NCBI GenBank assembly: GCA_958414825.1
Contig: CATYXQ010000001.1
Location: 6,401 to 70,400 of the forward strand
DNA from: an uncultured Eubacteriales bacterium
GTDB lineage: Bacteria > Bacillota > Clostridia > Oscillospirales > CAG-272
Length of the DNA: 64,000 bases
Reading direction: 5' to 3'
Shown: positions 1-64,000 of the stretch, one piece after another
Layout: every line of letters begins with the position of its first letter
Position numbering within the stretch: the stretch's first letter is position 1
The notes under the pieces: model-generated
The model's input: the letters and a program-made list of their open reading frames with translations, nothing else
The model's database searches: none
Told to the model about the DNA's origin: nothing
Made by a program: the position numbers and the translations under genes

Positions 1-1502
1 AAAACAGTTCGCTTTGCGACTATTTCACGGCCGACAACGACGTGATTGAATACAGAACGCAAAATTTTGCGGATATGCTCCGCTGCCCGGAAATTTCCGA
101 GACCTTTGTCAAAGTACTGCCCGTACTTTCGGACATCAACGAACTGCGCCGCATGAGCGCGGCTGCCGACCGCACAACAGACGAATATTTGCTTTCTCTT
201 TCTGAGGTGGAACTCTACATATCCGCCATAGAAATCCTGCACGCGGGACTCACGGCAGTCCGCGATAAATTGAAAAGCCCCGCTTTTTTGTCTCTCTGCG
301 ATTATATAGAAAAAATATCCACAAGCGATTACTATAAGGAACTAAACGAAAAACTCAGTGAACTGACCAATCGCGTCCGCGATATTAAAAGCATCACCAT
401 CGGCGTCAATCTCGATTCGACACTGCGCGCCGACCGGTGCGGCGTACTCTCCATCAACCCAAAGCCCTTTAAATCGGGCGACACCATCGACAAAATCCTG
501 CGCATGAGCTTCGCAAAAGATGAATACACGCTGATCGCACCGCTGACGCCCTTTGCCAGAGGACAAAACGACAATCAGAAAACGGCCATGAGCATCGCGA
601 TTAACTCAGCTATAAACGACGTATTCAAAAGCTCTGTGCGCTCGTGGAAAAAGCTTGTGCAGTCCTATGTTCTGGACAATGCAAATTTTCTGCTTGAGGT
701 TATGCCCGAAATCGAATTTATGATCTGCGCCACCCGCCTGATGGAAGCGCTGCAAAGCCGTGGGCTTCCGCTCTGCACGCCGAAGCTGCGTCCCGCATCG
801 GAAAAGGCCTTTTCGGCAGACGGCATCTACAATCCCGCAGTGGCGCTGGCAATTGAGGAACCGAGCGTGGAAAATGACTTTGCGTTCGACGAAAACGGCC
901 GCATTTTTATTCTCACCGGCCCAAACCGCGGCGGAAAGAGCGTCATCACCTGCGCGGTTGGACTTGCGGCGGCATTCTGTCAGCTTGGTATGCTTGTACC
1001 GGCGCGCCGGTTTGTGTTCAGTCCTGCGGACGGGATCTATACGCATTTCCCGACCGAGAGCGGCGACACGGTGGACAAGGGCAGACTCGGCGAGGAATGC
1101 GCGCGTCTGAACAGCATTTTTGAGAACTGTACCGATCAATCCATTATCCTGCTTGACGAGTCGCTTTCCTCTACAGGCGCCTATGAAGCGGCCTATATCG
1201 CAGCCGAAGTGCTGCTTGGATTTGCCAAAATCGGATGCCGCACACTGTTTTCCACACATCTCCATGCGCTTGCGGCGCGCGTAGACGAACTCAATGCGGA
1301 ATCAGATGCATTCGGCGGCGCAAAGCTGGACACGCTTACCGCAAAAATAGAGAGCGACGGCGCGCGTTCATTTAAAATTCTGCGCCAGACTCCGGACGGG
1401 AAATCCTACGCAAAAGACATTGCCGAAAAATACGGGCTTTCTCTTGAAAAAATCACCGATACGATCGAAAGGAAGAACAGTCATGGACAAAAAGATTCTT
1501 GA
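1..1502 (+). CDS. MutS-family ATPase (MutS domain V type) protein; 5' end lies outside the window
   Basis: The frame of ORF 42..1502 stays open back to base 3. Walker A is FILTGPNRGGKSV, Walker B is IILLDESLSSTG, and the STHLH motif is typical of the MutS C-terminal ATPase. Confidence 0.8.
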   Translation, partial: NSSLCDYFTADNDVIEYRTQNFADMLRCPEISETFVKVLPVLSDINELRRMSAAADRTTDEYLLSLSEVELYISAIEILHAGLTAVRDKLKSPAFLSLCDYIEKISTSDYYKELNEKLSELTNRVRDIKSITIGVNLDSTLRADRCGVLSINPKPFKSGDTIDKILRMSFAKDEYTLIAPLTPFARGQNDNQKTAMSIAINSAINDVFKSSVRSWKKLVQSYVLDNANFLLEVMPEIEFMICATRLMEALQSRGLPLCTPKLRPASEKAFSADGIYNPAVALAIEEPSVENDFAFDENGRIFILTGPNRGGKSVITCAVGLAAAFCQLGMLVPARRFVFSPADGIYTHFPTESGDTVDKGRLGEECARLNSIFENCTDQSIILLDESLSSTGAYEAAYIAAEVLLGFAKIGCRTLFSTHLHALAARVDELNAESDAFGGAKLDTLTAKIESDGARSFKILRQTPDGKSYAKDIAEKYGLSLEKITDTIERKNSHGQKDS

Positions 1503-1962
1503 GCTTTTAGAACAGGACGGCAGACTGACCGCCAAGCAGCTTTCGCTGATGCTCTCCAAGGAAGAAGGCGAAATCAAGGCGCTGATCGAAAAATTTGAAG
1601 CGGAGGGTGTAATCCTCGGCTACAAGGCCATTATAGACTGGGACAAAACCGACCGCGAATATGCGACCGCGCTGATCGAATTGAAAGTCACCCCCCAGTA
1701 CAACCGCGGCTTTGACGCCATCGCCGAGCGTATTTACAACTACCCGGAGGTGCAGAGCGTCTATCTGATGTCCGGCGCCTATGATCTGTGCGTGATTCTG
1801 GAGGGCAAAACAATCCGCGAGGTTGCGCTCTTTGTCGCCCAGCGCCTCGCGCCGCTGGAAGCTGTGCTCTCCACCTCGACGCATTTCGTTCTGCGCAAAT
1901 ACAAAGATAAAGGCGTTATTTACGGACCGGTCAGCTTTGACGAGCGAGGCAACTGCAACTGA
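1483..1962 (+). CDS. Lrp/AsnC-family transcriptional regulator (AlaR-like context)
   Basis: MDKKILELLEQDGRLTAKQLS is an HTH followed by an RAM-like domain. ATG 1483 is preceded by AAAGGAAG. The stop overlaps the next gene's ATG (ATGA at 1960-1964). Confidence 0.85.
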   Translation: MDKKILELLEQDGRLTAKQLSLMLSKEEGEIKALIEKFEAEGVILGYKAIIDWDKTDREYATALIELKVTPQYNRGFDAIAERIYNYPEVQSVYLMSGAYDLCVILEGKTIREVALFVAQRLAPLEAVLSTSTHFVLRKYKDKGVIYGPVSFDERGNCN

Positions 1963-3131
1963 TGGAATACGGAAAGTTATTGTCTGAAAAGGTGCAGACT
2001 ATCAAACCATCGGGCATACGTAAATTCTTTGACATGCTGGGCGACCGTAAGGACGTCATTTCGCTGACCGTTGGACAGCCCGATTTTCCGACACCTTATC
2101 ATATTTCCAACGCCGCTGTGGAGTCGATTACGAAAAACAAAACCTACTATACCTCCAACAGCGGTCTGCTCGAACTTCGCGAAGGCATTTCCGCCTATCT
2201 TTCACGCCGTTTCGATCTCCATTACTGCGGCGCGGATGAAATCTTTGTTACGGTAGGCGGCAGCGAGGCCATTGATATGGCTTTTCGTTCTATTCTGAAT
2301 CCCGGCGACGAAGTTATCGTGCCCGAACCCTGCTTTGTCTGCTATGCGCCGCTGATTAAAATGATGGGCGGTGTTCCGGTACCGTTGTATACAAAGGTCG
2401 AAGATCGCTTCAAAATCACCCCCGAAAAGTTGCGTCCTCTGATTACAGAGCGAACAAAAGCGCTTGTGCTCTCCTATCCGAACAATCCGACCGGCGCCGT
2501 TATGACGCGCGCGGATTTGGAAGCGCTGCTTCCTGTACTCAAAACGCGCGACTTTTTTATCATCTCGGATGAAATCTACGCCGAACTGACCTATAACGCG
2601 CCGCACTGCTCTATCGCTTCGCTTGAAAACATGAAAGAGCGCACCATCATGATCAACGGTTTTTCCAAAGCCTATGCCATGACCGGCTGGCGGCTCGGGT
2701 ATATCGCAGCGCCTGCGCCGGTCATCAAGCAGATGCTCAAGCTTCATCAGTACGCGATCATGTGCGCCTCCACAGCCTCACAGTTTGCGGGAGTAGAGGC
2801 GATCAACCACGGAGATGAAGACATTCAGCGCATGAAAGAACAGTACAATTTTCGGCGTACATATGTCCTCAAGCGCCTGAGAAACATGGGGCTTGATTGC
2901 TTTGAACCAGAGGGAGCATTTTATGTTTTTCCCTGCATAGACGGATTCGGAATGACCAGCGACCAATTCTGTGAGCGTTTGATCGAAGAAAAAAAGATTG
3001 CCATTGTGCCGGGCAGCGCGTTCGGTTCAGGGAGCGAGGGCTTTGCCCGCATCTCTTACGCATACTCGATCGAGCATCTGGAAATCGCACTCGACCGGCT
3101 TGAAGAATTTGTAAAGGAGCACCGAGCATGA
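1962..3131 (+). CDS. Class I/II PLP-dependent aminotransferase (AspC/AlaT-like)
   Basis: 389 aa with the PLP-lysine motif SKAYAMTGWRLGY, plus NPTG and PDFPTP motifs. Pairing with an Lrp regulator resembles B. subtilis alaR-alaT. Confidence 0.9.
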   Translation: MEYGKLLSEKVQTIKPSGIRKFFDMLGDRKDVISLTVGQPDFPTPYHISNAAVESITKNKTYYTSNSGLLELREGISAYLSRRFDLHYCGADEIFVTVGGSEAIDMAFRSILNPGDEVIVPEPCFVCYAPLIKMMGGVPVPLYTKVEDRFKITPEKLRPLITERTKALVLSYPNNPTGAVMTRADLEALLPVLKTRDFFIISDEIYAELTYNAPHCSIASLENMKERTIMINGFSKAYAMTGWRLGYIAAPAPVIKQMLKLHQYAIMCASTASQFAGVEAINHGDEDIQRMKEQYNFRRTYVLKRLRNMGLDCFEPEGAFYVFPCIDGFGMTSDQFCERLIEEKKIAIVPGSAFGSGSEGFARISYAYSIEHLEIALDRLEEFVKEHRA

Positions 3132-3334
3132 CCCGGGAAAAAATCGACCGCATCAATTTTTTGGCCAGAAAAGCACGCGATACCGGGCTGACCGAAGCGG
3201 AAAAAGAAGAACAGGCCGATCTCCGCAGCGAATATATCGGCGAAATCCGCGTATCTTTCAGCAAAACGCTGGAACATACGGTCATCAAACGGCCGGACGG
3301 CAGCATCGAACCCCTGAAAAAGAAAAGAGACTGA
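3128..3334 (+). CDS. DUF896 (UPF0291, YnzC-like) small protein
   Basis: 68 aa. IDRINFLARKARDTGLTEAEKEEQADLRSEY matches my memory of the DUF896 family. There is an ATGA overlap with the aminotransferase stop. Confidence 0.7.
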   Translation: MTREKIDRINFLARKARDTGLTEAEKEEQADLRSEYIGEIRVSFSKTLEHTVIKRPDGSIEPLKKKRD

Positions 3335-3389
3335 ATACAAGGCCGATACGCATAAGGAAAGAATCACCGCGTAAGGAGGAATAAGCCCC

Positions 3390-5423
3390 ATGACGGATAG
3401 ATTAGACGGTTTGAGCATGGATATTGAGGCCGAGAACAAGGCGCGTTTACAGACCGTTTTCCCGGAGTGCTTCACCGAGGGCAAATTAGACATTGACAAG
3501 CTGCTTTCCCTTTGCGGCGAGTATATCACGGACGATTTTGAGAAATACGAATTCAAATGGAAAGGCAAAAGCGATTGCCTGCGGATGGCACAGCGGCGCA
3601 GTACGGCGACCCTGCGCCCCTGTCCGTCCGAGAGCGTGAATTTTGACACGACGCAAAACCTGTATATCGAGGGCGATAATTTAGAGGTTTTGAAGCTGCT
3701 GCAAAAATCCTATTTCCGCAAGGTGAAGATGATCTACATCGACCCGCCGTATAACACGGGAAACGATTTTGTGTATGAGGACGATTTTGCCGACCCCATG
3801 CGGCGGTATGTGGAGGTTACGCAGCAGACCACAAAGAGCAATCCCGAAACCATGGGACGGTATCACACCAACTGGCTGAACATGATGTACCCCCGCCTGC
3901 GGCTTGCGGCTAACCTTCTGCGGGACGACGGGGCTATTTTTATTTCTATTGATGATAACGAGATTGCAAATCTCCGAAAAGTATGTGATGAGGTTTTTGG
4001 AGAAGAAAATTTTATCGCTTGCCTGGTATATGACAAGAACAGAAAAAACGACGCAAAGTATTTTTCTGTTGGACATGAATACATGCTTGTCTATTTCAAA
4101 AGTGCGGCTACAATGAATGAGCGTGGCGTTATTTTGAGAATGACAAAAGAAGGCATAGACGAGGTAAAATCGGAGTTTGAGCGTCTGAGGGTAGAATACA
4201 ATAATGATTGGGAAAAAGTAAACAATGGATTAAAAAGCCTATACGCCTCATGGAGTAAAGATGACCCGCGTAAATCATTAGCACGTTTTACAAAGGTTGA
4301 CGAAAAAGGCCCCTACCGTGACGATGGAAATATTAGTTGGCCTGGTGGCGGAGGACCGCGTTATGACGTTATCCACCCCATCACTCATAAACTTTGCAAA
4401 GTCCCGTCAAGAGGATGGATCTATCCCAATCCGCAGAGAATGAAAGAAGAAATTGAGCGAGGGCGGGTTGTATTTGGACAAGATGAGACAACCACACCAC
4501 GAATAAGGACTAATCTTTTTGAGGCTGATAAAGAAGTTATGCGTAGTGTACATTTTAGCTATGCACAAATCGTGTCACAGACCTTTAATGCCATATTTAA
4601 TAACAAACGCATTTTTGAAAACCCCAAAAGTATAGATGATATTAAAAAACTCGTAGAATATATTACTGCAAAAAATGATGGCGACATCATTCTTGACTTT
4701 TTCTCCGGCTCTGCGACCACTGCCCACGCAGTCATGCAGCTTAACGCCGAGGACGGAGGCAACCGCCGTTTTATTATGGTGCAGCTGCCCGAAGTGTGCG
4801 ACGAGAAAAGCGAAGCATTTAAGGCGGGCTATTCCAACATTTGCGAGATCGGCAAAGAGCGCATACGGCGTGCTGGCGCACGCCTGAGTTTGGAGTGTGG
4901 AGTTAGGAGGGAGGAGTTAAACGAAAACAACTCCACACTTCACACTCCAACCCCCACACTGGACACAGGCTTTAAGGTATTCAAATTAGACACGTCCAAC
5001 ATGAAGCTGTGGGACGACGCCCCCATACCGGACGGCGACGTTGCGACGCTCTTTGAACGTATTGACGGACATATTGACGGATTGAAGCCTGACCGCAGCG
5101 ACGCAGATTTGATTTATGAAATCCTCTTGAAGATGGGCTATCCTTTAACCTGCCCGCTTACAGCGTTCAGGTTAAGTGTGGAGTGTGAAGTGTGGGGTGT
5201 GGAGTTGGAGAGCGATAAAACTCAAAACTCCACCCTCCAAACTCCAAACTATTCCATGCTCATTTGCTTGCAGGAGGGCGTCACCGCCGAGCATATCGAG
5301 CAAATGGCCGCCCTGTCCCCGCAAAAAATCGTCCTTGCCGGACGCGGCCTTGCGGACAGCAGCGCAAAGGCGAACGCCTTTTATCTGTTGGAAAACAGGG
5401 GGATTGAGTTGAAAACCATATGA
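3390..5423 (+). CDS. mod: Type III restriction-modification methyltransferase (Mod, N6-adenine, beta class)
   Basis: Motif IV is IYIDPPYNTGNDF and motif I is ILDFFSGSATTAHAV, in the order IV-TRD-I. RBS AAGGAGGAA at 3374-3382. The gene lies upstream of a Res helicase-nuclease. Confidence 0.9.
   Translation: MTDRLDGLSMDIEAENKARLQTVFPECFTEGKLDIDKLLSLCGEYITDDFEKYEFKWKGKSDCLRMAQRRSTATLRPCPSESVNFDTTQNLYIEGDNLEVLKLLQKSYFRKVKMIYIDPPYNTGNDFVYEDDFADPMRRYVEVTQQTTKSNPETMGRYHTNWLNMMYPRLRLAANLLRDDGAIFISIDDNEIANLRKVCDEVFGEENFIACLVYDKNRKNDAKYFSVGHEYMLVYFKSAATMNERGVILRMTKEGIDEVKSEFERLRVEYNNDWEKVNNGLKSLYASWSKDDPRKSLARFTKVDEKGPYRDDGNISWPGGGGPRYDVIHPITHKLCKVPSRGWIYPNPQRMKEEIERGRVVFGQDETTTPRIRTNLFEADKEVMRSVHFSYAQIVSQTFNAIFNNKRIFENPKSIDDIKKLVEYITAKNDGDIILDFFSGSATTAHAVMQLNAEDGGNRRFIMVQLPEVCDEKSEAFKAGYSNICEIGKERIRRAGARLSLECGVRREELNENNSTLHTPTPTLDTGFKVFKLDTSNMKLWDDAPIPDGDVATLFERIDGHIDGLKPDRSDADLIYEILLKMGYPLTCPLTAFRLSVECEVWGVELESDKTQNSTLQTPNYSMLICLQEGVTAEHIEQMAALSPQKIVLAGRGLADSSAKANAFYLLENRGIELKTI
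4888..4951 (+). repeat. Palindromic element copy 1 (G arm 4888-4904, C arm 4929-4951), in-frame inside mod
   Basis: GTTTGGAGTGTGGAGTT ... AACTCCACACTTCACACTCCAAC. The arms are reverse complements. It is translated as LECGV...NSTLHTP. Confidence 0.8.
5175..5250 (+). repeat. Palindromic element copy 2 (G arm 5175-5206, C arm 5226-5250), in-frame inside mod
   Basis: AGTGTGGAGTGTGAAGTGTGGGGTGTGGAGTT ... AACTCCACCCTCCAAACTCCAAACT. It is translated as VECEVWGVE...NSTLQTPN. Confidence 0.8.
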
Positions 5424-5454
5424 GTTTGGAGTGTTGAGAGTGGAGTGTGGAGTT
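5424..5454 (+). repeat. Palindromic element copy 3, left (G) arm, directly after the mod stop
   Basis: GTTTGGAGTGTTGAGAGTGGAGTGTGGAGTT. Its reverse-complement partner is at 5798-5821. Confidence 0.8.
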
Positions 5455-5455
5455 T

Positions 5456-5863
5456 ATGGAACAGGAAAAAACCATACGATACAAAAGTAAACTGTTCGCT
5501 GTTCGTATCGTGAAACTCTATCGGTATTTGTGCGAGGAAAAGAAAGAATTTGTTTTGTCCAAGCAGCTTTTACGAAGCGGAACAAGCATTGGCGCAAATA
5601 TCGCGGAAAGCGAATGTGCAATCAGCAGGAAAGACTTTTTAAGTAAAGTATATATTGCGCTGAAAGAATGTGCGGAAACACTTTATTGGTTAGAACTGCT
5701 TTTTGATACAGACTATCTGACCAAACGGGAGTATCTTTCCTTGAAAAATGATTGCGAGGAAATGAGAAAAATGATGTCGTCAACCACCAGAACCATGAAC
5801 TCCACACTCCACACTCCAAACTTGCGAACGAGGGAGGAACGACCGAGTGAAGCTAAAGTTTAA
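5456..5863 (+). CDS. Four-helix-bundle protein (23S rRNA intervening-sequence protein family, Avd-like)
   Basis: LSKQLLRSGTSIGANIAESECAISRKDFLSKVYIALKECAETLYWLELL is the family signature as I recall it. About 40% GC by eye, against about 57% in the flanks. ATG 5456 is preferred over the track's GTG 5447. The C-terminal tail is encoded by the right arm of the repeat. Confidence 0.85.
   Translation: MEQEKTIRYKSKLFAVRIVKLYRYLCEEKKEFVLSKQLLRSGTSIGANIAESECAISRKDFLSKVYIALKECAETLYWLELLFDTDYLTKREYLSLKNDCEEMRKMMSSTTRTMNSTLHTPNLRTREERPSEAKV
5798..5821 (+). repeat. Palindromic element copy 3, right (C) arm
   Basis: AACTCCACACTCCACACTCCAAAC is the reverse complement of the outer and inner parts of 5424-5454. 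Confidence 0.8.
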
Positions 5864-8800
5864 GCAGCAGGACTTCCAGACCGACGCGGTAAACGCAGTT
5901 TGCTCCCTCTTTGACGGTCAGAAACGGCAGACTTCCGCCTTCAGCATGGAGCAAAGCGGCGGGCAGATAGAACTGTTCGCAAGCGTGGGCATTTCAAATG
6001 CCCTCTGTATAGACGACAGACGCATCATCGAAAATATGCACATGGTGCAGAGAAAGAACGGGTTGCCGTTGACAGATCTGTACAGTGTGGGGGGTGAAGC
6101 TAAGAGTGAGGCGTTAAAAGAAAACGGCTCCACACTTCACACTCCAAATTCCAAACTACTGAAAACTGCCCCACAGTTTTCAGTGGAAATGGAAACCGGG
6201 ACGGGAAAAACCTATGTCTACACAAAAACCATTTACGAATTGAACCGCCTGTATGGGTTTACAAAATTTATCGTCGTCGTCCCCAGCGTGGCAATACGCG
6301 AGGGCGTCTATAAATCCTTGCAGACGACAGAAGAACACTTTTCCGCGCTCTATGACAACGCGCCTTGCCGCTATTTTATCTACAACAGCGCGAAGCTGTC
6401 CGACGTGCGGCAGTTTGCCACAAGCGCCAATATTGAAATTATGATTATCAATATCGACGCGTTCCGCAAAGCGGAAAACGTGATAAATCAACAGCAGGAC
6501 AAGCTGAACGGCGACGCGGCCATCAGCTTCATACAGGCCACCCGCCCGATCGTCATCATCGACGAGCCGCAGAGCGTAGATAATACCCAAAAGGCAAAAG
6601 ACGCGATTGCGTCCCTTGCGCCCCTTTGCGTGTTCCGATACTCCGCGACCCACCGGGAAAAAGTCAATCTGCTCTACCGCCTGACCCCCGTTGACGCTTA
6701 CCAAATGGGGCTTGTCAAGCAGATATGCGTATCGAGCAACCAATCGGCGGGCGGCTTTAACAAACCGTATATCAAGCTGCTTTCCGTTTCCAATGAGGAC
6801 GGATTTCGGGCGCGGCTTGAAATCGACGTTCAGGGAAAAGACGGAAAAGTGAGCCGCAGAGCCGTTACCGTCAAACAGGGCGCGGATCTGCACAAGCTGT
6901 CCGGCTGCCGCAGCTTGTATGAAAACTACGCCGTTTCGGGCATTGACTGTACGCCGGGAATGGAGCAGATAGAGCTATCCAATACCGACGTGGTACGGTT
7001 AGGACGCGCCATAGGCGACATAGACGAAAACCTTATCAAGCGTATGCAGATACGCCGGACGATTGAAGCGCATTTAGACAAAGAATTACGCTACACCGAA
7101 AAGGGTATCAAAGTTCTGTCCCTGTTCTTTATTGACGAAGTAAAAAAATACCGCGACCCGACGGGCGGCAAAGGCGTTTACGCGCGGATGTTCGAGGAAT
7201 TATACGCGGAATTGATTGCCCTGCCAAAGTATGCGGAATTACGCCGACGCTTTCCCGCCGACGCGCAGCGCGTCCATGACGGATATTTTTCGCAGGACAA
7301 AAAAGGCCGCTATAAGGACACCAGGGGCGACACGCAGGACGACGCCAGCACCTACAACACCATTATGAAAGATAAGGAATGGTTGCTCAGCTTTGACTGC
7401 CCCTTGCGCTTTATCTTCTCGCATTCCGCGTTAAAAGAAGGTTGGGACAATCCGAATGTCTTTCAAGTCTGTACGCTGATCGAGCAAAAAAGCACCTTGA
7501 CCGCAAGGCAAAAGGTAGGACGCGGCTTGCGTCTTTGCGTCAACCAGGACGGGGAACGTATCGAGGATAGAAATATCAATCTTTTGCACGTTATGGCAAA
7601 TGAAAGTTTTGCGGAGTTTGCCGACACGCTGCAAAAAGAGATTGAGGAAGAAACAGGGGTTAAGTTTGGTATTTTGCAGCTTGATCTGTTCAGCGGCATG
7701 GTTGTCCCGCAACAAGTTGAGGTAGTATGGAGTGTGGAACGTGAAGTGTGGAGTATTCCAACTGACGTTCAGGCGCAATTAACCTCCGAAGAAACCGAAA
7801 AGATAATTGCGCAAGCGGAAAAGGCACATTCAGCCGCTGATAACTCCACTCTCAACACTTCCTCCACACAGCGCGAAACCGTTACGGTTGAGCGTACACT
7901 GACCTACGACGACGCGCAGCGGCTTATGAGCCACTTTGAGAACAAGGGCTATATCACGAAATCCGGCAAAATCAAAGACAGCATGAAAAACGCCGTGCGG
8001 GACGGTACGCTTGACCTGCCCCCGAAATTTGAAACGGCGCGCTCACAGCTTATAGCCGCCATACGCAGAGCCGACGCAAAGCCGCCTGTCCGGGACGCTT
8101 CCCGCGACGTTACGGTGAGGCTGAAAAAGGAAGTTGCCGTTTCGCCGGAATTTTTGGCGTTATGGGACAAGATAAAGCAAAAAACCACATACCGCGTCCA
8201 GATAGACGAAGCCGAATTGATACGCCGGAGCGTCGCCGCCTTGCAAAGCATGGAGCCGATACCCAAAGCGCGGATCATTACGCAGACCGCAGATATTGGG
8301 ATCGACCGCCCCGGCGTAACCTACGCCGAGCGCAGCATTAAGACCGCCGACCTTGCGGACAGCTATTCTTCCCTGCCGAATATCCTTGCTATCCTTGACG
8401 AACAGACGTTGGCGCGCCGCAGCGTGATAGCGGAAATCCTGAAGCAAAGCGGCAGAGGACAGGACTTTTTGAATAATCCGCAGATGTTCATAGAAAGCGC
8501 CGCCGCGATTATCCGGGACGCTTGTTATTCCCTTGCTATCGACGGTATCAGCTATAAGAAGCTGTACGGCGCAGAATACTATGTGCAGGAGATTTTCGAC
8601 AGCGCGGAACTTATCGCAAATCTTGATCGAAACGCCGTAGCCGTAGACCACAGCGTATATGACTATATCGTTTATGACAGCGCGATAGAAAACCGCTTTG
8701 CCCTTGACCTTGACAACGACCCGGATGTAAAGATGTTTTTCAAATTGCCAAGCCGTTTCCAAGTAAACACGCCCATAGGCACATATAATCCCGACTGGGC

Positions 8801-8996
8801 GGTTTACGTTGACACGGACGGAATGAAAAAGCTGTATTTTATCCTTGAAACCAAGGGCAGCACAAACGAACTCGATTTACGCGGGCGCGAAAACTTGAAA
8901 ATCCGTTGCGGCAGAGCGCATTTCAAAGCCGTTGACAGCGGCGCGGAACTGCACACCGCAAGCAGATGGAAAGATTTTAAGGCGCGCAATATTTAA
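5847..8996 (+). CDS. res: Type III restriction enzyme Res subunit (SF2 helicase plus PD-ExK nuclease)
   Basis: Motif I is EMETGTGKTYVY and motif II is VIIDEPQS. The C-terminal nuclease is NPDWAVYV...ILETKG. GTG start, with AGGGAGGAA at 5831-5839. Confidence 0.9.
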   Translation: MKLKFKQQDFQTDAVNAVCSLFDGQKRQTSAFSMEQSGGQIELFASVGISNALCIDDRRIIENMHMVQRKNGLPLTDLYSVGGEAKSEALKENGSTLHTPNSKLLKTAPQFSVEMETGTGKTYVYTKTIYELNRLYGFTKFIVVVPSVAIREGVYKSLQTTEEHFSALYDNAPCRYFIYNSAKLSDVRQFATSANIEIMIINIDAFRKAENVINQQQDKLNGDAAISFIQATRPIVIIDEPQSVDNTQKAKDAIASLAPLCVFRYSATHREKVNLLYRLTPVDAYQMGLVKQICVSSNQSAGGFNKPYIKLLSVSNEDGFRARLEIDVQGKDGKVSRRAVTVKQGADLHKLSGCRSLYENYAVSGIDCTPGMEQIELSNTDVVRLGRAIGDIDENLIKRMQIRRTIEAHLDKELRYTEKGIKVLSLFFIDEVKKYRDPTGGKGVYARMFEELYAELIALPKYAELRRRFPADAQRVHDGYFSQDKKGRYKDTRGDTQDDASTYNTIMKDKEWLLSFDCPLRFIFSHSALKEGWDNPNVFQVCTLIEQKSTLTARQKVGRGLRLCVNQDGERIEDRNINLLHVMANESFAEFADTLQKEIEEETGVKFGILQLDLFSGMVVPQQVEVVWSVEREVWSIPTDVQAQLTSEETEKIIAQAEKAHSAADNSTLNTSSTQRETVTVERTLTYDDAQRLMSHFENKGYITKSGKIKDSMKNAVRDGTLDLPPKFETARSQLIAAIRRADAKPPVRDASRDVTVRLKKEVAVSPEFLALWDKIKQKTTYRVQIDEAELIRRSVAALQSMEPIPKARIITQTADIGIDRPGVTYAERSIKTADLADSYSSLPNILAILDEQTLARRSVIAEILKQSGRGQDFLNNPQMFIESAAAIIRDACYSLAIDGISYKKLYGAEYYVQEIFDSAELIANLDRNAVAVDHSVYDYIVYDSAIENRFALDLDNDPDVKMFFKLPSRFQVNTPIGTYNPDWAVYVDTDGMKKLYFILETKGSTNELDLRGRENLKIRCGRAHFKAVDSGAELHTASRWKDFKARNI
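6084..6157 (+). repeat. Palindromic element copy 4 (degenerate G arm 6084-6112, C arm 6126-6157), in-frame in res before helicase motif I
   Basis: The C arm GGCTCCACACTTCACACTCCAAATTCCAAACT shares 20 exact nt with copy 1. The left arm is only partly complementary. Confidence 0.65.
7728..7869 (+). repeat. Palindromic element copy 5 (G arm 7728-7757, C arm 7841-7869, loop about 83 nt), in-frame in res
   Basis: TGGAGTGTGGAACGTGAAGTGTGGAGTATT ... TAACTCCACTCTCAACACTTCCTCCACAC. Positions 7843-7859 are the exact reverse complement of 5430-5446. Confidence 0.75.
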
Positions 8997-9121
8997 GCAA
9001 TACAGCCAAGCGGACGCAAACGAATAAACCCTTACCCCACAAGATATTATGGGAGTTTGTTGCAGTTCGTCTGTCACCGTTAATCAAATTTCACCAACAA
9101 GCCGCTTCCAACAAATTTCAC

Positions 9122-9157
9122 ATTGTCAACCCGATTTTAAAAAAATAGGTTGACAAT
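9122..9157. promoter_or_regulatory. BirA operator (perfect inverted repeat ATTGTCAACC-N16-GGTTGACAAT)
   Basis: A 10-bp perfect inverted repeat overlaps the -35 of the bioY promoter. It lies upstream of bioY-birA and resembles the Firmicutes BirA box (TGTnAACC...GGTTnACA). Confidence 0.75.
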
Positions 9158-9178
9158 GTTTTGCTTTTGTGATACACT
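9150..9178 (+). promoter_or_regulatory. Sigma-A type promoter of bioY-birA
   Basis: TTGACA (9150-9155), then 17 nt, then TACACT (9173-9178), about 25 nt before the bioY ATG region. Confidence 0.55.
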
Positions 9179-9202
9179 GCTTTCAGAAAGCAAGGTGTTA
9201 AA

Positions 9203-9760
9203 ATGAAAAATTCCCATACTTCGCACGTAAAAAACCTGACGCAAATCGCGCTGGCCGCCGCGCTGATTACAGTTTGCGCCTGGATCACCGTTCCTGCGGC
9301 GGTTTCCTTTACCATGCAAACATTTGCGGTATTTGCCGCCGCGGGTTTGCTCGGAACCAGGCGCGGCACGCTGGCCGTGGCGATTTACATCGCGCTCGGC
9401 GCGCTCGGCCTGCCGGTATTTTCGGGATTTCGAGGCGGCATCGGTGTTCTGGCGGGAAATACCGGCGGATACATTGTCGGTTTCGTTTTTGCTTCGCTTA
9501 TCTGCGGACTGCTCATCAGCCGTTTCGGTCACACGGTTCCCGCGCTCTTTCTCTCCATGCTCGCGGGTCTTATCGTATGCTATGCGTTCGGAAGCGCATG
9601 GTATTACTTCTTGTATACCCAAAATACGGGCAACATTGGTATTCTCTGGATTCTGACCCAGTGCGTATTTCCCTTTATTCCGTTTGATCTTGCCAAAATT
9701 GCGCTGGCAGCCTTTCTTGTCCGGCGTCTGCGGAGGATCGGATGCAGGTGGATTTTATGA
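9203..9760 (+). CDS. bioY: Biotin transporter BioY (ECF S component)
   Basis: 185 aa multi-TM protein. TVPAAVSFTMQTFAVFAAAGLLG...GLPVFSGFRGG is typical of BioY. Confidence 0.9.
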   Translation: MKNSHTSHVKNLTQIALAAALITVCAWITVPAAVSFTMQTFAVFAAAGLLGTRRGTLAVAIYIALGALGLPVFSGFRGGIGVLAGNTGGYIVGFVFASLICGLLISRFGHTVPALFLSMLAGLIVCYAFGSAWYYFLYTQNTGNIGILWILTQCVFPFIPFDLAKIALAAFLVRRLRRIGCRWIL

Positions 9761-10737
9761 CAACAAAAGAAACCGTACTTTCCATGCTGGAAGCAAACCG
9801 CGGCACGCCTCTGTCCGGTGCAAAAATGGCCGCGCACACAGGACTCAGCCGTACCGCGATATGGAAAGCGATTGAAGAACTTCGCCGCGACGGATATGAA
9901 ATTTCCGCAGTCACGCGCGAAGGATATACGCTCTCTTCAAACAGCGATGTATTGTCGGAATCCTGTCTTCGCAGTTTTGTCAAAACCAAAAATCTATCTT
10001 TTATTTTATATAAAAGCACCGAATCGACCAACGTTTGTGTAAAAGAACTGGCCGCTTCGGGTGCGCCGGAAGGCACGATCGTGCTTTCCGAAATGCAGAC
10101 CGCCGGACGCGGAAGAAGCGAAAAAAGCTTTTTTTCACCTGCCGGAACCGGACTGTATATGAGCATTTTACTGCGCCCCAAAATGTCCGCTGCCGATGCG
10201 TTGCAAATCACAACCTGCGCGGCGGTCGCCGTTGCGCAGGCGGCAGAAGCCGCTGCCAATCGCCCCGCAAAAATCAAATGGGTCAACGACGTATATATGG
10301 ACAACAAAAAAATCTGCGGCATTCTGACAGAGGGCTCCTTTAATCTGGAGAGCGGCGGACTGGAATACGCCGTTCTTGGCATCGGCGTCAATATGACGCC
10401 CCCGCCGAACGGATTTCCTCCCTCGATTCAACAAATTGCGGGCGCGCTGTTTGATACCAAACCGACGCATGACATTCGCTGCAAAATTGCAGCTGACATT
10501 TTAGACCGTTTCTTTACGCTGTACCGTGCCAACGAAAAGGGGGCTCAGCTTGCCGAGTACCGTCGGCGCAGTCTGCTGACCGGTCAAGAGATTTTTGTGC
10601 TGCGGGGATCGGAATGCCTTGCGGCCACAGCGCTTGGGATTGACGATGACTTTTGCCTGCATGTTCGTTACACGGACGGAAACGAAGCGCATCTGTCCTC
10701 GGGCGAAGTTTCGATTAAACCCATGCTAACCGTTTAA
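9742..10737 (+). CDS. birA: Bifunctional biotin-[acetyl-CoA-carboxylase] ligase / biotin operon repressor BirA
   Basis: The N-terminal HTH is LSGAKMAAHTGLSRTAIWKAIEELRRDGYEI and the ligase motif is QTAGRGRSEKSFFSPAGTGLYMS. An alternative start is ATG 9757, which forms an ATGA overlap with the bioY stop. Confidence 0.9.
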   Translation: MQVDFMTTKETVLSMLEANRGTPLSGAKMAAHTGLSRTAIWKAIEELRRDGYEISAVTREGYTLSSNSDVLSESCLRSFVKTKNLSFILYKSTESTNVCVKELAASGAPEGTIVLSEMQTAGRGRSEKSFFSPAGTGLYMSILLRPKMSAADALQITTCAAVAVAQAAEAAANRPAKIKWVNDVYMDNKKICGILTEGSFNLESGGLEYAVLGIGVNMTPPPNGFPPSIQQIAGALFDTKPTHDIRCKIAADILDRFFTLYRANEKGAQLAEYRRRSLLTGQEIFVLRGSECLAATALGIDDDFCLHVRYTDGNEAHLSSGEVSIKPMLTV

Positions 10738-10776
10738 AAAATAAAAATTTTTTATCTTCATATAATACATATGGCG

Positions 10777-10827
10777 AAACAACAAACGCTCCCCGAATAA
10801 AATTCAGAGAGCGTTTGTTGTTTTTTA
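10777..10827. terminator. Bidirectional rho-independent terminator between birA and ispG
   Basis: AAACAACAAACGCTC, then loop, then GAGCGTTTGTTGTTT followed by TTTT. Confidence 0.75.
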
Positions 10828-10853
10828 ATATTTATGTGGCCGCATTCAAGCGT

Positions 10854-11936
10854 CTATAGCTTTTTTATTTCCTCAATCAAACGGGGAATAATTTCTTCCT
10901 CGGCGATTTTGCCCACGATCCGCCCCTTTTGAATCAGCACGGCTTCTCCACTTCCGCCGGCCACGCCAATATCGGCTTCCCGCGCTTCACCCGGACCATT
11001 CACCGCACAGCCCATCAGCGCGACGCGAACATCCTTTTCCAAAAGTCCCTCTGCTGCCGCCGCTTCTTCAAACTGACGTGCAAGCCCGATCAAATCAATC
11101 TTGGTTCTCCCGCAGGTCGGACAGGAAACAATGTTCATGCGCTTTTTATTGTCAAAACCAAGCGAAAACAGAATATCATGCGCCGCAGACACTTCTTCTG
11201 CCGGGTTGTCGGTCAGAGAAACGCGAACCGTATCTCCGATACCGCGCAACAGCATACCGCCGATCCCGACGGCGCCCTTAATCAGTCCCATACGGCCGCC
11301 GCCCGCCTCGGTCACGCCCAAATGCAGCGGATATGTACAGGCGTCGGCAAGCAATTCGTTTGCACGGGCCATTTCATATACGTCGGAGGACTTAACGGAC
11401 AAAACGATTTGGTCAAAATCAAACTTTTCCAGCAAACTGCAATGATACAGCGCGCTCTCCGCAAGCGCGGCTCCGGTCGGCGCACCGTGTTTGACCAAGA
11501 TCTCTTTCTCAAGCGAACCGCCGTTTACGCCGATCCGAATGGGAATCCCCTTCTCCCGGCAGGCATCCGCAACAGACCGAATTCGGTTTTCATCCCCGAT
11601 ATTGCCCGGATTAATCCGAATTTTATCCGCACCGGCCGCAATACACTCCAGCGCAATGCGGTAATCAAAATGAATATCCGCAACCAGGGGCACCTCGATT
11701 CCCGCTTCCTTAAGATAGGCAAACGTGCGCGCACTCTCGGTATCCGGCGCGGTCATACGGACAATATCACATCCCGCCGCCTCAAGCGCGCGAACCTGTG
11801 CAAGCGTGGCCGCCGTATCGTGCGGGTCGGTATTGGTCATCGACTGGACCGCAATCGGGTACCGTCCGCCGATCGTAACACGACCAACGCCTATCTCTTT
11901 TGCCTCCCTGCGAATCTGATTATAACGTTCTGTCAT
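10854..11936 (-). CDS. ispG: 4-hydroxy-3-methylbut-2-en-1-yl diphosphate synthase
   Basis: 360 aa. The VQSMTNT motif and the CPTCGR / GCAVNGPGE Fe-S cysteines are present. Confidence 0.95.
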   Translation of the reverse strand: MTERYNQIRREAKEIGVGRVTIGGRYPIAVQSMTNTDPHDTAATLAQVRALEAAGCDIVRMTAPDTESARTFAYLKEAGIEVPLVADIHFDYRIALECIAAGADKIRINPGNIGDENRIRSVADACREKGIPIRIGVNGGSLEKEILVKHGAPTGAALAESALYHCSLLEKFDFDQIVLSVKSSDVYEMARANELLADACTYPLHLGVTEAGGGRMGLIKGAVGIGGMLLRGIGDTVRVSLTDNPAEEVSAAHDILFSLGFDNKKRMNIVSCPTCGRTKIDLIGLARQFEEAAAAEGLLEKDVRVALMGCAVNGPGEAREADIGVAGGSGEAVLIQKGRIVGKIAEEEIIPRLIEEIKKL

Positions 11937-11942
11937 ATACCT

Positions 11943-12971
11943 TTACCTGAACAAATTTACAATATCCTTATACGTAATCAAAATCATCAATCCAAACAGG
12001 AGAATAATGCCAATAAAATGCACCATTCCCTCGTATTTGGGATTGACCGGCTTGCCTGTGACCATTTCCCAGAGTATAAATATCAGCCGACCGCCGTCAA
12101 GCGCCGGAAGCGGCAACAAATTAAACACGCCGAGATTCATACTGAGTACACAAACAAGATACAACAACTGTAAAGCGCCGGTTCTCGCCGCGTCGCTGAT
12201 TGCAGTCGTCACGCCGACCGGTCCGGAAACCGCCTCCATACCGACTCTGCCGCCAACCAAATCCAAAAGCGACTCCCAAATCATTTTCACCGTCGAAACA
12301 CTACGAAAGAATGTATGTTTCAGCACCGTTCCGATATTTTTGGCTTCTGCATACACCACAAAATCGGTTTTTCCGTACACCATTCCGGAAGAAATCTGCG
12401 TCGGGAACACAACGTCCGCAAGCGTCATGGTCTGCCCGTCTCGTACTATTGTAAGATCAATCGGCTCATAGCCGTCGTGTGCGATCTCATACACAACCTC
12501 GTTACCGGTATGCGTTTTTGAACCGTTAACGGCCAAAATGCGATCCCCGGGCTGCAGCCATTCATTGCTTGTCGCGTCTTCGCCAAACGAATATACAACC
12601 GTCGAAGCAAGGTTAGACGAAAACAGAACAACGACCAGCATCAGCAAAAGCGCCAACAAAATATTCATGCAGGCGCCGGCGGCAACAATCAAAAATTTCT
12701 GCCACGGACGTTTCTGAGAAAAGGAATCTTCTCCGTCCGCCGCCTCGTCTTCCCCTTTCATGCTGACAAAACCGCCGATTGGAAATACCCGCAAATTATA
12801 GCAGGTTCCCGTTTTACCTTTCCAGCCGAAAATCTTCGGCCCCATCCCCATGGAAAATTCATGCACACACACACCGCAGGCGCGCGCGACAAGGAAATGT
12901 CCCAACTCATGAATCAAAATCATCAGTCCGAACACCAAAAGCGCCACAATAATATATCCGACAGTTGCCAT
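11943..12971 (-). CDS. rseP: RIP metalloprotease RseP (M50 site-2 protease with PDZ)
   Basis: HELGHFLVARACG is the HExxH motif and NLLPLPALDGG is the C-terminal motif. The gene sits in the conserved dxr-rseP-ispG context. Confidence 0.9.
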   Translation of the reverse strand: MATVGYIIVALLVFGLMILIHELGHFLVARACGVCVHEFSMGMGPKIFGWKGKTGTCYNLRVFPIGGFVSMKGEDEAADGEDSFSQKRPWQKFLIVAAGACMNILLALLLMLVVVLFSSNLASTVVYSFGEDATSNEWLQPGDRILAVNGSKTHTGNEVVYEIAHDGYEPIDLTIVRDGQTMTLADVVFPTQISSGMVYGKTDFVVYAEAKNIGTVLKHTFFRSVSTVKMIWESLLDLVGGRVGMEAVSGPVGVTTAISDAARTGALQLLYLVCVLSMNLGVFNLLPLPALDGGRLIFILWEMVTGKPVNPKYEGMVHFIGIILLFGLMILITYKDIVNLFR

Positions 12972-12980
12972 AGTACTCCT

Positions 12981-14123
12981 CTAAACCATGCGATATACAG
13001 CCGCGCGCGCCGTTCGGTCAGCGGCAAATATATCCTCCACGGTGATCTTGGTTTGATTTGCAAAGCCATCCATTGCCGTCTCTACTAAAGACGCAATTTC
13101 CAAAAAACGAATACGCCCGGACAAAAACAAATCCACCGCCGCCTCGTTGGCGGCGCTCAACACAGTTGGCATCAATCCGCCGACACTGATTGCACGGTAC
13201 GCCATTTTCAGGCAGCGAAACGTCTCCATATCCGGCTGCGCAAAAGTCAGCCGCCCCACCGAAAACAGATCAAGCGGCGCTGAAACGCCCGCAGCACGCT
13301 CGGGCCAGGTCAGCGCATACTGTATGCAGGAACGCATATCCGGTACGGCCATCTGGGCAAGTACAACATTATCAATATATTCAACCGCGCTGTGAATTAT
13401 ACTTTCACGATGTACGACTACCTGAATCTGATCCGGTCGCACACCGAACAGACGCACTGCTTCAATGACTTCAAGACCTTTATTCATCAGTGTAGCGCTG
13501 TCGATGGTAATTTTTTGTCCCATCGACCAAGTCGGATGCTTCAGTGCATCCGACGCCGTCACATGTTCCAGCGCCGCACGATCCATTCCGAAAAAAGGGC
13601 CGCCCGAAGCCGTAAGCAAAATTCGTTTGACTTCAGCGGGCTTTCCCGCCTGCAAGCATTGAAAAACAGCGCTGTGCTCACTGTCTACCGGCAAAATTTC
13701 TGCACCGTGCGCCGCCGCTTCGCGAAAGAGCAGTTCACCCGCCGCAACCAGCGGTTCCTTATTCGCAATCGCGATGCGCATCCCTCGCTTTGCGGCCGCC
13801 AGCGCAGGCATAAGACCGGCAAGACCGACAATCGCATGTACCGCCGCTTTCGCGGAAGTTCGCTCAATCAGTTCCAGTATGCCCGTTTCGCCGGCAAATA
13901 TTTTTATATCCGTGTCAGCAAGACGCTCCCGCAATTCCTTTGCCGCAATTTCGTCCGCCATTGCGCAAAAGCGGGGAGAAAACGCACGCGCCTGATCTTC
14001 CAGCAAAGCCGCATTCTTACCGCCGGTAAGCGCGTCTACCGAAATCCCCATCGCCGCCGCAACATCCAGCGCCTGTCTGCCGACAGATCCGCTTGACCCC
14101 AATACTGCAATTTGCCTGTCCAT
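12981..14123 (-). CDS. dxr: 1-deoxy-D-xylulose 5-phosphate reductoisomerase
   Basis: MDRQIAVLGSSGSVGRQALDV is an NADPH-binding N-terminus. I trimmed the start to ATG 14123; the track ORF extends to 14192. Confidence 0.92.
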   Translation of the reverse strand: MDRQIAVLGSSGSVGRQALDVAAAMGISVDALTGGKNAALLEDQARAFSPRFCAMADEIAAKELRERLADTDIKIFAGETGILELIERTSAKAAVHAIVGLAGLMPALAAAKRGMRIAIANKEPLVAAGELLFREAAAHGAEILPVDSEHSAVFQCLQAGKPAEVKRILLTASGGPFFGMDRAALEHVTASDALKHPTWSMGQKITIDSATLMNKGLEVIEAVRLFGVRPDQIQVVVHRESIIHSAVEYIDNVVLAQMAVPDMRSCIQYALTWPERAAGVSAPLDLFSVGRLTFAQPDMETFRCLKMAYRAISVGGLMPTVLSAANEAAVDLFLSGRIRFLEIASLVETAMDGFANQTKITVEDIFAADRTARAAVYRMV

Positions 14124-14133
14124 AAAAGTCCCC

Positions 14134-14973
14134 TTATCTGAATATAGAAAGCATAGACGGATTGGCAAGCAGCAGATACAGAATCGGCGCAACCGCGATT
14201 ACACTGTCAAAACGATCCATGATTCCACCGTGCCCAGGAAAAATTTTTCCGTAATCCTTAACGCCGCATTCCCGCTTAATAAAGGACGCAATCAGATCCC
14301 CGATCTGCGCGACCGCCGAAATCGCCACGCCGCATAAAAAGAGAGAAAGCAAGTGCGGACGCGATACATCAAACCACCGTGCATACAATATACCGCAGCC
14401 GACAAAAGCGGCGGCGGAAATAAGGGTTCCGCCAATCGCTCCCTCCACCGTCTTCTTCGGACTGACTTCAGGAATCAGCTTATGCCGCCCGAAAAGCATC
14501 CCCGAAAAATAGGCAAAAATATCGGTGGCAAAAGCGACAACCACGACCATGACAAGGAAAAACAGTCCGTGATTCGGAAGATCTCGGGTAGCTATCAGAC
14601 AGGAAAAGCCGCACACAATATACGCCGTACTCAAAAATACCCGCGCCGCCGTGGAAAACGGGATTTTTCCTTTTGAAAACATCGCATTCGCCAGCACATA
14701 GAGGCCGTACACATAAACTAAGGCAAATAATATCAACCCATCAAAACTGACGTTTGAAATCAGCCGAGTCGTAGCGGGCACAGCCAACGCCACGGCATAG
14801 GACGGCAGAGACAGCGCAAAATTTTTGTGCACGCCAAGGCAGCGAAGCATTTCAAACACCGCGCCAAGCGACAAAAGCGAAACCGCCAGCACAAGCAAAA
14901 AAGTGTCCGACCAATAAAGAATCGGAAGCGCCGCTAAAAGCAGGCATATACCTGTTAAAATTCTAACCAGCAT
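14134..14973 (-). CDS. cdsA: Phosphatidate cytidylyltransferase
   Basis: 279 aa multi-TM protein with the C-terminal signature FKRECGVKDYGKIFPGHGGIMDRFDS. Confidence 0.92.
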   Translation of the reverse strand: MLVRILTGICLLLAALPILYWSDTFLLVLAVSLLSLGAVFEMLRCLGVHKNFALSLPSYAVALAVPATTRLISNVSFDGLILFALVYVYGLYVLANAMFSKGKIPFSTAARVFLSTAYIVCGFSCLIATRDLPNHGLFFLVMVVVVAFATDIFAYFSGMLFGRHKLIPEVSPKKTVEGAIGGTLISAAAFVGCGILYARWFDVSRPHLLSLFLCGVAISAVAQIGDLIASFIKRECGVKDYGKIFPGHGGIMDRFDSVIAVAPILYLLLANPSMLSIFR

Positions 14974-14976
14974 AGC

Positions 14977-15690
14977 TCAAAGTCCGCCATAGCGGCGTTT
15001 TCTCCTGTAAAATTCATCCACGATTTTGTCAATTTCATGCGGAGCGAGATCCGGCCAAAGCGTATCCGTAAAATACAGTTCCGCATACGCGGCCTGCCAA
15101 AGCAAAAAATTGGAAAGCCGAATATCCCCGCCAGTGCGCACGATCAAATCCGGATCGGGGCAATGCGCCGTGTATAGCGCACCGGCAACATCCGCCTCGG
15201 TCACATGCTTTGAGCCGCGCTCGATCAAAAGATTGCATGCATGCGCCAGTTCCGCACGAGAACCGTAATTCAGCGCGATGTTCAAAAGCAAATCCTTTTG
15301 CTCGGACATTGTTTCCACATCTGCGATCTTCTTTTGAAGCGTTTCCGGGAAAATGCTCTTGTCACCGAGAAAAACCAACCGGATATTGTTTTCATCCATT
15401 GAAGCAACCGCATCGTCTATATAATCGGACAAAAGGCTAAGAATTGCCTCTACTTCATGCTTTGGACGCTTCCAGTTTTCCGTAGAAAAAGCATAGACGG
15501 TGATGATCTTAATCCCGATATCGCCGCAGTAGCGAATCACCTTTTTAAAATTTTTCGCGCCGTTGACATGCCCATATTCACGCGGCATTGAACGCTTTTT
15601 TGCCCACCGGCCGTTGCCGTCCATAATAAACGCAACATGCCGCAGCCGCTCATCCGCCCTGACACAATGTTCTTTTTGTTTGAAAAACAT
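14977..15690 (-). CDS. uppS: Isoprenyl transferase (undecaprenyl-diphosphate synthase)
   Basis: HVAFIMDGNGRWA and FSTENWKRP motifs. Confidence 0.95.
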   Translation of the reverse strand: MFFKQKEHCVRADERLRHVAFIMDGNGRWAKKRSMPREYGHVNGAKNFKKVIRYCGDIGIKIITVYAFSTENWKRPKHEVEAILSLLSDYIDDAVASMDENNIRLVFLGDKSIFPETLQKKIADVETMSEQKDLLLNIALNYGSRAELAHACNLLIERGSKHVTEADVAGALYTAHCPDPDLIVRTGGDIRLSNFLLWQAAYAELYFTDTLWPDLAPHEIDKIVDEFYRRKRRYGGL

Positions 15691-15709
15691 GGTTTCCTCT
15701 TAGCAAATT

Positions 15710-15734
15710 GGGCTGAAAGACGCGCTTTCAGCCC
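15710..15734 (-). terminator. Stem-loop downstream of frr (terminator or attenuator before uppS)
   Basis: GGGCTGAAAG-ACGCG-CTTTCAGCCC, a 10-bp perfect stem. The T tract on the minus strand is weak. Confidence 0.5.
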
Positions 15735-15764
15735 ATAAAATTCTCTGCAAAAGCGCATAAACGC

Positions 15765-16319
15765 TTAAATGGACATGATCTCCTTATCCTTTTCAGCTGC
15801 AATCATGTCGATCTCCTTGATGAACCGATCGGTTAAATCCTGCACCGCTTTATCGCTTGCCTTGACCTCGTCCTCGGTCATCTCGCTGTTTTTCTTCATT
15901 TCTTTGGTTTTATCGTTAGCCTCACGGCGAATATTGCGCACGGCCACTTTTCCCTCTTCGCAGAGTTTTGACGCCTGCTTCACAAGCTCACGGCGACGCT
16001 CCTCGGTCGGCTGCGGGAACGCAAGGCGCAAAACTTTGCCGTCGTTTTGCGGCGTAATACCGACGTCGGAGGCTAAAATAGCCTTTTCAATATTTTTCAG
16101 CGTGCTTGCATCCCAAGGCGCAATCACAAGCGTACGGGGATCCGGAATCTGCACCGCCGCCATCTGAGCAATCGGCGTAGGAGTGCCGTAATAATCCACG
16201 GTTACGCGCGAGAGCACGTCGGGACTGGCTTTGCCCGCGCGAATCGTACCGAGATTCTGCCGAAGCGAAGCGATGGTTTTCTGCATTTTGCCCTCATATT
16301 CTTTGGTATCAAGTTTCAT
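15765..16319 (-). CDS. frr: Ribosome recycling factor
   Basis: MKLDTKEYEGKMQKTIASLRQNLGTIRAGKASP. ATG 16319 is preceded by GGAGG; the track's upstream start is a TTG inside the RBS region. Confidence 0.95.
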   Translation of the reverse strand: MKLDTKEYEGKMQKTIASLRQNLGTIRAGKASPDVLSRVTVDYYGTPTPIAQMAAVQIPDPRTLVIAPWDASTLKNIEKAILASDVGITPQNDGKVLRLAFPQPTEERRRELVKQASKLCEEGKVAVRNIRREANDKTKEMKKNSEMTEDEVKASDKAVQDLTDRFIKEIDMIAAEKDKEIMSI

Positions 16320-16337
16320 GGTGTCTACCTCCAAATT

Positions 16338-17054
16338 TTACTTTACAATCGTACCGATCTCCTCACCCATGACAGCTTTATAAATGTTGTCCGGATCGTC
16401 GAGACCGAATACAAGTATCGGTATGTGATTGTCCATGCAAAAGGACGTTGCCGTGGAATCCATAGCCGCAAGTCCGCGCGACAGGATTTCCTGATATGTA
16501 ATTTGATCAATTTTAGTTGCGCTTGCATCTTTGCGCGGATCGGCAGTATAGACGCCGTCAATATTCTTAGCCAGCAGCACAACGTCCGCATTGATCTCCG
16601 CCGCGCGAAGCACCGCCGCAGTATCGGTTGAGAAATAAGGCGATCCCAGCCCGCAGCCAAAAATCGTAACCCTGCCCTTTTCCAAATGACGGACAGCGCG
16701 ATTGCGGATATACGGCTCAGCCATCGCTTTCATTTCTACAGCCGTCATGACGCGCGTTGTCACGCCCACATGTTCAAACGCATCCTGAAGCGCAAGCGAA
16801 TTGATAACCGTAGCCAGCATCCCCATATGATCGGCGCGCACGCGATCCATATTTACGCCCTGCCGTCCGCGCCAGATGTTGCCTGCGCCGACCACAACGC
16901 CGACCTCGACGCCAACATCCACGCACTTTTTGATGACCACCGCAATCTCTCCGATAAAATCGTGATTGAAAATACCGTCCGCGTCCTTGGCCAGCGCCTC
17001 GCCGGACAGCTTGAGAAGCACACGTTTGTATTTTGGTTTCTCTGTATATAACAT
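16338..17054 (-). CDS. pyrH: UMP kinase
   Basis: [13 protein letters not shown] and GAGNIWRG motifs. Confidence 0.95.
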
Positions 17055-17147
17055 TTTTCTGAAAACACCTTTCCGACCTATCTTTTCTAACGTTTCTATT
17101 TTATACTAAAATGCGGGTTTTGTAAACCATTTTTGAAGAAAAAGACG

Positions 17148-20100
17148 TCAAAAGAAAGAAAACTGATTGGTTTCGTTCAGATTGTCCAAAACGCTGTTGC
17201 GAGTTAAAATTTCAACCACGCTTTTATTTAACTGCGCGCGCTCACGAAGTTCCTCAATGGAAAAAAACTCGCCCTCACCGCGCGCCTCTACAATTTTCTG
17301 CGCCGCCGTCTCTCCAAGCCCCCCAAGCGACGCAAACGGAAGCCGTATCTTTCCGTTTTCCGGCAAGAATGCCGCAGCATCCGATTTGTATAAATCCACC
17401 GGCAAAAACTGTATACCGCGCGCAAGCGCCTCCCGTACAAGCTGCAAAGCCGTGATCATTTCTGCGTCTTTCTGGGTCGCATCCTCCTTGGCGGAAAGTT
17501 CATCTATCTTGGCCGAAACCGCACCGCGCCCCCGCATAACAACTTCACCGTCAAACCCGCCGGGCGCCACGGTAAAGTAGGCGGCGTAAAACTCCATGGG
17601 ATAATAAATTTTATACCATGCCAGACGAATCGCACTCATAACATAAGCCGCAGCATGCGCTTTGGGAAACATGTATTTGATTTTTTTACAGGAAGCGATG
17701 TACCATTCCGGCACATTGTGCGCCAGCATTTCATCTTCCCATTCAGGCGTCAGTCCCTTACCCTTACGCACGGATTCCATAATTTTAAAGGCAAGACCGT
17801 TGTCAAGTCCGTGCCGAATCAAATACAGCATGATGCCGTCGCGCGTTCCCACAACCTCAGAAATCGTACAGGTGCCCTCGCGAATCAAATCCTGTGCATT
17901 GCCAAGCCACACGTCGGTGCCGTGTGTCAGCCCCGAAATCTGCAAAAGGTCGGCAAAGTTCTGCGGCTTTGCATCCACCAGCACACTCTGGATAAAACGC
18001 GTACCCATTTCAGGCAGACCAAGCGTTCCAAGCGGGCAGCCGATGTCGTCGGGCGTCACGCCGAGCGGCGCACAGGACAAAAACAGTTCATACGCCGAGC
18101 GGTCGTTCATTTTTACATCCATGACGCTGGTGTTTGTATACTTTTCCAACATCTTGTACTTGGTCGGCATATCGTGTCCGAGCTCGTCAAGTTTCAAAAT
18201 CGTATCATGCAGATACGAAAACTGAAAGTGCGTCGTCACAATATTGGATTTCGGGTCGTCGGCCGGATGCTGCACGGGCGTAAAATCATAAATGCTGTAT
18301 TCTTTCGGCACAACAATAATACCGCCGGGATGCTGTCCGGTCGTGCGTTTTACGCCGACGCAGCCCGCCACAAGGCGATCCACATCCGCCCGACAGAGCG
18401 AAATGCCGCGCTCCTCCAAATACTTGGATACAAAGCCGAACGCGGTCTTGGAAGCCAGCGTGCCGATGGTTCCCGCGCGGAAGACATTCTCACTGCCGAA
18501 CAGTTCCTCCGTGTATTTATGTACGCGTCCCTGCACATCGCCTGAAAAGTTCAGGTCAATATCCGGCGACTTGTCCCCATAGAAACCGAGGAACGTCTCA
18601 AACGGAATGTCGTGCCCGTCTCCGTGATAGGGCGCGCCGCAAACCGGGCAGTTTTTATCCGGCAAATCGAAGCCGGAACCGACTGAACCGTCGGTAAAAA
18701 ATTCGCTGTGCTTGCATTGCGGGCAGACATAATGCGGCGGCAGCGGGTTGACCTCCGAAATACCGGCCATGGAAGCAACAAAGGACGAACCGACCGAGCC
18801 GCGGGAACCTACTAAATACCCCTGGCTCTCGCTGTAGGCGACAAGCTTTTGCGCGATCATATAAAGCACCGCAAAACCGTGCTTAATGATCGAATCCAGT
18901 TCTTTGGCAAGACGCTTTTCCACAATTTCCGGAAGATTCTCGCCGTAAATAGAGCGAGCGCGCTCCCAGCACATGTGTTGCAGATCCTCCTCCGCCCCCT
19001 CCATAATCGGCGTATAGGTGCCTTTTGGGATTGGGCGGATTTCCTCAATCATATCATTGATACGATTGGTATTCGTCACCACAACCTCATAAGCGGTTTC
19101 CTTGCCGAGATAGCTGAACTCCTCCAGCATCTCCTCAGTGGTGCGGTAATACAGACCTATGTCCCGGTCGGCGTCCGAAAATTTGAGACCGGAGAGCAAA
19201 ATTTTTCGGTAGATTTCGTCTTCACGGTTCAAAAAATGCGCGTCGCACGTTGCGACTACCGGTTTACCGAGCTTTTTTCCGAGCGCAACGATCTTTCGGT
19301 TCAGATTGCGAAGTCCCTCGTCATCCGCCGCTTTTCCCTCCGCAATCAGAAAACGATTGTTGCAAATCGGCTGAATTTCCAGATAATCGTAAAACTCGGC
19401 GATTTTTTCGATTTCATCCTGCGAACGGCCGTCCAGCACCGCGCGGAACAGTTCGCCCGCTTCACAGGCAGAACCAATCAAAAGGCCGTCCCGGTATTGC
19501 TCAAGCACCGTCTTCGGAATACGGGGATTCCGCCGATAATAATCGAGATAGCTCATGGAAATGAGCTTATAGAGATTTTTTAAACCGGTCGCATTTTTCA
19601 CAAGCAGAATCTGGTGATAAGTGCGAAGCTTTAGGGGATCGGCGCTTTCGCTCATCGCGCCGTTGATGCGCTCAAGATTTGCAATCCCTTCGTTTTTCAA
19701 TTTCTCCGCCATTTTGAAAAAGATATGAGCCAGCATTTCCGCGTCGTCACAGGCACGGTGATGATTAAAATCTCCGAGGCCGTAATACTCCGCAAGTATA
19801 TCCAACTTATGCCGTTTCAGTTCAGGGTTGGCAAAGCGCGAAAGCGCAACCGTATCCATATACGGATTGTCAAACGGAATGTGCAATTGTTCTGCGGCGG
19901 CACGAATAAAGCTAATATCAAAATTGGCATTGTGCGCAATCAGCAGACGATCGCCGACAAAATCGAGAAAATCCGGAATGGCTTTCTCTATGCCAGGCGC
20001 ATCCGCGACCATTTCATCGGTAATACCGGTCAATTCGGTAATATTCTGCGGAATCGGCATCCCAGGATTGACGAAAGTATTGTAACGCGCAAGCACCCGT

Positions 20101-21530
20101 CCGCCCTGAATTTTCACCGCGCCGATCTCGGTAATCCCGCAGTTTGCTACTGAAAGTCCCGTTGTTTCAATATCAAATACAATAAATTCATTGTCCAGCG
20201 TGGCGTCCTCAATATCGCCGTACACCGCGCGCGCGGTATCGTCAACAAAGTACGCCTCCATGCCGTAAATCACCTTGACGCCGCCCTGCTTTTCGGCTGC
20301 CAGCATCATCTCGGGGAAAGACTGAACGTTTCCGTGGTCGGTAATGGCAATAGCCGGATGGCCAAAACGCTTGGCCGTCGCAATAGCGTCAGCAGGATTG
20401 ATAATTGCATCCATCTGCGACATAACACTGTGCAAATGCAGTTCCACTCGCTTTTCGGACGCGTGATCCTCGCGCAGCACTTCCGAAATCTGCGCGATAT
20501 GCTGTGGCCGCATGACATTTTCGTTTGTAAACGTATCCACGCGCAGCCGTCCGTACACGGCATAGCATTTGCCGATTTTGACGTCGGAAACAAAACCGAC
20601 CTCATCTGTCAAATACACGCCCCGCAGGAAAACAGACGAATCACCGTCTGTCAGACCGATACTGACGCTGATTTTATCGCCCCGGCGCGTCTCTCGGGTA
20701 TCCACCGAAAAGACCTTGCCCATAATGAGATGCGTACCGGATGATTTTTGAAGTTTACGCATCGGCGTGGGCGCTGCAAACAAAAATTCCTCGCCGAGCA
20801 CCTGGCGGCTGTCCTGCGTATCAAACAACATATAGCCGCTTTTAAAGCGCGTCTCGCCGACTTGCTCGCCCTCAAGCGTCTCACTGTTCAGCGTATCCAC
20901 CATCGGCAGGCGCTCAGACTGCTCAGGCGCGCTGTTTGGCTCGGGCGGAGCCTGTTGCTCCGCTGCCAGCGCGCGCGCAATATCCGCATCCAGGCGGCGA
21001 TAATCGTTCTCAAAAACCGTTTTGCGAACGCTTTCTATATAAGCCGGATCCTCGCTCGAATGAATTTCCACTTTGAAGTCAAGCGCAAATTCACTTTTGA
21101 TAATTCCGGCAATCACGTCCGCCGTCCGCGCCATATCCAATATGCCGATTCCACCTGCGCCGAATGGAACGCCGATGCGAATGCGCGTCTCTGCAATTTC
21201 GATGTCCGCATAATGAAAGAATCCCCGGGACACAGTACCGACGCGCTCTGTCTCATTGAGCACCTCGGTCATATAACTTTTGTTGAATTTTTCCGCCGGG
21301 TAACGCGGCAGTATACGCACCGAATTCAAAGTATGCGCAGCGGCCAGTTCCCCCTCAAGCGCATATAAGAGAGATTTCTCCACAATATCCGGAAAGAATG
21401 CGCGCACCTCAACCATGCGGCGTTCTCGATCCACGCGAAGCGATACTTCCTGCGCGCATTTCATCACCGCCGCACGATTTTCCGACGAGGGCGTATAGGC
21501 CGGAAAATATTCTGCCAGGGATTTTGCCAT
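17148..21530 (-). CDS. polC: DNA polymerase III PolC-type (Gram-positive replicative polymerase)
   Basis: 1460 aa. The exonuclease motif is FIVFDIETTGL...HNANFDISF, and PHP and polymerase domains are present. Confidence 0.97.
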   Translation of the reverse strand: MAKSLAEYFPAYTPSSENRAAVMKCAQEVSLRVDRERRMVEVRAFFPDIVEKSLLYALEGELAAAHTLNSVRILPRYPAEKFNKSYMTEVLNETERVGTVSRGFFHYADIEIAETRIRIGVPFGAGGIGILDMARTADVIAGIIKSEFALDFKVEIHSSEDPAYIESVRKTVFENDYRRLDADIARALAAEQQAPPEPNSAPEQSERLPMVDTLNSETLEGEQVGETRFKSGYMLFDTQDSRQVLGEEFLFAAPTPMRKLQKSSGTHLIMGKVFSVDTRETRRGDKISVSIGLTDGDSSVFLRGVYLTDEVGFVSDVKIGKCYAVYGRLRVDTFTNENVMRPQHIAQISEVLREDHASEKRVELHLHSVMSQMDAIINPADAIATAKRFGHPAIAITDHGNVQSFPEMMLAAEKQGGVKVIYGMEAYFVDDTARAVYGDIEDATLDNEFIVFDIETTGLSVANCGITEIGAVKIQGGRVLARYNTFVNPGMPIPQNITELTGITDEMVADAPGIEKAIPDFLDFVGDRLLIAHNANFDISFIRAAAEQLHIPFDNPYMDTVALSRFANPELKRHKLDILAEYYGLGDFNHHRACDDAEMLAHIFFKMAEKLKNEGIANLERINGAMSESADPLKLRTYHQILLVKNATGLKNLYKLISMSYLDYYRRNPRIPKTVLEQYRDGLLIGSACEAGELFRAVLDGRSQDEIEKIAEFYDYLEIQPICNNRFLIAEGKAADDEGLRNLNRKIVALGKKLGKPVVATCDAHFLNREDEIYRKILLSGLKFSDADRDIGLYYRTTEEMLEEFSYLGKETAYEVVVTNTNRINDMIEEIRPIPKGTYTPIMEGAEEDLQHMCWERARSIYGENLPEIVEKRLAKELDSIIKHGFAVLYMIAQKLVAYSESQGYLVGSRGSVGSSFVASMAGISEVNPLPPHYVCPQCKHSEFFTDGSVGSGFDLPDKNCPVCGAPYHGDGHDIPFETFLGFYGDKSPDIDLNFSGDVQGRVHKYTEELFGSENVFRAGTIGTLASKTAFGFVSKYLEERGISLCRADVDRLVAGCVGVKRTTGQHPGGIIVVPKEYSIYDFTPVQHPADDPKSNIVTTHFQFSYLHDTILKLDELGHDMPTKYKMLEKYTNTSVMDVKMNDRSAYELFLSCAPLGVTPDDIGCPLGTLGLPEMGTRFIQSVLVDAKPQNFADLLQISGLTHGTDVWLGNAQDLIREGTCTISEVVGTRDGIMLYLIRHGLDNGLAFKIMESVRKGKGLTPEWEDEMLAHNVPEWYIASCKKIKYMFPKAHAAAYVMSAIRLAWYKIYYPMEFYAAYFTVAPGGFDGEVVMRGRGAVSAKIDELSAKEDATQKDAEMITALQLVREALARGIQFLPVDLYKSDAAAFLPENGKIRLPFASLGGLGETAAQKIVEARGEGEFFSIEELRERAQLNKSVVEILTRNSVLDNLNETNQFSFF

Positions 21531-21540
21531 TTTCTGCTCC

Positions 21541-22422
21541 TTACTTCACAAACTGTACGGCACCGTGAAGATTTTTCATTTCTATCGCACTCTCGGTACG
21601 CAGATACTCGCCGTCAAGCGACCAGGCCGTAGGCAAATCGGGAATAATTTCAAGAGAGGACGCTTTAAAAAACTCAAAACGTTTGTTCTCAAAATTGCTG
21701 GTCGTCAATGAATTAATAATCACATTCAAATCACCGAGCGTCCTCGGCATTTTAATTAAAATCACTTCAAAAAGACCGTCGTTGAGCGATACAATCTTAT
21801 CGCTCAGCTTCACAATTCCGCCGAAAGAAGTAGAATTTGCAATCGCACCAAATACATAATCTCCCTCATAAATTGTATCGTGCGTCATAAATTTCATATG
21901 CTGCGGCTTAATGCTCTGCAAATCCCGAATACCCTCAAACACATAGGCCGCATGTCCCAGCACGTTCTTAACATCCTGAGACGCAGAATAAGACGCGGCG
22001 GTAAACGCGCCGAATGAAGCGACATAGGTAAAATAGCGATCGCCGAATTTCCCGACGTCAAGCGGACGCGGCATACCGTCGGCAATCGCATGCGCCGCTT
22101 TTTTTATATTGGAAGAAAGACCCATGCTGCTGCCAAAATCATTGGTGCTGCCGCACGGAATATAACCCAGCGGAATCGACACGCCGGCCTTCAGCATACC
22201 GCTGATTACCTCATTCAGCGTACCGTCACCGCCGCAGCAAACAATCAGATCGTATTCAGCGCCCGCACCTGCAAACTCCGACGCGTCACCGCGCCGATTG
22301 GTCACCATAACAGTCACCGCAAAACCGCCCTCTGCGAAAATGCGGATAACATCCATCAACGCGCCCTTAATGCGCATTTTTCCCGCCACGGGATTGACGA
22401 TCAGTAAAAGTTTTTTATGCAT
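21541..22422 (-). CDS. Diacylglycerol/lipid kinase family protein (YegS/DagK-like)
   Basis: LLIVNPVAGK and CCGGDGTLNEV motifs. Confidence 0.85.
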   Translation of the reverse strand: MHKKLLLIVNPVAGKMRIKGALMDVIRIFAEGGFAVTVMVTNRRGDASEFAGAGAEYDLIVCCGGDGTLNEVISGMLKAGVSIPLGYIPCGSTNDFGSSMGLSSNIKKAAHAIADGMPRPLDVGKFGDRYFTYVASFGAFTAASYSASQDVKNVLGHAAYVFEGIRDLQSIKPQHMKFMTHDTIYEGDYVFGAIANSTSFGGIVKLSDKIVSLNDGLFEVILIKMPRTLGDLNVIINSLTTSNFENKRFEFFKASSLEIIPDLPTAWSLDGEYLRTESAIEMKNLHGAVQFVK

Positions 22423-22556
22423 TCCCTATCCGCCTCCTGTATCTACGAGAAATCTGTTATTATTTTTATTTTACCACATTCAACGGGCGGCGGCAACCGG
22501 AATTTGCATTTTCAAATAAATTTTCGAAAATAACGCTCAAATCCTTTTTCCCATAT

Positions 22557-22586
22557 AAAAACCGCGTGACAAGCACGCGGTTTTTA
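22557..22586 (-). terminator. Rho-independent terminator after the GH2 gene
   Basis: AAAAACCGCGTG-ACAAG-CACGCGGTTTTT, symmetric with A/T tracts on both sides. Confidence 0.75.
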
Positions 22587-22596
22587 TCATCAACTA

Positions 22597-24297
22597 TTAA
22601 TCTTCGATTACAGCTTTTCGGGTATTGATCGCACGAATCACATCTACCGGGAACTTCGGTAGGCGATCATAGGTATAAAGGCCGTTAACTTCCTGCTCAA
22701 CGTCGGTCAGCTGCGTATAGCAGAACGCGCTGATCGCGCTGTTATCCAGGAGGGCATCCACAAGTCCCTTGTATCTGGCAAGAAACTCCTCTTCGCTCTG
22801 CGGTCGATTGCCATATCCCCAACCGTGCTCCAGATCGTTCGGATTCCACCAAATGCCGCCGAACTCACTGATAAACGTCGGACAGCCGCCCTGCGGATAA
22901 TGCGGAAAACGTACCGCCTCTCCCTTTTCAAGCGGCAAATAATGCGCACGGAACACAGTCGGATCCTGCTCATAGTCATGCGCATCCAGAATATCAGTCA
23001 AATCATCCTGATGCGTCCATCCGGAAGCGTCAATATACAATCGGTCGGGGTCGTATGCGCGGGTCATATCGGCAATCATTTTAACGAAATCGCGATTCTG
23101 ATTCTGCTGTGTCTCATTTAACGGACACCAGCCGATAATCGCCGGATGGTTGTAATCGCGCCAGAGTACCTCCTGCCACTCGGGCAAAAAGCCGCGCCAT
23201 GCCTCATAGCGTGCAATATCCAGTCCCCAGTTTGCATGCTCCCCCCACACGATATAACCCATGCGGTCGCAATGATACAAAAAACGAGGTTCAAAAACCT
23301 TTTGATGCAGGCGCGCGCCGTTAAAGCCCATATCCAGAGAGCGCTGAATATCGGCAATCAGTTCTTCATCGCTCGGCGCAGTGTAAATCCCGTCCGGATA
23401 AAATCCCTGGTCGAGAATCAGACGCTGATAGACTACTTTTCCGTTGATATATGTTTTGCCGTTTTTCCACTCAACTTTCCGCATCCCGAAATAAGAATAA
23501 ACCTTATCTCCGTCAAGATCAAGTTCAAGGTCGTACAATTGACCGTCGCCGACGCTCCAAAGATGCAGTTCGGAAAGCCGGATCTCCATCGCTGCCACCT
23601 TTCCGGTTACAATCGTCTGCGCTTCACCGACACATTTCCCACCGAAAGAAGCCGTGGCACGCAACACTTTTCCGTCCGCATTCTCGCAAACCGCCTCAAT
23701 AAACAAACTCTGGTTTTCAAGAGACGGACGGTATTTCGTGCGGTCTATGTAATGATCCGGCACATTTTCCAGCCATACGGTCTGCCAAATGCCGGTCGTT
23801 CGCGTATAAGAGCAGCCAATCGAAGCGAATTTACGGCACTGCTTGCCGCCCGGCTGTCCCTGGCTGCGCAAAAGATCCGTCGCAGAAATCACAATTTTAT
23901 TCTCTCCGGTATGGAGCGCCGCGGTAATGTCCATCATAAAAGACACATACCCGCCGATATGCCGTCCGATATACTGATCGTTTACATAAACCTCGGTCTC
24001 AAAATCGCAGGCGCCGATATTAAGAAGCGTCCGGCGTCCCTTCGCTACCCATGCATCCGAAAGAGTAACCGTGCGCATATACCATACGCACTCCATAAAG
24101 TCCGTGTGCGCCAAACCGGACAGCCTGCTTTCCGGGCAAAACGGAACCTGAATCGTTTCGGAAAACTGTTCTGACTGCCAAAGCTTTCTTTCCTTGCCGC
24201 TCCGGCCATGATCGATTTCAAACTGCCAAGTGCCGTTCAAATTCATCCATTCCCTGCGTTCCATCTGCGGACGCGGATATTCTGGACGTGGAATCAT
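22597..24297 (-). CDS. Glycoside hydrolase family 2 protein (beta-galactosidase/glucuronidase/mannosidase-like)
   Basis: The sugar-binding, Ig-like and TIM-barrel domains are in order, and WCPLNE is the acid/base region. The start is trimmed to ATG 24297 (MIPRPEYPRPQ) with an AGAGGAG RBS. Confidence 0.8.
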   Translation of the reverse strand: MIPRPEYPRPQMERREWMNLNGTWQFEIDHGRSGKERKLWQSEQFSETIQVPFCPESRLSGLAHTDFMECVWYMRTVTLSDAWVAKGRRTLLNIGACDFETEVYVNDQYIGRHIGGYVSFMMDITAALHTGENKIVISATDLLRSQGQPGGKQCRKFASIGCSYTRTTGIWQTVWLENVPDHYIDRTKYRPSLENQSLFIEAVCENADGKVLRATASFGGKCVGEAQTIVTGKVAAMEIRLSELHLWSVGDGQLYDLELDLDGDKVYSYFGMRKVEWKNGKTYINGKVVYQRLILDQGFYPDGIYTAPSDEELIADIQRSLDMGFNGARLHQKVFEPRFLYHCDRMGYIVWGEHANWGLDIARYEAWRGFLPEWQEVLWRDYNHPAIIGWCPLNETQQNQNRDFVKMIADMTRAYDPDRLYIDASGWTHQDDLTDILDAHDYEQDPTVFRAHYLPLEKGEAVRFPHYPQGGCPTFISEFGGIWWNPNDLEHGWGYGNRPQSEEEFLARYKGLVDALLDNSAISAFCYTQLTDVEQEVNGLYTYDRLPKFPVDVIRAINTRKAVIED

Positions 24298-24620
24298 AAT
24301 ACTTTCTCCTCTGCAACATTTATTGATAGCACCCGTTTGCAAACGGCTCAAAAGCTTTCGCAAACAGAATTTATATTTATATTATACAACCGACAGAAAA
24401 TTAAGAAAATACAAAAAGCTCGCGAGAACTTATATTTTGTATAGTTTTTTACACAAAAGAAGCAGAAGTTTTTCAATCTTTCTTTTTTATAGAGCGTAAA
24501 CAGTCCGGCAATATACAGTTTTCAAATTATTTTTAAAGCGGTGACCAATAAAGCGCGCAGAAAACGCGGTACGCCAAGCTGCAGTGCACAGGGCGTTCAA
24601 AACGCGGACGTTTGCATATT

Positions 24621-25637
24621 TTACAGCATTTCCTCGATAGTATAGGCGCGAGTATAGGCGCGACCGCCGTTTTGATCGATCAGGGTAACGCGCACATATT
24701 TGTCTATCGGATCAATTTTGTATAACCCCTCTGTGACACGGTTGCCCTTTCCCTCGCATATACGGCTGCATCTGCGGATTCCGGTTGTGAAAATAATGCT
24801 TTCACAAGGCTCGGCTTCTACGTGCAGCACACCGTCCTCGCACCAAAGCGCCTTTAACAGAGGGCCGGTTGATGCGTAGTACTGTTTTTCGCGAAGCGCC
24901 TTTGCAAACGCTTCATAGCCGATCGATTTTGCCCAGAGCATTGTAAATGCAACAAAGCTGTCGCTCAGCGGATGATCTATAGGCTTGCCGTTATGGTTAT
25001 CGTCGCTTCCGGTTACAGCAATCATTTTTCCCTGACGAAGCAGTTCGTCGTAGGCATGGGCGTTGCTCTCGTCGTATCCCGACGCGAGGCAGCTGCCGTT
25101 GAAAATTTCCAATGCATCCATCCCCTCGTATGCACCGTATTCGTTTAAGGTTTCAAGAGACCAGGTCGGGTGATTATAGGAGACAAAAAAGCCCGCGTCT
25201 TTCGCTTTCCGGATCATATCGTTAACGCCATGCGGCGTATAACTGCGTACATAGTCCTCCGCATCACCGAAAACCATTTCATCAAAATGGGAGGCCGCGT
25301 TTCCTATCATATAATTGCTTCTGTGCAGACACACCTGCGTGAGGTTGCTTTTATCCAGCGCAATAAAACAAAGGTGACAGGTTTTCCTAAATCTAAATGG
25401 AGTATCCGGCTGAGATACTTCTACTTCGTAACCGTGAAGCGGAACAAATTCATCGTCAACCAGTTCATCGTGTGCAACAAAAATATCATGATCGGTAAAA
25501 GCTACGGCGGCATAACCGGCTTTTTTATATACTTCTTTGATTTCAGCAGGCGAAAGCTTTCCATCGGAATAGGTCGTATGACAGTGCAGATTGGTTTTAT
25601 AAAATTTGCCATCCTCGGCAAAAAGATGTTTTTTCAT
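24621..25637 (-). CDS. PHP-domain metallohydrolase
   Basis: NLHCHTTYSDGKLSP...AVAFTDHD are the PHP motifs. The start is trimmed to ATG 25637 (MKKHLF) with an AAGGA RBS. Confidence 0.75.
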   Translation of the reverse strand: MKKHLFAEDGKFYKTNLHCHTTYSDGKLSPAEIKEVYKKAGYAAVAFTDHDIFVAHDELVDDEFVPLHGYEVEVSQPDTPFRFRKTCHLCFIALDKSNLTQVCLHRSNYMIGNAASHFDEMVFGDAEDYVRSYTPHGVNDMIRKAKDAGFFVSYNHPTWSLETLNEYGAYEGMDALEIFNGSCLASGYDESNAHAYDELLRQGKMIAVTGSDDNHNGKPIDHPLSDSFVAFTMLWAKSIGYEAFAKALREKQYYASTGPLLKALWCEDGVLHVEAEPCESIIFTTGIRRCSRICEGKGNRVTEGLYKIDPIDKYVRVTLIDQNGGRAYTRAYTIEEML

Positions 25638-25935
25638 GACTTTTTTTCCTTTCTGAATGAAAATTCCGCTACGGCATTCAAACTCATTTTGCTCGATATC
25701 AAGCATAACACGCCGCTGCTCAAATGTCAAGAATTCAGCGCGTCTGCGCAAAGCGACAGATCTGTTTATCCGACTTCGCATAAAAATTGCATTTCAACTG
25801 TTCTGCAAAAAATTTTTCATATTCTTCGAAAACTTTTAAAAAACGCTTGATTTTTTCTATTCTTTCGTGCATATTTAATTAAGGAAAGAAAATATTTCCG
25901 CTGTCCTTTACGGAAAGCGTACAGAGGAGAAACAA

Positions 25936-26082
25936 ATGAAAAGAAAATTATTCTGGATACTGTCTGCTGCTTTTTTTGCTTTTTTGGTCTGTCCGTCTGC
26001 GGTAAGGAAACCGTGCTGTACAAAAACGATTTTTCAAGCGCAGACTTATCCGCTTTTACGCAAAAAGGCGGCTTTACGGTAA
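25936..26082 (+). other. Orphan signal-peptide ORF, out of frame with the GH43 body
   Basis: GAGGAGAAACAA precedes an ATG, and the ORF reads MKRKLFWILSAAFFAFLVC..., a charged n-region followed by a hydrophobic core. It runs 48 codons and overlaps ORF 26013. Confidence 0.7.
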
Positions 26083-28196
26083 AAGATGGGAAACTGTATA
26101 CAACAAGCGGCAGCGGTCCGTCCGCATTTTTGTCTTACACATTTCCCGCATCGGTGCAGGGCAAGGATTACCGAGTGGACGTAGACTATCTCGGGCACAC
26201 CGGCATGGGCGGCATCTTAATCGGGGCGACCGGAAAAAAGCTGACCGCCTCTCCCTCGTATTTTTCGGGCTATACCTGTACGACGACCACAAACGGCCAG
26301 TATACATACATTGCATATTTTAATGAGACAGGCTGGGGCGGAAGCTTTGCGCCCGGCACAAATAAAATTGAATTTTCGGATATTCATTTATCGGTTACCG
26401 TACAAAAGGGAGTGATGACCTTTCGCACCACCTCGCTTGACCGTAAAACCGAAATTCAAACTTTCCGCTATGAAATCGGCGATCATGAAAACGACTTATA
26501 CGACACTTTTCTTTCGACGGTTGGTCTGCGAAAATATTATAATGACAGCGGCTGCTTTGATAATTTTGTAATTACGCTCTTAGAAGATGATGAACTTCCC
26601 ATAATGACCGAACATTTAAAATTCGGCGATACAGTTTTTTCATCGAGCGGACTTACGACAGACGGCGAACTTTTGACCGGTAACGGCGCTGCGCTTTCCG
26701 AATCGACACTGAGCGGAAACTACCGTCTGACCTGCGACGTTGCAAGCCATGACATAACGCGGCTGTATTTCGGAATGAAGGATGAAAAAAACGGTTATGC
26801 GTTTGAGTTGAATGAAGCGGAAAAAGCCGTTTTCCTGTACAGCATCCGAAACGGGATATATACCTGTCTCGGCGAAAAGGAAAACATATTGCGGAATAGT
26901 TTTTGCGACCTCGCGCTTGACGTGACAGACGGCATTGTCGCGCTTTATTACGACAATCTTTACGAGGGCGCGGCGGCTTTTCCGAAATTTGAATTTCCGA
27001 TTGCGGACGCGAACGGCAAATTCGGCTTTTGGCTGTCAGGCGGACAAATTGCCAAACTTAAGCTCGGCGACGGAGCAAACATAAAGCCGGATGAAACGTA
27101 TCTGAATCCGGTCTGCCCCGGCGCCGACCCGGATATGCTCTATTATGACGGCACCTATTATCTCTACGTTTACGCAGGCAACGACGGCACAAATATTTTC
27201 CGTGTCTACACCTCGCCCGACCTTGTACATTTTACACCGCGCAATATCGTTTTCAAATGGGATCATGAACAATATGCCAATGTGAACGGCAAATCCGCAT
27301 GGAGTCCGAATGTCTTTTATTATGACGGTTTGTTCTACCTGTTCTTTGCCGCAAATCCCGCCGGAAACGACTCGGTACGTCACGTTTATTACGCAACCTC
27401 AGATTCGCCTTACGGTCCATTCAAGCATGACGGCCCGCTGGTAGCCATCAATCCGGATGTAAATGAGATTGACGGCCATCCGTTCCTCGACGATGACGGG
27501 CGCATTTATATGTCTTTTTCACGCTATGACCAAGGCGGCACAATCTGGCTTGAGGAGGTCAAAATGAAGAACGGCGTGGTCACCGCGCTTCCGGAAACGG
27601 CAACGCGCGTGATTATTTCTGACCGCGAATGGGACAACGACGGCGCAACACGTCTGTGCGAAGGCGGCTTCGTTTTCAAGCATGACGGCCTTTACTATAT
27701 GATTTACGCGACTGTCAGCTATGCGCGTCATTACGGCGAGGCCTTCGCTGTAGCGGAACATCCGCTCGGTCCCTATAAAAAATATGATTACAATCCATTT
27801 CTGATACACAACTATATGCTGGACGGACCGGGCGACGCACTTGTGATACCGTCACCCGATAAAACCGAACTCTATCTTGTCTATCACCGTCATTTTGCCG
27901 TCGGCACGGTGCATCCGCGTCAAACCTGTGTGGATCTTATCAAATTTGTGCCCGCCCCGGACGGCGGACCGGATATTTTGACAGTACGCGGACCGTCGTC
28001 CACACCGCAGCCGCTCCCCTCAAACAGGGGACGTTATGACATCAACCGCGACGGGCAAGTCACCCTTGCCGACGCGCTGAAAGCCCTGCGCGTCTGGGTT
28101 TCCGGAGGGACATACAGCGGTATTTACGATACGGATGCAAACGGCTCTGTCGGGTTGCACGACGTGGTTTGTATCTTGAAAAATCTGTTGAATTGA
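26013..28196 (+). CDS. GH43-family glycoside hydrolase with an N-terminal non-catalytic module and a C-terminal dockerin (N-terminus disrupted by a frameshift, see findings)
   Basis: The NPVCPGADPDMLYYDGTYYLY, WSPNVFYYDGLFYLFFA and LCEGGFVFKHDGLYYMIY blades are typical of GH43. The C-terminus has DINRDGQVTLAD and DTDANGSVGLHD, two dockerin calcium loops. Confidence 0.8.
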   Translation: MLYKNDFSSADLSAFTQKGGFTVKDGKLYTTSGSGPSAFLSYTFPASVQGKDYRVDVDYLGHTGMGGILIGATGKKLTASPSYFSGYTCTTTTNGQYTYIAYFNETGWGGSFAPGTNKIEFSDIHLSVTVQKGVMTFRTTSLDRKTEIQTFRYEIGDHENDLYDTFLSTVGLRKYYNDSGCFDNFVITLLEDDELPIMTEHLKFGDTVFSSSGLTTDGELLTGNGAALSESTLSGNYRLTCDVASHDITRLYFGMKDEKNGYAFELNEAEKAVFLYSIRNGIYTCLGEKENILRNSFCDLALDVTDGIVALYYDNLYEGAAAFPKFEFPIADANGKFGFWLSGGQIAKLKLGDGANIKPDETYLNPVCPGADPDMLYYDGTYYLYVYAGNDGTNIFRVYTSPDLVHFTPRNIVFKWDHEQYANVNGKSAWSPNVFYYDGLFYLFFAANPAGNDSVRHVYYATSDSPYGPFKHDGPLVAINPDVNEIDGHPFLDDDGRIYMSFSRYDQGGTIWLEEVKMKNGVVTALPETATRVIISDREWDNDGATRLCEGGFVFKHDGLYYMIYATVSYARHYGEAFAVAEHPLGPYKKYDYNPFLIHNYMLDGPGDALVIPSPDKTELYLVYHRHFAVGTVHPRQTCVDLIKFVPAPDGGPDILTVRGPSSTPQPLPSNRGRYDINRDGQVTLADALKALRVWVSGGTYSGIYDTDANGSVGLHDVVCILKNLLN

Positions 28197-28511
28197 CGGC
28201 AGCCGACTGCAAAAGCTATCATCGCCATTAAATTTTTAGCACGGGGACTGTATTTATTTTGCCACGGGCGTTTACGCCAAAACGTTGATTGCGTCAGGCA
28301 GCAGACGTGTTTATCAAAAGCTCAGTGAACTGCGAAAAAGGACCTCTCAACTGTAAACGAACTGCTAAATCTCCATATTTTCTCCTATCTTTCATGAGCA
28401 AACGAAGTCATCAAAATGTTTCTGTAAATTTCTGAATACAACCGATATTGACGTTATACCATTTTTCTCCCCCTTGCGCACGTAAGCCCTTACTATACCC
28501 TTACTATAAAC

Positions 28512-28544
28512 AAAAGTCGATACCATTAAAAAGTATCGACTTTT
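28512..28544. other. AT-rich perfect stem-loop in a 530-bp convergent intergenic region
   Basis: AAAAGTCGATAC-CATTAAAAA-GTATCGACTTTT, followed by T. It could terminate an unannotated transcript. Confidence 0.4.
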
Positions 28545-28640
28545 TACTTTTTACACTGTGATCTACGCATGAGAGGAACAGCGCCGTTGAAAACAGAATT
28601 GCAAATGTAATTTGCGAAAATGGTGTGATTGTCAGAGTAC

Positions 28641-28672
28641 CAAAAAGGCAGCCGCGTGCAGACGGCTGCCCT
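28641..28672 (-). terminator. Rho-independent terminator of tsf
   Basis: The minus strand reads GGGCAGCCG-TCTGCACG-CGGCTGCC followed by TTTTTGG. Confidence 0.8.
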
Positions 28673-28731
28673 TATATTGAACGTTCTGTTACCCTTTTTA
28701 CAAGGCTATCGGCTTCGGCTTTTATTCGCTT

Positions 28732-29658
28732 TTAGCCATTCACCATTTTATTGATCTCTTCGGCAAAGTTTTCTTCACGCTTCTGAATGCCCTCGCCCTT
28801 TTCAAAGCGATAGAAAGCCGTGACCGTGATCTTGCCGCCAAATTCTTTTGCGGAAGCTTCAACATACTTCTTTACGCTCATAGAATCTTCCTTGACATAA
28901 GCCTGCTCCAAAAGGCAATTTGCCTCATAGAACTTTCCGATTCTGCCGTCAACCATCTTTTCCTTGATTTGTTCCGGCTTCTTCGCGCTTTTTTCATCAT
29001 TGTTGATCTGAGACATGATAATTTCACGTTCTTCAGCGATTCTGGACGCCGGAACAGCCTCGATGTTGAGGTACTCAACCGGGTATGCCGCAGCCTGCAA
29101 TGCAATATTCTTTGCAAATTCCGCAAAACCGGCATTGTTCCTTGCCGCATCATCCGCGTCAAATTTCACAATGACGCCGATCGAACCGCCGCCGTGGATA
29201 TAAGAACTGGTCACGCCCTCTACGACAACGAAACGGCGAATATCCATCTTCTCGCCGATGGTAAAGATCATCTCTTTGATCTTATCTTCAACCGTAATAT
29301 CCGCATCTGCAAATTTACAAGCTTTCAGAGCCGCTACATCAGCAGGTCTCTGTGCAATAATCGTCTTGAGAATGCCGCGGACAAATTCACGGAACGACTC
29401 GTTTTTCGCAACGAAATCAGTTTCGGAATTTACCTCAATCATAGCGGAAACATTGTTCTCGGTCAAAATATCAACGATGCCCTCGGCGGCAATTCTGTCC
29501 GCCTTTTTAGCGGCAACCGCCAGTCCTCTTTCACGGAGAACCTTTATAGCCTCATCCATATTCCCATCCGCTTCGACAAGCGCATTTTTGCACTCCATCA
29601 TGCCGCAGCCGGTCTTTTTTCTAAGCTCAGCAACGTCTTTTGCACTGATTGCAGCCAT
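28732..29658 (-). CDS. tsf: Elongation factor Ts
   Basis: MAAISAKDVAELRKKTGCGMMECKNALVEADGNMDEAIKVLRERG. The start is trimmed to ATG 29658; the track ORF runs on through an Arg-rich artefact. Confidence 0.95.
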   Translation of the reverse strand: MAAISAKDVAELRKKTGCGMMECKNALVEADGNMDEAIKVLRERGLAVAAKKADRIAAEGIVDILTENNVSAMIEVNSETDFVAKNESFREFVRGILKTIIAQRPADVAALKACKFADADITVEDKIKEMIFTIGEKMDIRRFVVVEGVTSSYIHGGGSIGVIVKFDADDAARNNAGFAEFAKNIALQAAAYPVEYLNIEAVPASRIAEEREIIMSQINNDEKSAKKPEQIKEKMVDGRIGKFYEANCLLEQAYVKEDSMSVKKYVEASAKEFGGKITVTAFYRFEKGEGIQKREENFAEEINKMVNG

Positions 29659-29716
29659 AGTATATCCCTCGGATCCTCTCGGATCCTTTTCCTTTCCTCG
29701 ATTTATTCCTTGTTTC

Positions 29717-30496
29717 TTACGCCTGAGCGGTCTCCGCAGCTTCAGCCGTCTGCGCCGCATCCTCTGCAGGCTCCGCCTCCGCCTCGCCGACCTCGGTCTC
29801 AGGCGCAAACGCTTCGCCCTGTCTTCCTTCGATTACAGCGTCGGCCAAAACAGAAGAAATCAGCTTAATTGCACGGATCGCGTCATCGTTACCGGGGATA
29901 ATATAATCCGCATCGTCCGGATCGCAGTTTGTATCGACAATCGCAACCACCGGAATGCCCAGTTTTTTCGCTTCGAGAACAGCGATCTTCTCTTTTCTCG
30001 GATCAACAATAAATACTGCGTCCGGAAGCTTTTCCATGGTCTTGATACCGCCGTAATTCTTTTCCAGATTGAAAATCTCTTTCTGAAGCGCAGCAACCTC
30101 TTTCTTCGGAAGCAGATCGAACGTGCCGTCCGCCTGCATTTTTTCCAAGCTGTTCAAACGGCTGATGCTCTTACGGATGGTTTTAAAGTTGGTCAGCATA
30201 CCGCCCGGCCAGCGGACGTTTACATAATACATGCCGCAGCGCTCAGCTTCTTCCTTGATGGTGTCAGCCGCCTGCTTCTTTGTACCAACGAGCAAAATAT
30301 TGCCGCCGTTTGCAGACAGGTCGCGTACAAACATATACGCTTCCTCAAACTTTTTAACGGTTTTCTGCAAATCAATGATATAAATCCCGTTTCTCTCAGT
30401 GAAGATGTACTCCGCCATTTTCGGGTTCCACCTTCTGGTGTGGTGTCCGAAATGAACACCGGCTTCAAGCAGCTGCTTGATCGTAATAACAGACAT
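29717..30496 (-). CDS. rpsB: 30S ribosomal protein S2 (with an acidic Ala/Glu C-terminal tail)
   Basis: [30 protein letters not shown] 30496 is preceded by GGAGGAG. Confidence 0.95.
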
Positions 30497-30608
30497 AAGT
30501 CTCCTCCGGTTTTTCCACCATATGAGCTGCTGCCGCCAACCTTTCGGCACCGAGCGGCTCTATGCCCCTATGTGTGTATTAAATTTTCTGCTTATTGCAG
30601 ACTTAAAT

Positions 30609-30637
30609 ATTTTACCATTTATATATGATGTTTTCAA
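30609..30637 (-). promoter_or_regulatory. Putative sigma-A promoter of rpsB-tsf
   Basis: The minus strand reads TTGAAA, then 17 nt, then TAAAAT, leaving a 5' UTR of about 110 nt. Confidence 0.5.
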
Positions 30638-30694
30638 GACCTTTTTTAAAATTTACAAAAATTTTACATCTATTGTATCATATTCATGAAACAT

Positions 30695-30991
30695 TCATTC
30701 AAAAAAACTGCGTTTTTTCTTCTTTTTTTCCTCCTTACAGGAACATCGGCACTCATCAATCACAATATCCACCAAAATCACATCTTCCCCGAAGCGAACA
30801 ATTTTGCACCAGGGGATAACCAACTCTTCCCCTTTTGAAAAACCGGGCAGCGAACAGTCGCCAACTATCAGCGCCACAATTTTCCCCTCGCACACTTCAA
30901 ATTGAATATCCGTCACAAATCCAAGATTGCTTCCGTCCCGAATATTGATTACGTCTTTCTGCCCCAGATTGCTTGTCGAACACCGTTCCAT
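30695..30991 (-). CDS. YlmC/YmxH-family (PRC-barrel) sporulation protein
   Basis: LGQKDVINIRDGSNLGFVTDIQFEVCEGKIVALIV is typical of the family. The Lys-rich C-terminal tail comes from an A/T run. Confidence 0.8.
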   Translation of the reverse strand: MERCSTSNLGQKDVINIRDGSNLGFVTDIQFEVCEGKIVALIVGDCSLPGFSKGEELVIPWCKIVRFGEDVILVDIVIDECRCSCKEEKKKKKRSFFE

Positions 30992-31088
30992 ATTGCGCCT
31001 CCTCTGTATTTCCTATTGCTAATGATATGTTTTTATGGTAAACTACATGCAAAAGAGACAAAATCACTTACTGTCATAATACTGCGGG

Positions 31089-31937
31089 GTGATCTTTTTG
31101 AGCGAATTTATCACATCGGATTTTGTAAAAAACGCGCTTCCAAAACGAAAGCGGCAGTCCAATAAATCTACCTACGGACGCGTACTGCTCATCTGCGGCA
31201 ACAATTCTATGCGCGGAGCGGCAGCGATGGCAGCGCGCGGCGCGCTGCGAATGGGCGCTGGACTTGTAACTGTAGCATCCTCAAAAGCAGTGATCGACAC
31301 CCTCGCGGTGTCCCTCTGCGAACCGATTTATTTAGACACGGAAACCGGCGGTTTTTTTCAAGCGGCTACGCGAATGCAGGTCATCGGCATCGGGTGCGGT
31401 CTCGGCTGCACGGAAAAAACAGCCGCATGGACAGTTGAATTTCTTTCATCTGTCGGCGCACCGCTGATTCTGGATACTGACAGTATCAACGCACTGAGCG
31501 GGCAGTCAGCGCTTTTGCAAGGGGCGAAGCGTCCGGTTTTGCTCACGCCGCATCCTCTGGAATTTTCCCGTCTGACGGGACTCTCCGTAGAAACCATTCA
31601 AGCCGACCGTGAAAGCATTGCAAAGCGGTTTGCCGCCCAATACGGCGTCACGCTTCTGTTGAAAGGGGCGAACACCGTAATCACCGACGGAAAAACCGTA
31701 TACATCAATCCCACCGGTTCAAGCGCACTTGCCAAGGGCGGAAGCGGCGACACGCTTTTGGGTATGATCTGCGCGTTTGCGGCGCAGGGCGCGTCGCTTT
31801 TAGAGGCGGCGGCCATTGCGGCCTATCTGCATGGACTGGCTGGCGAGCGTCTTGCCAAAATCTATTCGGAATACGGCGTACTTCCGAGCGATCTCCCCGA
31901 AAAAGCCGCGCAAATTCTGGCCGAATGGGGATTCTAA
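31089..31937 (+). CDS. nnrD: ADP-dependent NAD(P)H-hydrate dehydratase (YjeF C-terminal type)
   Basis: YGRVLLICGN...LTPHPLEF...GGSGDTLLGMI motifs. The exact start is uncertain (GTG 31089). Confidence 0.85.
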   Translation: MIFLSEFITSDFVKNALPKRKRQSNKSTYGRVLLICGNNSMRGAAAMAARGALRMGAGLVTVASSKAVIDTLAVSLCEPIYLDTETGGFFQAATRMQVIGIGCGLGCTEKTAAWTVEFLSSVGAPLILDTDSINALSGQSALLQGAKRPVLLTPHPLEFSRLTGLSVETIQADRESIAKRFAAQYGVTLLLKGANTVITDGKTVYINPTGSSALAKGGSGDTLLGMICAFAAQGASLLEAAAIAAYLHGLAGERLAKIYSEYGVLPSDLPEKAAQILAEWGF

Positions 31938-32130
31938 AGGAAAAGACCGCACAGACAGACGCCGTTTGGCAAATCTCCTGCGGCGTAAATACCCCAATCA
32001 AAAGTGCGGCGCCAATCCGCGAGTGCAGTACAAAAACGGTGCAATACACATATATATTCTTTTCATTGGAGAAAATATTTTTCAACTATTTAAACGTACC
32101 CTCATAGGGGTAACTACAAATTTTAAGGAT

Positions 32131-32168
32131 AGGCAGGTGTTGCATTGTCAGCACCTGCCTGTTTCTTT
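32131..32168. terminator. Stem-loop between nnr and the recombinase remnant
   Basis: AGGCAGGTG, then a 12-nt loop, then CACCTGCCT followed by GTTTCTTT. Confidence 0.55.
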
Positions 32169-32690
32169 ATGCGCTTTTGGTGATGTTCAGATTTCCAACC
32201 ACGCCAATGTCCGTGTAGTGGATCTCCACGGTCTGCCTGACATGCTTGGATCACTTCACGTCCTTCTCATGCACCACGATTTTTTCAATGAACAGCCGTA
32301 GCAGTTCCGGTGTCAATTCCTGAATGTCCGTATAGCGTTTGGCCCTGGCAATGAAGTTGTCCGCGCCAGATACTGTGGCTTTCAGTTTGGCGACCTCCCG
32401 ATTCTTTTGCGGGATGGCGGTTTTCAACTGTTCCTGCTCCGCCACATAACTTGCGGAGAGAGTCTGGAACTGCTCCGTAGTGATGCGCCCCAGCACCGAG
32501 TCCTCATACAGTCGCTTGAAGATGGCCTCCAGTTCCGCCTCGCGCTGAGCCTTGGCTCGCTGAACCACCCGGATCTTCCGGATGGTGTCCCGCACAAACC
32601 ATTCATTGAACAGATTTTTGAAGAGCATCAGGGCGTAGCATTCGCGGCAAATGGCTCCGGATACCAGAGCAGGGACGAATAGTCGCACCG
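32167..32690 (-). pseudogene. C-terminal remnant of a large serine recombinase (DUF4368-type tail): N-terminal catalytic part missing, internal TGA
   Basis: AIFKRLYEDSVLGRITTEQFQTLSASYVAEQEQLK...LLRLFIEKIVVHEKDVK, then TGA, then in the same frame SKHVRQTVEIHYTDIGVVGNLNITKSA and a stop at 32167-32169. This is the typical tail of CTn/prophage serine integrases. Confidence 0.7.
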
Positions 32691-33022
32691 GATCAGCCGC
32701 TGGGCATCCTCCCGGATCAGCCGCAGGAACCGCTTGTGCTGTTGTTCCCCCTGCTTCTGCTTCATCTCCAGCACGGCGAAATCCCCTGTGGGGTCGTAGA
32801 GCCGCAGCCGCAGCTTCTTCCGCACCTCTATGCCGGACTCCTTATCAAAAAAATCGCCGTCATACTCCGTGTCAAAGTAGAGGGAGCGGAGAGGATACCC
32901 CTCCGACCCGTTGTGCGGTTGTGCGGATCCTCGTGGAGCAGCTTCCGGAACTGGTGCGTTTTTGCCATAAGGTCCGCGGTGTTGATCAAATATTTCCGCT
33001 CGTTCCGCAATACCTGCCGCAA
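32628..33022 (-). pseudogene. VTC-domain (polyphosphate-polymerase-like) gene, frameshifted and 3'-truncated
   Basis: TTG start at 33022 after AGGAGG. RNERKYLI...HEDPHN is in one frame and GSEGYPLRSLYFDT...RKKLRLRLYD...LEMKQK in another. The two frames are joined at a tandem 8-bp duplication at 32911-32926. Confidence 0.75.
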
Positions 33023-33036
33023 GTGATCTCCTCCTT

Positions 33037-34425
33037 TCAGACAGCCGGAATTTCATCGGTCATGCCGCCGATCACATAGTGCGCCCGGCCGCCAATTTTC
33101 GCTTCATACAGAAGCTTATCCGTCTCCTTGTAGACGTTCTCCCAGTCATCCGAATAGGAAAAATAGTATCCGCCGATGCTACAGGTGACCGGGATGGAGC
33201 GGATCTGTGCGACCAGAGCCTGAAACTGCTCCAGCAGGCTGGTCAGCAGCTCTCGTGGGATGGCCTGCTCCAGCACCACCGCAAATTCGTCGCCGCCCAT
33301 ACGGCCTGCCTGTCCATACTCAGAAAAGATATTCTGCAAGCATTCCGCCACCTTTTGCAGGACCAGATCTCCAGTGGGATGACCCAGACTGTCGTTGATT
33401 TCCTTGAAGCGGTCCACGTCAAGGAACAAAAAGCATCCCTTCTGATGGGAAGAAGCATTCTCCTGAAGCATCCGGCGAAAATAGGTAAGGAACATATTCC
33501 GTCCCATGATGCCGGTGAGCCCGTCCATCTGCCCCAGATATTCCCGGTAAACGAGATATTGGAAGATCATCATGAACAGCAGCCACACGAACCCACTCAG
33601 GGCGAGGATCGCCACCAGGAACTGGATCTGAAGCAGAAGCAGGTCATATTGGACCATCTCGTCCAGTTCCAGGCCGTGAACAGACATCATATACGCGGTG
33701 CGTTGGGCAAAGTAGATCGCGGAGCCAGTGGCGATGCAGAGCACGACGAGAGCAAAACCAATGAAAAACAGGTTTGACCGCCGTTTTCTTTGGATCGTCT
33801 TGTTGCCCAGGTCGATATAGGAGCGGATCTTCTTCGCGGCAGCGGAGCAGGAAAACCGCCAGGCGGCCTCTGAGATCAGCACACACATCAGAACCAGAAG
33901 CAGGTCGCTCAGGTCGGGCAACTTGGTCAGCCCGGTGAAAAAGCTCGCGCCCTGTTCCGGGAAGAACAGGCCCATGACGGTGTAGACCAGGATCGAGTGC
34001 AGCCGCCGACTGCACACCGCCACGAGTCCGAGAAAGACCGCCGGATGGCGGCGTCTCTTTGCCCAATAGAACATCAGGCCGACCAGAAGGCCGAACAGCG
34101 TTCTGCTCCCAACGCTGAGCAGGAGGCTGGCGACGGGCGCGCCGCTCATCACGGGGGAGAAGATAACGTCCCCCGCCATCACATAATAGGCCGACGCCTT
34201 ATATGCGCTGCAAAATCCAAACACCGCGCCGATCCCGGTCGCTGCCAGCGGCCCCAGAAGAATCCCGGCGATCAGGATCGGGATAAAGGCATAGGTGATG
34301 GAGACCGGCGGAATATGGATGTATCCCAGAAAGGTAAACGACATGAGAATCTCCAGCGCCAGCAGAACGAAAAACACATAGACATTATATCTGCTTTTCA
34401 AGCGGTTCGATTTTCGCTTTCTCAT
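33037..34425 (-). CDS. Membrane-anchored diguanylate cyclase (multi-TM N-terminus plus GGDEF)
   Basis: GRMGGDEFAVV active-site motif and multiple hydrophobic helices. The start is trimmed to ATG 34425 after GGAGGAG, giving a 41-nt overlap with the upstream gene. Confidence 0.85.
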   Translation of the reverse strand: MRKRKSNRLKSRYNVYVFFVLLALEILMSFTFLGYIHIPPVSITYAFIPILIAGILLGPLAATGIGAVFGFCSAYKASAYYVMAGDVIFSPVMSGAPVASLLLSVGSRTLFGLLVGLMFYWAKRRRHPAVFLGLVAVCSRRLHSILVYTVMGLFFPEQGASFFTGLTKLPDLSDLLLVLMCVLISEAAWRFSCSAAAKKIRSYIDLGNKTIQRKRRSNLFFIGFALVVLCIATGSAIYFAQRTAYMMSVHGLELDEMVQYDLLLLQIQFLVAILALSGFVWLLFMMIFQYLVYREYLGQMDGLTGIMGRNMFLTYFRRMLQENASSHQKGCFLFLDVDRFKEINDSLGHPTGDLVLQKVAECLQNIFSEYGQAGRMGGDEFAVVLEQAIPRELLTSLLEQFQALVAQIRSIPVTCSIGGYYFSYSDDWENVYKETDKLLYEAKIGGRAHYVIGGMTDEIPAV

Positions 34426-35389
34426 ACTGCTCCTCCTCTCCGGCGGGTCTGATGACAGCCGTCTGTTTTTCTCCCGTCTTTCCATGCTTTTTCTGTGCCT
34501 TTTCCCTGTAAAGCATGTGGTCTGCCTGCTCAAACAGTTCCTCAAAACAACTCCCGTCATTGGGATAGAAGGCGATTCCAATGCTGTTGACAGATGTATA
34601 TGGTTCCATTTTCACTTTGGTCATATGGCTGATCTGCTCCTGAAACTGGGACAGATCCCGGACATCCCGGACGAAGATCATGAATTCATCTCCGCCAAAG
34701 CGCCCCACCACATCATCCTTCCGGAAAATCCCGGCAAACTGTCTGGCTGTCGCGGCGATGATCTGGTCTCCGGCTGAATGACCGTAGGTGTCATTAAAGT
34801 GTTTGAAATCGTCGATGTCCGCCAAAAGCAGCGCGTGGCGGCACTTGGGTTCGTCTTCCAGAACAGCTTTGATGGCGGAGATGGAATATTCTTTGTTCCA
34901 CAAACCGGTAAACCCGTCCAGACTGGCCTTCTGCTCCAACCGATCATGCTCCCGTTTGACATCGGAAATATCCGTGATCACACCGATCATGCGGACGGGT
35001 TTCCCATTTTCCATGATAGGGACTACATCCAGCTTGCACCATATATACTTGGATTGTCCCGCTTTCATACGGGCATGATAAGTGGTCTGTTTTCCGGCCA
35101 GGATGCTTTCAAAGGCTTTGGCAATGACGTCTGCGTCATCCGGGTGAGAGAAGTACGCCGAGACGGCTTTTCGATACTCCTCCGGAGGTAGAGCGCTGTA
35201 TGGCTGCACCGCCGCAAGGATCTCCTCATCCGGGATACCGAAAATGTCTTCGGCATTTTCAAAGAATGTATAAAACTGCCGGGACAGATCCACCTCATAT
35301 ATACAAATTTTCGCCGCCCGCAGCGCAACGCTCAGCCGGTTTCTATAGTCATTACAACCGTTGAAATATAAGATATTTGGCTGCTTCAT
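34385..35389 (-). CDS. PAS-domain diguanylate cyclase (GGDEF)
   Basis: GRFGGDEFMIFV motif with a PAS-like N-terminal half. ATG is preceded by AGGAGGAA. Confidence 0.85.
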   Translation of the reverse strand: MKQPNILYFNGCNDYRNRLSVALRAAKICIYEVDLSRQFYTFFENAEDIFGIPDEEILAAVQPYSALPPEEYRKAVSAYFSHPDDADVIAKAFESILAGKQTTYHARMKAGQSKYIWCKLDVVPIMENGKPVRMIGVITDISDVKREHDRLEQKASLDGFTGLWNKEYSISAIKAVLEDEPKCRHALLLADIDDFKHFNDTYGHSAGDQIIAATARQFAGIFRKDDVVGRFGGDEFMIFVRDVRDLSQFQEQISHMTKVKMEPYTSVNSIGIAFYPNDGSCFEELFEQADHMLYREKAQKKHGKTGEKQTAVIRPAGEEEQYEKAKIEPLEKQI

Positions 35390-35461
35390 GTGATTTCCTC
35401 CTGAAAACAGCAGAATTACCGATGTTGGCCACGGGCGCGCTCTTTTTACCTCTGCTTCACA

Positions 35462-35647
35462 CTATCCTTCCCGCTCTGAAAGATCGGTTTTTATGCAGAA
35501 GCGTCCCTTGCCGTTCCGTTTTACCTCATACAGCGCCTGATCCGTCATCTCATAGCACGCGTCAAAGGTGCGTTGGCGGTCAGTCACCAGCGCGCCCACG
35601 CTGTATGCAAGGAAGAAATATTCATGTCTGCGCCTCCTTTCGCTCTC
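35462..35647 (-). pseudogene. Remnant of a GGDEF-domain C-terminus (no start codon)
   Basis: My own translation of the minus strand gives HEYFFLAYSVGALVTDRQRTFDACYEMTDQALYEVKRNGKGRFCIKTDL, then a stop. ADxALYxAKxxGKxR is the typical GGDEF end. The frame is bounded upstream by TGA with no in-frame ATG. Confidence 0.6.
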
Positions 35648-35688
35648 TCAGTACCGCGCAATCCGTGGCATTCCCTCAAGGTTCTGCC

Positions 35689-37932
35689 TCACTGCGCTGC
35701 GTACCACCCTTCAAAATCAGCGGCCGGCATGGGCTTTGCATAAACATAGCCCTGGATCAGATCACAGCCGCACAGGCGCAACTGTTCCACTTGAGCCCAG
35801 TCCTCGATGCCCTCGGCCACAACAGTCATCTTCAGGTCGTGGGCCAACTGGGTGATCCGCTTGACAACGATCCAGGACTTTTCGTTTTCGTTCAGGAAAA
35901 ACTGACGGTCCAATTTGACGGTGTTGATATTCAGGGCCTTCAGCAGGGAGAGGGAGGAATAGCCGAAGCCGAAATCATCCACCGAGCAGTGGAAGCCCAT
36001 GGCCCGGATCTGGTCGATGATATCCGTGACCAGGCGGAAATCCCTGCGCTCCAGCATCAGCGATTCCGTCAGCTCCAGTTCGATCAGGCCGTCCGGGATC
36101 TGATAGGACTCCTTGATCTCTTTTAACCGATCCAGGAACGCCGTATTGTTGGAGAGGATATGCGCCCGGGACAAATTGACAGACAGCGGCACCGCGCGCC
36201 CCTCTTCCAGCCAGCCCTTCAGCAGCTTGCAGCTCTCCTCAAAGACATAAAAGTCCAGGGAACAAATTTTTCCGTTGAGTTCAAAAAGAGGAATAAAATC
36301 ACCTGGAAACAGCATACCGAACTGAGGATGCTGCCAGCGGACCAGCACCTCGCCCCCGCTCTTCTGCGTCTGGCCGGGGCGGACTTTGGGCTGGATATAG
36401 ATCTGGAACTCATGATTCTCGATGGCACTCTGGAAGGAGTCGTCCAACGCGAGTTCCCGTTCGGTCTGCCTGCTGATGGCGTCGTCATAGAAACGGCAGG
36501 TCTCCGTTTGCCTCTGATACGTGCTAGCGACCCTTGCCCGGTCAAGCAGCACCAAGAAATCGCTGTCGCGGTTTCTGACCAGATAGGCGCCCTGAGCAAT
36601 GGAGCTACGGTCAATGTGGAAGCAACTGGTCAGCCGTTCCTCCAGCCCCTCCAGCATTTCATCCAGCCGGCGGAGGGTCTCCTCTCTGCCGCACCTCAGC
36701 AGCAGGAAGAAGTGGTCATCCGAGGTGCGGGCCAAAAGCTCGCCCGCGTGTATGTGCTCCCGCAGGGTAAGGTATGTTTGCAGCAGGATCTGGTCGCCGT
36801 CTCTTACGCCAAAGCGCTGATTGAACCGCTTGAAGTTCCGGATATTCAGGTAGAGGATGGTATATAGCTGATGCGGATGCTCCCGAAGCAGACGCTCCCC
36901 TTCCATCAGGAAGGCTGTCTTGTTCATCCCGCCCGTGAGCGTATCGGTCAGCGCAACGGTCTGGATCTTTTTCAGTGAGTGGTGGGAGCTATGGCGGATA
37001 TAGGCAAGGATCAGGAATGCGCCCAGTATCAGGAGTCCGGTGATGAGCACATAGCGGACCATATAGCGCCCGGTCCCCTGGCTGAACAGATCGGCGGGAA
37101 GCAGAGTCAGCAGGATCCAGTCATTGATGCCCAGAAAATCATAGCCTAGCATCATCGGCCTTCCGCCAATATTTTGTAAATAAGTAACGCCGGAGCGCTG
37201 GGCCTGGATATCTTCCCGCATACGCTGGATCTCGGCGGCCTCTTCGCTGTTGGGCTCTTCCTCAAAGATGGTATACAGGTCATAAAAGGGCGCTGTATCT
37301 TCAGCGGAGACGATCATCGTACCCTGGCTGTCCACGATGCAGCTCATGCCCTGGTTTTCAAAGTCCACTTCCTGAAGCATCTGCTGAAGCAGGTCGTCTG
37401 TACGCACCCCCACCAGCAGGTCGGTGGTGCCGTCGGTTCTGGAAATGGGAGCGGTGAAAAACACCTCGGTGTGGTCGTGGGGACCTGCACCGGCGAAAAA
37501 GATGCTGGCCTGCGTGTAAAGCTCCGCCCCCTCCTTCAGATGGGGCATCAGCTCCGTGTGCTCGGCGGTGGCGGGAAAGATGGTCCCGTCGGCCTGCACG
37601 ACGAAGATCTCTTCCATCTCCAGATACTCGGCCTTCCGATCCAGCAGTTCCTCGGACAGAAGGAATACCGGCATTTTTGAAAAGGTATCTGCCAAATTGC
37701 GGATGTAGTCCGAGCGCATCTGCATACGGGAGGAGATGTTGCTGGCAAGCTGTGCGGAGATGTCGTCGGCATAGCCCTCAGCATTCCGCTGCAGCTGATT
37801 GTGCAGTCCAAAGGTGTTCAGCACCAGCACCGCCAGGATCGCCGCCATAAAAAGTCCGATGAGAATGGCCGGCATTGCGTATCGAACGCCGGAAGTAATC
37901 CGATCATTTGAATGCTTTGCATACTTTTTCAT
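35689..37932 (-). CDS. Sensor protein: TM, extracytoplasmic (Cache-like) domain, TM, degenerate GGDEF, then EAL phosphodiesterase
   Basis: SDDHF replaces GGDEF. The EAL domain has EVLVRW, DDFGFGYSSL, KLDRQF, AEGIED and QGY motifs. The Cache assignment is inferred from topology only. Confidence 0.8.
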   Translation of the reverse strand: MKKYAKHSNDRITSGVRYAMPAILIGLFMAAILAVLVLNTFGLHNQLQRNAEGYADDISAQLASNISSRMQMRSDYIRNLADTFSKMPVFLLSEELLDRKAEYLEMEEIFVVQADGTIFPATAEHTELMPHLKEGAELYTQASIFFAGAGPHDHTEVFFTAPISRTDGTTDLLVGVRTDDLLQQMLQEVDFENQGMSCIVDSQGTMIVSAEDTAPFYDLYTIFEEEPNSEEAAEIQRMREDIQAQRSGVTYLQNIGGRPMMLGYDFLGINDWILLTLLPADLFSQGTGRYMVRYVLITGLLILGAFLILAYIRHSSHHSLKKIQTVALTDTLTGGMNKTAFLMEGERLLREHPHQLYTILYLNIRNFKRFNQRFGVRDGDQILLQTYLTLREHIHAGELLARTSDDHFFLLLRCGREETLRRLDEMLEGLEERLTSCFHIDRSSIAQGAYLVRNRDSDFLVLLDRARVASTYQRQTETCRFYDDAISRQTERELALDDSFQSAIENHEFQIYIQPKVRPGQTQKSGGEVLVRWQHPQFGMLFPGDFIPLFELNGKICSLDFYVFEESCKLLKGWLEEGRAVPLSVNLSRAHILSNNTAFLDRLKEIKESYQIPDGLIELELTESLMLERRDFRLVTDIIDQIRAMGFHCSVDDFGFGYSSLSLLKALNINTVKLDRQFFLNENEKSWIVVKRITQLAHDLKMTVVAEGIEDWAQVEQLRLCGCDLIQGYVYAKPMPAADFEGWYAAQ

Positions 37933-38148
37933 TTTTAAACCTTCCTTCTGAAGTCAGCTGGTCTAAGGCGGCATGTGTTCCGCGCCAGAGTCCGAACAGC
38001 AAGGAATTGTCGTCCTGTGTACACAGGCGACAGCTCATATGAGATGTCGATACCTTTCTGTATGCCGTTTTTACAGCAGGTGAAACTGGCTTTTATAGAA
38101 AAACTTACTCTGTCCGTGAGGTATTCATTGACGCCCAAAGGGTGAGCG

Positions 38149-38176
38149 GTTACATTTTTTCGACAAAAAATGTAAC
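38149..38176. repeat. Perfect 12-bp-stem hairpin GTTACATTTTTT-CGAC-AAAAAATGTAAC
   Basis: Seen directly, in the non-coding stretch upstream of the EAL gene near the right edge of the island. Confidence 0.6.
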
Positions 38177-38249
38177 ATATATCTAAATTATAACAGGGTA
38201 CGAAATATTTGTACAGGGTGAGATCTCACATTCTCCCATACAAATATGA

Positions 38250-38378
38250 TTTACCGATGTTGATACACCAATTTCAGCAAGTATAGGGGTGGCATGTACG
38301 CCGCAAAGTGGAACATCTTATGATGAATTAACACAAGCTGCTGATTGGGCAAGGCTCGCTATAATGTAGCAAGCCTTG
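38250..38378 (+). pseudogene. Remnant of a GGDEF-domain C-terminus on the plus strand
   Basis: My own translation gives FTDVDTPISASIGVACTPQSGTSYDELTQAADWARLAIM, then a stop. The xSxSIGVA...ADxA pattern is present, there is a stop directly upstream, and GC is low. Confidence 0.5.
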
Positions 38379-38380
38379 CC
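38348..38380 (+). terminator. Stem-loop at the end of the plus-strand GGDEF remnant
   Basis: GGCAAGGCT, then a 15-nt loop, then AGCCTTGCC followed by TGTTCAAATT. Confidence 0.45.
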
Positions 38381-38400
38381 TGTTCAAATTACCTACATAC

Positions 38401-38433
38401 AAAGAAAGAACTGCCACATCGCTGTGGCAGTTC
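38401..38433 (-). terminator. Rho-independent terminator of rpsU
   Basis: The minus strand reads GGAACTGCCACA-GCGA-TGTGGCAGTTC followed by TTTCTTTGT. Confidence 0.75.
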
Positions 38434-38497
38434 CTTTCACTCTGGACGATTTCGGTGATACCCTTATGAGGCCGGAGCATTCGCTTCCCTGTTTTGA

Positions 38498-38674
38498 TTA
38501 CTTATACTTACGCTTGCGCGCCGCCTCAGATTTCTTCTTGCGCTTAACACTCGGCTTCTCATAATGTTCTCTTTTGCGAAGTTCGGTAAGCACACCGGAT
38601 CTTGCACACTGGCGTTTAAAGCGGCGAAGAGCGCTGTCAAGAGATTCATTTTCTTTCACTCTGACTTCTGCCAT
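38498..38674 (-). CDS. rpsU: 30S ribosomal protein S21
   Basis: [42 protein letters not shown]. The start is trimmed to ATG 38674. Confidence 0.95.
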
Positions 38675-38786
38675 CTGAATTTTCCCTCCCCTCGCCATTG
38701 GACAATTGCCCAATCAAAGAAATAATTACACTTTATTATAGCGTTTTCGTTCTAAAAAGTCAATAGAGAAAATAGAATTTTTTGAA

Positions 38787-41189
38787 TTATTTTACTACAA
38801 TATTGACGATTTTGTTCGGAACAACAATTTCTTTCACGACAGTTTTGCCCGCAGACGCCGCAATCAGGCGTTCGTCTTTTTTCGCTGCCGACAGCGTTTC
38901 CTCCTTGCCGAGCCCTGCCGGAAGCATCATAGTTCCCTTAAACTTTCCGTTTACCTGAAGCGCGATTTCAACCGTCTCGTCCACCGTCTTTTCCGCGATG
39001 TACTGCGGCCATGCCTCAAGCGACAAAAGCGTGTCGTGGCCAAGCTGCTGCCAGACCTCTTCGCAAAGATGCGGCGCAAACGGACAAAGCAATTTCGCCA
39101 AAGTTTCAAGTTCACGCTTTGTCAGTCCGCCTTGATCGTATACTTCGTTTAAAAACGCCATCATAGAAGCAATCGCGGTATTGAACTTCATGCCGTCAAT
39201 ATCTTCCGTGACTTTTTTAATCATCTTATGCATACTCGATTCGAGTGCTGGTGTAACCTCTCCCGACCGCACCATATCGGTCAAAGCCGCAAAACGCTCC
39301 AAAAAGCGCTTGCATCCGCGAATGCTGGCTTGCGACCAGGGCGCCGATTTCTCAAAGTCACCGATAAACATTTCATACAGCCGCAGTGCGTCCGCGCCGA
39401 ATTCTTTCACAACGTCATCCGGATTGATGACATTGCCGCGCGACTTGGACATTTTTTCACCGTTTTCGCCGAGAATCATGCCGTGCGCCGTCCGTTTCAG
39501 ATACGGCTCCGGACAGGAAAGAATGCCCATATCATAGAGGAACTTCGCCCAGAAACGGGAATACAAAAGGTGCAGCGTGACATGCTCCATGCCGCCGTTA
39601 TACCAATCGACCGGCATCCAGTAATCAAGCGCTTCTTTTGCAGCGAGCGCCTCGGTATTCTTCGGATCGCAGTAGCGCAAAAAATACCAGGACGACCCCG
39701 CCCAGTTCGGCATCGTATCGGTTTCACGCACAGCGGAGCCGCCGCAAACGGGACAGGCCGTTTTTACCCAGTCCGTAATCTTGGAAAGCGGCGATTCACC
39801 CGTGTCCGTAGGCTCATAATCCTTGACTGCGGGAAGCAAAAGCGGGAGATCTTCCTCTTTCAGCGGCTGCCATCCGCAGGTCTCGCAATGTACCATCGGA
39901 ACCGGCTCGCCCCAATAGCGCTGACGCGAGAACACCCAGTCGCGCAGCTTAAAGTTTGTCTTCTTCAAGCCGACGCCCTGTTCCGTCAGCCACTCGATGA
40001 TTTTTTCTTTCGCTTCGGCAACCTCCAAGCCGTTCAAAAAGCCGGAATTCACCAATTTGCCGGACGATACGTCGGTAAACGCAGCTTCTTGTACATTGCC
40101 GCCCGCAACAACCTCTATAATGGGAAGATCAAATTTCTTGGCAAAATCCCAGTCGCGCGTATCGTGCGCGGGCACAGCCATAATAGCGCCCGTTCCGTAC
40201 GTAGAAAGTACATAGTCCGATACAAAAATCGGAATTTTCGCACCGTTTACGGGATTGACAGCCATCACGCCGTCAAGACGAACGCCGGTCTTGTCTTTGA
40301 CCAGTTCCGTGCGTTCAAAATCCGATTTGCGCGCCGCTTCTTCGCGGTAAGCCTCGATCTCGGCATAATTATTCAGCTTATCTTTCCACTGTTCAACCAG
40401 TCTGTGTTCGGGCGCGATCACCATATACGTCGCGCCGAACAGCGTGTCCGGCCGCGTCGTATACACGACGATGTCGTCCCCCTCAGTGGATTTAAATGTA
40501 ACCTCAGCACCGTGCGAACGACCAATCCAGTTGATTTCCTGCGTTTTTACCCGCTCGATGAAATCCAAATTCTGAAGATCGTCGATCAATCTATCTGCAT
40601 AATCGGTAATTTTCAGCATCCACTGACTTTTAACCTTATGCACAACCTCGCTGCCGCACCGTTCGCAAACTCCGTTGACTACTTCCTCATTGGCAAGCAC
40701 CACTTTGCAGGATGTGCAAAAATTGACATTCATTTCCTTTTTATAGGCCAGACCGCGTTTGTACAGTTGAATAAAAATCCACTGCGTCCACTTATAGTAA
40801 TCCGGATCAGTCGTGTTAATCTCACGCGACCAATCAAAACTGAATCCGAGCATTTTAAGCTGCTGCTTAAACCGTGCAATGTTCTGCTCGGTAACCAGGG
40901 TGGGATGAATTTTATTTTTTATCGCATAGTTCTCCGTCGGCAGACCGAATGCATCCCATCCCATCGGGAAAAGAACGTTGAAGCCCTGCATACGCTTTTT
41001 CCGCGCGACAATATCCATCGCCGTATACGGGCGCGGATGGCCGATATGCAGTCCCTGTCCCGAAGGATACGGGAATTCCACCAATGCGTAATATTTCGGT
41101 TTGGTATAATCGTTTTTCGCTTCAAATGCATGTTTTTCATCCCAGATTTTCTGCCATTTGGGTTCAATTTCACTGTAATTATACTTCAT
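38787..41189 (-). CDS. leuS: Leucine--tRNA ligase
   Basis: 800 aa with HIGHPRPY (HIGH) and KMSKSRGN (KMSKS) motifs and a CP1 editing domain. Confidence 0.97.
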
Positions 41190-41601
41190 TGCTGCCGTCC
41201 TCGCTGCCGTCAGAGCGGATATCTTCGGTTAAAAAACGCTTGATATCCACCTGGTTTTCTTCATGATATAATTTTTCCAACTTATAGAAATCGCGCTGTT
41301 CTTTCGTGAAGATATGCACGAGCACCGCTCCATAGTCCATCAATACCCAATTTCCGGTACCGCGACCGTCAACCCGTGCCATTGAGACGCCCTGCCGCGC
41401 AGTTTGAAATTCCACTTCATCAGACAGCGCATTGACATGCGTCGTGGAACGCCCGCAGCATAGCACATAATAATCCGCTATGATCGTCTGATCCTCTACG
41501 TGGATCAATTGAATATCCGATGCACTTTTTTTATATAGAGTTTCTACGCAAAAGCAGGCAAGCCCCAGCGGTTCATTCAAATTAAATTTTGTATCTTCCA
41601 T
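41179..41601 (-). CDS. rsfS: Ribosome silencing factor RsfS (Iojap-like)
   Basis: [21 protein letters not shown]...[28 protein letters not shown]. The start is trimmed to ATG 41601. It overlaps the leuS start by 11 nt. Confidence 0.9.
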
Positions 41602-41765
41602 CTGTGCTCCTTTTTTATTCTTTTCGGAATGCCATCCGGCGCCTCCGACATTTTTCCGTGCATAAGATCGGGTTCTACATTTACCGATTAGGATGCATCC
41701 CTCAAATCTTACTGCCGACCGCATCCGCCGACAGACGGCTCAGCCGTTGCAGCAGCCTCTGCCGT

Positions 41766-42965
41766 CTATACCCCGGCAGAAGCATATCTGTAAATATCTA
41801 TATCCTCCGTATGATCGGCAGTATATGACTCCTCGTCCACATTCTCTGTCATAAACAGCGAATACATATATGTGTCTACCGTATCATACAACGCATTGTC
41901 CCGGTCAAACATGTCCACAGTCACTTCAAAATTATAGGAATTGAAATATTTATTGATCGCGGCAATTGTAGCGTCCCGATATACGATATAATACCACGTT
42001 CCGCTGGTATCATACTGACGCCCCTGAATACCGGGAACTGTCATCATAGTCATCTTGGACAAATCCACCGACAAAGCCTGTTTCGCGAAATACACGACCT
42101 GCTGCAGTTCAAGATCGGTCGTCACATGCTTTAATACTTTCTCGGCAACGCTTGCTATCGTAGAAACCGTGAAATTATTTTTAACCTGTTCAATACAAGC
42201 GCTGATAAACAGTTTTTGCGCGTCCACACGCCCGATATCGCCTTCAATATACCCACTGCGGAAACGGATAAACTGCTCCGCCTGTTCACCGGTCAGCGTC
42301 TGTTCGCCGGGATACAGATCAATATACAGATTCTGCACCGGGTCGCGGTAATACATTCTGCTCGGCACGTTCATTTTTACACCGCCGAGCGCATCTACAA
42401 TCTCTACAAAGCCGTTCAGATCCATAATCGCATAGTAGTCGATCGTGATACAAAAAACCTGCTCAATGGCTTTTTCCAATTCTTTCACCGCAGCCGAATA
42501 CGGATCCGCTTCTTTATTCCGCACCGCCTCATTATAAAATGAGGCAAGGAGTGAATTGATTTTATGATTGCCGCGACCGATATCAATATAGGTATCTCTC
42601 GGAAACTGCATTAAACTGATCGCACCGTTGGTCACGTCAAAGGACACAATCATCATTACATCCGTATTGAACGCCCAGCGATCCTTGCCGAGAATCAGAA
42701 AATTATATTTTTCCATACGTTCCGGCTGATCGACCGTTTCTCCAGAGGGATCGGTAAAAAGGATTGTACTGTCCCCCGTTTGAAACGGAAGATCTACGAT
42801 CGGTTCCGGCTTGTACAACAGCAAAACCGTCACAATTGCCGCAAGCACGACAAACAAAGCGATCACACAGACAAGCACAACCGTCTGCGCCCGTCTTTTT
42901 CTTCGGCCGTTGCGTCTTGCACCGGCATTTACGGATAAATTTCTGTTGTTATTACGTTCACTCAT
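41766..42965 (-). CDS. LCP (LytR-CpsA-Psr) family cell-wall polymer transferase
   Basis: N-terminal TM anchor, then NFLILGKDRWAFNTDVMMIVSFD...INSLLA, typical of the LCP domain. Confidence 0.85.
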   Translation of the reverse strand: MSERNNNRNLSVNAGARRNGRRKRRAQTVVLVCVIALFVVLAAIVTVLLLYKPEPIVDLPFQTGDSTILFTDPSGETVDQPERMEKYNFLILGKDRWAFNTDVMMIVSFDVTNGAISLMQFPRDTYIDIGRGNHKINSLLASFYNEAVRNKEADPYSAAVKELEKAIEQVFCITIDYYAIMDLNGFVEIVDALGGVKMNVPSRMYYRDPVQNLYIDLYPGEQTLTGEQAEQFIRFRSGYIEGDIGRVDAQKLFISACIEQVKNNFTVSTIASVAEKVLKHVTTDLELQQVVYFAKQALSVDLSKMTMMTVPGIQGRQYDTSGTWYYIVYRDATIAAINKYFNSYNFEVTVDMFDRDNALYDTVDTYMYSLFMTENVDEESYTADHTEDIDIYRYASAGV

Positions 42966-42968
42966 ACT

Positions 42969-43610
42969 TTACTGCCTCTGTTCACTCTCAAGCTTTAAGA
43001 GAAACGCGTTGCGCGCGCGAAACGTATCCGGCGCGATTACGCTTCCCCTGCTCATCAAATCATGAATGGTAAGGTCAAACGACAAAACCATTGTCCTATA
43101 TAAATGAAACTGCCTTGCCTCTTTGGTACCAAGAGTTTGAACGCCGTCCCAGAAAAAACTGCGAAGTTTTTTACAATCGTCAAATTTCCGAAGCGGTTCG
43201 ATGAAATCGGCGAGATATAGTATACAGTCCAAAAGAGACATATTTTCACTGCCCGCCGTGTGTTTTTTCACTGCGGAAAGAATGTCCGGATCCGCAAAAT
43301 CCGGATACAGCCGCGGAATCAGGAGCGCCGCTGTTTCGGAATGAAACACGCTTGGGCAATGCAGAATAACATTGTCGATTATTATACCAAATTCTGAGAA
43401 GATTTGCAACTGTTTTTTATGGTCGTATTCTTTTGTTATGTCGTGCAAAAGAGCAGAAATCCTCGCTTTTTGAACGAATTCCGGCAAATATATTTGTGCG
43501 AGGCGCGCGGCTTCTTTTTCCACGGACAGCACATGCTCGAAGCGATAGGCGCCAAGCGACCGGCCGACCGCACAGCGCAGTTCATCTATTTTTTGCTCAT
43601 CCCAAGTCAT
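42969..43610 (-). CDS. yqeK: HD-domain bis(5'-nucleosyl)-tetraphosphatase YqeK
   Basis: RFEHVLSVEKEAARLA...ALLHDITKE. Conserved nadD-yqeK context with a 4-nt overlap. Confidence 0.85.
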   Translation of the reverse strand: MTWDEQKIDELRCAVGRSLGAYRFEHVLSVEKEAARLAQIYLPEFVQKARISALLHDITKEYDHKKQLQIFSEFGIIIDNVILHCPSVFHSETAALLIPRLYPDFADPDILSAVKKHTAGSENMSLLDCILYLADFIEPLRKFDDCKKLRSFFWDGVQTLGTKEARQFHLYRTMVLSFDLTIHDLMSRGSVIAPDTFRARNAFLLKLESEQRQ

Positions 43611-44230
43611 CGCCTGTATAACCCCTGTGTTTGAATGTATAGTTCAACCGAAGCGGGCAGCAGCGCGGAAACAGCTTCTCCTCTTTGCACCATATCGCGG
43701 ATTTGGCTTGAAGAAACCGCAAAAGGCACAGCCGGGATTTCAATAATATCCGCGCCGTAGCGCCGCCGAAGATCCATTGCTTTTTCTCTGGCTGCCGCCG
43801 CTGTTTGCAAATCCCCGAAACGGCACATATACGCGATTTGCGCCATGCGCAGCAAATCCTCAAAGCAATGCCATTGCTCCAGCGTCAAAAGCATGTCCGT
43901 CCCGCAATAAACCGAAACAAGATCAGCCGTCGGCAACAGCGCCTTTACCGTGTCCACAGTATAACTCTTGCCGCCCCGGCGCATCTCGATATCCGAAATA
44001 AAAACATTATACCCCGGCTCCAATGTTTTTACAGCCAGGCGCAGCATATCAAGCCGCTGGCTGTCGGTCGCACGGTCCTGCCGTATTTTATGCGGCGGTT
44101 TTGCAGTAGGAATCATGTACAGCACATCCGGTTTGACGGTCTCGTAAAACGCGCGCAATGCCCGAAGATGCCCGTTATGCACCGGTGAAAACGTACCGCC
44201 GAACACGGCAAGCTTTGAAACCTTTTTCAC
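43607..44230 (-). CDS. nadD: Nicotinate-nucleotide adenylyltransferase
   Basis: AVFGGTFSPVHNGHL motif. Confidence 0.92.
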   Translation of the reverse strand: MKKVSKLAVFGGTFSPVHNGHLRALRAFYETVKPDVLYMIPTAKPPHKIRQDRATDSQRLDMLRLAVKTLEPGYNVFISDIEMRRGGKSYTVDTVKALLPTADLVSVYCGTDMLLTLEQWHCFEDLLRMAQIAYMCRFGDLQTAAAAREKAMDLRRRYGADIIEIPAVPFAVSSSQIRDMVQRGEAVSALLPASVELYIQTQGLYRR

Positions 44231-44517
44231 ACCAAATCAATCCTTTGTTTTGTCTTTGAGCGTCTGTACAGCACAAACCGGCTTCCGGTGACCGAAACCA
44301 CCTCCGAACCGGTCGCGGATGCAAGCGTGTCAGCGGCCTCTCTCGCCGTATAGCCGCTGTTTTCGAGTACGCGGGCTTTGATAAGCTCCCGCGCCTCCAG
44401 CGCATTGGAAATCTGGCGAACTGTTTCTTCACCGATACCGCCCTTGCCCACCTGAAATATGGTTTCGAGCCCGTTTGCCATGGCGCGCAGCGCCGCTCTC
44501 TGTTTACTTGTCAGCAT
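44227..44517 (-). CDS. yhbY: YhbY-family (CRM domain) RNA-binding protein
   Basis: MLTSKQRAALRAMANGLETIFQVGKGGI...ELIKARVLEN. The start is trimmed to ATG 44517. Confidence 0.85.
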   Translation of the reverse strand: MLTSKQRAALRAMANGLETIFQVGKGGIGEETVRQISNALEARELIKARVLENSGYTAREAADTLASATGSEVVSVTGSRFVLYRRSKTKQRIDLV

Positions 44518-45145
44518 TTTCTTTTTGATTCTCCGATCCGTTTTGACAAATGGCCTCGGCAAACGCCAAAGCAAATTTCCGCATGGCGATTCCCCGGTGA
44601 CTGATCGCATTTTTTTCCTCAGCGCGCATCTGCGCATAGGATTTCCCCGCCGGCTCGTACCAAAACAGCGGGTCATACCCGAAACCGCCCTCGCCGACCG
44701 GCGTCTTTAAAATCCGACCGGGACATTCGCCGCGCACAACAATCTCCTCACGCCCGTCCGGGAACGAACATGCGACAACCGAAACAAAACGTGCCGTGCG
44801 GCGCGCATCCGGTACATTTTCAAGTGCGCAAAGCAGTTTTTGATTGTTTTTTTCCGAGTTGCATTCCTCACCTGCATACCGTGCGGAATACACGCCCGGC
44901 GCGCCGTCAAGCGCGTCCACCTCCAGTCCGGAATCGTCCGCAACCGTAATATAGCCGAGACGCGCGCCCGTGCGTGATTTAATCAGCGCATTGTCCTCAA
45001 AGGTCGTTCCGTTTTCTTCAATTTCATCGAAAAAGCCGACGTCCGCCATGGATACGACTTCCACATCTGAAACAGCGGTGCAAAGCAGCGCCTGCAATTC
45101 GGCGATTTTTCCCTTATTGTGAGACGCTAGCAAAACTTTCATCAT
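44504..45145 (-). CDS. rdgB: Non-canonical purine NTP pyrophosphatase (RdgB/HAM1)
   Basis: LLASHNKGKIAE...DDSGLEVDALDGAPGVYSARY...GFGYDPLF. Confidence 0.92.
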   Translation of the reverse strand: MMKVLLASHNKGKIAELQALLCTAVSDVEVVSMADVGFFDEIEENGTTFEDNALIKSRTGARLGYITVADDSGLEVDALDGAPGVYSARYAGEECNSEKNNQKLLCALENVPDARRTARFVSVVACSFPDGREEIVVRGECPGRILKTPVGEGGFGYDPLFWYEPAGKSYAQMRAEEKNAISHRGIAMRKFALAFAEAICQNGSENQKENADK

Positions 45146-45153
45146 AATTCCCC

Positions 45154-46059
45154 TCAGTCAAACATTGCGCGCACAAATTCATCCGAGTCGAACGGCTGAA
45201 GATCGTCAATCTTTTCTCCGACGCCGATGTATTTCACCGGAACACTTAATTCACTCTGAATAGAGAAAACGCAGCCGCCTTTCGCCGTGCCGTCCAGTTT
45301 AGTCAGAATCAGTCCCGTAATATCCGCCGCATTTTTAAATTCTTTAGCCTGCAAAATTGCATTCTGGCCGGTGGTCGCGTCCAAAACAAGCAACGTCTCC
45401 CGCGACGCATCCGGCAATTCCCTGCCGATCACACGGTCGATTTTGGCCAGTTCGTCCATCAGATTTTTCTTGTTGTGCAATCTTCCAGCCGTATCTACGA
45501 TCAAAACATCCGCATGTCGGCTCTTTGCCGCGCTTGCCGCGTCAAATACAACAGCAGCCGGATCCGATCCCTCGTTTTGCCGAATCAGTTCTACCTGCGC
45601 GCGATCGCACCAGACCGCAAGCTGATCGATAGCCGCAGCGCGAAACGTATCTGCGGCGGCTACCACCACCTTTTTCCCCTCGCCGTGCAGCTGCGCGGCA
45701 ATTTTGCCGATCGACGTCGTTTTTCCCACGCCGTTGACGCCGATGACCAACAGCACGGACGGACTGCCCGCGAGGTGAAGTCCGTCGTTTTCGGGCAGCA
45801 GCGAAGCGAGAATTTCACGCAGTGCCACGCGGACGGCCTCGCCGTCGGAAAGTTTTTCTTCTTTTACGCGGTCACGTAGCTTTGCGAGAATCTGCTCGGT
45901 CGTACCGACTCCGACATCCGCGCAAATCAACAGTTCCTCAAGTTCCTCAAAAAGCGCCTCATCCACGCGCACAAAGCTTTTCAAGAGCGTGTCGATCTGC
46001 CCGACAAACGCATTTTTGGTTTTGGAAAGTCCGGCTTTCAGCTTATCAAAAAATCCCAT
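45154..46059 (-). CDS. ftsY: Signal recognition particle receptor FtsY
   Basis: LLVIGVNGVGKTTSIGK, DTAGRL and TKLDGTAKGG motifs. Confidence 0.95.
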   Translation of the reverse strand: MGFFDKLKAGLSKTKNAFVGQIDTLLKSFVRVDEALFEELEELLICADVGVGTTEQILAKLRDRVKEEKLSDGEAVRVALREILASLLPENDGLHLAGSPSVLLVIGVNGVGKTTSIGKIAAQLHGEGKKVVVAAADTFRAAAIDQLAVWCDRAQVELIRQNEGSDPAAVVFDAASAAKSRHADVLIVDTAGRLHNKKNLMDELAKIDRVIGRELPDASRETLLVLDATTGQNAILQAKEFKNAADITGLILTKLDGTAKGGCVFSIQSELSVPVKYIGVGEKIDDLQPFDSDEFVRAMFD

Positions 46060-46072
46060 CTTATTCTCTCTC

Positions 46073-49000
46073 TCAATCGAATTTTACTTCATCTACATTC
46101 AACGCGAGCACCTTGGAAACGCCCCGTTCGGGCATGGTGACGCCGTAAATGCGATCCGCCGCTTCCATTGTTCCCCGGCGGTGCGTAATCAAAACAAACT
46201 GCGTATTGTCCGACATACGCTTCACATATTCTGCAAAGCGGGATACGTTCACCTCGTCAAGCGCCGCTTCGATCTCATCCAAAATGCAGAAAGGCGACGG
46301 ATTGACTTTCAGTATGGCAAAAAACAGCGCGATGGCCACAAACGCCTGCTCGCCGCCGGAAAGCAGCGTCAAACTTTTGATAATCTTTCCTGGCGGTGCG
46401 GCTTTGATCTCGATTCCGCTGCCGAGAACATCCTCAGGTTCAGTCAAAATCAGTTCGGCGCACCCGCCGCCGAACAATTCGGCAAACACCTTAGAAAAAT
46501 GATCGTTGATCCGGTTAAACGCATCCATAAACTGCCCGCGCATTTCATTCTCCAAGCGGTGTATTACCGTGACAAGCTCGGTCTTTGACTTTTGCAAATC
46601 TTCAATCTGCGACGCAAGCTCGTCATAGCGCGTTTTGACCTGCGTATACTCCTCAATCGCGCCGACATTGACAGAACCGAGCGACTTTATCTCCCGGCGG
46701 TATTCGGTGGCGGACGCGGCAAGCGCGGAACGCTCGGACGCTTCAAGCGGCGGATACCCGAGTTCGAGCGCGGCTCCGTAGGTCAGTTCATATTCTTCAA
46801 GCATCCGTTCCGCAAGCTTATCCTGCTCTAAAAGGAGGGAATGCAATTTAGATTCATTTTTTGTATGCGCCAGCAGAATCGTTTCTTTCCGGCTTGTCTT
46901 ATCCCGAATTTTCAGCCGTGTCTCATTCAGTTTGCGCTCATACTCTGCCGTACCGGATTCTACGCTACCGCGTTGTTCGGTCAAAAGAGAAAGCTTCGTC
47001 ATATCCTGCGCAACCGATTCACGGTTAAGCGCCTGCGACTGCGCAAAGTTCTCTATATCCGTTTGATATTTTTCCACCGACTGCAACGCGGCTGCCGTCG
47101 TCTCCGTCAATTCACGGACGCGCGCTTTCAGCGCAAAGCGCGCGTCCTCAAACGTCTGCGCGTCTTTTTTCAGTTCGGCCAGCAAAACGGAATTTTCGCC
47201 GAGGCGCATTTCCATTTCACGGACTTCGTCCAGCACCGAATTTCGCTCGCTGTCTTTATTGGCTCGGAAAATCCGAATTTTCTCAATGCGCGCCTCCGCA
47301 TCGGCGGCGGCCTTTTGCAGATTCAAAAGCTCATCGCCGAATCCGTCTTTCTGCGTACGCAGACGCTCAATATCCGCGCGAAGTTTTTCGCACAACTCCT
47401 CATTGGCCGCAAGCTTTGCGCTCTGCGCCTCCAGCCGTGCGCGCTCAGCCGCAATCAGCGCCTGTACGATCTCGCGCTGAGCGAGCGCGCCCTCTCTGCG
47501 CGACTGCACGTCGCGCAGTGTTTTCTCGGCGGCAGAGCGCATCTGCTCTTCTGCAAGAAGCCTTGCCTCCGCCTCCTTGGCCATTTTGCGTAAGGATTTT
47601 ATCTCGGCCGAACGGGTCAGAATCCCACTGTCCCGGCGCACGGATCCACCCGTATACGAACCGCCCGCATGAATGACCTGCCCGTCCAGCGTGACCACTT
47701 TCACGCGGTATTTTTGTTCCCGCGCCATTTTGGAAGCGTTGTCCAGCGTATCAAAAACAAGCGTTCTGCCCAGTATGCTGCGCATAATCTCCGCAAACAG
47801 CGGATCATAGTCAAATAAAAGATCGGCTCGGCCGATATATCCTGTATATGTGCGCGCGCGGATCATCTCCTCAGTCTCATCCTGCGCTGTGACCGAGGTC
47901 AGCGGATAAAAGGTCGCTCGGCCCGCCCTCGCCTCTTTCAGCGCACGAATCGCAGAAACCGCGACGGCTTCGTTTTCGACGGCGATATTTTGAATATTGG
48001 CGCCGAATGCGGTTTCCACTGCGGTTACGTACTGCTCCGGCACGCTGATCAGCTTAGAGAGCGGACCGTAAACCTGTCCGCCCCCAATCTTACCATCCGA
48101 CGCGGCCTGCATCACAAAACGAACACTGCCGGAATACCCCTCAAACAATTCCTCCATACGTTCAAGCGATTCCGCGCGGTGCAAATACCCGTCCAAACGA
48201 AGTTTTTCCTCTGCGGCAGACGCTTTATACTTTTCTCTGTCGGTCTCAGCGGCGTCCACGTCCTTTGCAAGCGTTTCAATCATCAGCGCGGTTTGATCCG
48301 CGTTTTCCTGATAAGCGGCAATCTCCGCCTGGATTCCGGCAATTTCCGTCTGCAGCGCCTGCGCGTCTTTCTGCCGAGCCGCGATTTCATCGCTCGCTTT
48401 GGCGCTGGCCGAATCATCGGCGCTGACCGTGCTTTCCAGCGCGCCGATCCGTACTTTCATTTCAACCGATGCATCGCGAAGCTTCTGCGCTTCGATATGC
48501 TTTTCATCCATTTCTTTTTCAAGCGCGTCCGCTTTCTGCGCGCAGACAACACGGCGCTCTTCAAGACGCGCGCGCTCTTTTACGGCAAGTTCGATTTTAG
48601 CCTTTATTTCCTCTGTCTGACAGGCAAGGCGCTGCGCTTCCCTCTCCGCTTCATCGATCTGCACACGGGCTGCGGAAACCGACTCTGCCGATTTTTCCAT
48701 CAGTTCACGTCTGTGCGCCATCTCGCTTTCTGTCACCTTATACGCGCTGTCCGCCTGATGAATCTGCTCTTTGAGCGCGCTGATCTCGGTCAAAAGCTTT
48801 TCGGAGGCCATTTTGCCGCGTTGGCTTTCCTCAAACAGCTTATCGCTCTGCGTCTCCAGCATGTGCAGACTATCCTCGGCCACTTCAAGCTCATGTTCGG
48901 ACAATTGCACCGCTTTCTGCGCCGCGGCAACCTTTTCTTTTAGCGCGGCGCTGTCAAAAATCCAAAGGCGAACGTCTGCGCGGCGCTTGGCGTCGTAAAT

Positions 49001-49657
49001 TTCGAGATACTTTTTCGCCTTGCGGCTATCCCGCTCAAGCGGACCGACGCGGCTCTCAAGTTCAGCGGCAATATCATTCAGCCGTACAAGATTTTCATCG
49101 GTAGCCGAGAGCTTTTTCTCCGCCTCATACTTTTTATACCGGTATTTGGCGATTCCGGCGGCCTCTTCAAAAACATTCCGGCGTTCTTCGCTTTTTCTGG
49201 AAAGAATTTCCGAGATTTTGCCCTGTCCGATCACCGAATAGCCGTCCCGACCGATACCGGTATTCATAAACAGTTCATGTACATCGCGAAGCCGAACCGC
49301 CTTGCGGTTGATAAAATATTCACTTTCCCCGCTTCGGTAATACCGTCTGGTCACCGTAATCTCATCATAAGGAAGATCCATCCGATGCGCGCCGACACTG
49401 TTATCAAACGTGACCGAAACCTCGGCAAAGCTCATCGGACGGCGCGCATCGGCGCCGCCGAAAATCACATCTTCCATTTTGGTTCCGCGGATGTTTTTGC
49501 TCGATATTTCACCCAAAACCCAACGCATCGCGTCGGATATATTGGACTTGCCGCTGCCGTTCGGTCCGATTACCACAGTCGCACCGGGTTCAAAGCGCAG
49601 CACTGTTTTATTGGGAAAAGATTTGAAACCGTATAATTCCAGTGATTTTAAGTACAC
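46073..49657 (-). CDS. smc: Chromosome segregation protein SMC
   Basis: 1194 aa. Walker A GPNGSGKSN, long coiled coils, a hinge, and the LSGGEQAF signature plus ILDEIEAALD. Confidence 0.97.
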   Translation of the reverse strand: MYLKSLELYGFKSFPNKTVLRFEPGATVVIGPNGSGKSNISDAMRWVLGEISSKNIRGTKMEDVIFGGADARRPMSFAEVSVTFDNSVGAHRMDLPYDEITVTRRYYRSGESEYFINRKAVRLRDVHELFMNTGIGRDGYSVIGQGKISEILSRKSEERRNVFEEAAGIAKYRYKKYEAEKKLSATDENLVRLNDIAAELESRVGPLERDSRKAKKYLEIYDAKRRADVRLWIFDSAALKEKVAAAQKAVQLSEHELEVAEDSLHMLETQSDKLFEESQRGKMASEKLLTEISALKEQIHQADSAYKVTESEMAHRRELMEKSAESVSAARVQIDEAEREAQRLACQTEEIKAKIELAVKERARLEERRVVCAQKADALEKEMDEKHIEAQKLRDASVEMKVRIGALESTVSADDSASAKASDEIAARQKDAQALQTEIAGIQAEIAAYQENADQTALMIETLAKDVDAAETDREKYKASAAEEKLRLDGYLHRAESLERMEELFEGYSGSVRFVMQAASDGKIGGGQVYGPLSKLISVPEQYVTAVETAFGANIQNIAVENEAVAVSAIRALKEARAGRATFYPLTSVTAQDETEEMIRARTYTGYIGRADLLFDYDPLFAEIMRSILGRTLVFDTLDNASKMAREQKYRVKVVTLDGQVIHAGGSYTGGSVRRDSGILTRSAEIKSLRKMAKEAEARLLAEEQMRSAAEKTLRDVQSRREGALAQREIVQALIAAERARLEAQSAKLAANEELCEKLRADIERLRTQKDGFGDELLNLQKAAADAEARIEKIRIFRANKDSERNSVLDEVREMEMRLGENSVLLAELKKDAQTFEDARFALKARVRELTETTAAALQSVEKYQTDIENFAQSQALNRESVAQDMTKLSLLTEQRGSVESGTAEYERKLNETRLKIRDKTSRKETILLAHTKNESKLHSLLLEQDKLAERMLEEYELTYGAALELGYPPLEASERSALAASATEYRREIKSLGSVNVGAIEEYTQVKTRYDELASQIEDLQKSKTELVTVIHRLENEMRGQFMDAFNRINDHFSKVFAELFGGGCAELILTEPEDVLGSGIEIKAAPPGKIIKSLTLLSGGEQAFVAIALFFAILKVNPSPFCILDEIEAALDEVNVSRFAEYVKRMSDNTQFVLITHRRGTMEAADRIYGVTMPERGVSKVLALNVDEVKFD

Positions 49658-49682
49658 GCGCCCCTCCGATTTATCCTGATTT

Positions 49683-50702
49683 TCAATAAACTCTTAATAA
49701 AATATTATAAAGCATCAGACCGTTTTTTTCAACAATTTTCAGCCTTTTTATATGAAAATCCTTTTTCAGCCGTTCCCGGTTCTCCCCACAATATCCAACC
49801 GCTTTGGAAATCTCGCCCGGCGCGACCGATACTTCGACAGTCTTTCCGGCACATTCGCCGCCGTATGCGCGCAACTGCTCGGCAATCATACGCCCATACA
49901 GCCGTCCCATCGTCATCTCTCCGAGCGCCGGATGAAAAGCGCCGCCCAAAACCTTATCCTCCGAGGCCAGCGACTCGCCGGCGCAAAGACCCACCCGAAT
50001 CACCGACACGCCGCGCCGCGCAAAAATCCGCAAAATATCGGCCGCACGATCTGCCGCTTCATCGCTTTCAAGCGGTTCGTAAAGGCCGGATTGCATCATG
50101 CCGCAAAGCTCCGTGCCGTGAAAACCAACAACCGGATATATGCGCGCGGCCGCAGCGCCCGCATCACAAATAAACGCGGCGGTTCTTTGCTCGCTCTCCG
50201 GCGTTGAGGCGGGCAGGCCGACCATCATTTGGCCGACCAGCGAAAAACCATATGCACGCACAAGCGCTGCAGCACGGGCGGAGTCCTCGGCCGTATGACC
50301 GCGCCTTGACGCACGCAGAACCGCATCGTCCATGCTCTGTATGCCGAGTTCAATTGTGCGCACGGAATACCGGCTTAAAATTTCCAGCACTTCTACATCG
50401 ATATAATCGGGTCGGGTGGACAAACGAATCGCCTGTACCTGCCCCCGCTCCACATACCGCTGCGCGGTTTCAAGCAAGGAAATCATCAAAGCTCGGTCGA
50501 TTCCGGTAAAAGATCCGCCGAAAAAAGCAATTTCGGTTTCAGTATCCCGAGATATGGTCAACAAGGCAAGATCAATCGTTTGAACAACTTTATCGGCGGA
50601 AAATGTTTCCACGCCCGAAATAAAGCGCTGATTGCAGAATACGCACTGATTCGGGCACCCGAGATGCGGGATAAACACGGGAATATTGACATGCTTTTTC
50701 AT
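49683..50702 (-). CDS. Radical SAM protein (Elp3/MiaB/NifB-like)
   Basis: HLGCPNQCVFCNQ is the CxxxCxxC cluster. The position between rnc and smc is conserved in Clostridia. Confidence 0.8.
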   Translation of the reverse strand: MKKHVNIPVFIPHLGCPNQCVFCNQRFISGVETFSADKVVQTIDLALLTISRDTETEIAFFGGSFTGIDRALMISLLETAQRYVERGQVQAIRLSTRPDYIDVEVLEILSRYSVRTIELGIQSMDDAVLRASRRGHTAEDSARAAALVRAYGFSLVGQMMVGLPASTPESEQRTAAFICDAGAAAARIYPVVGFHGTELCGMMQSGLYEPLESDEAADRAADILRIFARRGVSVIRVGLCAGESLASEDKVLGGAFHPALGEMTMGRLYGRMIAEQLRAYGGECAGKTVEVSVAPGEISKAVGYCGENRERLKKDFHIKRLKIVEKNGLMLYNILLRVY

Positions 50703-50755
50703 CGGTGACTGCCTCCGAAACGATTTTAAGCGCCGGAAATACGGCGCTTAAAACG

Positions 50756-51472
50756 TTATTTTTGTCCAAAAAGTTCAAGCGCCTGTCTGGCCGCGACTTG
50801 TTCTGCCGCGCGCTTGGTGCGCCCCTCGCCGGTGCCAATCACATTGCTGTTCAGCCGTGCTTCCACAGTGAAGCACTTATTGTGATCGGGACCGCGCTCG
50901 TCTACCACAAAGTACTCCAACACTTCCCCGCCGGCCTGCTGCACGAACTGCTGCAAAAGCGTTTTATAATCCCGCGCCGCGCCGCTGATTTCAAGCTTGG
51001 TAAGCTCAGCTTCAAGCAGAGGTACGAGAAACTTTGCGACCCTATTTTTGTCCATTCCGCAGTCAATAAAAATCGCTGCGAGCAGCGCCTCAAACGCATC
51101 CGCCAAAATAGACGGCCGCTCGCGTCCGCCGCCGAGTTCTTCGCCGTGGCCGAGGCAAAGATAAGCGCCGAGGCCGATCTTCCCCGCGAACACGCTAAGC
51201 GCCTTTTCGCAGACAATCTCAGCGCGCATCCGTGTCAATTCACCCTCTGGCTGTTCGGGAAACTTTAAAAACAGAAATTCACTTGCAACAATCGATAAAA
51301 CCGAATCTCCCAAAAATTCTAAGCGCTCGTTGCACTCCACATATGCGCCCTTGCTCTTCGCCTCGTTTGAATACGAAGAATGCGTCAGCGCCGTATCCAA
51401 CAGCGTGCGGTCATGAAACGCATAGCCAATGGCCGCTTCCAGCGCCGCTCTGTCCTTTCTCAGTCTCTGCAT
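50756..51472 (-). CDS. rnc: Ribonuclease III
   Basis: NERLEFLGDSVL signature and a C-terminal dsRBD. Confidence 0.95.
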   Translation of the reverse strand: MQRLRKDRAALEAAIGYAFHDRTLLDTALTHSSYSNEAKSKGAYVECNERLEFLGDSVLSIVASEFLFLKFPEQPEGELTRMRAEIVCEKALSVFAGKIGLGAYLCLGHGEELGGGRERPSILADAFEALLAAIFIDCGMDKNRVAKFLVPLLEAELTKLEISGAARDYKTLLQQFVQQAGGEVLEYFVVDERGPDHNKCFTVEARLNSNVIGTGEGRTKRAAEQVAARQALELFGQK

Positions 51473-51475
51473 GAT

Positions 51476-52504
51476 TCACTTCCTGTCAAGAGGCTCCGCC
51501 GGATCCGCCTGTGCCCGAAGTTCACCGGCATGCGCCGCAATATCATAAATAACCCCTGTATCAATATAAGCCATCGCCTGACGAACCGCATTCAAAATCG
51601 CACGCGCATCCGAAGAACCATGCGCCTTGATCACCGGTTTTGAAATACCGAGCAGCGGAGCGCCGCCGTATTCCGAGGGATCAAACTGCTTCTTGAACGA
51701 AGTAATCGAAGCGCGGAGAGGAAGCGCGCTGACTTTGGTAAGCAGATTTTGCCCGAACACGCCTTTGAGCGTGCGCATGAAAAATTTGCTTAGCCCCTCG
51801 ATCGTTTTCAGCATGATATTTCCGGTAAAACCGTCGCATACCAAAACATCGCATACGTCAAACGGCACTTCTTTCCCCTCAACGTTGCCCACGAAATTGA
51901 CATATTCGGACGCTTCAAGCAGCGCGTAGGCATTTTTATACAGTGCGATGCCTTTCGTCGGCTCGGTGCCGTTGTTCAAGAGACCGACACGCGCGCAGCC
52001 GAGACCGTATATTTTCTCCATGTACACGGAACCCATCACCGCAAATTGTTCAAGCGTTTTTTCATCAACTTCCAAATTCGCGCCCGAATCCAACAGCAAA
52101 AGCGGTTTTTGAAAAGGCATAATCGTGCCGATCGCAGCACGGTGAACGCCTTTGATTCTGCGGACAATCAGCGTTGCGCCGGCAAGCAGCGCACCTGTAT
52201 TTCCCGCGCTGACAAACGCATCCCCCTGACCTTTTGAAAGCATCTGCAACCCGATTGCCATAGAAGAATCGTTCTTATCCCGAACCACGCTGAGCGCAGG
52301 ATCCTCCATATTAATCACCACATCGGTGTCCACAACGGACAGCGGCGAAATATCCAAATCCGACTCCGCAGCAATATGCTCGATCGTTTCTCTGTGTCCG
52401 ATCATCGTAATCTCGACGCCATACTCCCGGTGCGCCAGCACTGCGCCCCGAATGATTTCAGCGGGCGCCTTGTCTCCGCTCATTACATCTATTAAAATGT
52501 TCAT
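51476..52504 (-). CDS. plsX: Phosphate acyltransferase PlsX
   Basis: MNILIDVMSGDKAP... and KAHGSSD motifs. Confidence 0.93.
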   Translation of the reverse strand: MNILIDVMSGDKAPAEIIRGAVLAHREYGVEITMIGHRETIEHIAAESDLDISPLSVVDTDVVINMEDPALSVVRDKNDSSMAIGLQMLSKGQGDAFVSAGNTGALLAGATLIVRRIKGVHRAAIGTIMPFQKPLLLLDSGANLEVDEKTLEQFAVMGSVYMEKIYGLGCARVGLLNNGTEPTKGIALYKNAYALLEASEYVNFVGNVEGKEVPFDVCDVLVCDGFTGNIMLKTIEGLSKFFMRTLKGVFGQNLLTKVSALPLRASITSFKKQFDPSEYGGAPLLGISKPVIKAHGSSDARAILNAVRQAMAYIDTGVIYDIAAHAGELRAQADPAEPLDRK

Positions 52505-52523
52505 TGCTTTACGCCTCTCGACT

Positions 52524-53849
52524 TCAATTTATAGATTCTGCCATCTCGCGCAACACGGTCAAAGACCGCACGGCAAGCGCCTCATTTTTCGCCCTTTTAC
52601 CGCCCCTGACACGTTCGCCAAGGGGTTCGACAAGTCCGAAATTGGCATTCATCGGCTGGAAATTGCCGGTATTTTCGGAACTGATATAGTCTGCCATCGC
52701 ACCGATCACCGTCTTTTTGGGGAACAGCACGGGCGGCTTATCAAGCGCACGCATCGCCGCGTTTATCCCCGCGACAAGACCGGACGCCGCCGACTCCACA
52801 TAGCCCTCAACACCGGTCATCTGCCCGGCAAAAAACAACTGCGGCCGATTCCGAACCGAATAATCGGCATTCAGAAAACCGGGAGAATGCAGATACGTAT
52901 TTCTGTGCATCACGCCATACCGAACAAATTCCGCATTTTCCAGACCTGGGATCATGGAAAACACACGTTTTTGTTCGCCAAACGTCAAATGCGTCTGAAA
53001 GCCCACCATATTGAAAAGGGACGCCGCAGCATCATCCTGACGAAGCTGCACAACGGCGTAGGCTTCTTTCCCCGTGCCGGGCAACGGCAGACCGACCGGC
53101 TTCATCGGACCGTAGCGCAGCGTATCATAGCCGCGCCGCGCCATAACCTCCACCGGCATACAGCCCTCAAAAACGGTAAGCTCGCCCTGCTGTTCCCGGT
53201 CAAAATCTTTCAGTACCGCTTCCCTGGCGCCGATCAGCGCCTCATAGAATACATCGTATTCCGCTTTGGTCATCGGGCAGTTAATATAGGACGCCTCTCC
53301 CTTGCCATAACGGGAAGCAAAAAATGCTTTTTCCATATCAATGCTCGAAAACTCCACTATAGGCGCCGCTGCATCGAAGAAATAGAGCTTTTTCCCGCCA
53401 ATAAAACGCCCGATCGCCTCGGAAAGCAGCTCCGATGTAAGCGGACCGGACGCGACAACCGCAATGCCCGCGTCGGGCAGTTCGGTTACCTCTTTTTCGA
53501 TCACTTCGATATTGGGATGCGTTCGGATTTTGTCAGTGATATAGGACGAAAAGCCTTCCCGGTCTACGGCAAGCGAGCTTCCCGCCGGAACCGCATTTGC
53601 ATACGCCGCGTCCATAATCAAAGAATTTAAGAGACGCATTTCTTCTTTCAAAAGTCCGACTGCGTTGACAGCCGAATTTGAGCGCAGCGAATTGGAGCAG
53701 ACAAGCTCCGCAAACTGTGCGCTGTGGTGCGCCGGCGTCATTTTTTCCGGCTTCATCTCATACAGTTTCACTCGAACGCCGCGCTCTGCCGCCTGCCATG
53801 CCGCCTCGCATCCGGCGAGTCCGGCTCCGATAATCTCAATCTGTGTCAA
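52524..53849 (-). CDS. trmFO: Methylenetetrahydrofolate--tRNA-(uracil-5-)-methyltransferase TrmFO
   Basis: [14 protein letters not shown] is an FAD fold. 441 aa, in the conserved topA-trmFO context. Confidence 0.93.
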
Positions 53850-56132
53850 TTATTCTTCCTCTGCCTGTTCAGCCGTCGGCGCATCCGCTTTATATCCGCA
53901 CGCCTTATCATGGCAAATCAACTGATTTTTTCCTTTTTTACGATACAGCATCTTTCCACACTGCGGACATTTTTCCCCGGTCGGCATATCCCAAGAAGAA
54001 AAATCACAGTCGGGATACCGCTCACAACTGTAAAACACCGTCCGGTTCCGTCCGATCTTGGAAACGATCTTAGCGCCGCACTGCGGGCAGGCTACGCCGG
54101 TATCCTTGGTACGCTGCTTTGTGAATTTACACTTCGGATAGTTTGCGCAGGCATAAAAGCTGCCGTATCGCCCGGTACGAAGCACCATGTCTCCGCCGCA
54201 GAGTTCGCATTTAAAATCGGCGACAGTCGGTTTTTTTTCTTCCGATTCACCGGCGGCGCCGTCTTTATCGAGCGGCTTTGTGTTTTTACAGGACGGATAG
54301 TTTGGACATGCCGCGAACCGACCGTAGCGACCGTTTTTCACAATCATTTTGCTGCCGCATTTTTCACAGATAAGATCGGTCTCCTCGGTCGGCAAAACGA
54401 TTTTTTCATTTTGATAATTCTGCTCGGCTCCCGAAAGTGCCTTGGCGAAATCCGTATAGAAATCGCCGAGCACCTGCGTCATGGTACTTTCGCCGTGCGC
54501 GATGCCGTCAAGCTGATCCTCCATCTGCGCCGTAAACGCATAGTCCACGATCTCCGGGAAATATTCAATCATCAGCTTGGTAGTCGTTTCTCCGAGCGGC
54601 GTGGGAACAAGCGATTTCCCGTCGCGCGAGACGTAATTCCGTGCGACAATGGTTGTAATAATCGGCGCATAGGTACTTGGGCGGCCGATTCCTTTTTCCT
54701 CCAAAAATTTAATCAGCGAAGCCTCTGTAAAACGCGGAGGCGGCTCCGTAAAATGCTGCTGCGGATCATATTTTTCAGCCGTCAGACGGTCTCCCTCGGA
54801 GATCGGCGGTATTTTTTCATTTTCTTCCACGTCCGTGCCGTCATTTTTGGCCTGCTCGTCAAGCGACTCCTCATATACGGCCATATATCCCTGAAATCTT
54901 ACGGTATAGCCGCTGGTACGGAAGCGATACTCGCCTGCGCCGAATTCAATCGTTTGGGTATCAAAAACGGCAGACGCCATCTGGCTCGCGATAAAACGAT
55001 CCCAGATCAGCTTATACAGCTTATACTGATCGTTTGTGAGAAATTTCCGAATCTGCGCCGGTTCCAGCGCCGCATTGGAGGGCCGAATCGCCTCATGCGC
55101 ATCCTGCGCATTTGATTTGGTTTTATATACTCTCGGATGCGGCGGGCAATAACTTTCTCCGTACTTTGCCGCAATCAGTTCCAGCGCGGCGCTCTGCGCT
55201 TCGGCAGAAATCCGCAGCGAATCGGTACGCATATACGTGATGATACCCTGTACGCCGCCGTTTTCAGAACCGAGGTTGATTCCCTCGTATAGTTCCTGCG
55301 CCACTTTCATGACCCGCTGAGACTGGAAACCCAGTTTGCGCGAAGCCTCCTGCTGCATTGTAGACGTAGTAAAAGGAGGCGCGGGCTGCTTGTTTTTTGC
55401 GGCTTTCTTTACCGAGAGACAGGAAAACGCGGCATTCTGCAAAGTCGCCAATACAGCGTCAACGTCCGCTTTCGATTCAAGCTTGACTTTTTGCTTTCCT
55501 CTGCCCGCAAGACGCGCCCTGACCGGTTTGTCATCTACGGTTCGCAAAAGCGCATCCAGCGTCCAGTATTCCTGTTTAACAAACGCGCGTATCTCCGCCT
55601 CGCGCTCGACAATAATGCGCGTTGCCACAGACTGCACGCGCCCAGCGGACAATCCGCTTTTGACGCTTTTCCAGAGGAACGGACTCAGCTTGTAACCTAC
55701 AATGCGGTCTAAAATCCGTCTGGCCTGCTGTGAATTTACAAGCTCCATGTCGATCTCGCGCGGATGCTTAATCGCGTCCTTGACCGCGCTTTTGGTCACC
55801 TCGTTAAAAGCGACGCGGCAACACTTTTCGGGATCCAGGCCGAGTGCGTTTGCCAAATGCCAGGAAATCGCTTCCCCCTCGCGGTCAGGGTCGGTCGCAA
55901 GAAAAACCTTGCTCGCCGCCTTAGCGTCCTTTTTCAAAGCCTTTATCAATTCGCCTTTGCCGCGAATATTAATATAATGCGCCGCAAAGTCATTTTCAAT
56001 ATCCACGCCGAGCGTACTTTTCGGCAGATCGCGGACATGCCCTTTAGAGGCGACCACTTTATAGTTGCTGCCGAGATAGCTTTTGATCGTACTCGCCTTT
56101 GACGGCGACTCTACAATAACCAAATTTGCCAT
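53850..56132 (-). CDS. topA: DNA topoisomerase I
   Basis: Toprim MANLVIVESPSKA, active-site region ITYMRTDS, and four C-terminal Cys4 zinc ribbons. Confidence 0.97.
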   Translation of the reverse strand: MANLVIVESPSKASTIKSYLGSNYKVVASKGHVRDLPKSTLGVDIENDFAAHYINIRGKGELIKALKKDAKAASKVFLATDPDREGEAISWHLANALGLDPEKCCRVAFNEVTKSAVKDAIKHPREIDMELVNSQQARRILDRIVGYKLSPFLWKSVKSGLSAGRVQSVATRIIVEREAEIRAFVKQEYWTLDALLRTVDDKPVRARLAGRGKQKVKLESKADVDAVLATLQNAAFSCLSVKKAAKNKQPAPPFTTSTMQQEASRKLGFQSQRVMKVAQELYEGINLGSENGGVQGIITYMRTDSLRISAEAQSAALELIAAKYGESYCPPHPRVYKTKSNAQDAHEAIRPSNAALEPAQIRKFLTNDQYKLYKLIWDRFIASQMASAVFDTQTIEFGAGEYRFRTSGYTVRFQGYMAVYEESLDEQAKNDGTDVEENEKIPPISEGDRLTAEKYDPQQHFTEPPPRFTEASLIKFLEEKGIGRPSTYAPIITTIVARNYVSRDGKSLVPTPLGETTTKLMIEYFPEIVDYAFTAQMEDQLDGIAHGESTMTQVLGDFYTDFAKALSGAEQNYQNEKIVLPTEETDLICEKCGSKMIVKNGRYGRFAACPNYPSCKNTKPLDKDGAAGESEEKKPTVADFKCELCGGDMVLRTGRYGSFYACANYPKCKFTKQRTKDTGVACPQCGAKIVSKIGRNRTVFYSCERYPDCDFSSWDMPTGEKCPQCGKMLYRKKGKNQLICHDKACGYKADAPTAEQAEEE

Positions 56133-56161
56133 TCTATTTCTCTGCTGGTGCAGTTCCTTTC

Positions 56162-57430
56162 TTACTTAATACATGACCGACAATACCGGTTTCCCGGCAG
56201 ACTGACAGCCAGTCCCTTCACCGAAAGGGAGATCAGATGCATACTTACATCCGCAACCGTCTGCCCGGTGGCGCTGACAAGCATATCCACGCTCACGCCG
56301 CCCTCCTCGGGGAGACGGTCATATACTGCCTTTTCACACTCGGGCAGCATGATAAATTCAGAATTCTGCGCGGTCTTTTCCGCGTCGTACTGCGGCAAAC
56401 CTGCCGCTTCCTCTGCGAATTCGTCCGGTTCGGCGGCAGGCTTTCGCAGATGTATAAATTTTATGCCGGAATTGCCGGCGCTGACGCCGTAACGGCGCAT
56501 CGCCCGTTCGGAATCATACCGTTTGCTGCCGATAGCGCAAACATCCACATCCGGGAATGCGGCAGGATCGAACGAGGTCAAAATATCTGCGGCGCAGGTC
56601 ACAAGCCGCGCGCCGTTTTTAATCAATTCATTTGTACCGGCGCTGTTTGAAAGTCCGACATTTCCGGGAACCGCAAATACCGGACGTCCCTGCCGGATCG
56701 CATTCCGCGCCGTAATCAATGCGCCGCTCTGTGCCGGCGCCTCAACGACAAGCGTACATCTCGACAAGCCGCTGATCAATCGGTTGCGCTGCGGGAAATT
56801 GCGTCCATCCGGCTCTGTGCCGGGCGGATATTCGCTGAGTAAAAATCCATCATTCAAAATACTTTTGCAAAGTTTAGCGTGCATAGCCGGATACACCCGA
56901 TCCAGCCCGCACCCCAGCACCGCCACGGTTTCCGCCTGCGCGTCCAGCGCGCCCGCAGCTGACATACCGTCGATTCCGAGCGCCATTCCGCTGACGATCA
57001 CCGCGCCGGCCGAAGCAAGATCATAGCCCAGGCGATACGCCATATCCCGGCCGTATTCGCTCATGGTACGCGTACCCACGACGCCGATGCAAAGGCGCTT
57101 GTCGAAATCCACAGGCTGCCCTTTGAAATAAAGCAGCGCCGGCGGCGTCGCAATATATTTCAGAACAGACGGGTATCGGGAATCGCTGTATGTAAGAACG
57201 CCGATCCCCAGCCGTTTGCAGTCCTCCAAAATCCGCTCGGATCGAGAAAGCTCCTTGTCCAAAAGACGCAGACGAATACGCTCCGGAAGCCTTTCAACCG
57301 ACAAAAGCGCATCGCGGTCCGCCTCATAAATCGCTTTTGCGGACACAAACTTTGTTACGAGCGGCGCAAGATACGGGCTGGCTGCGCCAAGCCGTGTGCT
57401 AAGCCATGTCCAATATACGCTCTCACTCAT
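56162..57430 (-). CDS. dprA: DNA-processing protein DprA
   Basis: VVGTRTMSEYG...IVSGMALGIDG...FPQRNRLISGL. The start is trimmed to ATG 57430. Confidence 0.9.
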   Translation of the reverse strand: MSESVYWTWLSTRLGAASPYLAPLVTKFVSAKAIYEADRDALLSVERLPERIRLRLLDKELSRSERILEDCKRLGIGVLTYSDSRYPSVLKYIATPPALLYFKGQPVDFDKRLCIGVVGTRTMSEYGRDMAYRLGYDLASAGAVIVSGMALGIDGMSAAGALDAQAETVAVLGCGLDRVYPAMHAKLCKSILNDGFLLSEYPPGTEPDGRNFPQRNRLISGLSRCTLVVEAPAQSGALITARNAIRQGRPVFAVPGNVGLSNSAGTNELIKNGARLVTCAADILTSFDPAAFPDVDVCAIGSKRYDSERAMRRYGVSAGNSGIKFIHLRKPAAEPDEFAEEAAGLPQYDAEKTAQNSEFIMLPECEKAVYDRLPEEGGVSVDMLVSATGQTVADVSMHLISLSVKGLAVSLPGNRYCRSCIK

Positions 57431-57452
57431 ACATATTACCTTTCCGCCGCGG

Positions 57453-58325
57453 TTATGACCGCTGCATAAATGCAAAAATCGAAGCGGCTGCAGCGGCATT
57501 CAGAGACTCCGAATCCGGCCGGATCGGGATATACACGCTGCCGGAACACGCCGCCGAAATTTCCGGCGGAATACCGTGTCCCTCATTGCCGATCAAAAAA
57601 CAGTCGCTTTGCCCAACGCCAACCGTGTCCGCGCTGAGCGCGCCGGGACGAATCTCGGCGGCAAAGACCCGGCGGCCTGAAGCGATCAGCGCCGAGACGG
57701 CCTGCCGCATCTGTCCGACCAAGTCCACCTTGATTTTAAAAAGCGCGCCCATTGCGGCGCGCATAGCGCGGCTGCTGTAAAGATCCGCGCTGTCCGCGCT
57801 GAAAATCAGCCGGTCAAAACCGAACGCCGCCGCGCTCCGAACAATGGTTCCCGCATTGCCGGGATCGCGCACCGAGCACAAAAGCATCAGTTTTTCTCCG
57901 GCACAGCATTTTGCCCTGCTTTCTTCAAATGCGGGAACTGTTCTGATATTTTTCAAAAAATTCAAAACGCAAATAACGCCTTCGGGAGCCTTTTCACTGC
58001 TGATTTTATCAAAAGCAGAGGCGGAAAGCGTAAAAAAACGTGTGTTTTTATATACAGAGATTCCGCGCATCGCATACAGCGTTTCGGATACAAGCGTCCC
58101 AGTCTGTCCCTCGCGCAGAAGCACCGCCTCAATCCCGGTACGGCGTCCGACCGCCTCGGAAAATAGTTTTGCTCCCTCGCACAGAAACAATTCGTCCTGC
58201 TCCCGATATTTTTTATCCGCAAGTTTTGCATATTTGACTACAACAGGATTCGCTCTGCTGCTGATATACACGTTTTCAAGCACAAGCGGCCTCCAAAAAA
58301 GCAAGATTTCCGAAATGCGGCGCAT
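57453..58325 (-). CDS. TrmH/SpoU-family RNA 2'-O-methyltransferase
   Basis: DPGNAGTIVRSAAAFG and LIGNEGHGIPPE motifs. The exact start is uncertain. Confidence 0.85.
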   Translation of the reverse strand: MRRISEILLFWRPLVLENVYISSRANPVVVKYAKLADKKYREQDELFLCEGAKLFSEAVGRRTGIEAVLLREGQTGTLVSETLYAMRGISVYKNTRFFTLSASAFDKISSEKAPEGVICVLNFLKNIRTVPAFEESRAKCCAGEKLMLLCSVRDPGNAGTIVRSAAAFGFDRLIFSADSADLYSSRAMRAAMGALFKIKVDLVGQMRQAVSALIASGRRVFAAEIRPGALSADTVGVGQSDCFLIGNEGHGIPPEISAACSGSVYIPIRPDSESLNAAAAASIFAFMQRS

Positions 58326-58385
58326 TCATTTAAAAGCGCCCTTAAAAACGCCAAAAACCCGGCTTTTACCGGGTTTCTTTTTGAA

Positions 58386-58739
58386 TTAAAGCGCGGCTTT
58401 CGCTTTTTCAACCAGAGAAGCAAACGCTTCCTTGTCGCAAACCGCAATCTCAGAAAGCATTTTTCTGTTCAGTTCAATACCCGCGAGCTTCAGACCGTGC
58501 ATAAGCGTCGAATAATTCATGCCGCAAACCTTAGCCTGCGCGGAAATTCTGGTGATCCAAAGAGAACGCATGTCTCTCTTTTTCATCTTTCTGCCGGCGA
58601 AAGCATAGTTGCCGCTCTTAAGCACGGCCTGCTTCGCCATCTTAAAATGTTTGCTCTTTGCGCCCCAATATCCCTTTGCAGCCTTTAATACGCTTTTTCT
58701 TCTCTTGCGCGTCATCATAGCGCCTTTTACTCTAGCCAT
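58386..58739 (-). CDS. rplT: 50S ribosomal protein L20
   Basis: [29 protein letters not shown]. Confidence 0.97.
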
Positions 58740-58779
58740 TTTATTGAATCCTCCAAATTCCTGATTTTACGGCGCCCGA

Positions 58780-58974
58780 TTATTTCTGAATGAGCGCTTT
58801 GATTGTGGGAGCCATCGAGGTGCTGAGGTATGCGCCCTTGCGAAGCGATCTCTTGCGCTTGGCCGTCTTGATACCGAGCTTATGACGATGCTGCGAATGA
58901 TTCATTTTCACTTTTCCGCCGCCGGTAACGTCAAACCTTTTTGCCGACGCCTTATGTGTCTTGATTTTTCCCAT
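58780..58974 (-). CDS. rpmI: 50S ribosomal protein L35
   Basis: MGKIKTHKASAKRF. The start is trimmed to ATG 58974. Confidence 0.93.
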   Translation of the reverse strand: MGKIKTHKASAKRFDVTGGGKVKMNHSQHRHKLGIKTAKRKRSLRKGAYLSTSMAPTIKALIQK

Positions 58975-59032
58975 GGTTCTATCTCCTTTTGATTTTTTCA
59001 AAAAATATGCAAATTCCCGAGAATTTACCGGA

Positions 59033-59551
59033 TTATTTCTTCACGGGCGACAAAACGACAGACATAAATCTGCCCTCCATCGAAAGGCCTTTCTCAGAAA
59101 CGCCCGAACCGCTGCACGCCTCAAGGAATTTCTCCAGCATGGAACGTCCGATATCCTGATGCGCCATTTCGCGTCCCTTAAAACGGATAATCGCCTTAAC
59201 CTTATCTCCGCCGTCCAGAAACTTGCACGCCTGATTGACGCGAGTCTGAAAATCATGCGTATCGATCCGGCAGGACAATTGCACTTCTTTTACCTTGACG
59301 ATTTGCTGCTTTTTGCGCGCCTCTTTCTGTCTCTTGTCCTTCTCAAAGCGATATTTACCGTAATCCATAATGCGGCATACCGGCGGCTCCGCCTGCGGAG
59401 ACATCATAACAAGATCCAGTCCCTTGCCGTAAGCGAGTTCCTTTGCATCCTCCGTAGAAAGAATGCCGATCTGTTCGCCGTCTGCCCCGATAACACGCAC
59501 TTCTCTGACTCTGATATCGTCGTTAATCTGTGTCGAATCCTTTGCGCTAAT
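59033..59551 (-). CDS. infC: Translation initiation factor IF-3, apparent ATT start
   Basis: (I)SAKDSTQINDDIRVREVRVIGADGEQ aligns with MISKD..NE.IR..EVRLIG of known IF-3 proteins. GGAGGTG lies 6 nt upstream of ATT 59551-59549. There is no in-frame ATG at a sensible position. Confidence 0.88.
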   Translation of the reverse strand: MSAKDSTQINDDIRVREVRVIGADGEQIGILSTEDAKELAYGKGLDLVMMSPQAEPPVCRIMDYGKYRFEKDKRQKEARKKQQIVKVKEVQLSCRIDTHDFQTRVNQACKFLDGGDKVKAIIRFKGREMAHQDIGRSMLEKFLEACSGSGVSEKGLSMEGRFMSVVLSPVKK

Positions 59552-59889
59552 GCTGAACACCTCCAATAAAAAATAAATGCGAAGAAAAATTCTCCGCATA
59601 CAAATAATGCACCCAGCCAGATGCATTTTCTGAGTATTAACCGCAGCCGCAGAACGCTGCCGGGTGAGAACGGAGTACATTCTTCTTTATTGCGCTGAAA
59701 TTATAGCATATCCGCGCCGTCTTGTCAATGTTTTTTTGAATTTTTTTCGCAATTTCGCAAATCTCAGGAAAAAAACAAAAAACATTGCACTTTTTTAATT
59801 TGACCTATAGAAATCGGAGCGTATATATGATATACTATTAAATTGAAATATTATTGTTAAGCGAAAGGACTGCTACGGCAGAAAAATAT

Positions 59890-62312
59890 ATGTCAATCTC
59901 ACTGCATTCAACCGACCGGTACAGCGTTCCGGTCTTACCGCTGAGGGGTATGGTTGCATTTCCCTCCGTTCCGCTCAGTATCGAGATCGCACGCTCAAAA
60001 TCGATCGATGCGATCCGCGCCGCCGAACAGAGCGACGGATATATTTTACTTCTGGCGCAAAAAGATCTGTCTGTTGAAAATCCTCAAGCGGACGATCTAT
60101 TTGCGGTCGGTACCGTTGCCAAAATCAAGCAATCCATTAAAACATCTGAGGGAGCCGTGCGTGTTCTGCTTGAGGGGCAGAGCCGTGCCGAAGTCGCAGC
60201 ATATACGCAGGACTGCTCTTATATCCGCGCGTTTGCGGCTCTGCAAAATACCGCAGAAGCCGAAGCATCCGTACAGTCGGAAGCGCTGATCCGTCAGGCA
60301 CATGCCGCGCTTACGCGCGTCGCAAAGCTGATGTCGAAAATTTCGGATGAGCTTGTTTTTGCCGCGCAGGCCATCAGTCAGCCCGGACTGCTTGCAGATT
60401 TCATTGCCGTAAACTTTCTGTTCCGATACGAAGACAAACAGGAAATCCTGGAAATATTCGATCCGCAAGCGCGGCTGGAAACCACCGTCGCACTGCTCCG
60501 GCAGGAAGGCAGGAAGAAGAAATCCTGCATTGTGAAATGGATATTCACAAAAAAGTACGCGCGCGGCTGGAAGAAAACCAGCGCGACGCCTACCTGCGCG
60601 AACAAATGCGCGTCATTCAGGGCGAACTCGGCGACGACGGCGCGGACGACGCCGATGAATTTTTTGACCGCATTGAAAAAGCCGCGCTTCCTAAAGAAAT
60701 CGAGGAAAAGCTTGAAAAAGAGGCCGCGCGCCTTGCCAAAACACCGTACGGATCAGCGGAAAACAGCGTTTTGCACAATTACCTGGAAGAATGTCTTGAC
60801 ATTCCATTCGGCAAATATACGGAACCTGTTTTCGATCTCGAACAGGCGAGCAAAATCTTAGAGCGCGATCATGACGGATTAAACGAGGTCAAGGAACGCA
60901 TCCTGGAATTCTTAGCCGCTCAGCAATTTTCCGGTCAAAAAGGGGGGCAGATTCTCTGTCTCGTTGGGCCTCCCGGCGTCGGAAAAACCTCGATTGCCGC
61001 TTCGATTGCCGAAGCGCTCGGCAGAAAATATGTGCGCGTATCGCTCGGCGGCGTGCGCGATGAAGCGGATATCCGCGGGCACCGCAAAACCTATGTCGGA
61101 GCGATGCCCGGCCGTATTGTCGCTGCTCTGCAAAAGGTCGGCGTGATGAATCCTCTGATACTGCTGGACGAAATCGATAAGCTGACCAATGACGCGCACG
61201 GCGATCCCGCCTCCGCGCTCCTTGAGGTGCTGGACAGCGAACAAAACAAATCCTTCCGCGATCACTTCACGGAAATTCCGATTGATCTTTCCGAATGCGT
61301 ATTCTTAGCCACGGCAAACACGCTGGACACCGTTGCCCGTCCGCTAATCGACCGAATGGAAATTTTACACCTCGATACCTATACGCGCACCGAAAAACTG
61401 CGCATTGCCAAAAATCACCTGATTCCCAAGCAACTGCAAAAATACGGGATGACAAAAAAGCAATGCACAATCACGCCTTCCGCCACAGCGGAACTGATCG
61501 ATTACTACACAGCGGAGGCCGGGGTCCGGAATCTGGAGCGCACATTGGCCGCGCTCTGCCGAAAAGCGGCAAAAGAACTGCTCGGCGGCGCTGAAAAAGT
61601 CACCATACGCGCTTCCGATATACCGAAATATCTTGGCGCAAGGAAATTTCTGCCCGAAAAGCTGTCCCCTGCCGACGAGGTCGGCGTCGTCAACGGGCTG
61701 GCATACACTTCAGTAGGCGGAGATATTCTGAAAATCGAAGCGGCGGTTCTCGACGGCTCCGGTAAAATCGAGATGACCGGCTCGCTCGGCGACGTTATGC
61801 GGGAATCCGCAAAGCTTGCCGTCAGCTACGTCCGGATGATAGCCAAAGACTACGGTATCAACAGCGATTTTTATAAAACCAAAGACATACATATCCATTT
61901 CCCGGAGGGCGCGGTTCCCAAGGACGGCCCCAGCGCCGGTGCGGCCATCGTATGCGCGCTGGTCAGCGCGCTCAGCGGCGCGCCGGTTCGGCGGGATGTG
62001 GCTATGACGGGGGAATTCAGTCTCCGCGGACGTTTGATTGCAATCGGCGGCCTGAAAGAGAAAACCATGGCGGCCTATACGAGCGGAATACGCACCGTCC
62101 TGATTCCCAGCGATAATGTAAAAGATCTTGAAAAAATCGACCAAGAGGCGCGAGCGCATCTGAATATCATCGGATGCCGCAGCATACAGGAAATACTCAA
62201 TCATGCGCTGGCAAAAACCTCCGCCGCTCGGCGACACACGTCCGCGCGCATTCAAAAAGCGCCCGAAGCCGCCCGCAGCGCAAAGGCAAAACACAGCGGC
62301 GCGCATCTGTGA
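59890..62312 (+). pseudogene. lon: ATP-dependent Lon protease, split by a 1-nt frameshift near 60500-60515 (real, or an assembly indel)
   Basis: The N-terminal LON domain is in ORF 59854..60861. The frame then switches to ORF 60537..62312, which carries GPPGVGKTS (Walker A) and PKDGPSAG (catalytic Ser). The expected coiled-coil QRDAYLREQMRVIQGELG is present only in the second frame. Confidence 0.85.
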
Positions 62313-62321
62313 AAGGAACGA

Positions 62322-62927
62322 ATGAACATCAATCTGCAAAATGTAAAGCTGTCAATCAGCGCCGGAAGACCCGAACAGTTTCCGAGAAAAGCGATTCCGC
62401 AAATTGCTTTTTCCGGGCGCTCCAACGTCGGAAAAAGCTCGCTTATCAATGCGCTGCTCGGTCGCAAATCCCTGGCGCGCGTCAGCAGCGCGCCAGGAAA
62501 AACGATCACCATAAACTTTTATGAGATCGACGGCAAATGCTTTTTAGCCGATCTGCCCGGATACGGGTTTGCCAGGCGTCCTCCGGATGAAAAAGCAGCC
62601 TGGTCGGCGCTCACCGACGGATATTTCACGGCAAATCCAAACCGGGATCTTCTGCGCCTTGTCGTGCAGTTGATTGACGCCAAAGTCGGCGCAACAAAAG
62701 ACGACCTTCAAATGCTTGAATGGCTGGCGAAGTCCGATATTTCCTTTGTAATCGCTACCACAAAAAACGATAAGCTATCCAAAGCCGCCCAAAGCCGCGC
62801 AATGGACGATCTTTTCACCTTGCCGTTTGTCCGACATGCAAAAGAGATCATTTCCTGCTCCTCCGAAACGCGCGTCGGCTGTCAGCCGCTCTGGAACGCC
62901 ATCTTAAAGTACGCCGATCTGATATAG
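62322..62927 (+). CDS. engB: Ribosome biogenesis GTPase EngB/YsxC
   Basis: AFSGRSNVGKSSLINALLG and DLPGYGFA motifs. Confidence 0.93.
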   Translation: MNINLQNVKLSISAGRPEQFPRKAIPQIAFSGRSNVGKSSLINALLGRKSLARVSSAPGKTITINFYEIDGKCFLADLPGYGFARRPPDEKAAWSALTDGYFTANPNRDLLRLVVQLIDAKVGATKDDLQMLEWLAKSDISFVIATTKNDKLSKAAQSRAMDDLFTLPFVRHAKEIISCSSETRVGCQPLWNAILKYADLI

Positions 62928-62936
62928 GAGTCAAAC

Positions 62937-63605
62937 ATGGATATTTTGGAAATTTACAGTTATATCATCCGCGTTCCGATTGTTTTGCTTGCTCTGACCG
63001 TGCACGAAGTTTCACATGGTTACGCCGCCTACAAACTCGGCGATCCGACCGCACGAAACCTCGGACGGCTCTCTCTGAATCCGCTGAAGCATTTGGATCC
63101 GCTCGGCGCGCTTTGTATGCTCCTGTTCCGTTTTGGATGGGCAAAGCCGGTTCCGATCAACACGAGATATTTCAAAAAACCGCGGCGGGATATGGCGCTC
63201 TCTGCGCTGGCCGGTCCGCTGTCCAATATTTTAATGTCCTTTGCAGCCTTTATCGTAAGCATGTATCTCTTCAAATACGGCTGTCACGACGGCTATGTGA
63301 ATTTGGATATTCTCAGCGACAAAATCGCTTATCTGCTGTTTCTTTTTCTCTATACTTTCTATCAAATGAATCTGTGTCTCGGCATTTTTAACCTGATCCC
63401 CATTCCGCCGCTGGACGGTTCGCGTATCCTGTTTGTTTTTTTGCCGGACAAAATATACTTCGGTTTTATGAAATACGAACAGTTCATTTCTATTGCGCTG
63501 ATCGTCGGACTCTGGACGGGACTGCTCGACTATCCGCTCAGCTGGGTGATTGGCTCCATTGAGAACGCTTTTACTTTTGTGACCGAATTTCTGCCTTTTC
63601 TATAA
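62937..63605 (+). CDS. Site-2 protease family (M50) membrane metalloprotease
   Basis: TVHEVSHGYAAYKLGD is the HExxH motif and NLIPIPPLDGS is the second motif. Multi-TM protein. Confidence 0.85.
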   Translation: MDILEIYSYIIRVPIVLLALTVHEVSHGYAAYKLGDPTARNLGRLSLNPLKHLDPLGALCMLLFRFGWAKPVPINTRYFKKPRRDMALSALAGPLSNILMSFAAFIVSMYLFKYGCHDGYVNLDILSDKIAYLLFLFLYTFYQMNLCLGIFNLIPIPPLDGSRILFVFLPDKIYFGFMKYEQFISIALIVGLWTGLLDYPLSWVIGSIENAFTFVTEFLPFL

Positions 63606-63631
63606 AAATTTACACAAGCGAGGCTATCATT

Positions 63632-64000
63632 GTGGAGCAGCTTACCTATAAATTAGATATTTACGAAGGGCCGCTGGATCTTTTACTGGATCTGATTGCC
63701 AAAAACAAACTGGACATCGCCGATATTCCAATCGCGCTGATCTGCGATCAATACATGGCTTATATCGAACAGGCGCGCGCCATGGATATGGAACTCGCCG
63801 GTGAATTTATTGTTATGGCAAGCGAACTTTTGTATATCAAAAGCAAAGTTCTGCTGCCGCATACCGATCCCGTAGAGGAAGATCCGCGCGCATCGCTTAC
63901 CGAAATGCTGCTTTTATATAAGCAGGCCAAAGATGCCGCAGAACAACTGGCGCCGATGTATTCCGTATACGGCGGCCGCCTTGAGAAAGAAGAGGATGAG
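63632..64000 (+). CDS. scpA: Segregation and condensation protein A, 3' end outside the window
   Basis: Not in the ORF track because it is open at the window edge. My own translation from GTG 63632 gives VEQLTYKLDIYEGPLDLLLDLIAKNKLDIADIPIALICDQYMAYI...ELAGEFIVMASELLYIKSKVLLP. Confidence 0.85.
   Translation, partial: MEQLTYKLDIYEGPLDLLLDLIAKNKLDIADIPIALICDQYMAYIEQARAMDMELAGEFIVMASELLYIKSKVLLPHTDPVEEDPRASLTEMLLLYKQAKDAAEQLAPMYSVYGGRLEKEEDE

Follow-up and report, generated by a model that had tools for sequence, protein, structure and literature searches.

The window analysed here, the whole 64,000-nt stretch of DNA from an uncultured Eubacteriales bacterium, includes a type III restriction-modification (RM) operon in a neighbourhood of MutS-like, aminotransferase, DUF896, mod, res, BioY and BirA genes; DUF896 flanks the operon on one side and BioY/BirA on the other. 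The methyltransferase gene mod (3390-5423, plus strand; PF01555, 4.5e-29; PADLOC MTase_III, 2.5e-191) ends in a TGA at 5421-5423 and encodes an N6/N4 MTase with DPPY and FxGxG motifs. Downstream of it, the restriction endonuclease gene res (GTG 5847-8996, plus strand; PF04851 and PF19778; PADLOC REase_III, 1014 bits) encodes an SF2 helicase with a PD-(D/E)xK nuclease, as a type III RM system requires, and is preceded by a Shine-Dalgarno sequence, GGGAGG, at 5832-5837 of the plus strand. The TRD of mod, at approximately 3990-4700, is swapped between the window and a strain of the same species, L235. Between mod and res lies a third plus-strand gene (5456, ATG, to 5863), encoding a four-helix-bundle (4HB) protein of 135 aa, and the last 17 nt of this gene overlap the start of res. 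An arm, this gene, a second arm and a short tail make up a cassette on the plus strand at 5424 to approximately 5831, as delimited by comparison with an empty mod-res junction. GC content is 38.7% in the 4HB core, 40.7% in the cassette, 47.4% in mod (unevenly, with 53% in the 3' third and 40% in the TRD) and 51.2% in res; a preliminary description of the locus had the cassette as AT-richer than mod and res, correctly, and overstated the size of the contrast. No rRNA or other Rfam family matched in the window, and no tRNA was found there. The RNase III gene to which that description also drew attention, rnc (50756-51472; PF14622, 7.6e-37; PF00636; dsrm), is real, lies outside the element and is on the minus strand.

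The 4HB ORF scores well above cut-off against PF05635 (3e-30, 105 bits, cut-off 33.8) and TIGR02436 (1.5e-32, 112 bits, cut-off 24) and matches PDB entry 2RLD at 1.8e-35 in phmmer, in agreement with its proposed place in the protein family of 23S rRNA intervening sequences (IVS). The AF2 model has four helices at pLDDT 88 with a disordered tail at residues 123-135; the final 20 or so codons are the translated 3' arm and junction. Foldseek with this model recovered 2RLD (TM 0.97 at 57% identity) and 2GSC (TM 0.76). Of these solved structures 2RLD has five chains and 2GSC is a pentamer, as is Avd (4DWL), and by extension from 2RLD and 2GSC the 4HB protein would itself form a homopentameric ring. 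Compared with the relative L020, the gene shows a synonymous divergence (pS) of 0.38 and a dN/dS of 0.06; because purifying selection is this strong, the protein is made and needed by something. The family is a large one, with matches at E <= 0.001 in 9,525 clusters (50% identity), and we know of no function for it apart from that of the Avd proteins of diversity-generating retroelements (DGRs).

A literature search for PF05635 found a single DGR paper. The kinship with Avd that had been put forward for this protein holds at the level of structure: both are four-helix bundles with pentameric solved relatives, 4DWL was matched at TM 0.83 (target-normalised), and the 8UBB DGR complex was also matched. 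It does not extend to sequence, where identity to Avd is 14% with a Foldseek E of 0.07, as against 57% identity to the non-DGR protein BT_0352, and the relation is distant and structural only. No reverse transcriptase and no template/variable (TR/VR) repeat pair was found near the locus; a YxDD screen of the window gave three candidate matches only, in ORFs of 222-754 aa that lie at distances of 9-53 kb. That the 4HB gene is the Avd of a DGR, or a remnant of one, is barely credible.

The arms of the cassette are degenerate tandem heptamers, (AGTGTGG)n against (CCACACT)n, and not arbitrary sequence. The 5' arm (G arm, 5424-5459, plus strand) consists of approximately 4.7 heptamers, AGTTTGG AGTGTTG AGAGTGG AGTGTGG AGTTT, and starts directly after the mod TGA; it includes the 4HB start codon and GGAG motifs at 5442-5445 and 5449-5452, just 5' of the ATG. 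The 3' arm (C arm, 5793-5823, plus strand), translated as NSTLHTPN, ends 24 nt before the res GTG. These placements (an arm abutting the mod stop codon, GGAG before the ATG, a reverse-complement partner shortly before res) had all been described beforehand and are borne out. The arms pair over 30 nt at 87% or over 24 nt at 92%, and the predicted MFE fold (-126.5 kcal/mol, z -4.8) pairs both of them in a stem longer than 22 bp. The motif GGAGTGTGGAGT, with at most one mismatch, occurs 11 times in the window, always within 4892-7754 (expectation 0.11; none of 100 shuffles reached 11). The remaining 58 kb of the window lack it, and a search there for further arrays of strong 7-nt periodicity (a lag-7 match at 18 or more of 21 positions) found none. 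Inside the cassette, no promoter-like or terminator-like sites were found. An Rfam scan of the window and 12 motif-carrying loci gave no family for the hairpins, and a literature search for the arm sequence gave nothing relevant. Arms differ between loci with similar operons, which tells against the idea that the heptamers match the Mod recognition site.

Four shorter copies of the element had been reported within mod and res, and all four are real. In mod, S1 (4887-4960, plus strand; translated SLECGVRREELNENNSTLHTPTPTL) lies in a variable linker and is followed by S2 (5174-5251, plus strand; translated LSVECEVWGVELESDKTQNSTLQTPN). In res, S3 (6084-6158, plus strand) lies just 5' of Walker A, and S4 (7722-7867, plus strand) has arms at 7722-7754 and 7837-7867 that enclose a coding loop of approximately 80 nt, where the sequence is unlike that of relatives. 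All are in frame and without an ORF of their own. Their predicted RNA folds have energies of -28.8 (z -2.3), -31.3 (z -4.0), -23 (z -1.7) and -41.6 kcal/mol (z -2.2) for S1 to S4, respectively, and loops of the compact hairpins are only about 8-12 nt. S1 and S3 are 80% identical over 74 nt, loop included. S3 is an insertion of approximately 81 nt (27 codons) relative to L020 and L026, with a related element at the same site in only two (P0122 and P0192) of 120 Res relatives. S1 carries six substitutions, and S4 a 3-nt indel, relative to strain L235. The hairpins are absent from L020, L021 and L026, and their presence or absence varies among related mod and res genes. Arm sequence and arm polarity are common to the hairpins and the cassette, and the four elements are supported as ORF-less relatives of the latter. 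They are tolerated within genes because the consensus heptamer is stop-free in all frames and the sites are variable loops or linkers.

Short gene-less palindromic insertions of this kind have precedents. ORF-less rRNA IVS hairpins are known in Salmonella, Yersinia and Campylobacter, and Rickettsia palindromic elements (RPE), as do S1-S4, sit in frame within protein-coding genes and are translated. Unlike either, S1-S4 have heptamer-array arms in common with an adjoining ORF-carrying cassette, the only one in the 64 kb, and are restricted to the RM operon in this window rather than dispersed. This restriction is also unlike a genome-wide MITE, a candidate that was rejected on the absence of the motif elsewhere in the window. 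With MITEs, REP/BIME and integron cassettes the 4HB cassette shares inverted-repeat ends and small ORF-less derivatives, and with integron cassettes a promoterless gene in the orientation of host transcription. It differs from them in that no target-site duplication, transposase, RAYT or integrase accompanies it, in that its gene lies within the hairpin and not beside it, and in the polarity of its ends, G arm then C arm, which is the opposite of attC (RYYYAAC ... GTTRRRY). REP/RAYT was rejected for want of a RAYT, and an attC/integron cassette on arm polarity and lack of an integrase. The MITE-to-transposon relationship that had been suggested for the hairpins and the cassette fits loosely only: ORF-less copies with shared terminal inverted repeats are present, and a target-site duplication and a transposase partner are not.

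At two related loci (L233 and L234) the mod-res junction is empty, TGA-GGGAGGGCGCGTT-TTG, and the res Shine-Dalgarno sequence is found there also. Given that this empty junction occurs in a relative whose Res is 79% identical, the cassette is an insertion, placed precisely behind the mod stop codon and ahead of the res ribosome-binding site. Set against the empty site, the occupied one has no target-site duplication; nor was a gene for a transposase, a recombinase or a reverse transcriptase found at the locus. The same junction elsewhere holds other cargo, including a 204-aa ORF and a Zn-ribbon ORF. The 4HB phylogeny is incongruent with that of Res: relative to the window, L228 is 55% identical in 4HB and 66% in Res, and L010 is 80% identical in 4HB and 35% in Res. 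Both the empty junction and the incongruence accord with the mobility that had been postulated for the cassette. The arms of L228 differ from those of the window in a compensatory manner, AGAGTGT/ACACTCT as against GGAGTGT/ACACTCC.

Inverted repeats flanking a segment of an RM operon could also be read as DNA invertase sites, as in type I hsdS invertons, in which case flipping of the cassette would switch res off. The gene is, however, in one orientation in all mod-4HB-res loci seen, and its upstream neighbour is co-oriented with it in 51 of 55 relatives. No recombinase adjoins the operon on either the DUF896 or the BioY/BirA side, and the short loops of the compact hairpins also speak against such sites; the prospect of an inverton is very remote.

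Differences between strains fall mostly in the repeats. The 4HB cores of L235 and the window are 100% identical, yet the C arm of L235 is longer by exactly one heptamer; its 4HB frame closes with GTGA, in which stop codon and res start codon overlap, whereas that of the window ends 17 nt inside res. Among near-identical cassettes, heptamer arrangement is hypervariable. Seven not being a multiple of three, gain or loss of a C-arm heptamer shifts the 4HB end against the res start and so would change the coupling of res; in a third phase, as read from the sequence, 4HB and Res would be joined in a single reading frame. Phase variation is classic in type III systems, and the tract might on these grounds be a contingency (phase-variation) switch for res. 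Heptamer number varies in the Coxiella IVS as well (PMC4990558). Of the three states, the fused one was not found and only the other two were seen; L150-L156, considered as 4HB-Res fusions, were rejected, since TAA precedes the C arm in them. Slippage should be slow because the repeats are degenerate. In many relatives the 4HB stop lies 5' of the C arm, so the tract cannot switch res there, and the same arms occur at loci where no downstream gene is coupled. Altogether a switch of this type is decidedly unlikely.

How general the arrangement is can be seen from 61 relatives sampled at 50-78% identity, with 214 genes as controls. Inverted heptamer arrays bracket 52 of the 61 (85%) as opposed to 0.9% of the controls, and the flanking of the present gene is accordingly no coincidence, the circumstance that had been named as fatal to the cassette proposal. 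Autocorrelation at lag 7 reaches 0.51 on the upstream side of the relatives and 0.44 on the downstream side (0.29 and 0.30 in controls). The arms have a median length of approximately 30 nt, i.e. 4-5 heptamers, and fall into at least 16 heptamer classes; within a locus the 5' and 3' arms covary, their consensus heptamers being reverse complements of each other in 43 of 46 loci, compared with 10.7% between loci. The G arm is 5' and the C arm 3' in 42 of 52 cassettes and, elsewhere, at all 35 of the paired sites. The GGAGTGT-type array is found in many phyla. Relatives include those in gut Clostridia, e.g. Eubacterium coprostanoligenes and Pseudoruminococcus. Only 6 relatives were found among 2.9 million viral contigs, and phage carriage was rejected.

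Members of this class sit in 23S rRNA genes and, more often, at operon junctions, co-oriented with the upstream gene. Median gaps are 42 nt from the upstream stop to the 4HB ATG and 28 nt from the 4HB stop to the next start, and there are some overlaps of 4 nt. The 104 neighbours comprise 145 Pfam families, with RM genes the commonest; most relatives are in unrelated housekeeping operons, others in 23S rRNA or beside tmRNA.

In two relatives with 56-61% identity, L187 and L215, the host is a 23S rRNA gene, read from the same strand, and the architecture is the same. The L215 insertion was mapped to the helix 45 loop, and BLAST puts the break in the other relative at the same point. Location in helix 9, 25 or 45 is a feature of 23S IVS that these two share and the present cassette does not: it sits in an mRNA, between two cistrons of a type III RM operon. 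A 23S rRNA IVS with an S23p/PF05635 ORF was reportedly described in Leptospira by Ralph and McClelland in 1993. The IVS of Leptospira and Coxiella burnetii and the cassette are alike in several respects: the same protein family, encoded by an ORF inside stem-forming terminal inverted repeats; a 5' arm of tandem heptamers whose number varies between strains; and an ORF in sense to the host transcript with its ribosome-binding site in the stem. In the Coxiella helix-45 IVS, tandem heptamers of varying copy number lie upstream of the S23p ORF, RNase III cuts at the heptamer region, and the ORF is decaying and probably untranslated (PMC4990558). Here, in contrast, the 4HB gene is under strong purifying selection, and its 3' end is matched to where the next gene begins. 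The suggestion of an IVS-like cassette outside rRNA is supported.

The arms also resemble heptamer repeat families, of which the cyanobacterial STRR is one. Like these they are tandem 7-nt units, mostly intergenic and near gene ends, often in convergent pairs and varying in length between close relatives; unlike these, the arrays bracket one specific gene family. GGGAATC heptamers of Xanthomonas form convergent pairs, and heptamer repeats are over-represented in bacteria generally (PMC4692102). TAACTGA repeats occur in Beggiatoaceae, Cyanobacteria and Bacteroidetes (PMC4679880). A search of these two papers found no mention of S23/PF05635 genes. The combined results suggest that such cassettes are one widespread class, which was not found described in the literature searched.

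Non-Watson-Crick positions in the arms number 43 for G:U, 59 for A:C and 145 for other mismatches. As G:U is not in excess over A:C, there is no RNA-specific selection signature, and arm complementarity may be kept at the DNA level. Taken to its end, this would make the arms a DNA-level by-product, insertion footprints or terminal repeats kept alike by slippage and intramolecular copying, with no function in the transcript and an RNA stem that is incidental and neutralised by translation. The hypervariable heptamer arrangement, the concentration of polymorphism in the repeats and the abundance of convergent heptamer pairs elsewhere fit such an account. It sits poorly with the G arm, which is identical to that of L020 at 34 of 34 positions although 38% of synonymous sites in the adjacent ORF differ, and with arms that always enclose the ribosome-binding site and start codon, beginning right after the upstream stop; the same stems, moreover, are demonstrably processed in rRNA (PMC4990558). 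A pure by-product is fairly unlikely.

We consider the locus to be, rather probably, an IVS-type cassette, i.e. a promoterless PF05635 gene within inverted heptamer arrays, which belongs to a widespread class and behaves like a selfish, horizontally exchanged module, not a dedicated RM subunit. The cassette would be transcribed within the mod-4HB-res message, in which the arms are predicted to pair into a stem of approximately 31 bp enclosing the 4HB ribosome-binding site and start codon. The 4HB frame extends across the C arm to a stop that lies at the res start or slightly beyond it. From this layout, translating ribosomes would open the stem and then be delivered to res, and the insertion would for that reason not be polar. 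The stem is a plausible RNase III substrate, by analogy with rRNA, and a cut there would split mod and res into separate messages and silence 4HB; RNase III processing and a role in the mod:res ratio may follow, as had been conjectured. It is probably at the DNA level, through slippage and arm-to-arm copying and not through selection for RNA pairing, that the arms stay complementary and keep their 7-nt period.

A possible counterpoint to a selfish module is that the mod-4HB-res order is kept across operons in which Mod and Res are only 35-40% identical. The 4HB protein could on this evidence be an accessory or regulator of type III and other defence systems, controlling Res activity or the Res:Mod ratio or sensing foreign nucleic acid, with the arms serving its own expression control. 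Some of these islands have a second 4HB gene between SNF2 helicase and DUF4391 genes, RM genes are the commonest neighbours, 18 family members are reported from cas loci (PMC3936711), and the low dN/dS is in keeping with such a role. On the other hand, the spread of most relatives over housekeeping operons, 23S rRNA and tmRNA loci does not suggest a defence protein, the Res of 79% identity works from a cassette-free operon, 4HB similarity does not follow Res similarity, and PADLOC has no model for the family. We regard a dedicated accessory as unlikely, while the recurrent RM and cas hosts and the conserved gene order leave room for a defence-related function.

A broader proposal, possible though doubtful at present, is that PF05635 heptamer-bracketed cassettes are one widespread class of mobile element for which the 23S IVS is merely one landing site. 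The pentameric 4HB protein would recognise the 7-nt-periodic arms and drive or protect their copying, and ORF-less hairpins, including those in mod and res and perhaps some enigmatic heptamer repeat families, would be non-autonomous derivatives. Binding of the arms by the protein is our guess.

The origin and purpose of rRNA IVS and their S23p ORF have been in question since about 1990. The same type of cassette, with heptamer-built arms, lives in mRNA operon junctions, and the present locus offers an empty-site comparison, whole-heptamer arm variation between strains and ORF-less copies inside genes. The question of what an IVS is thereby becomes tractable, through the target of the protein, the action of RNase III on mRNA stems and the copying of arms. 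Some families of heptamer repeats may belong to cassettes of this type, and palindromic elements are here translated inside defence enzymes. For annotation, the 4HB gene should not be read as a restriction-modification subunit.

Between mod (3390-5423; PF01555, PADLOC MTase_III 2.5e-191) and res (GTG 5847, to 8996; PF04851 and PF19778, REase_III 1014 bits) of a type III restriction-modification (RM) operon lies an open reading frame of 135 codons (ATG 5456 to 5863) encoding a four-helix-bundle (4HB) protein of the family known from 23S rRNA intervening sequences (IVS). This family assignment, proposed in the preliminary description, is borne out by profile searches, with 105 bits against PF05635 (cut-off 33.8) and 112 bits against TIGR02436 (cut-off 24). 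The protein matches the solved structure of BT_0352 (2RLD) at 1.8e-35, and its AlphaFold model (pLDDT 88; helices at residues 7-27, 34-53, 58-84 and 90-118) superposes on 2RLD with a TM of 0.97, Xcc0516 (2GSC) ranking next, whereas Avd (4DWL) resembles it only remotely in structure (E 0.07, 14% identity). Residues from about 115 onward are translated from the 3' arm and junction, and residues 123-135 are disordered in the model.

The inverted arms around the gene lie where they were originally placed. The 5' arm starts at 5424, the first base past the mod TGA, and pairs with 5793-5823 over 30 nt at 87%; the 3' arm ends 24 nt upstream of the res GTG. Both arms prove, beyond the preliminary description, to be built of degenerate tandem heptamers (AGTTTGG AGTGTTG AGAGTGG AGTGTGG AGTTT against a CCACACT series) whose consensus is free of stops in every frame on both strands. 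With at most one mismatch, GGAGTGTGGAGT occurs 11 times, all within 4892-7754, against an expectation of 0.11 for the window, and no other array as strongly 7-periodic as the repeats of the RM operon (a lag-7 match at 18 or more of 21 positions) is found in the 64 kb. The cassette is indeed poorer in GC than its neighbours, by a smaller margin than was first claimed (cassette 40.7%, mod 47.4%, res 51.2%).

Comparison of operons with and without the cassette identifies it as an insertion. Loci L233 and L234 (Res 79% identical) have res immediately after mod, and their junction reads ATATGA, GGGAGGGCGCGTT, TTGAAGCTAAAA; in the window it reads ATATGA, GTTTGGAGTG, then after the gene CTCCAAACTTGCGAACGA, GGGAGGAACGACCGA and GTGAAGCTAAAG. 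The insert thus extends from 5424 to about 5831, between the mod stop codon and the res Shine-Dalgarno sequence, and comparison with this empty site reveals no target-site duplication. Other occupants of the mod-res junction, both lacking heptamer arms, are a 204-aa ORF without Pfam match (L231/L232, 3383-3997) and a 183-aa Zn-ribbon protein of Top1 type in Desulfovibrio falkowii (L230, 3453-4004). In L231/L232, pAgo (Piwi) and SIR2 genes directly upstream of the related type III operon (1-1442) mark a defence island.

Identities of the 4HB core and of Res to the window do not track one another, being 93% and 87% in locus L020, 55% and 66% in L228, and 80% and 35% in L010, which indicates that the cassette has been exchanged or acquired independently of the operon. 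In L228 the junction holds a different 4HB cassette, with arms AGAGTGT/ACACTCT in place of GGAGTGT/ACACTCC, a compensatory change in both arms. The G-rich 5' arm is identical between the window and L020 at 34 of 34 positions while synonymous sites of the adjoining ORF differ at 38%, so the arm sequence must be constrained or homogenised. Purifying selection on the 4HB core is strong (dN/dS 0.06 against L020; dS is saturated for more distant pairs).

Conspecific strains (L235-L240) carry the operon at an identical chromosomal position, between flanks of 99-100% identity, and differ from the window by a swapped target-recognition domain (TRD) of mod, exactly one extra heptamer in the 3' arm, a 3-nt indel in S4 (a hairpin within res) and a cluster of six substitutions in S1 (a hairpin within mod). 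In four of them (L235-L238) the centre of mod (window 3990-4700, GC 40%) is unrelated sequence, a replacement that looks like a TRD swap and would give a different methylation specificity. With the extra heptamer the 4HB protein has 133 aa and its stop codon overlaps the start of res (GTGA); the window form has 135 aa and ends 17 nt within res. Because 7 mod 3 = 1 and no stop intervenes, one fewer or two more 3'-arm heptamers would join the 4HB and res frames (window 5797-5863); no such fusion allele was seen. The cassette of the window is an insertion of IVS type, conserved as a unit and unstable in heptamer number.

All four shorter arm copies reported within the flanking genes are present, S1 (4887-4960) and S2 (5174-5251) in mod, S3 (6084-6158) and S4 (7722-7867) in res, and all are translated in frame (SVECGVW and NSTLHTPN in the protein). 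All four are absent from L020, L021 and L026, in which Res is about 87% and Mod 65-68% identical. S3, inserted directly before Walker A, adds about 81 nt (27 codons); of the 120 closest Res proteins, an element at this site is confined to that of the window, P0122 (83%, a degenerate copy) and P0192 (63%). The S1 site is a linker that also bears heptamer hairpins in the distant Mod proteins of L012 and L015. S1 and S3 share 80% identity across 74 nt, loops counted; both are copies of a single unit and did not arise separately. Partnerless G-type arrays (L012 3791-3846; L014 2061-2111; L015 3717-3781 and 4368-4425) are translated in DUF4391 (SLECGVW.EEL, same position in three diverged loci) and in Mod of related islands.

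The architecture is family-wide. A metagenome scan yielded 80 loci with 4HB relatives (50-78% identity), 61 with a usable ORF; inverted repeats bracket 85% of these 61 and 0.9% of 214 control genes from the same loci, so the flanking repeats are not coincidental. The flanks are 7-periodic, with a lag-7 identity of 0.51 on the upstream side and 0.44 on the downstream side (controls 0.29 and 0.30), and the median arm length is 30.5 nt. The heptamer varies by locus, with at least 16 classes (e.g. AGGAGTT, AGAGTTT, AATTGAC, AGTGAAT, ATGAGGT), and the 5' and 3' consensus heptamers are reverse complements of each other in 43/46 cases within a locus and in 10.7% between loci. A G-rich, C-poor 5' arm (42/52 loci) fits the arm as a source of the ribosome-binding site. 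In 51 of 55 loci the gene upstream points the same way. The junctions are tight, with a median of 42 nt between the upstream stop and the 4HB ATG and of 28 nt between the end of 4HB and the following start codon; at several loci the genes overlap by 4 nt. Neighbours comprise 145 Pfam families in 104 proteins, type III and type I RM genes being commonest, in accord with the 18 family members reported in cas loci (PMC3936711).

Several loci show further arrangements. L015, L018 and L019 hold, at about 2900-3330, a second 4HB gene that is shorter (116 aa), with AT-richer heptamer arms (AGGAGTT/AGGAATT), between SNF2 helicase and DUF4391 in the same defence island; one operon can thus hold two cassettes. 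In L150-L156 the 5' arm, 75 nt upstream of the 4HB ATG, is far longer than its 3' partner and forms a 21-nt higher-order repeat (AGTTATG AGAGTTG AGAGTGG, three times), and heptamer order varies between samples in otherwise near-identical cassettes. TnpV-like genes or a large serine recombinase flank related operons, downstream of res in L010-L019 and upstream of mod in L020-L023, a sign that in other genomes the entire RM operon may move on Tn4451-like or integrative elements. The window operon has no such neighbours; its flanks are housekeeping genes (DUF896 upstream, BioY and BirA downstream), and no recombinase was found among them.

The analogy with rRNA IVS, the core of the preliminary description, is correct, and comparative data now support it. 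Two relatives, L187 (4HB 56%) and L215 (61%), lie within 23S rRNA genes on the sense strand with heptamer-built arms; by alignment the L215 insert occupies the hairpin loop between CCGAAGC and GGUAGGGGAGCGU, that is helix 45, and L187 has the same break point by BLAST. The helix-45 IVS of Coxiella likewise has GACAGAT heptamers upstream of its S23p ORF in strain-dependent copy number, and RNase III cleaves at the first heptamer (PMC4990558). In L163 (1746-2445) a 4HB cassette abuts the tmRNA gene, directly upstream (RF00023, 146 bits).

The heptamer arm also extends beyond the family. TGGAGTGTGRAGTGTGGRG is found in at least 120 contigs from many phyla, among the matches listed Planctomycetota, Chloroflexota, Bacteroidota, Clostridia, Proteobacteria, Actinomycetota, Cyanobacteria and Endomicrobia. 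Examples among these matches, judged by eye, are mostly intergenic and often right past stop codons; only 5 of the 120 listed have a 4HB gene of the subfamily within 8 kb. Partnered arms run G arm then C arm in 35/35 of the listed loci and enclose a 4HB gene, another small ORF, a yacG-like gene or long nested palindromes. In Clostridia, GGAGTGT-type arms surround noncoding inserts of 200-450 nt (L110 about 4585-4900, L089 about 823-1150, L077, L115, L034, L119) composed of several nested long palindromes, e.g. CCGTAGGGG with CCCCTACGG; such inserts may represent a structured RNA or a family of nested-hairpin elements, and the loci tested gave no Rfam match. In L092 (1620-2300, Phycisphaerales) a yacG-like zinc-finger gene sits in near-perfect inverted repeats of about 70 nt with the GGAGTGT motif, further arrays (ATTCTCA, GGAAAAT) lying inside the bracket. 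Similar unexplained heptamer families are the GGGAATC pairs of Xanthomonas (PMC4692102) and the TAACTGA repeats (PMC4679880); searches of both papers turned up no mention of an S23-family gene.

Folding of the mod-4HB-res transcript is predicted to pair the arms into a 13 + 18 bp stem (MFE -126.5 kcal/mol, z -4.8) that encloses the GGAG motifs and ATG of 4HB; its 7-nt bulge corresponds to the heptamer missing from the window strain. The compact S1-S3 are predicted at -23 to -31 kcal/mol and S4 at -41.6, with z from -1.7 to -4.0. Across 55 distinct stems, non-Watson-Crick positions comprise 43 G:U, 59 A:C and 145 others; given this lack of wobble excess, complementarity is not visibly kept by selection on the sense-strand RNA. 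Arm likeness is probably kept instead by slippage and copying at the DNA level.

The literature searched gave no joint description of three features: covarying inverted heptamer arrays bracketing PF05635 genes family-wide, PF05635 cassettes placed precisely both in operon junctions and in helix 45, and ORF-less copies translated inside defence genes. No promoter-like or terminator-like site lies within the window cassette, and it would ride on operon transcription. By analogy with rRNA, RNase III (rnc, 50756-51472, minus strand) may cut the stem, which would part the mod message from that of res, leave the 4HB RNA devoid of its ribosome-binding site and might bear on the ratio of mod to res expression; one guess is that the 4HB protein, as a pentamer, binds arms of 4-5 heptamers. 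Ribosomes that terminate on mod, at the base of the stem, would help to open it, and translation of 4HB across the 3' arm would pass ribosomes on to res, a hand-over by which the insertion would not be polar.
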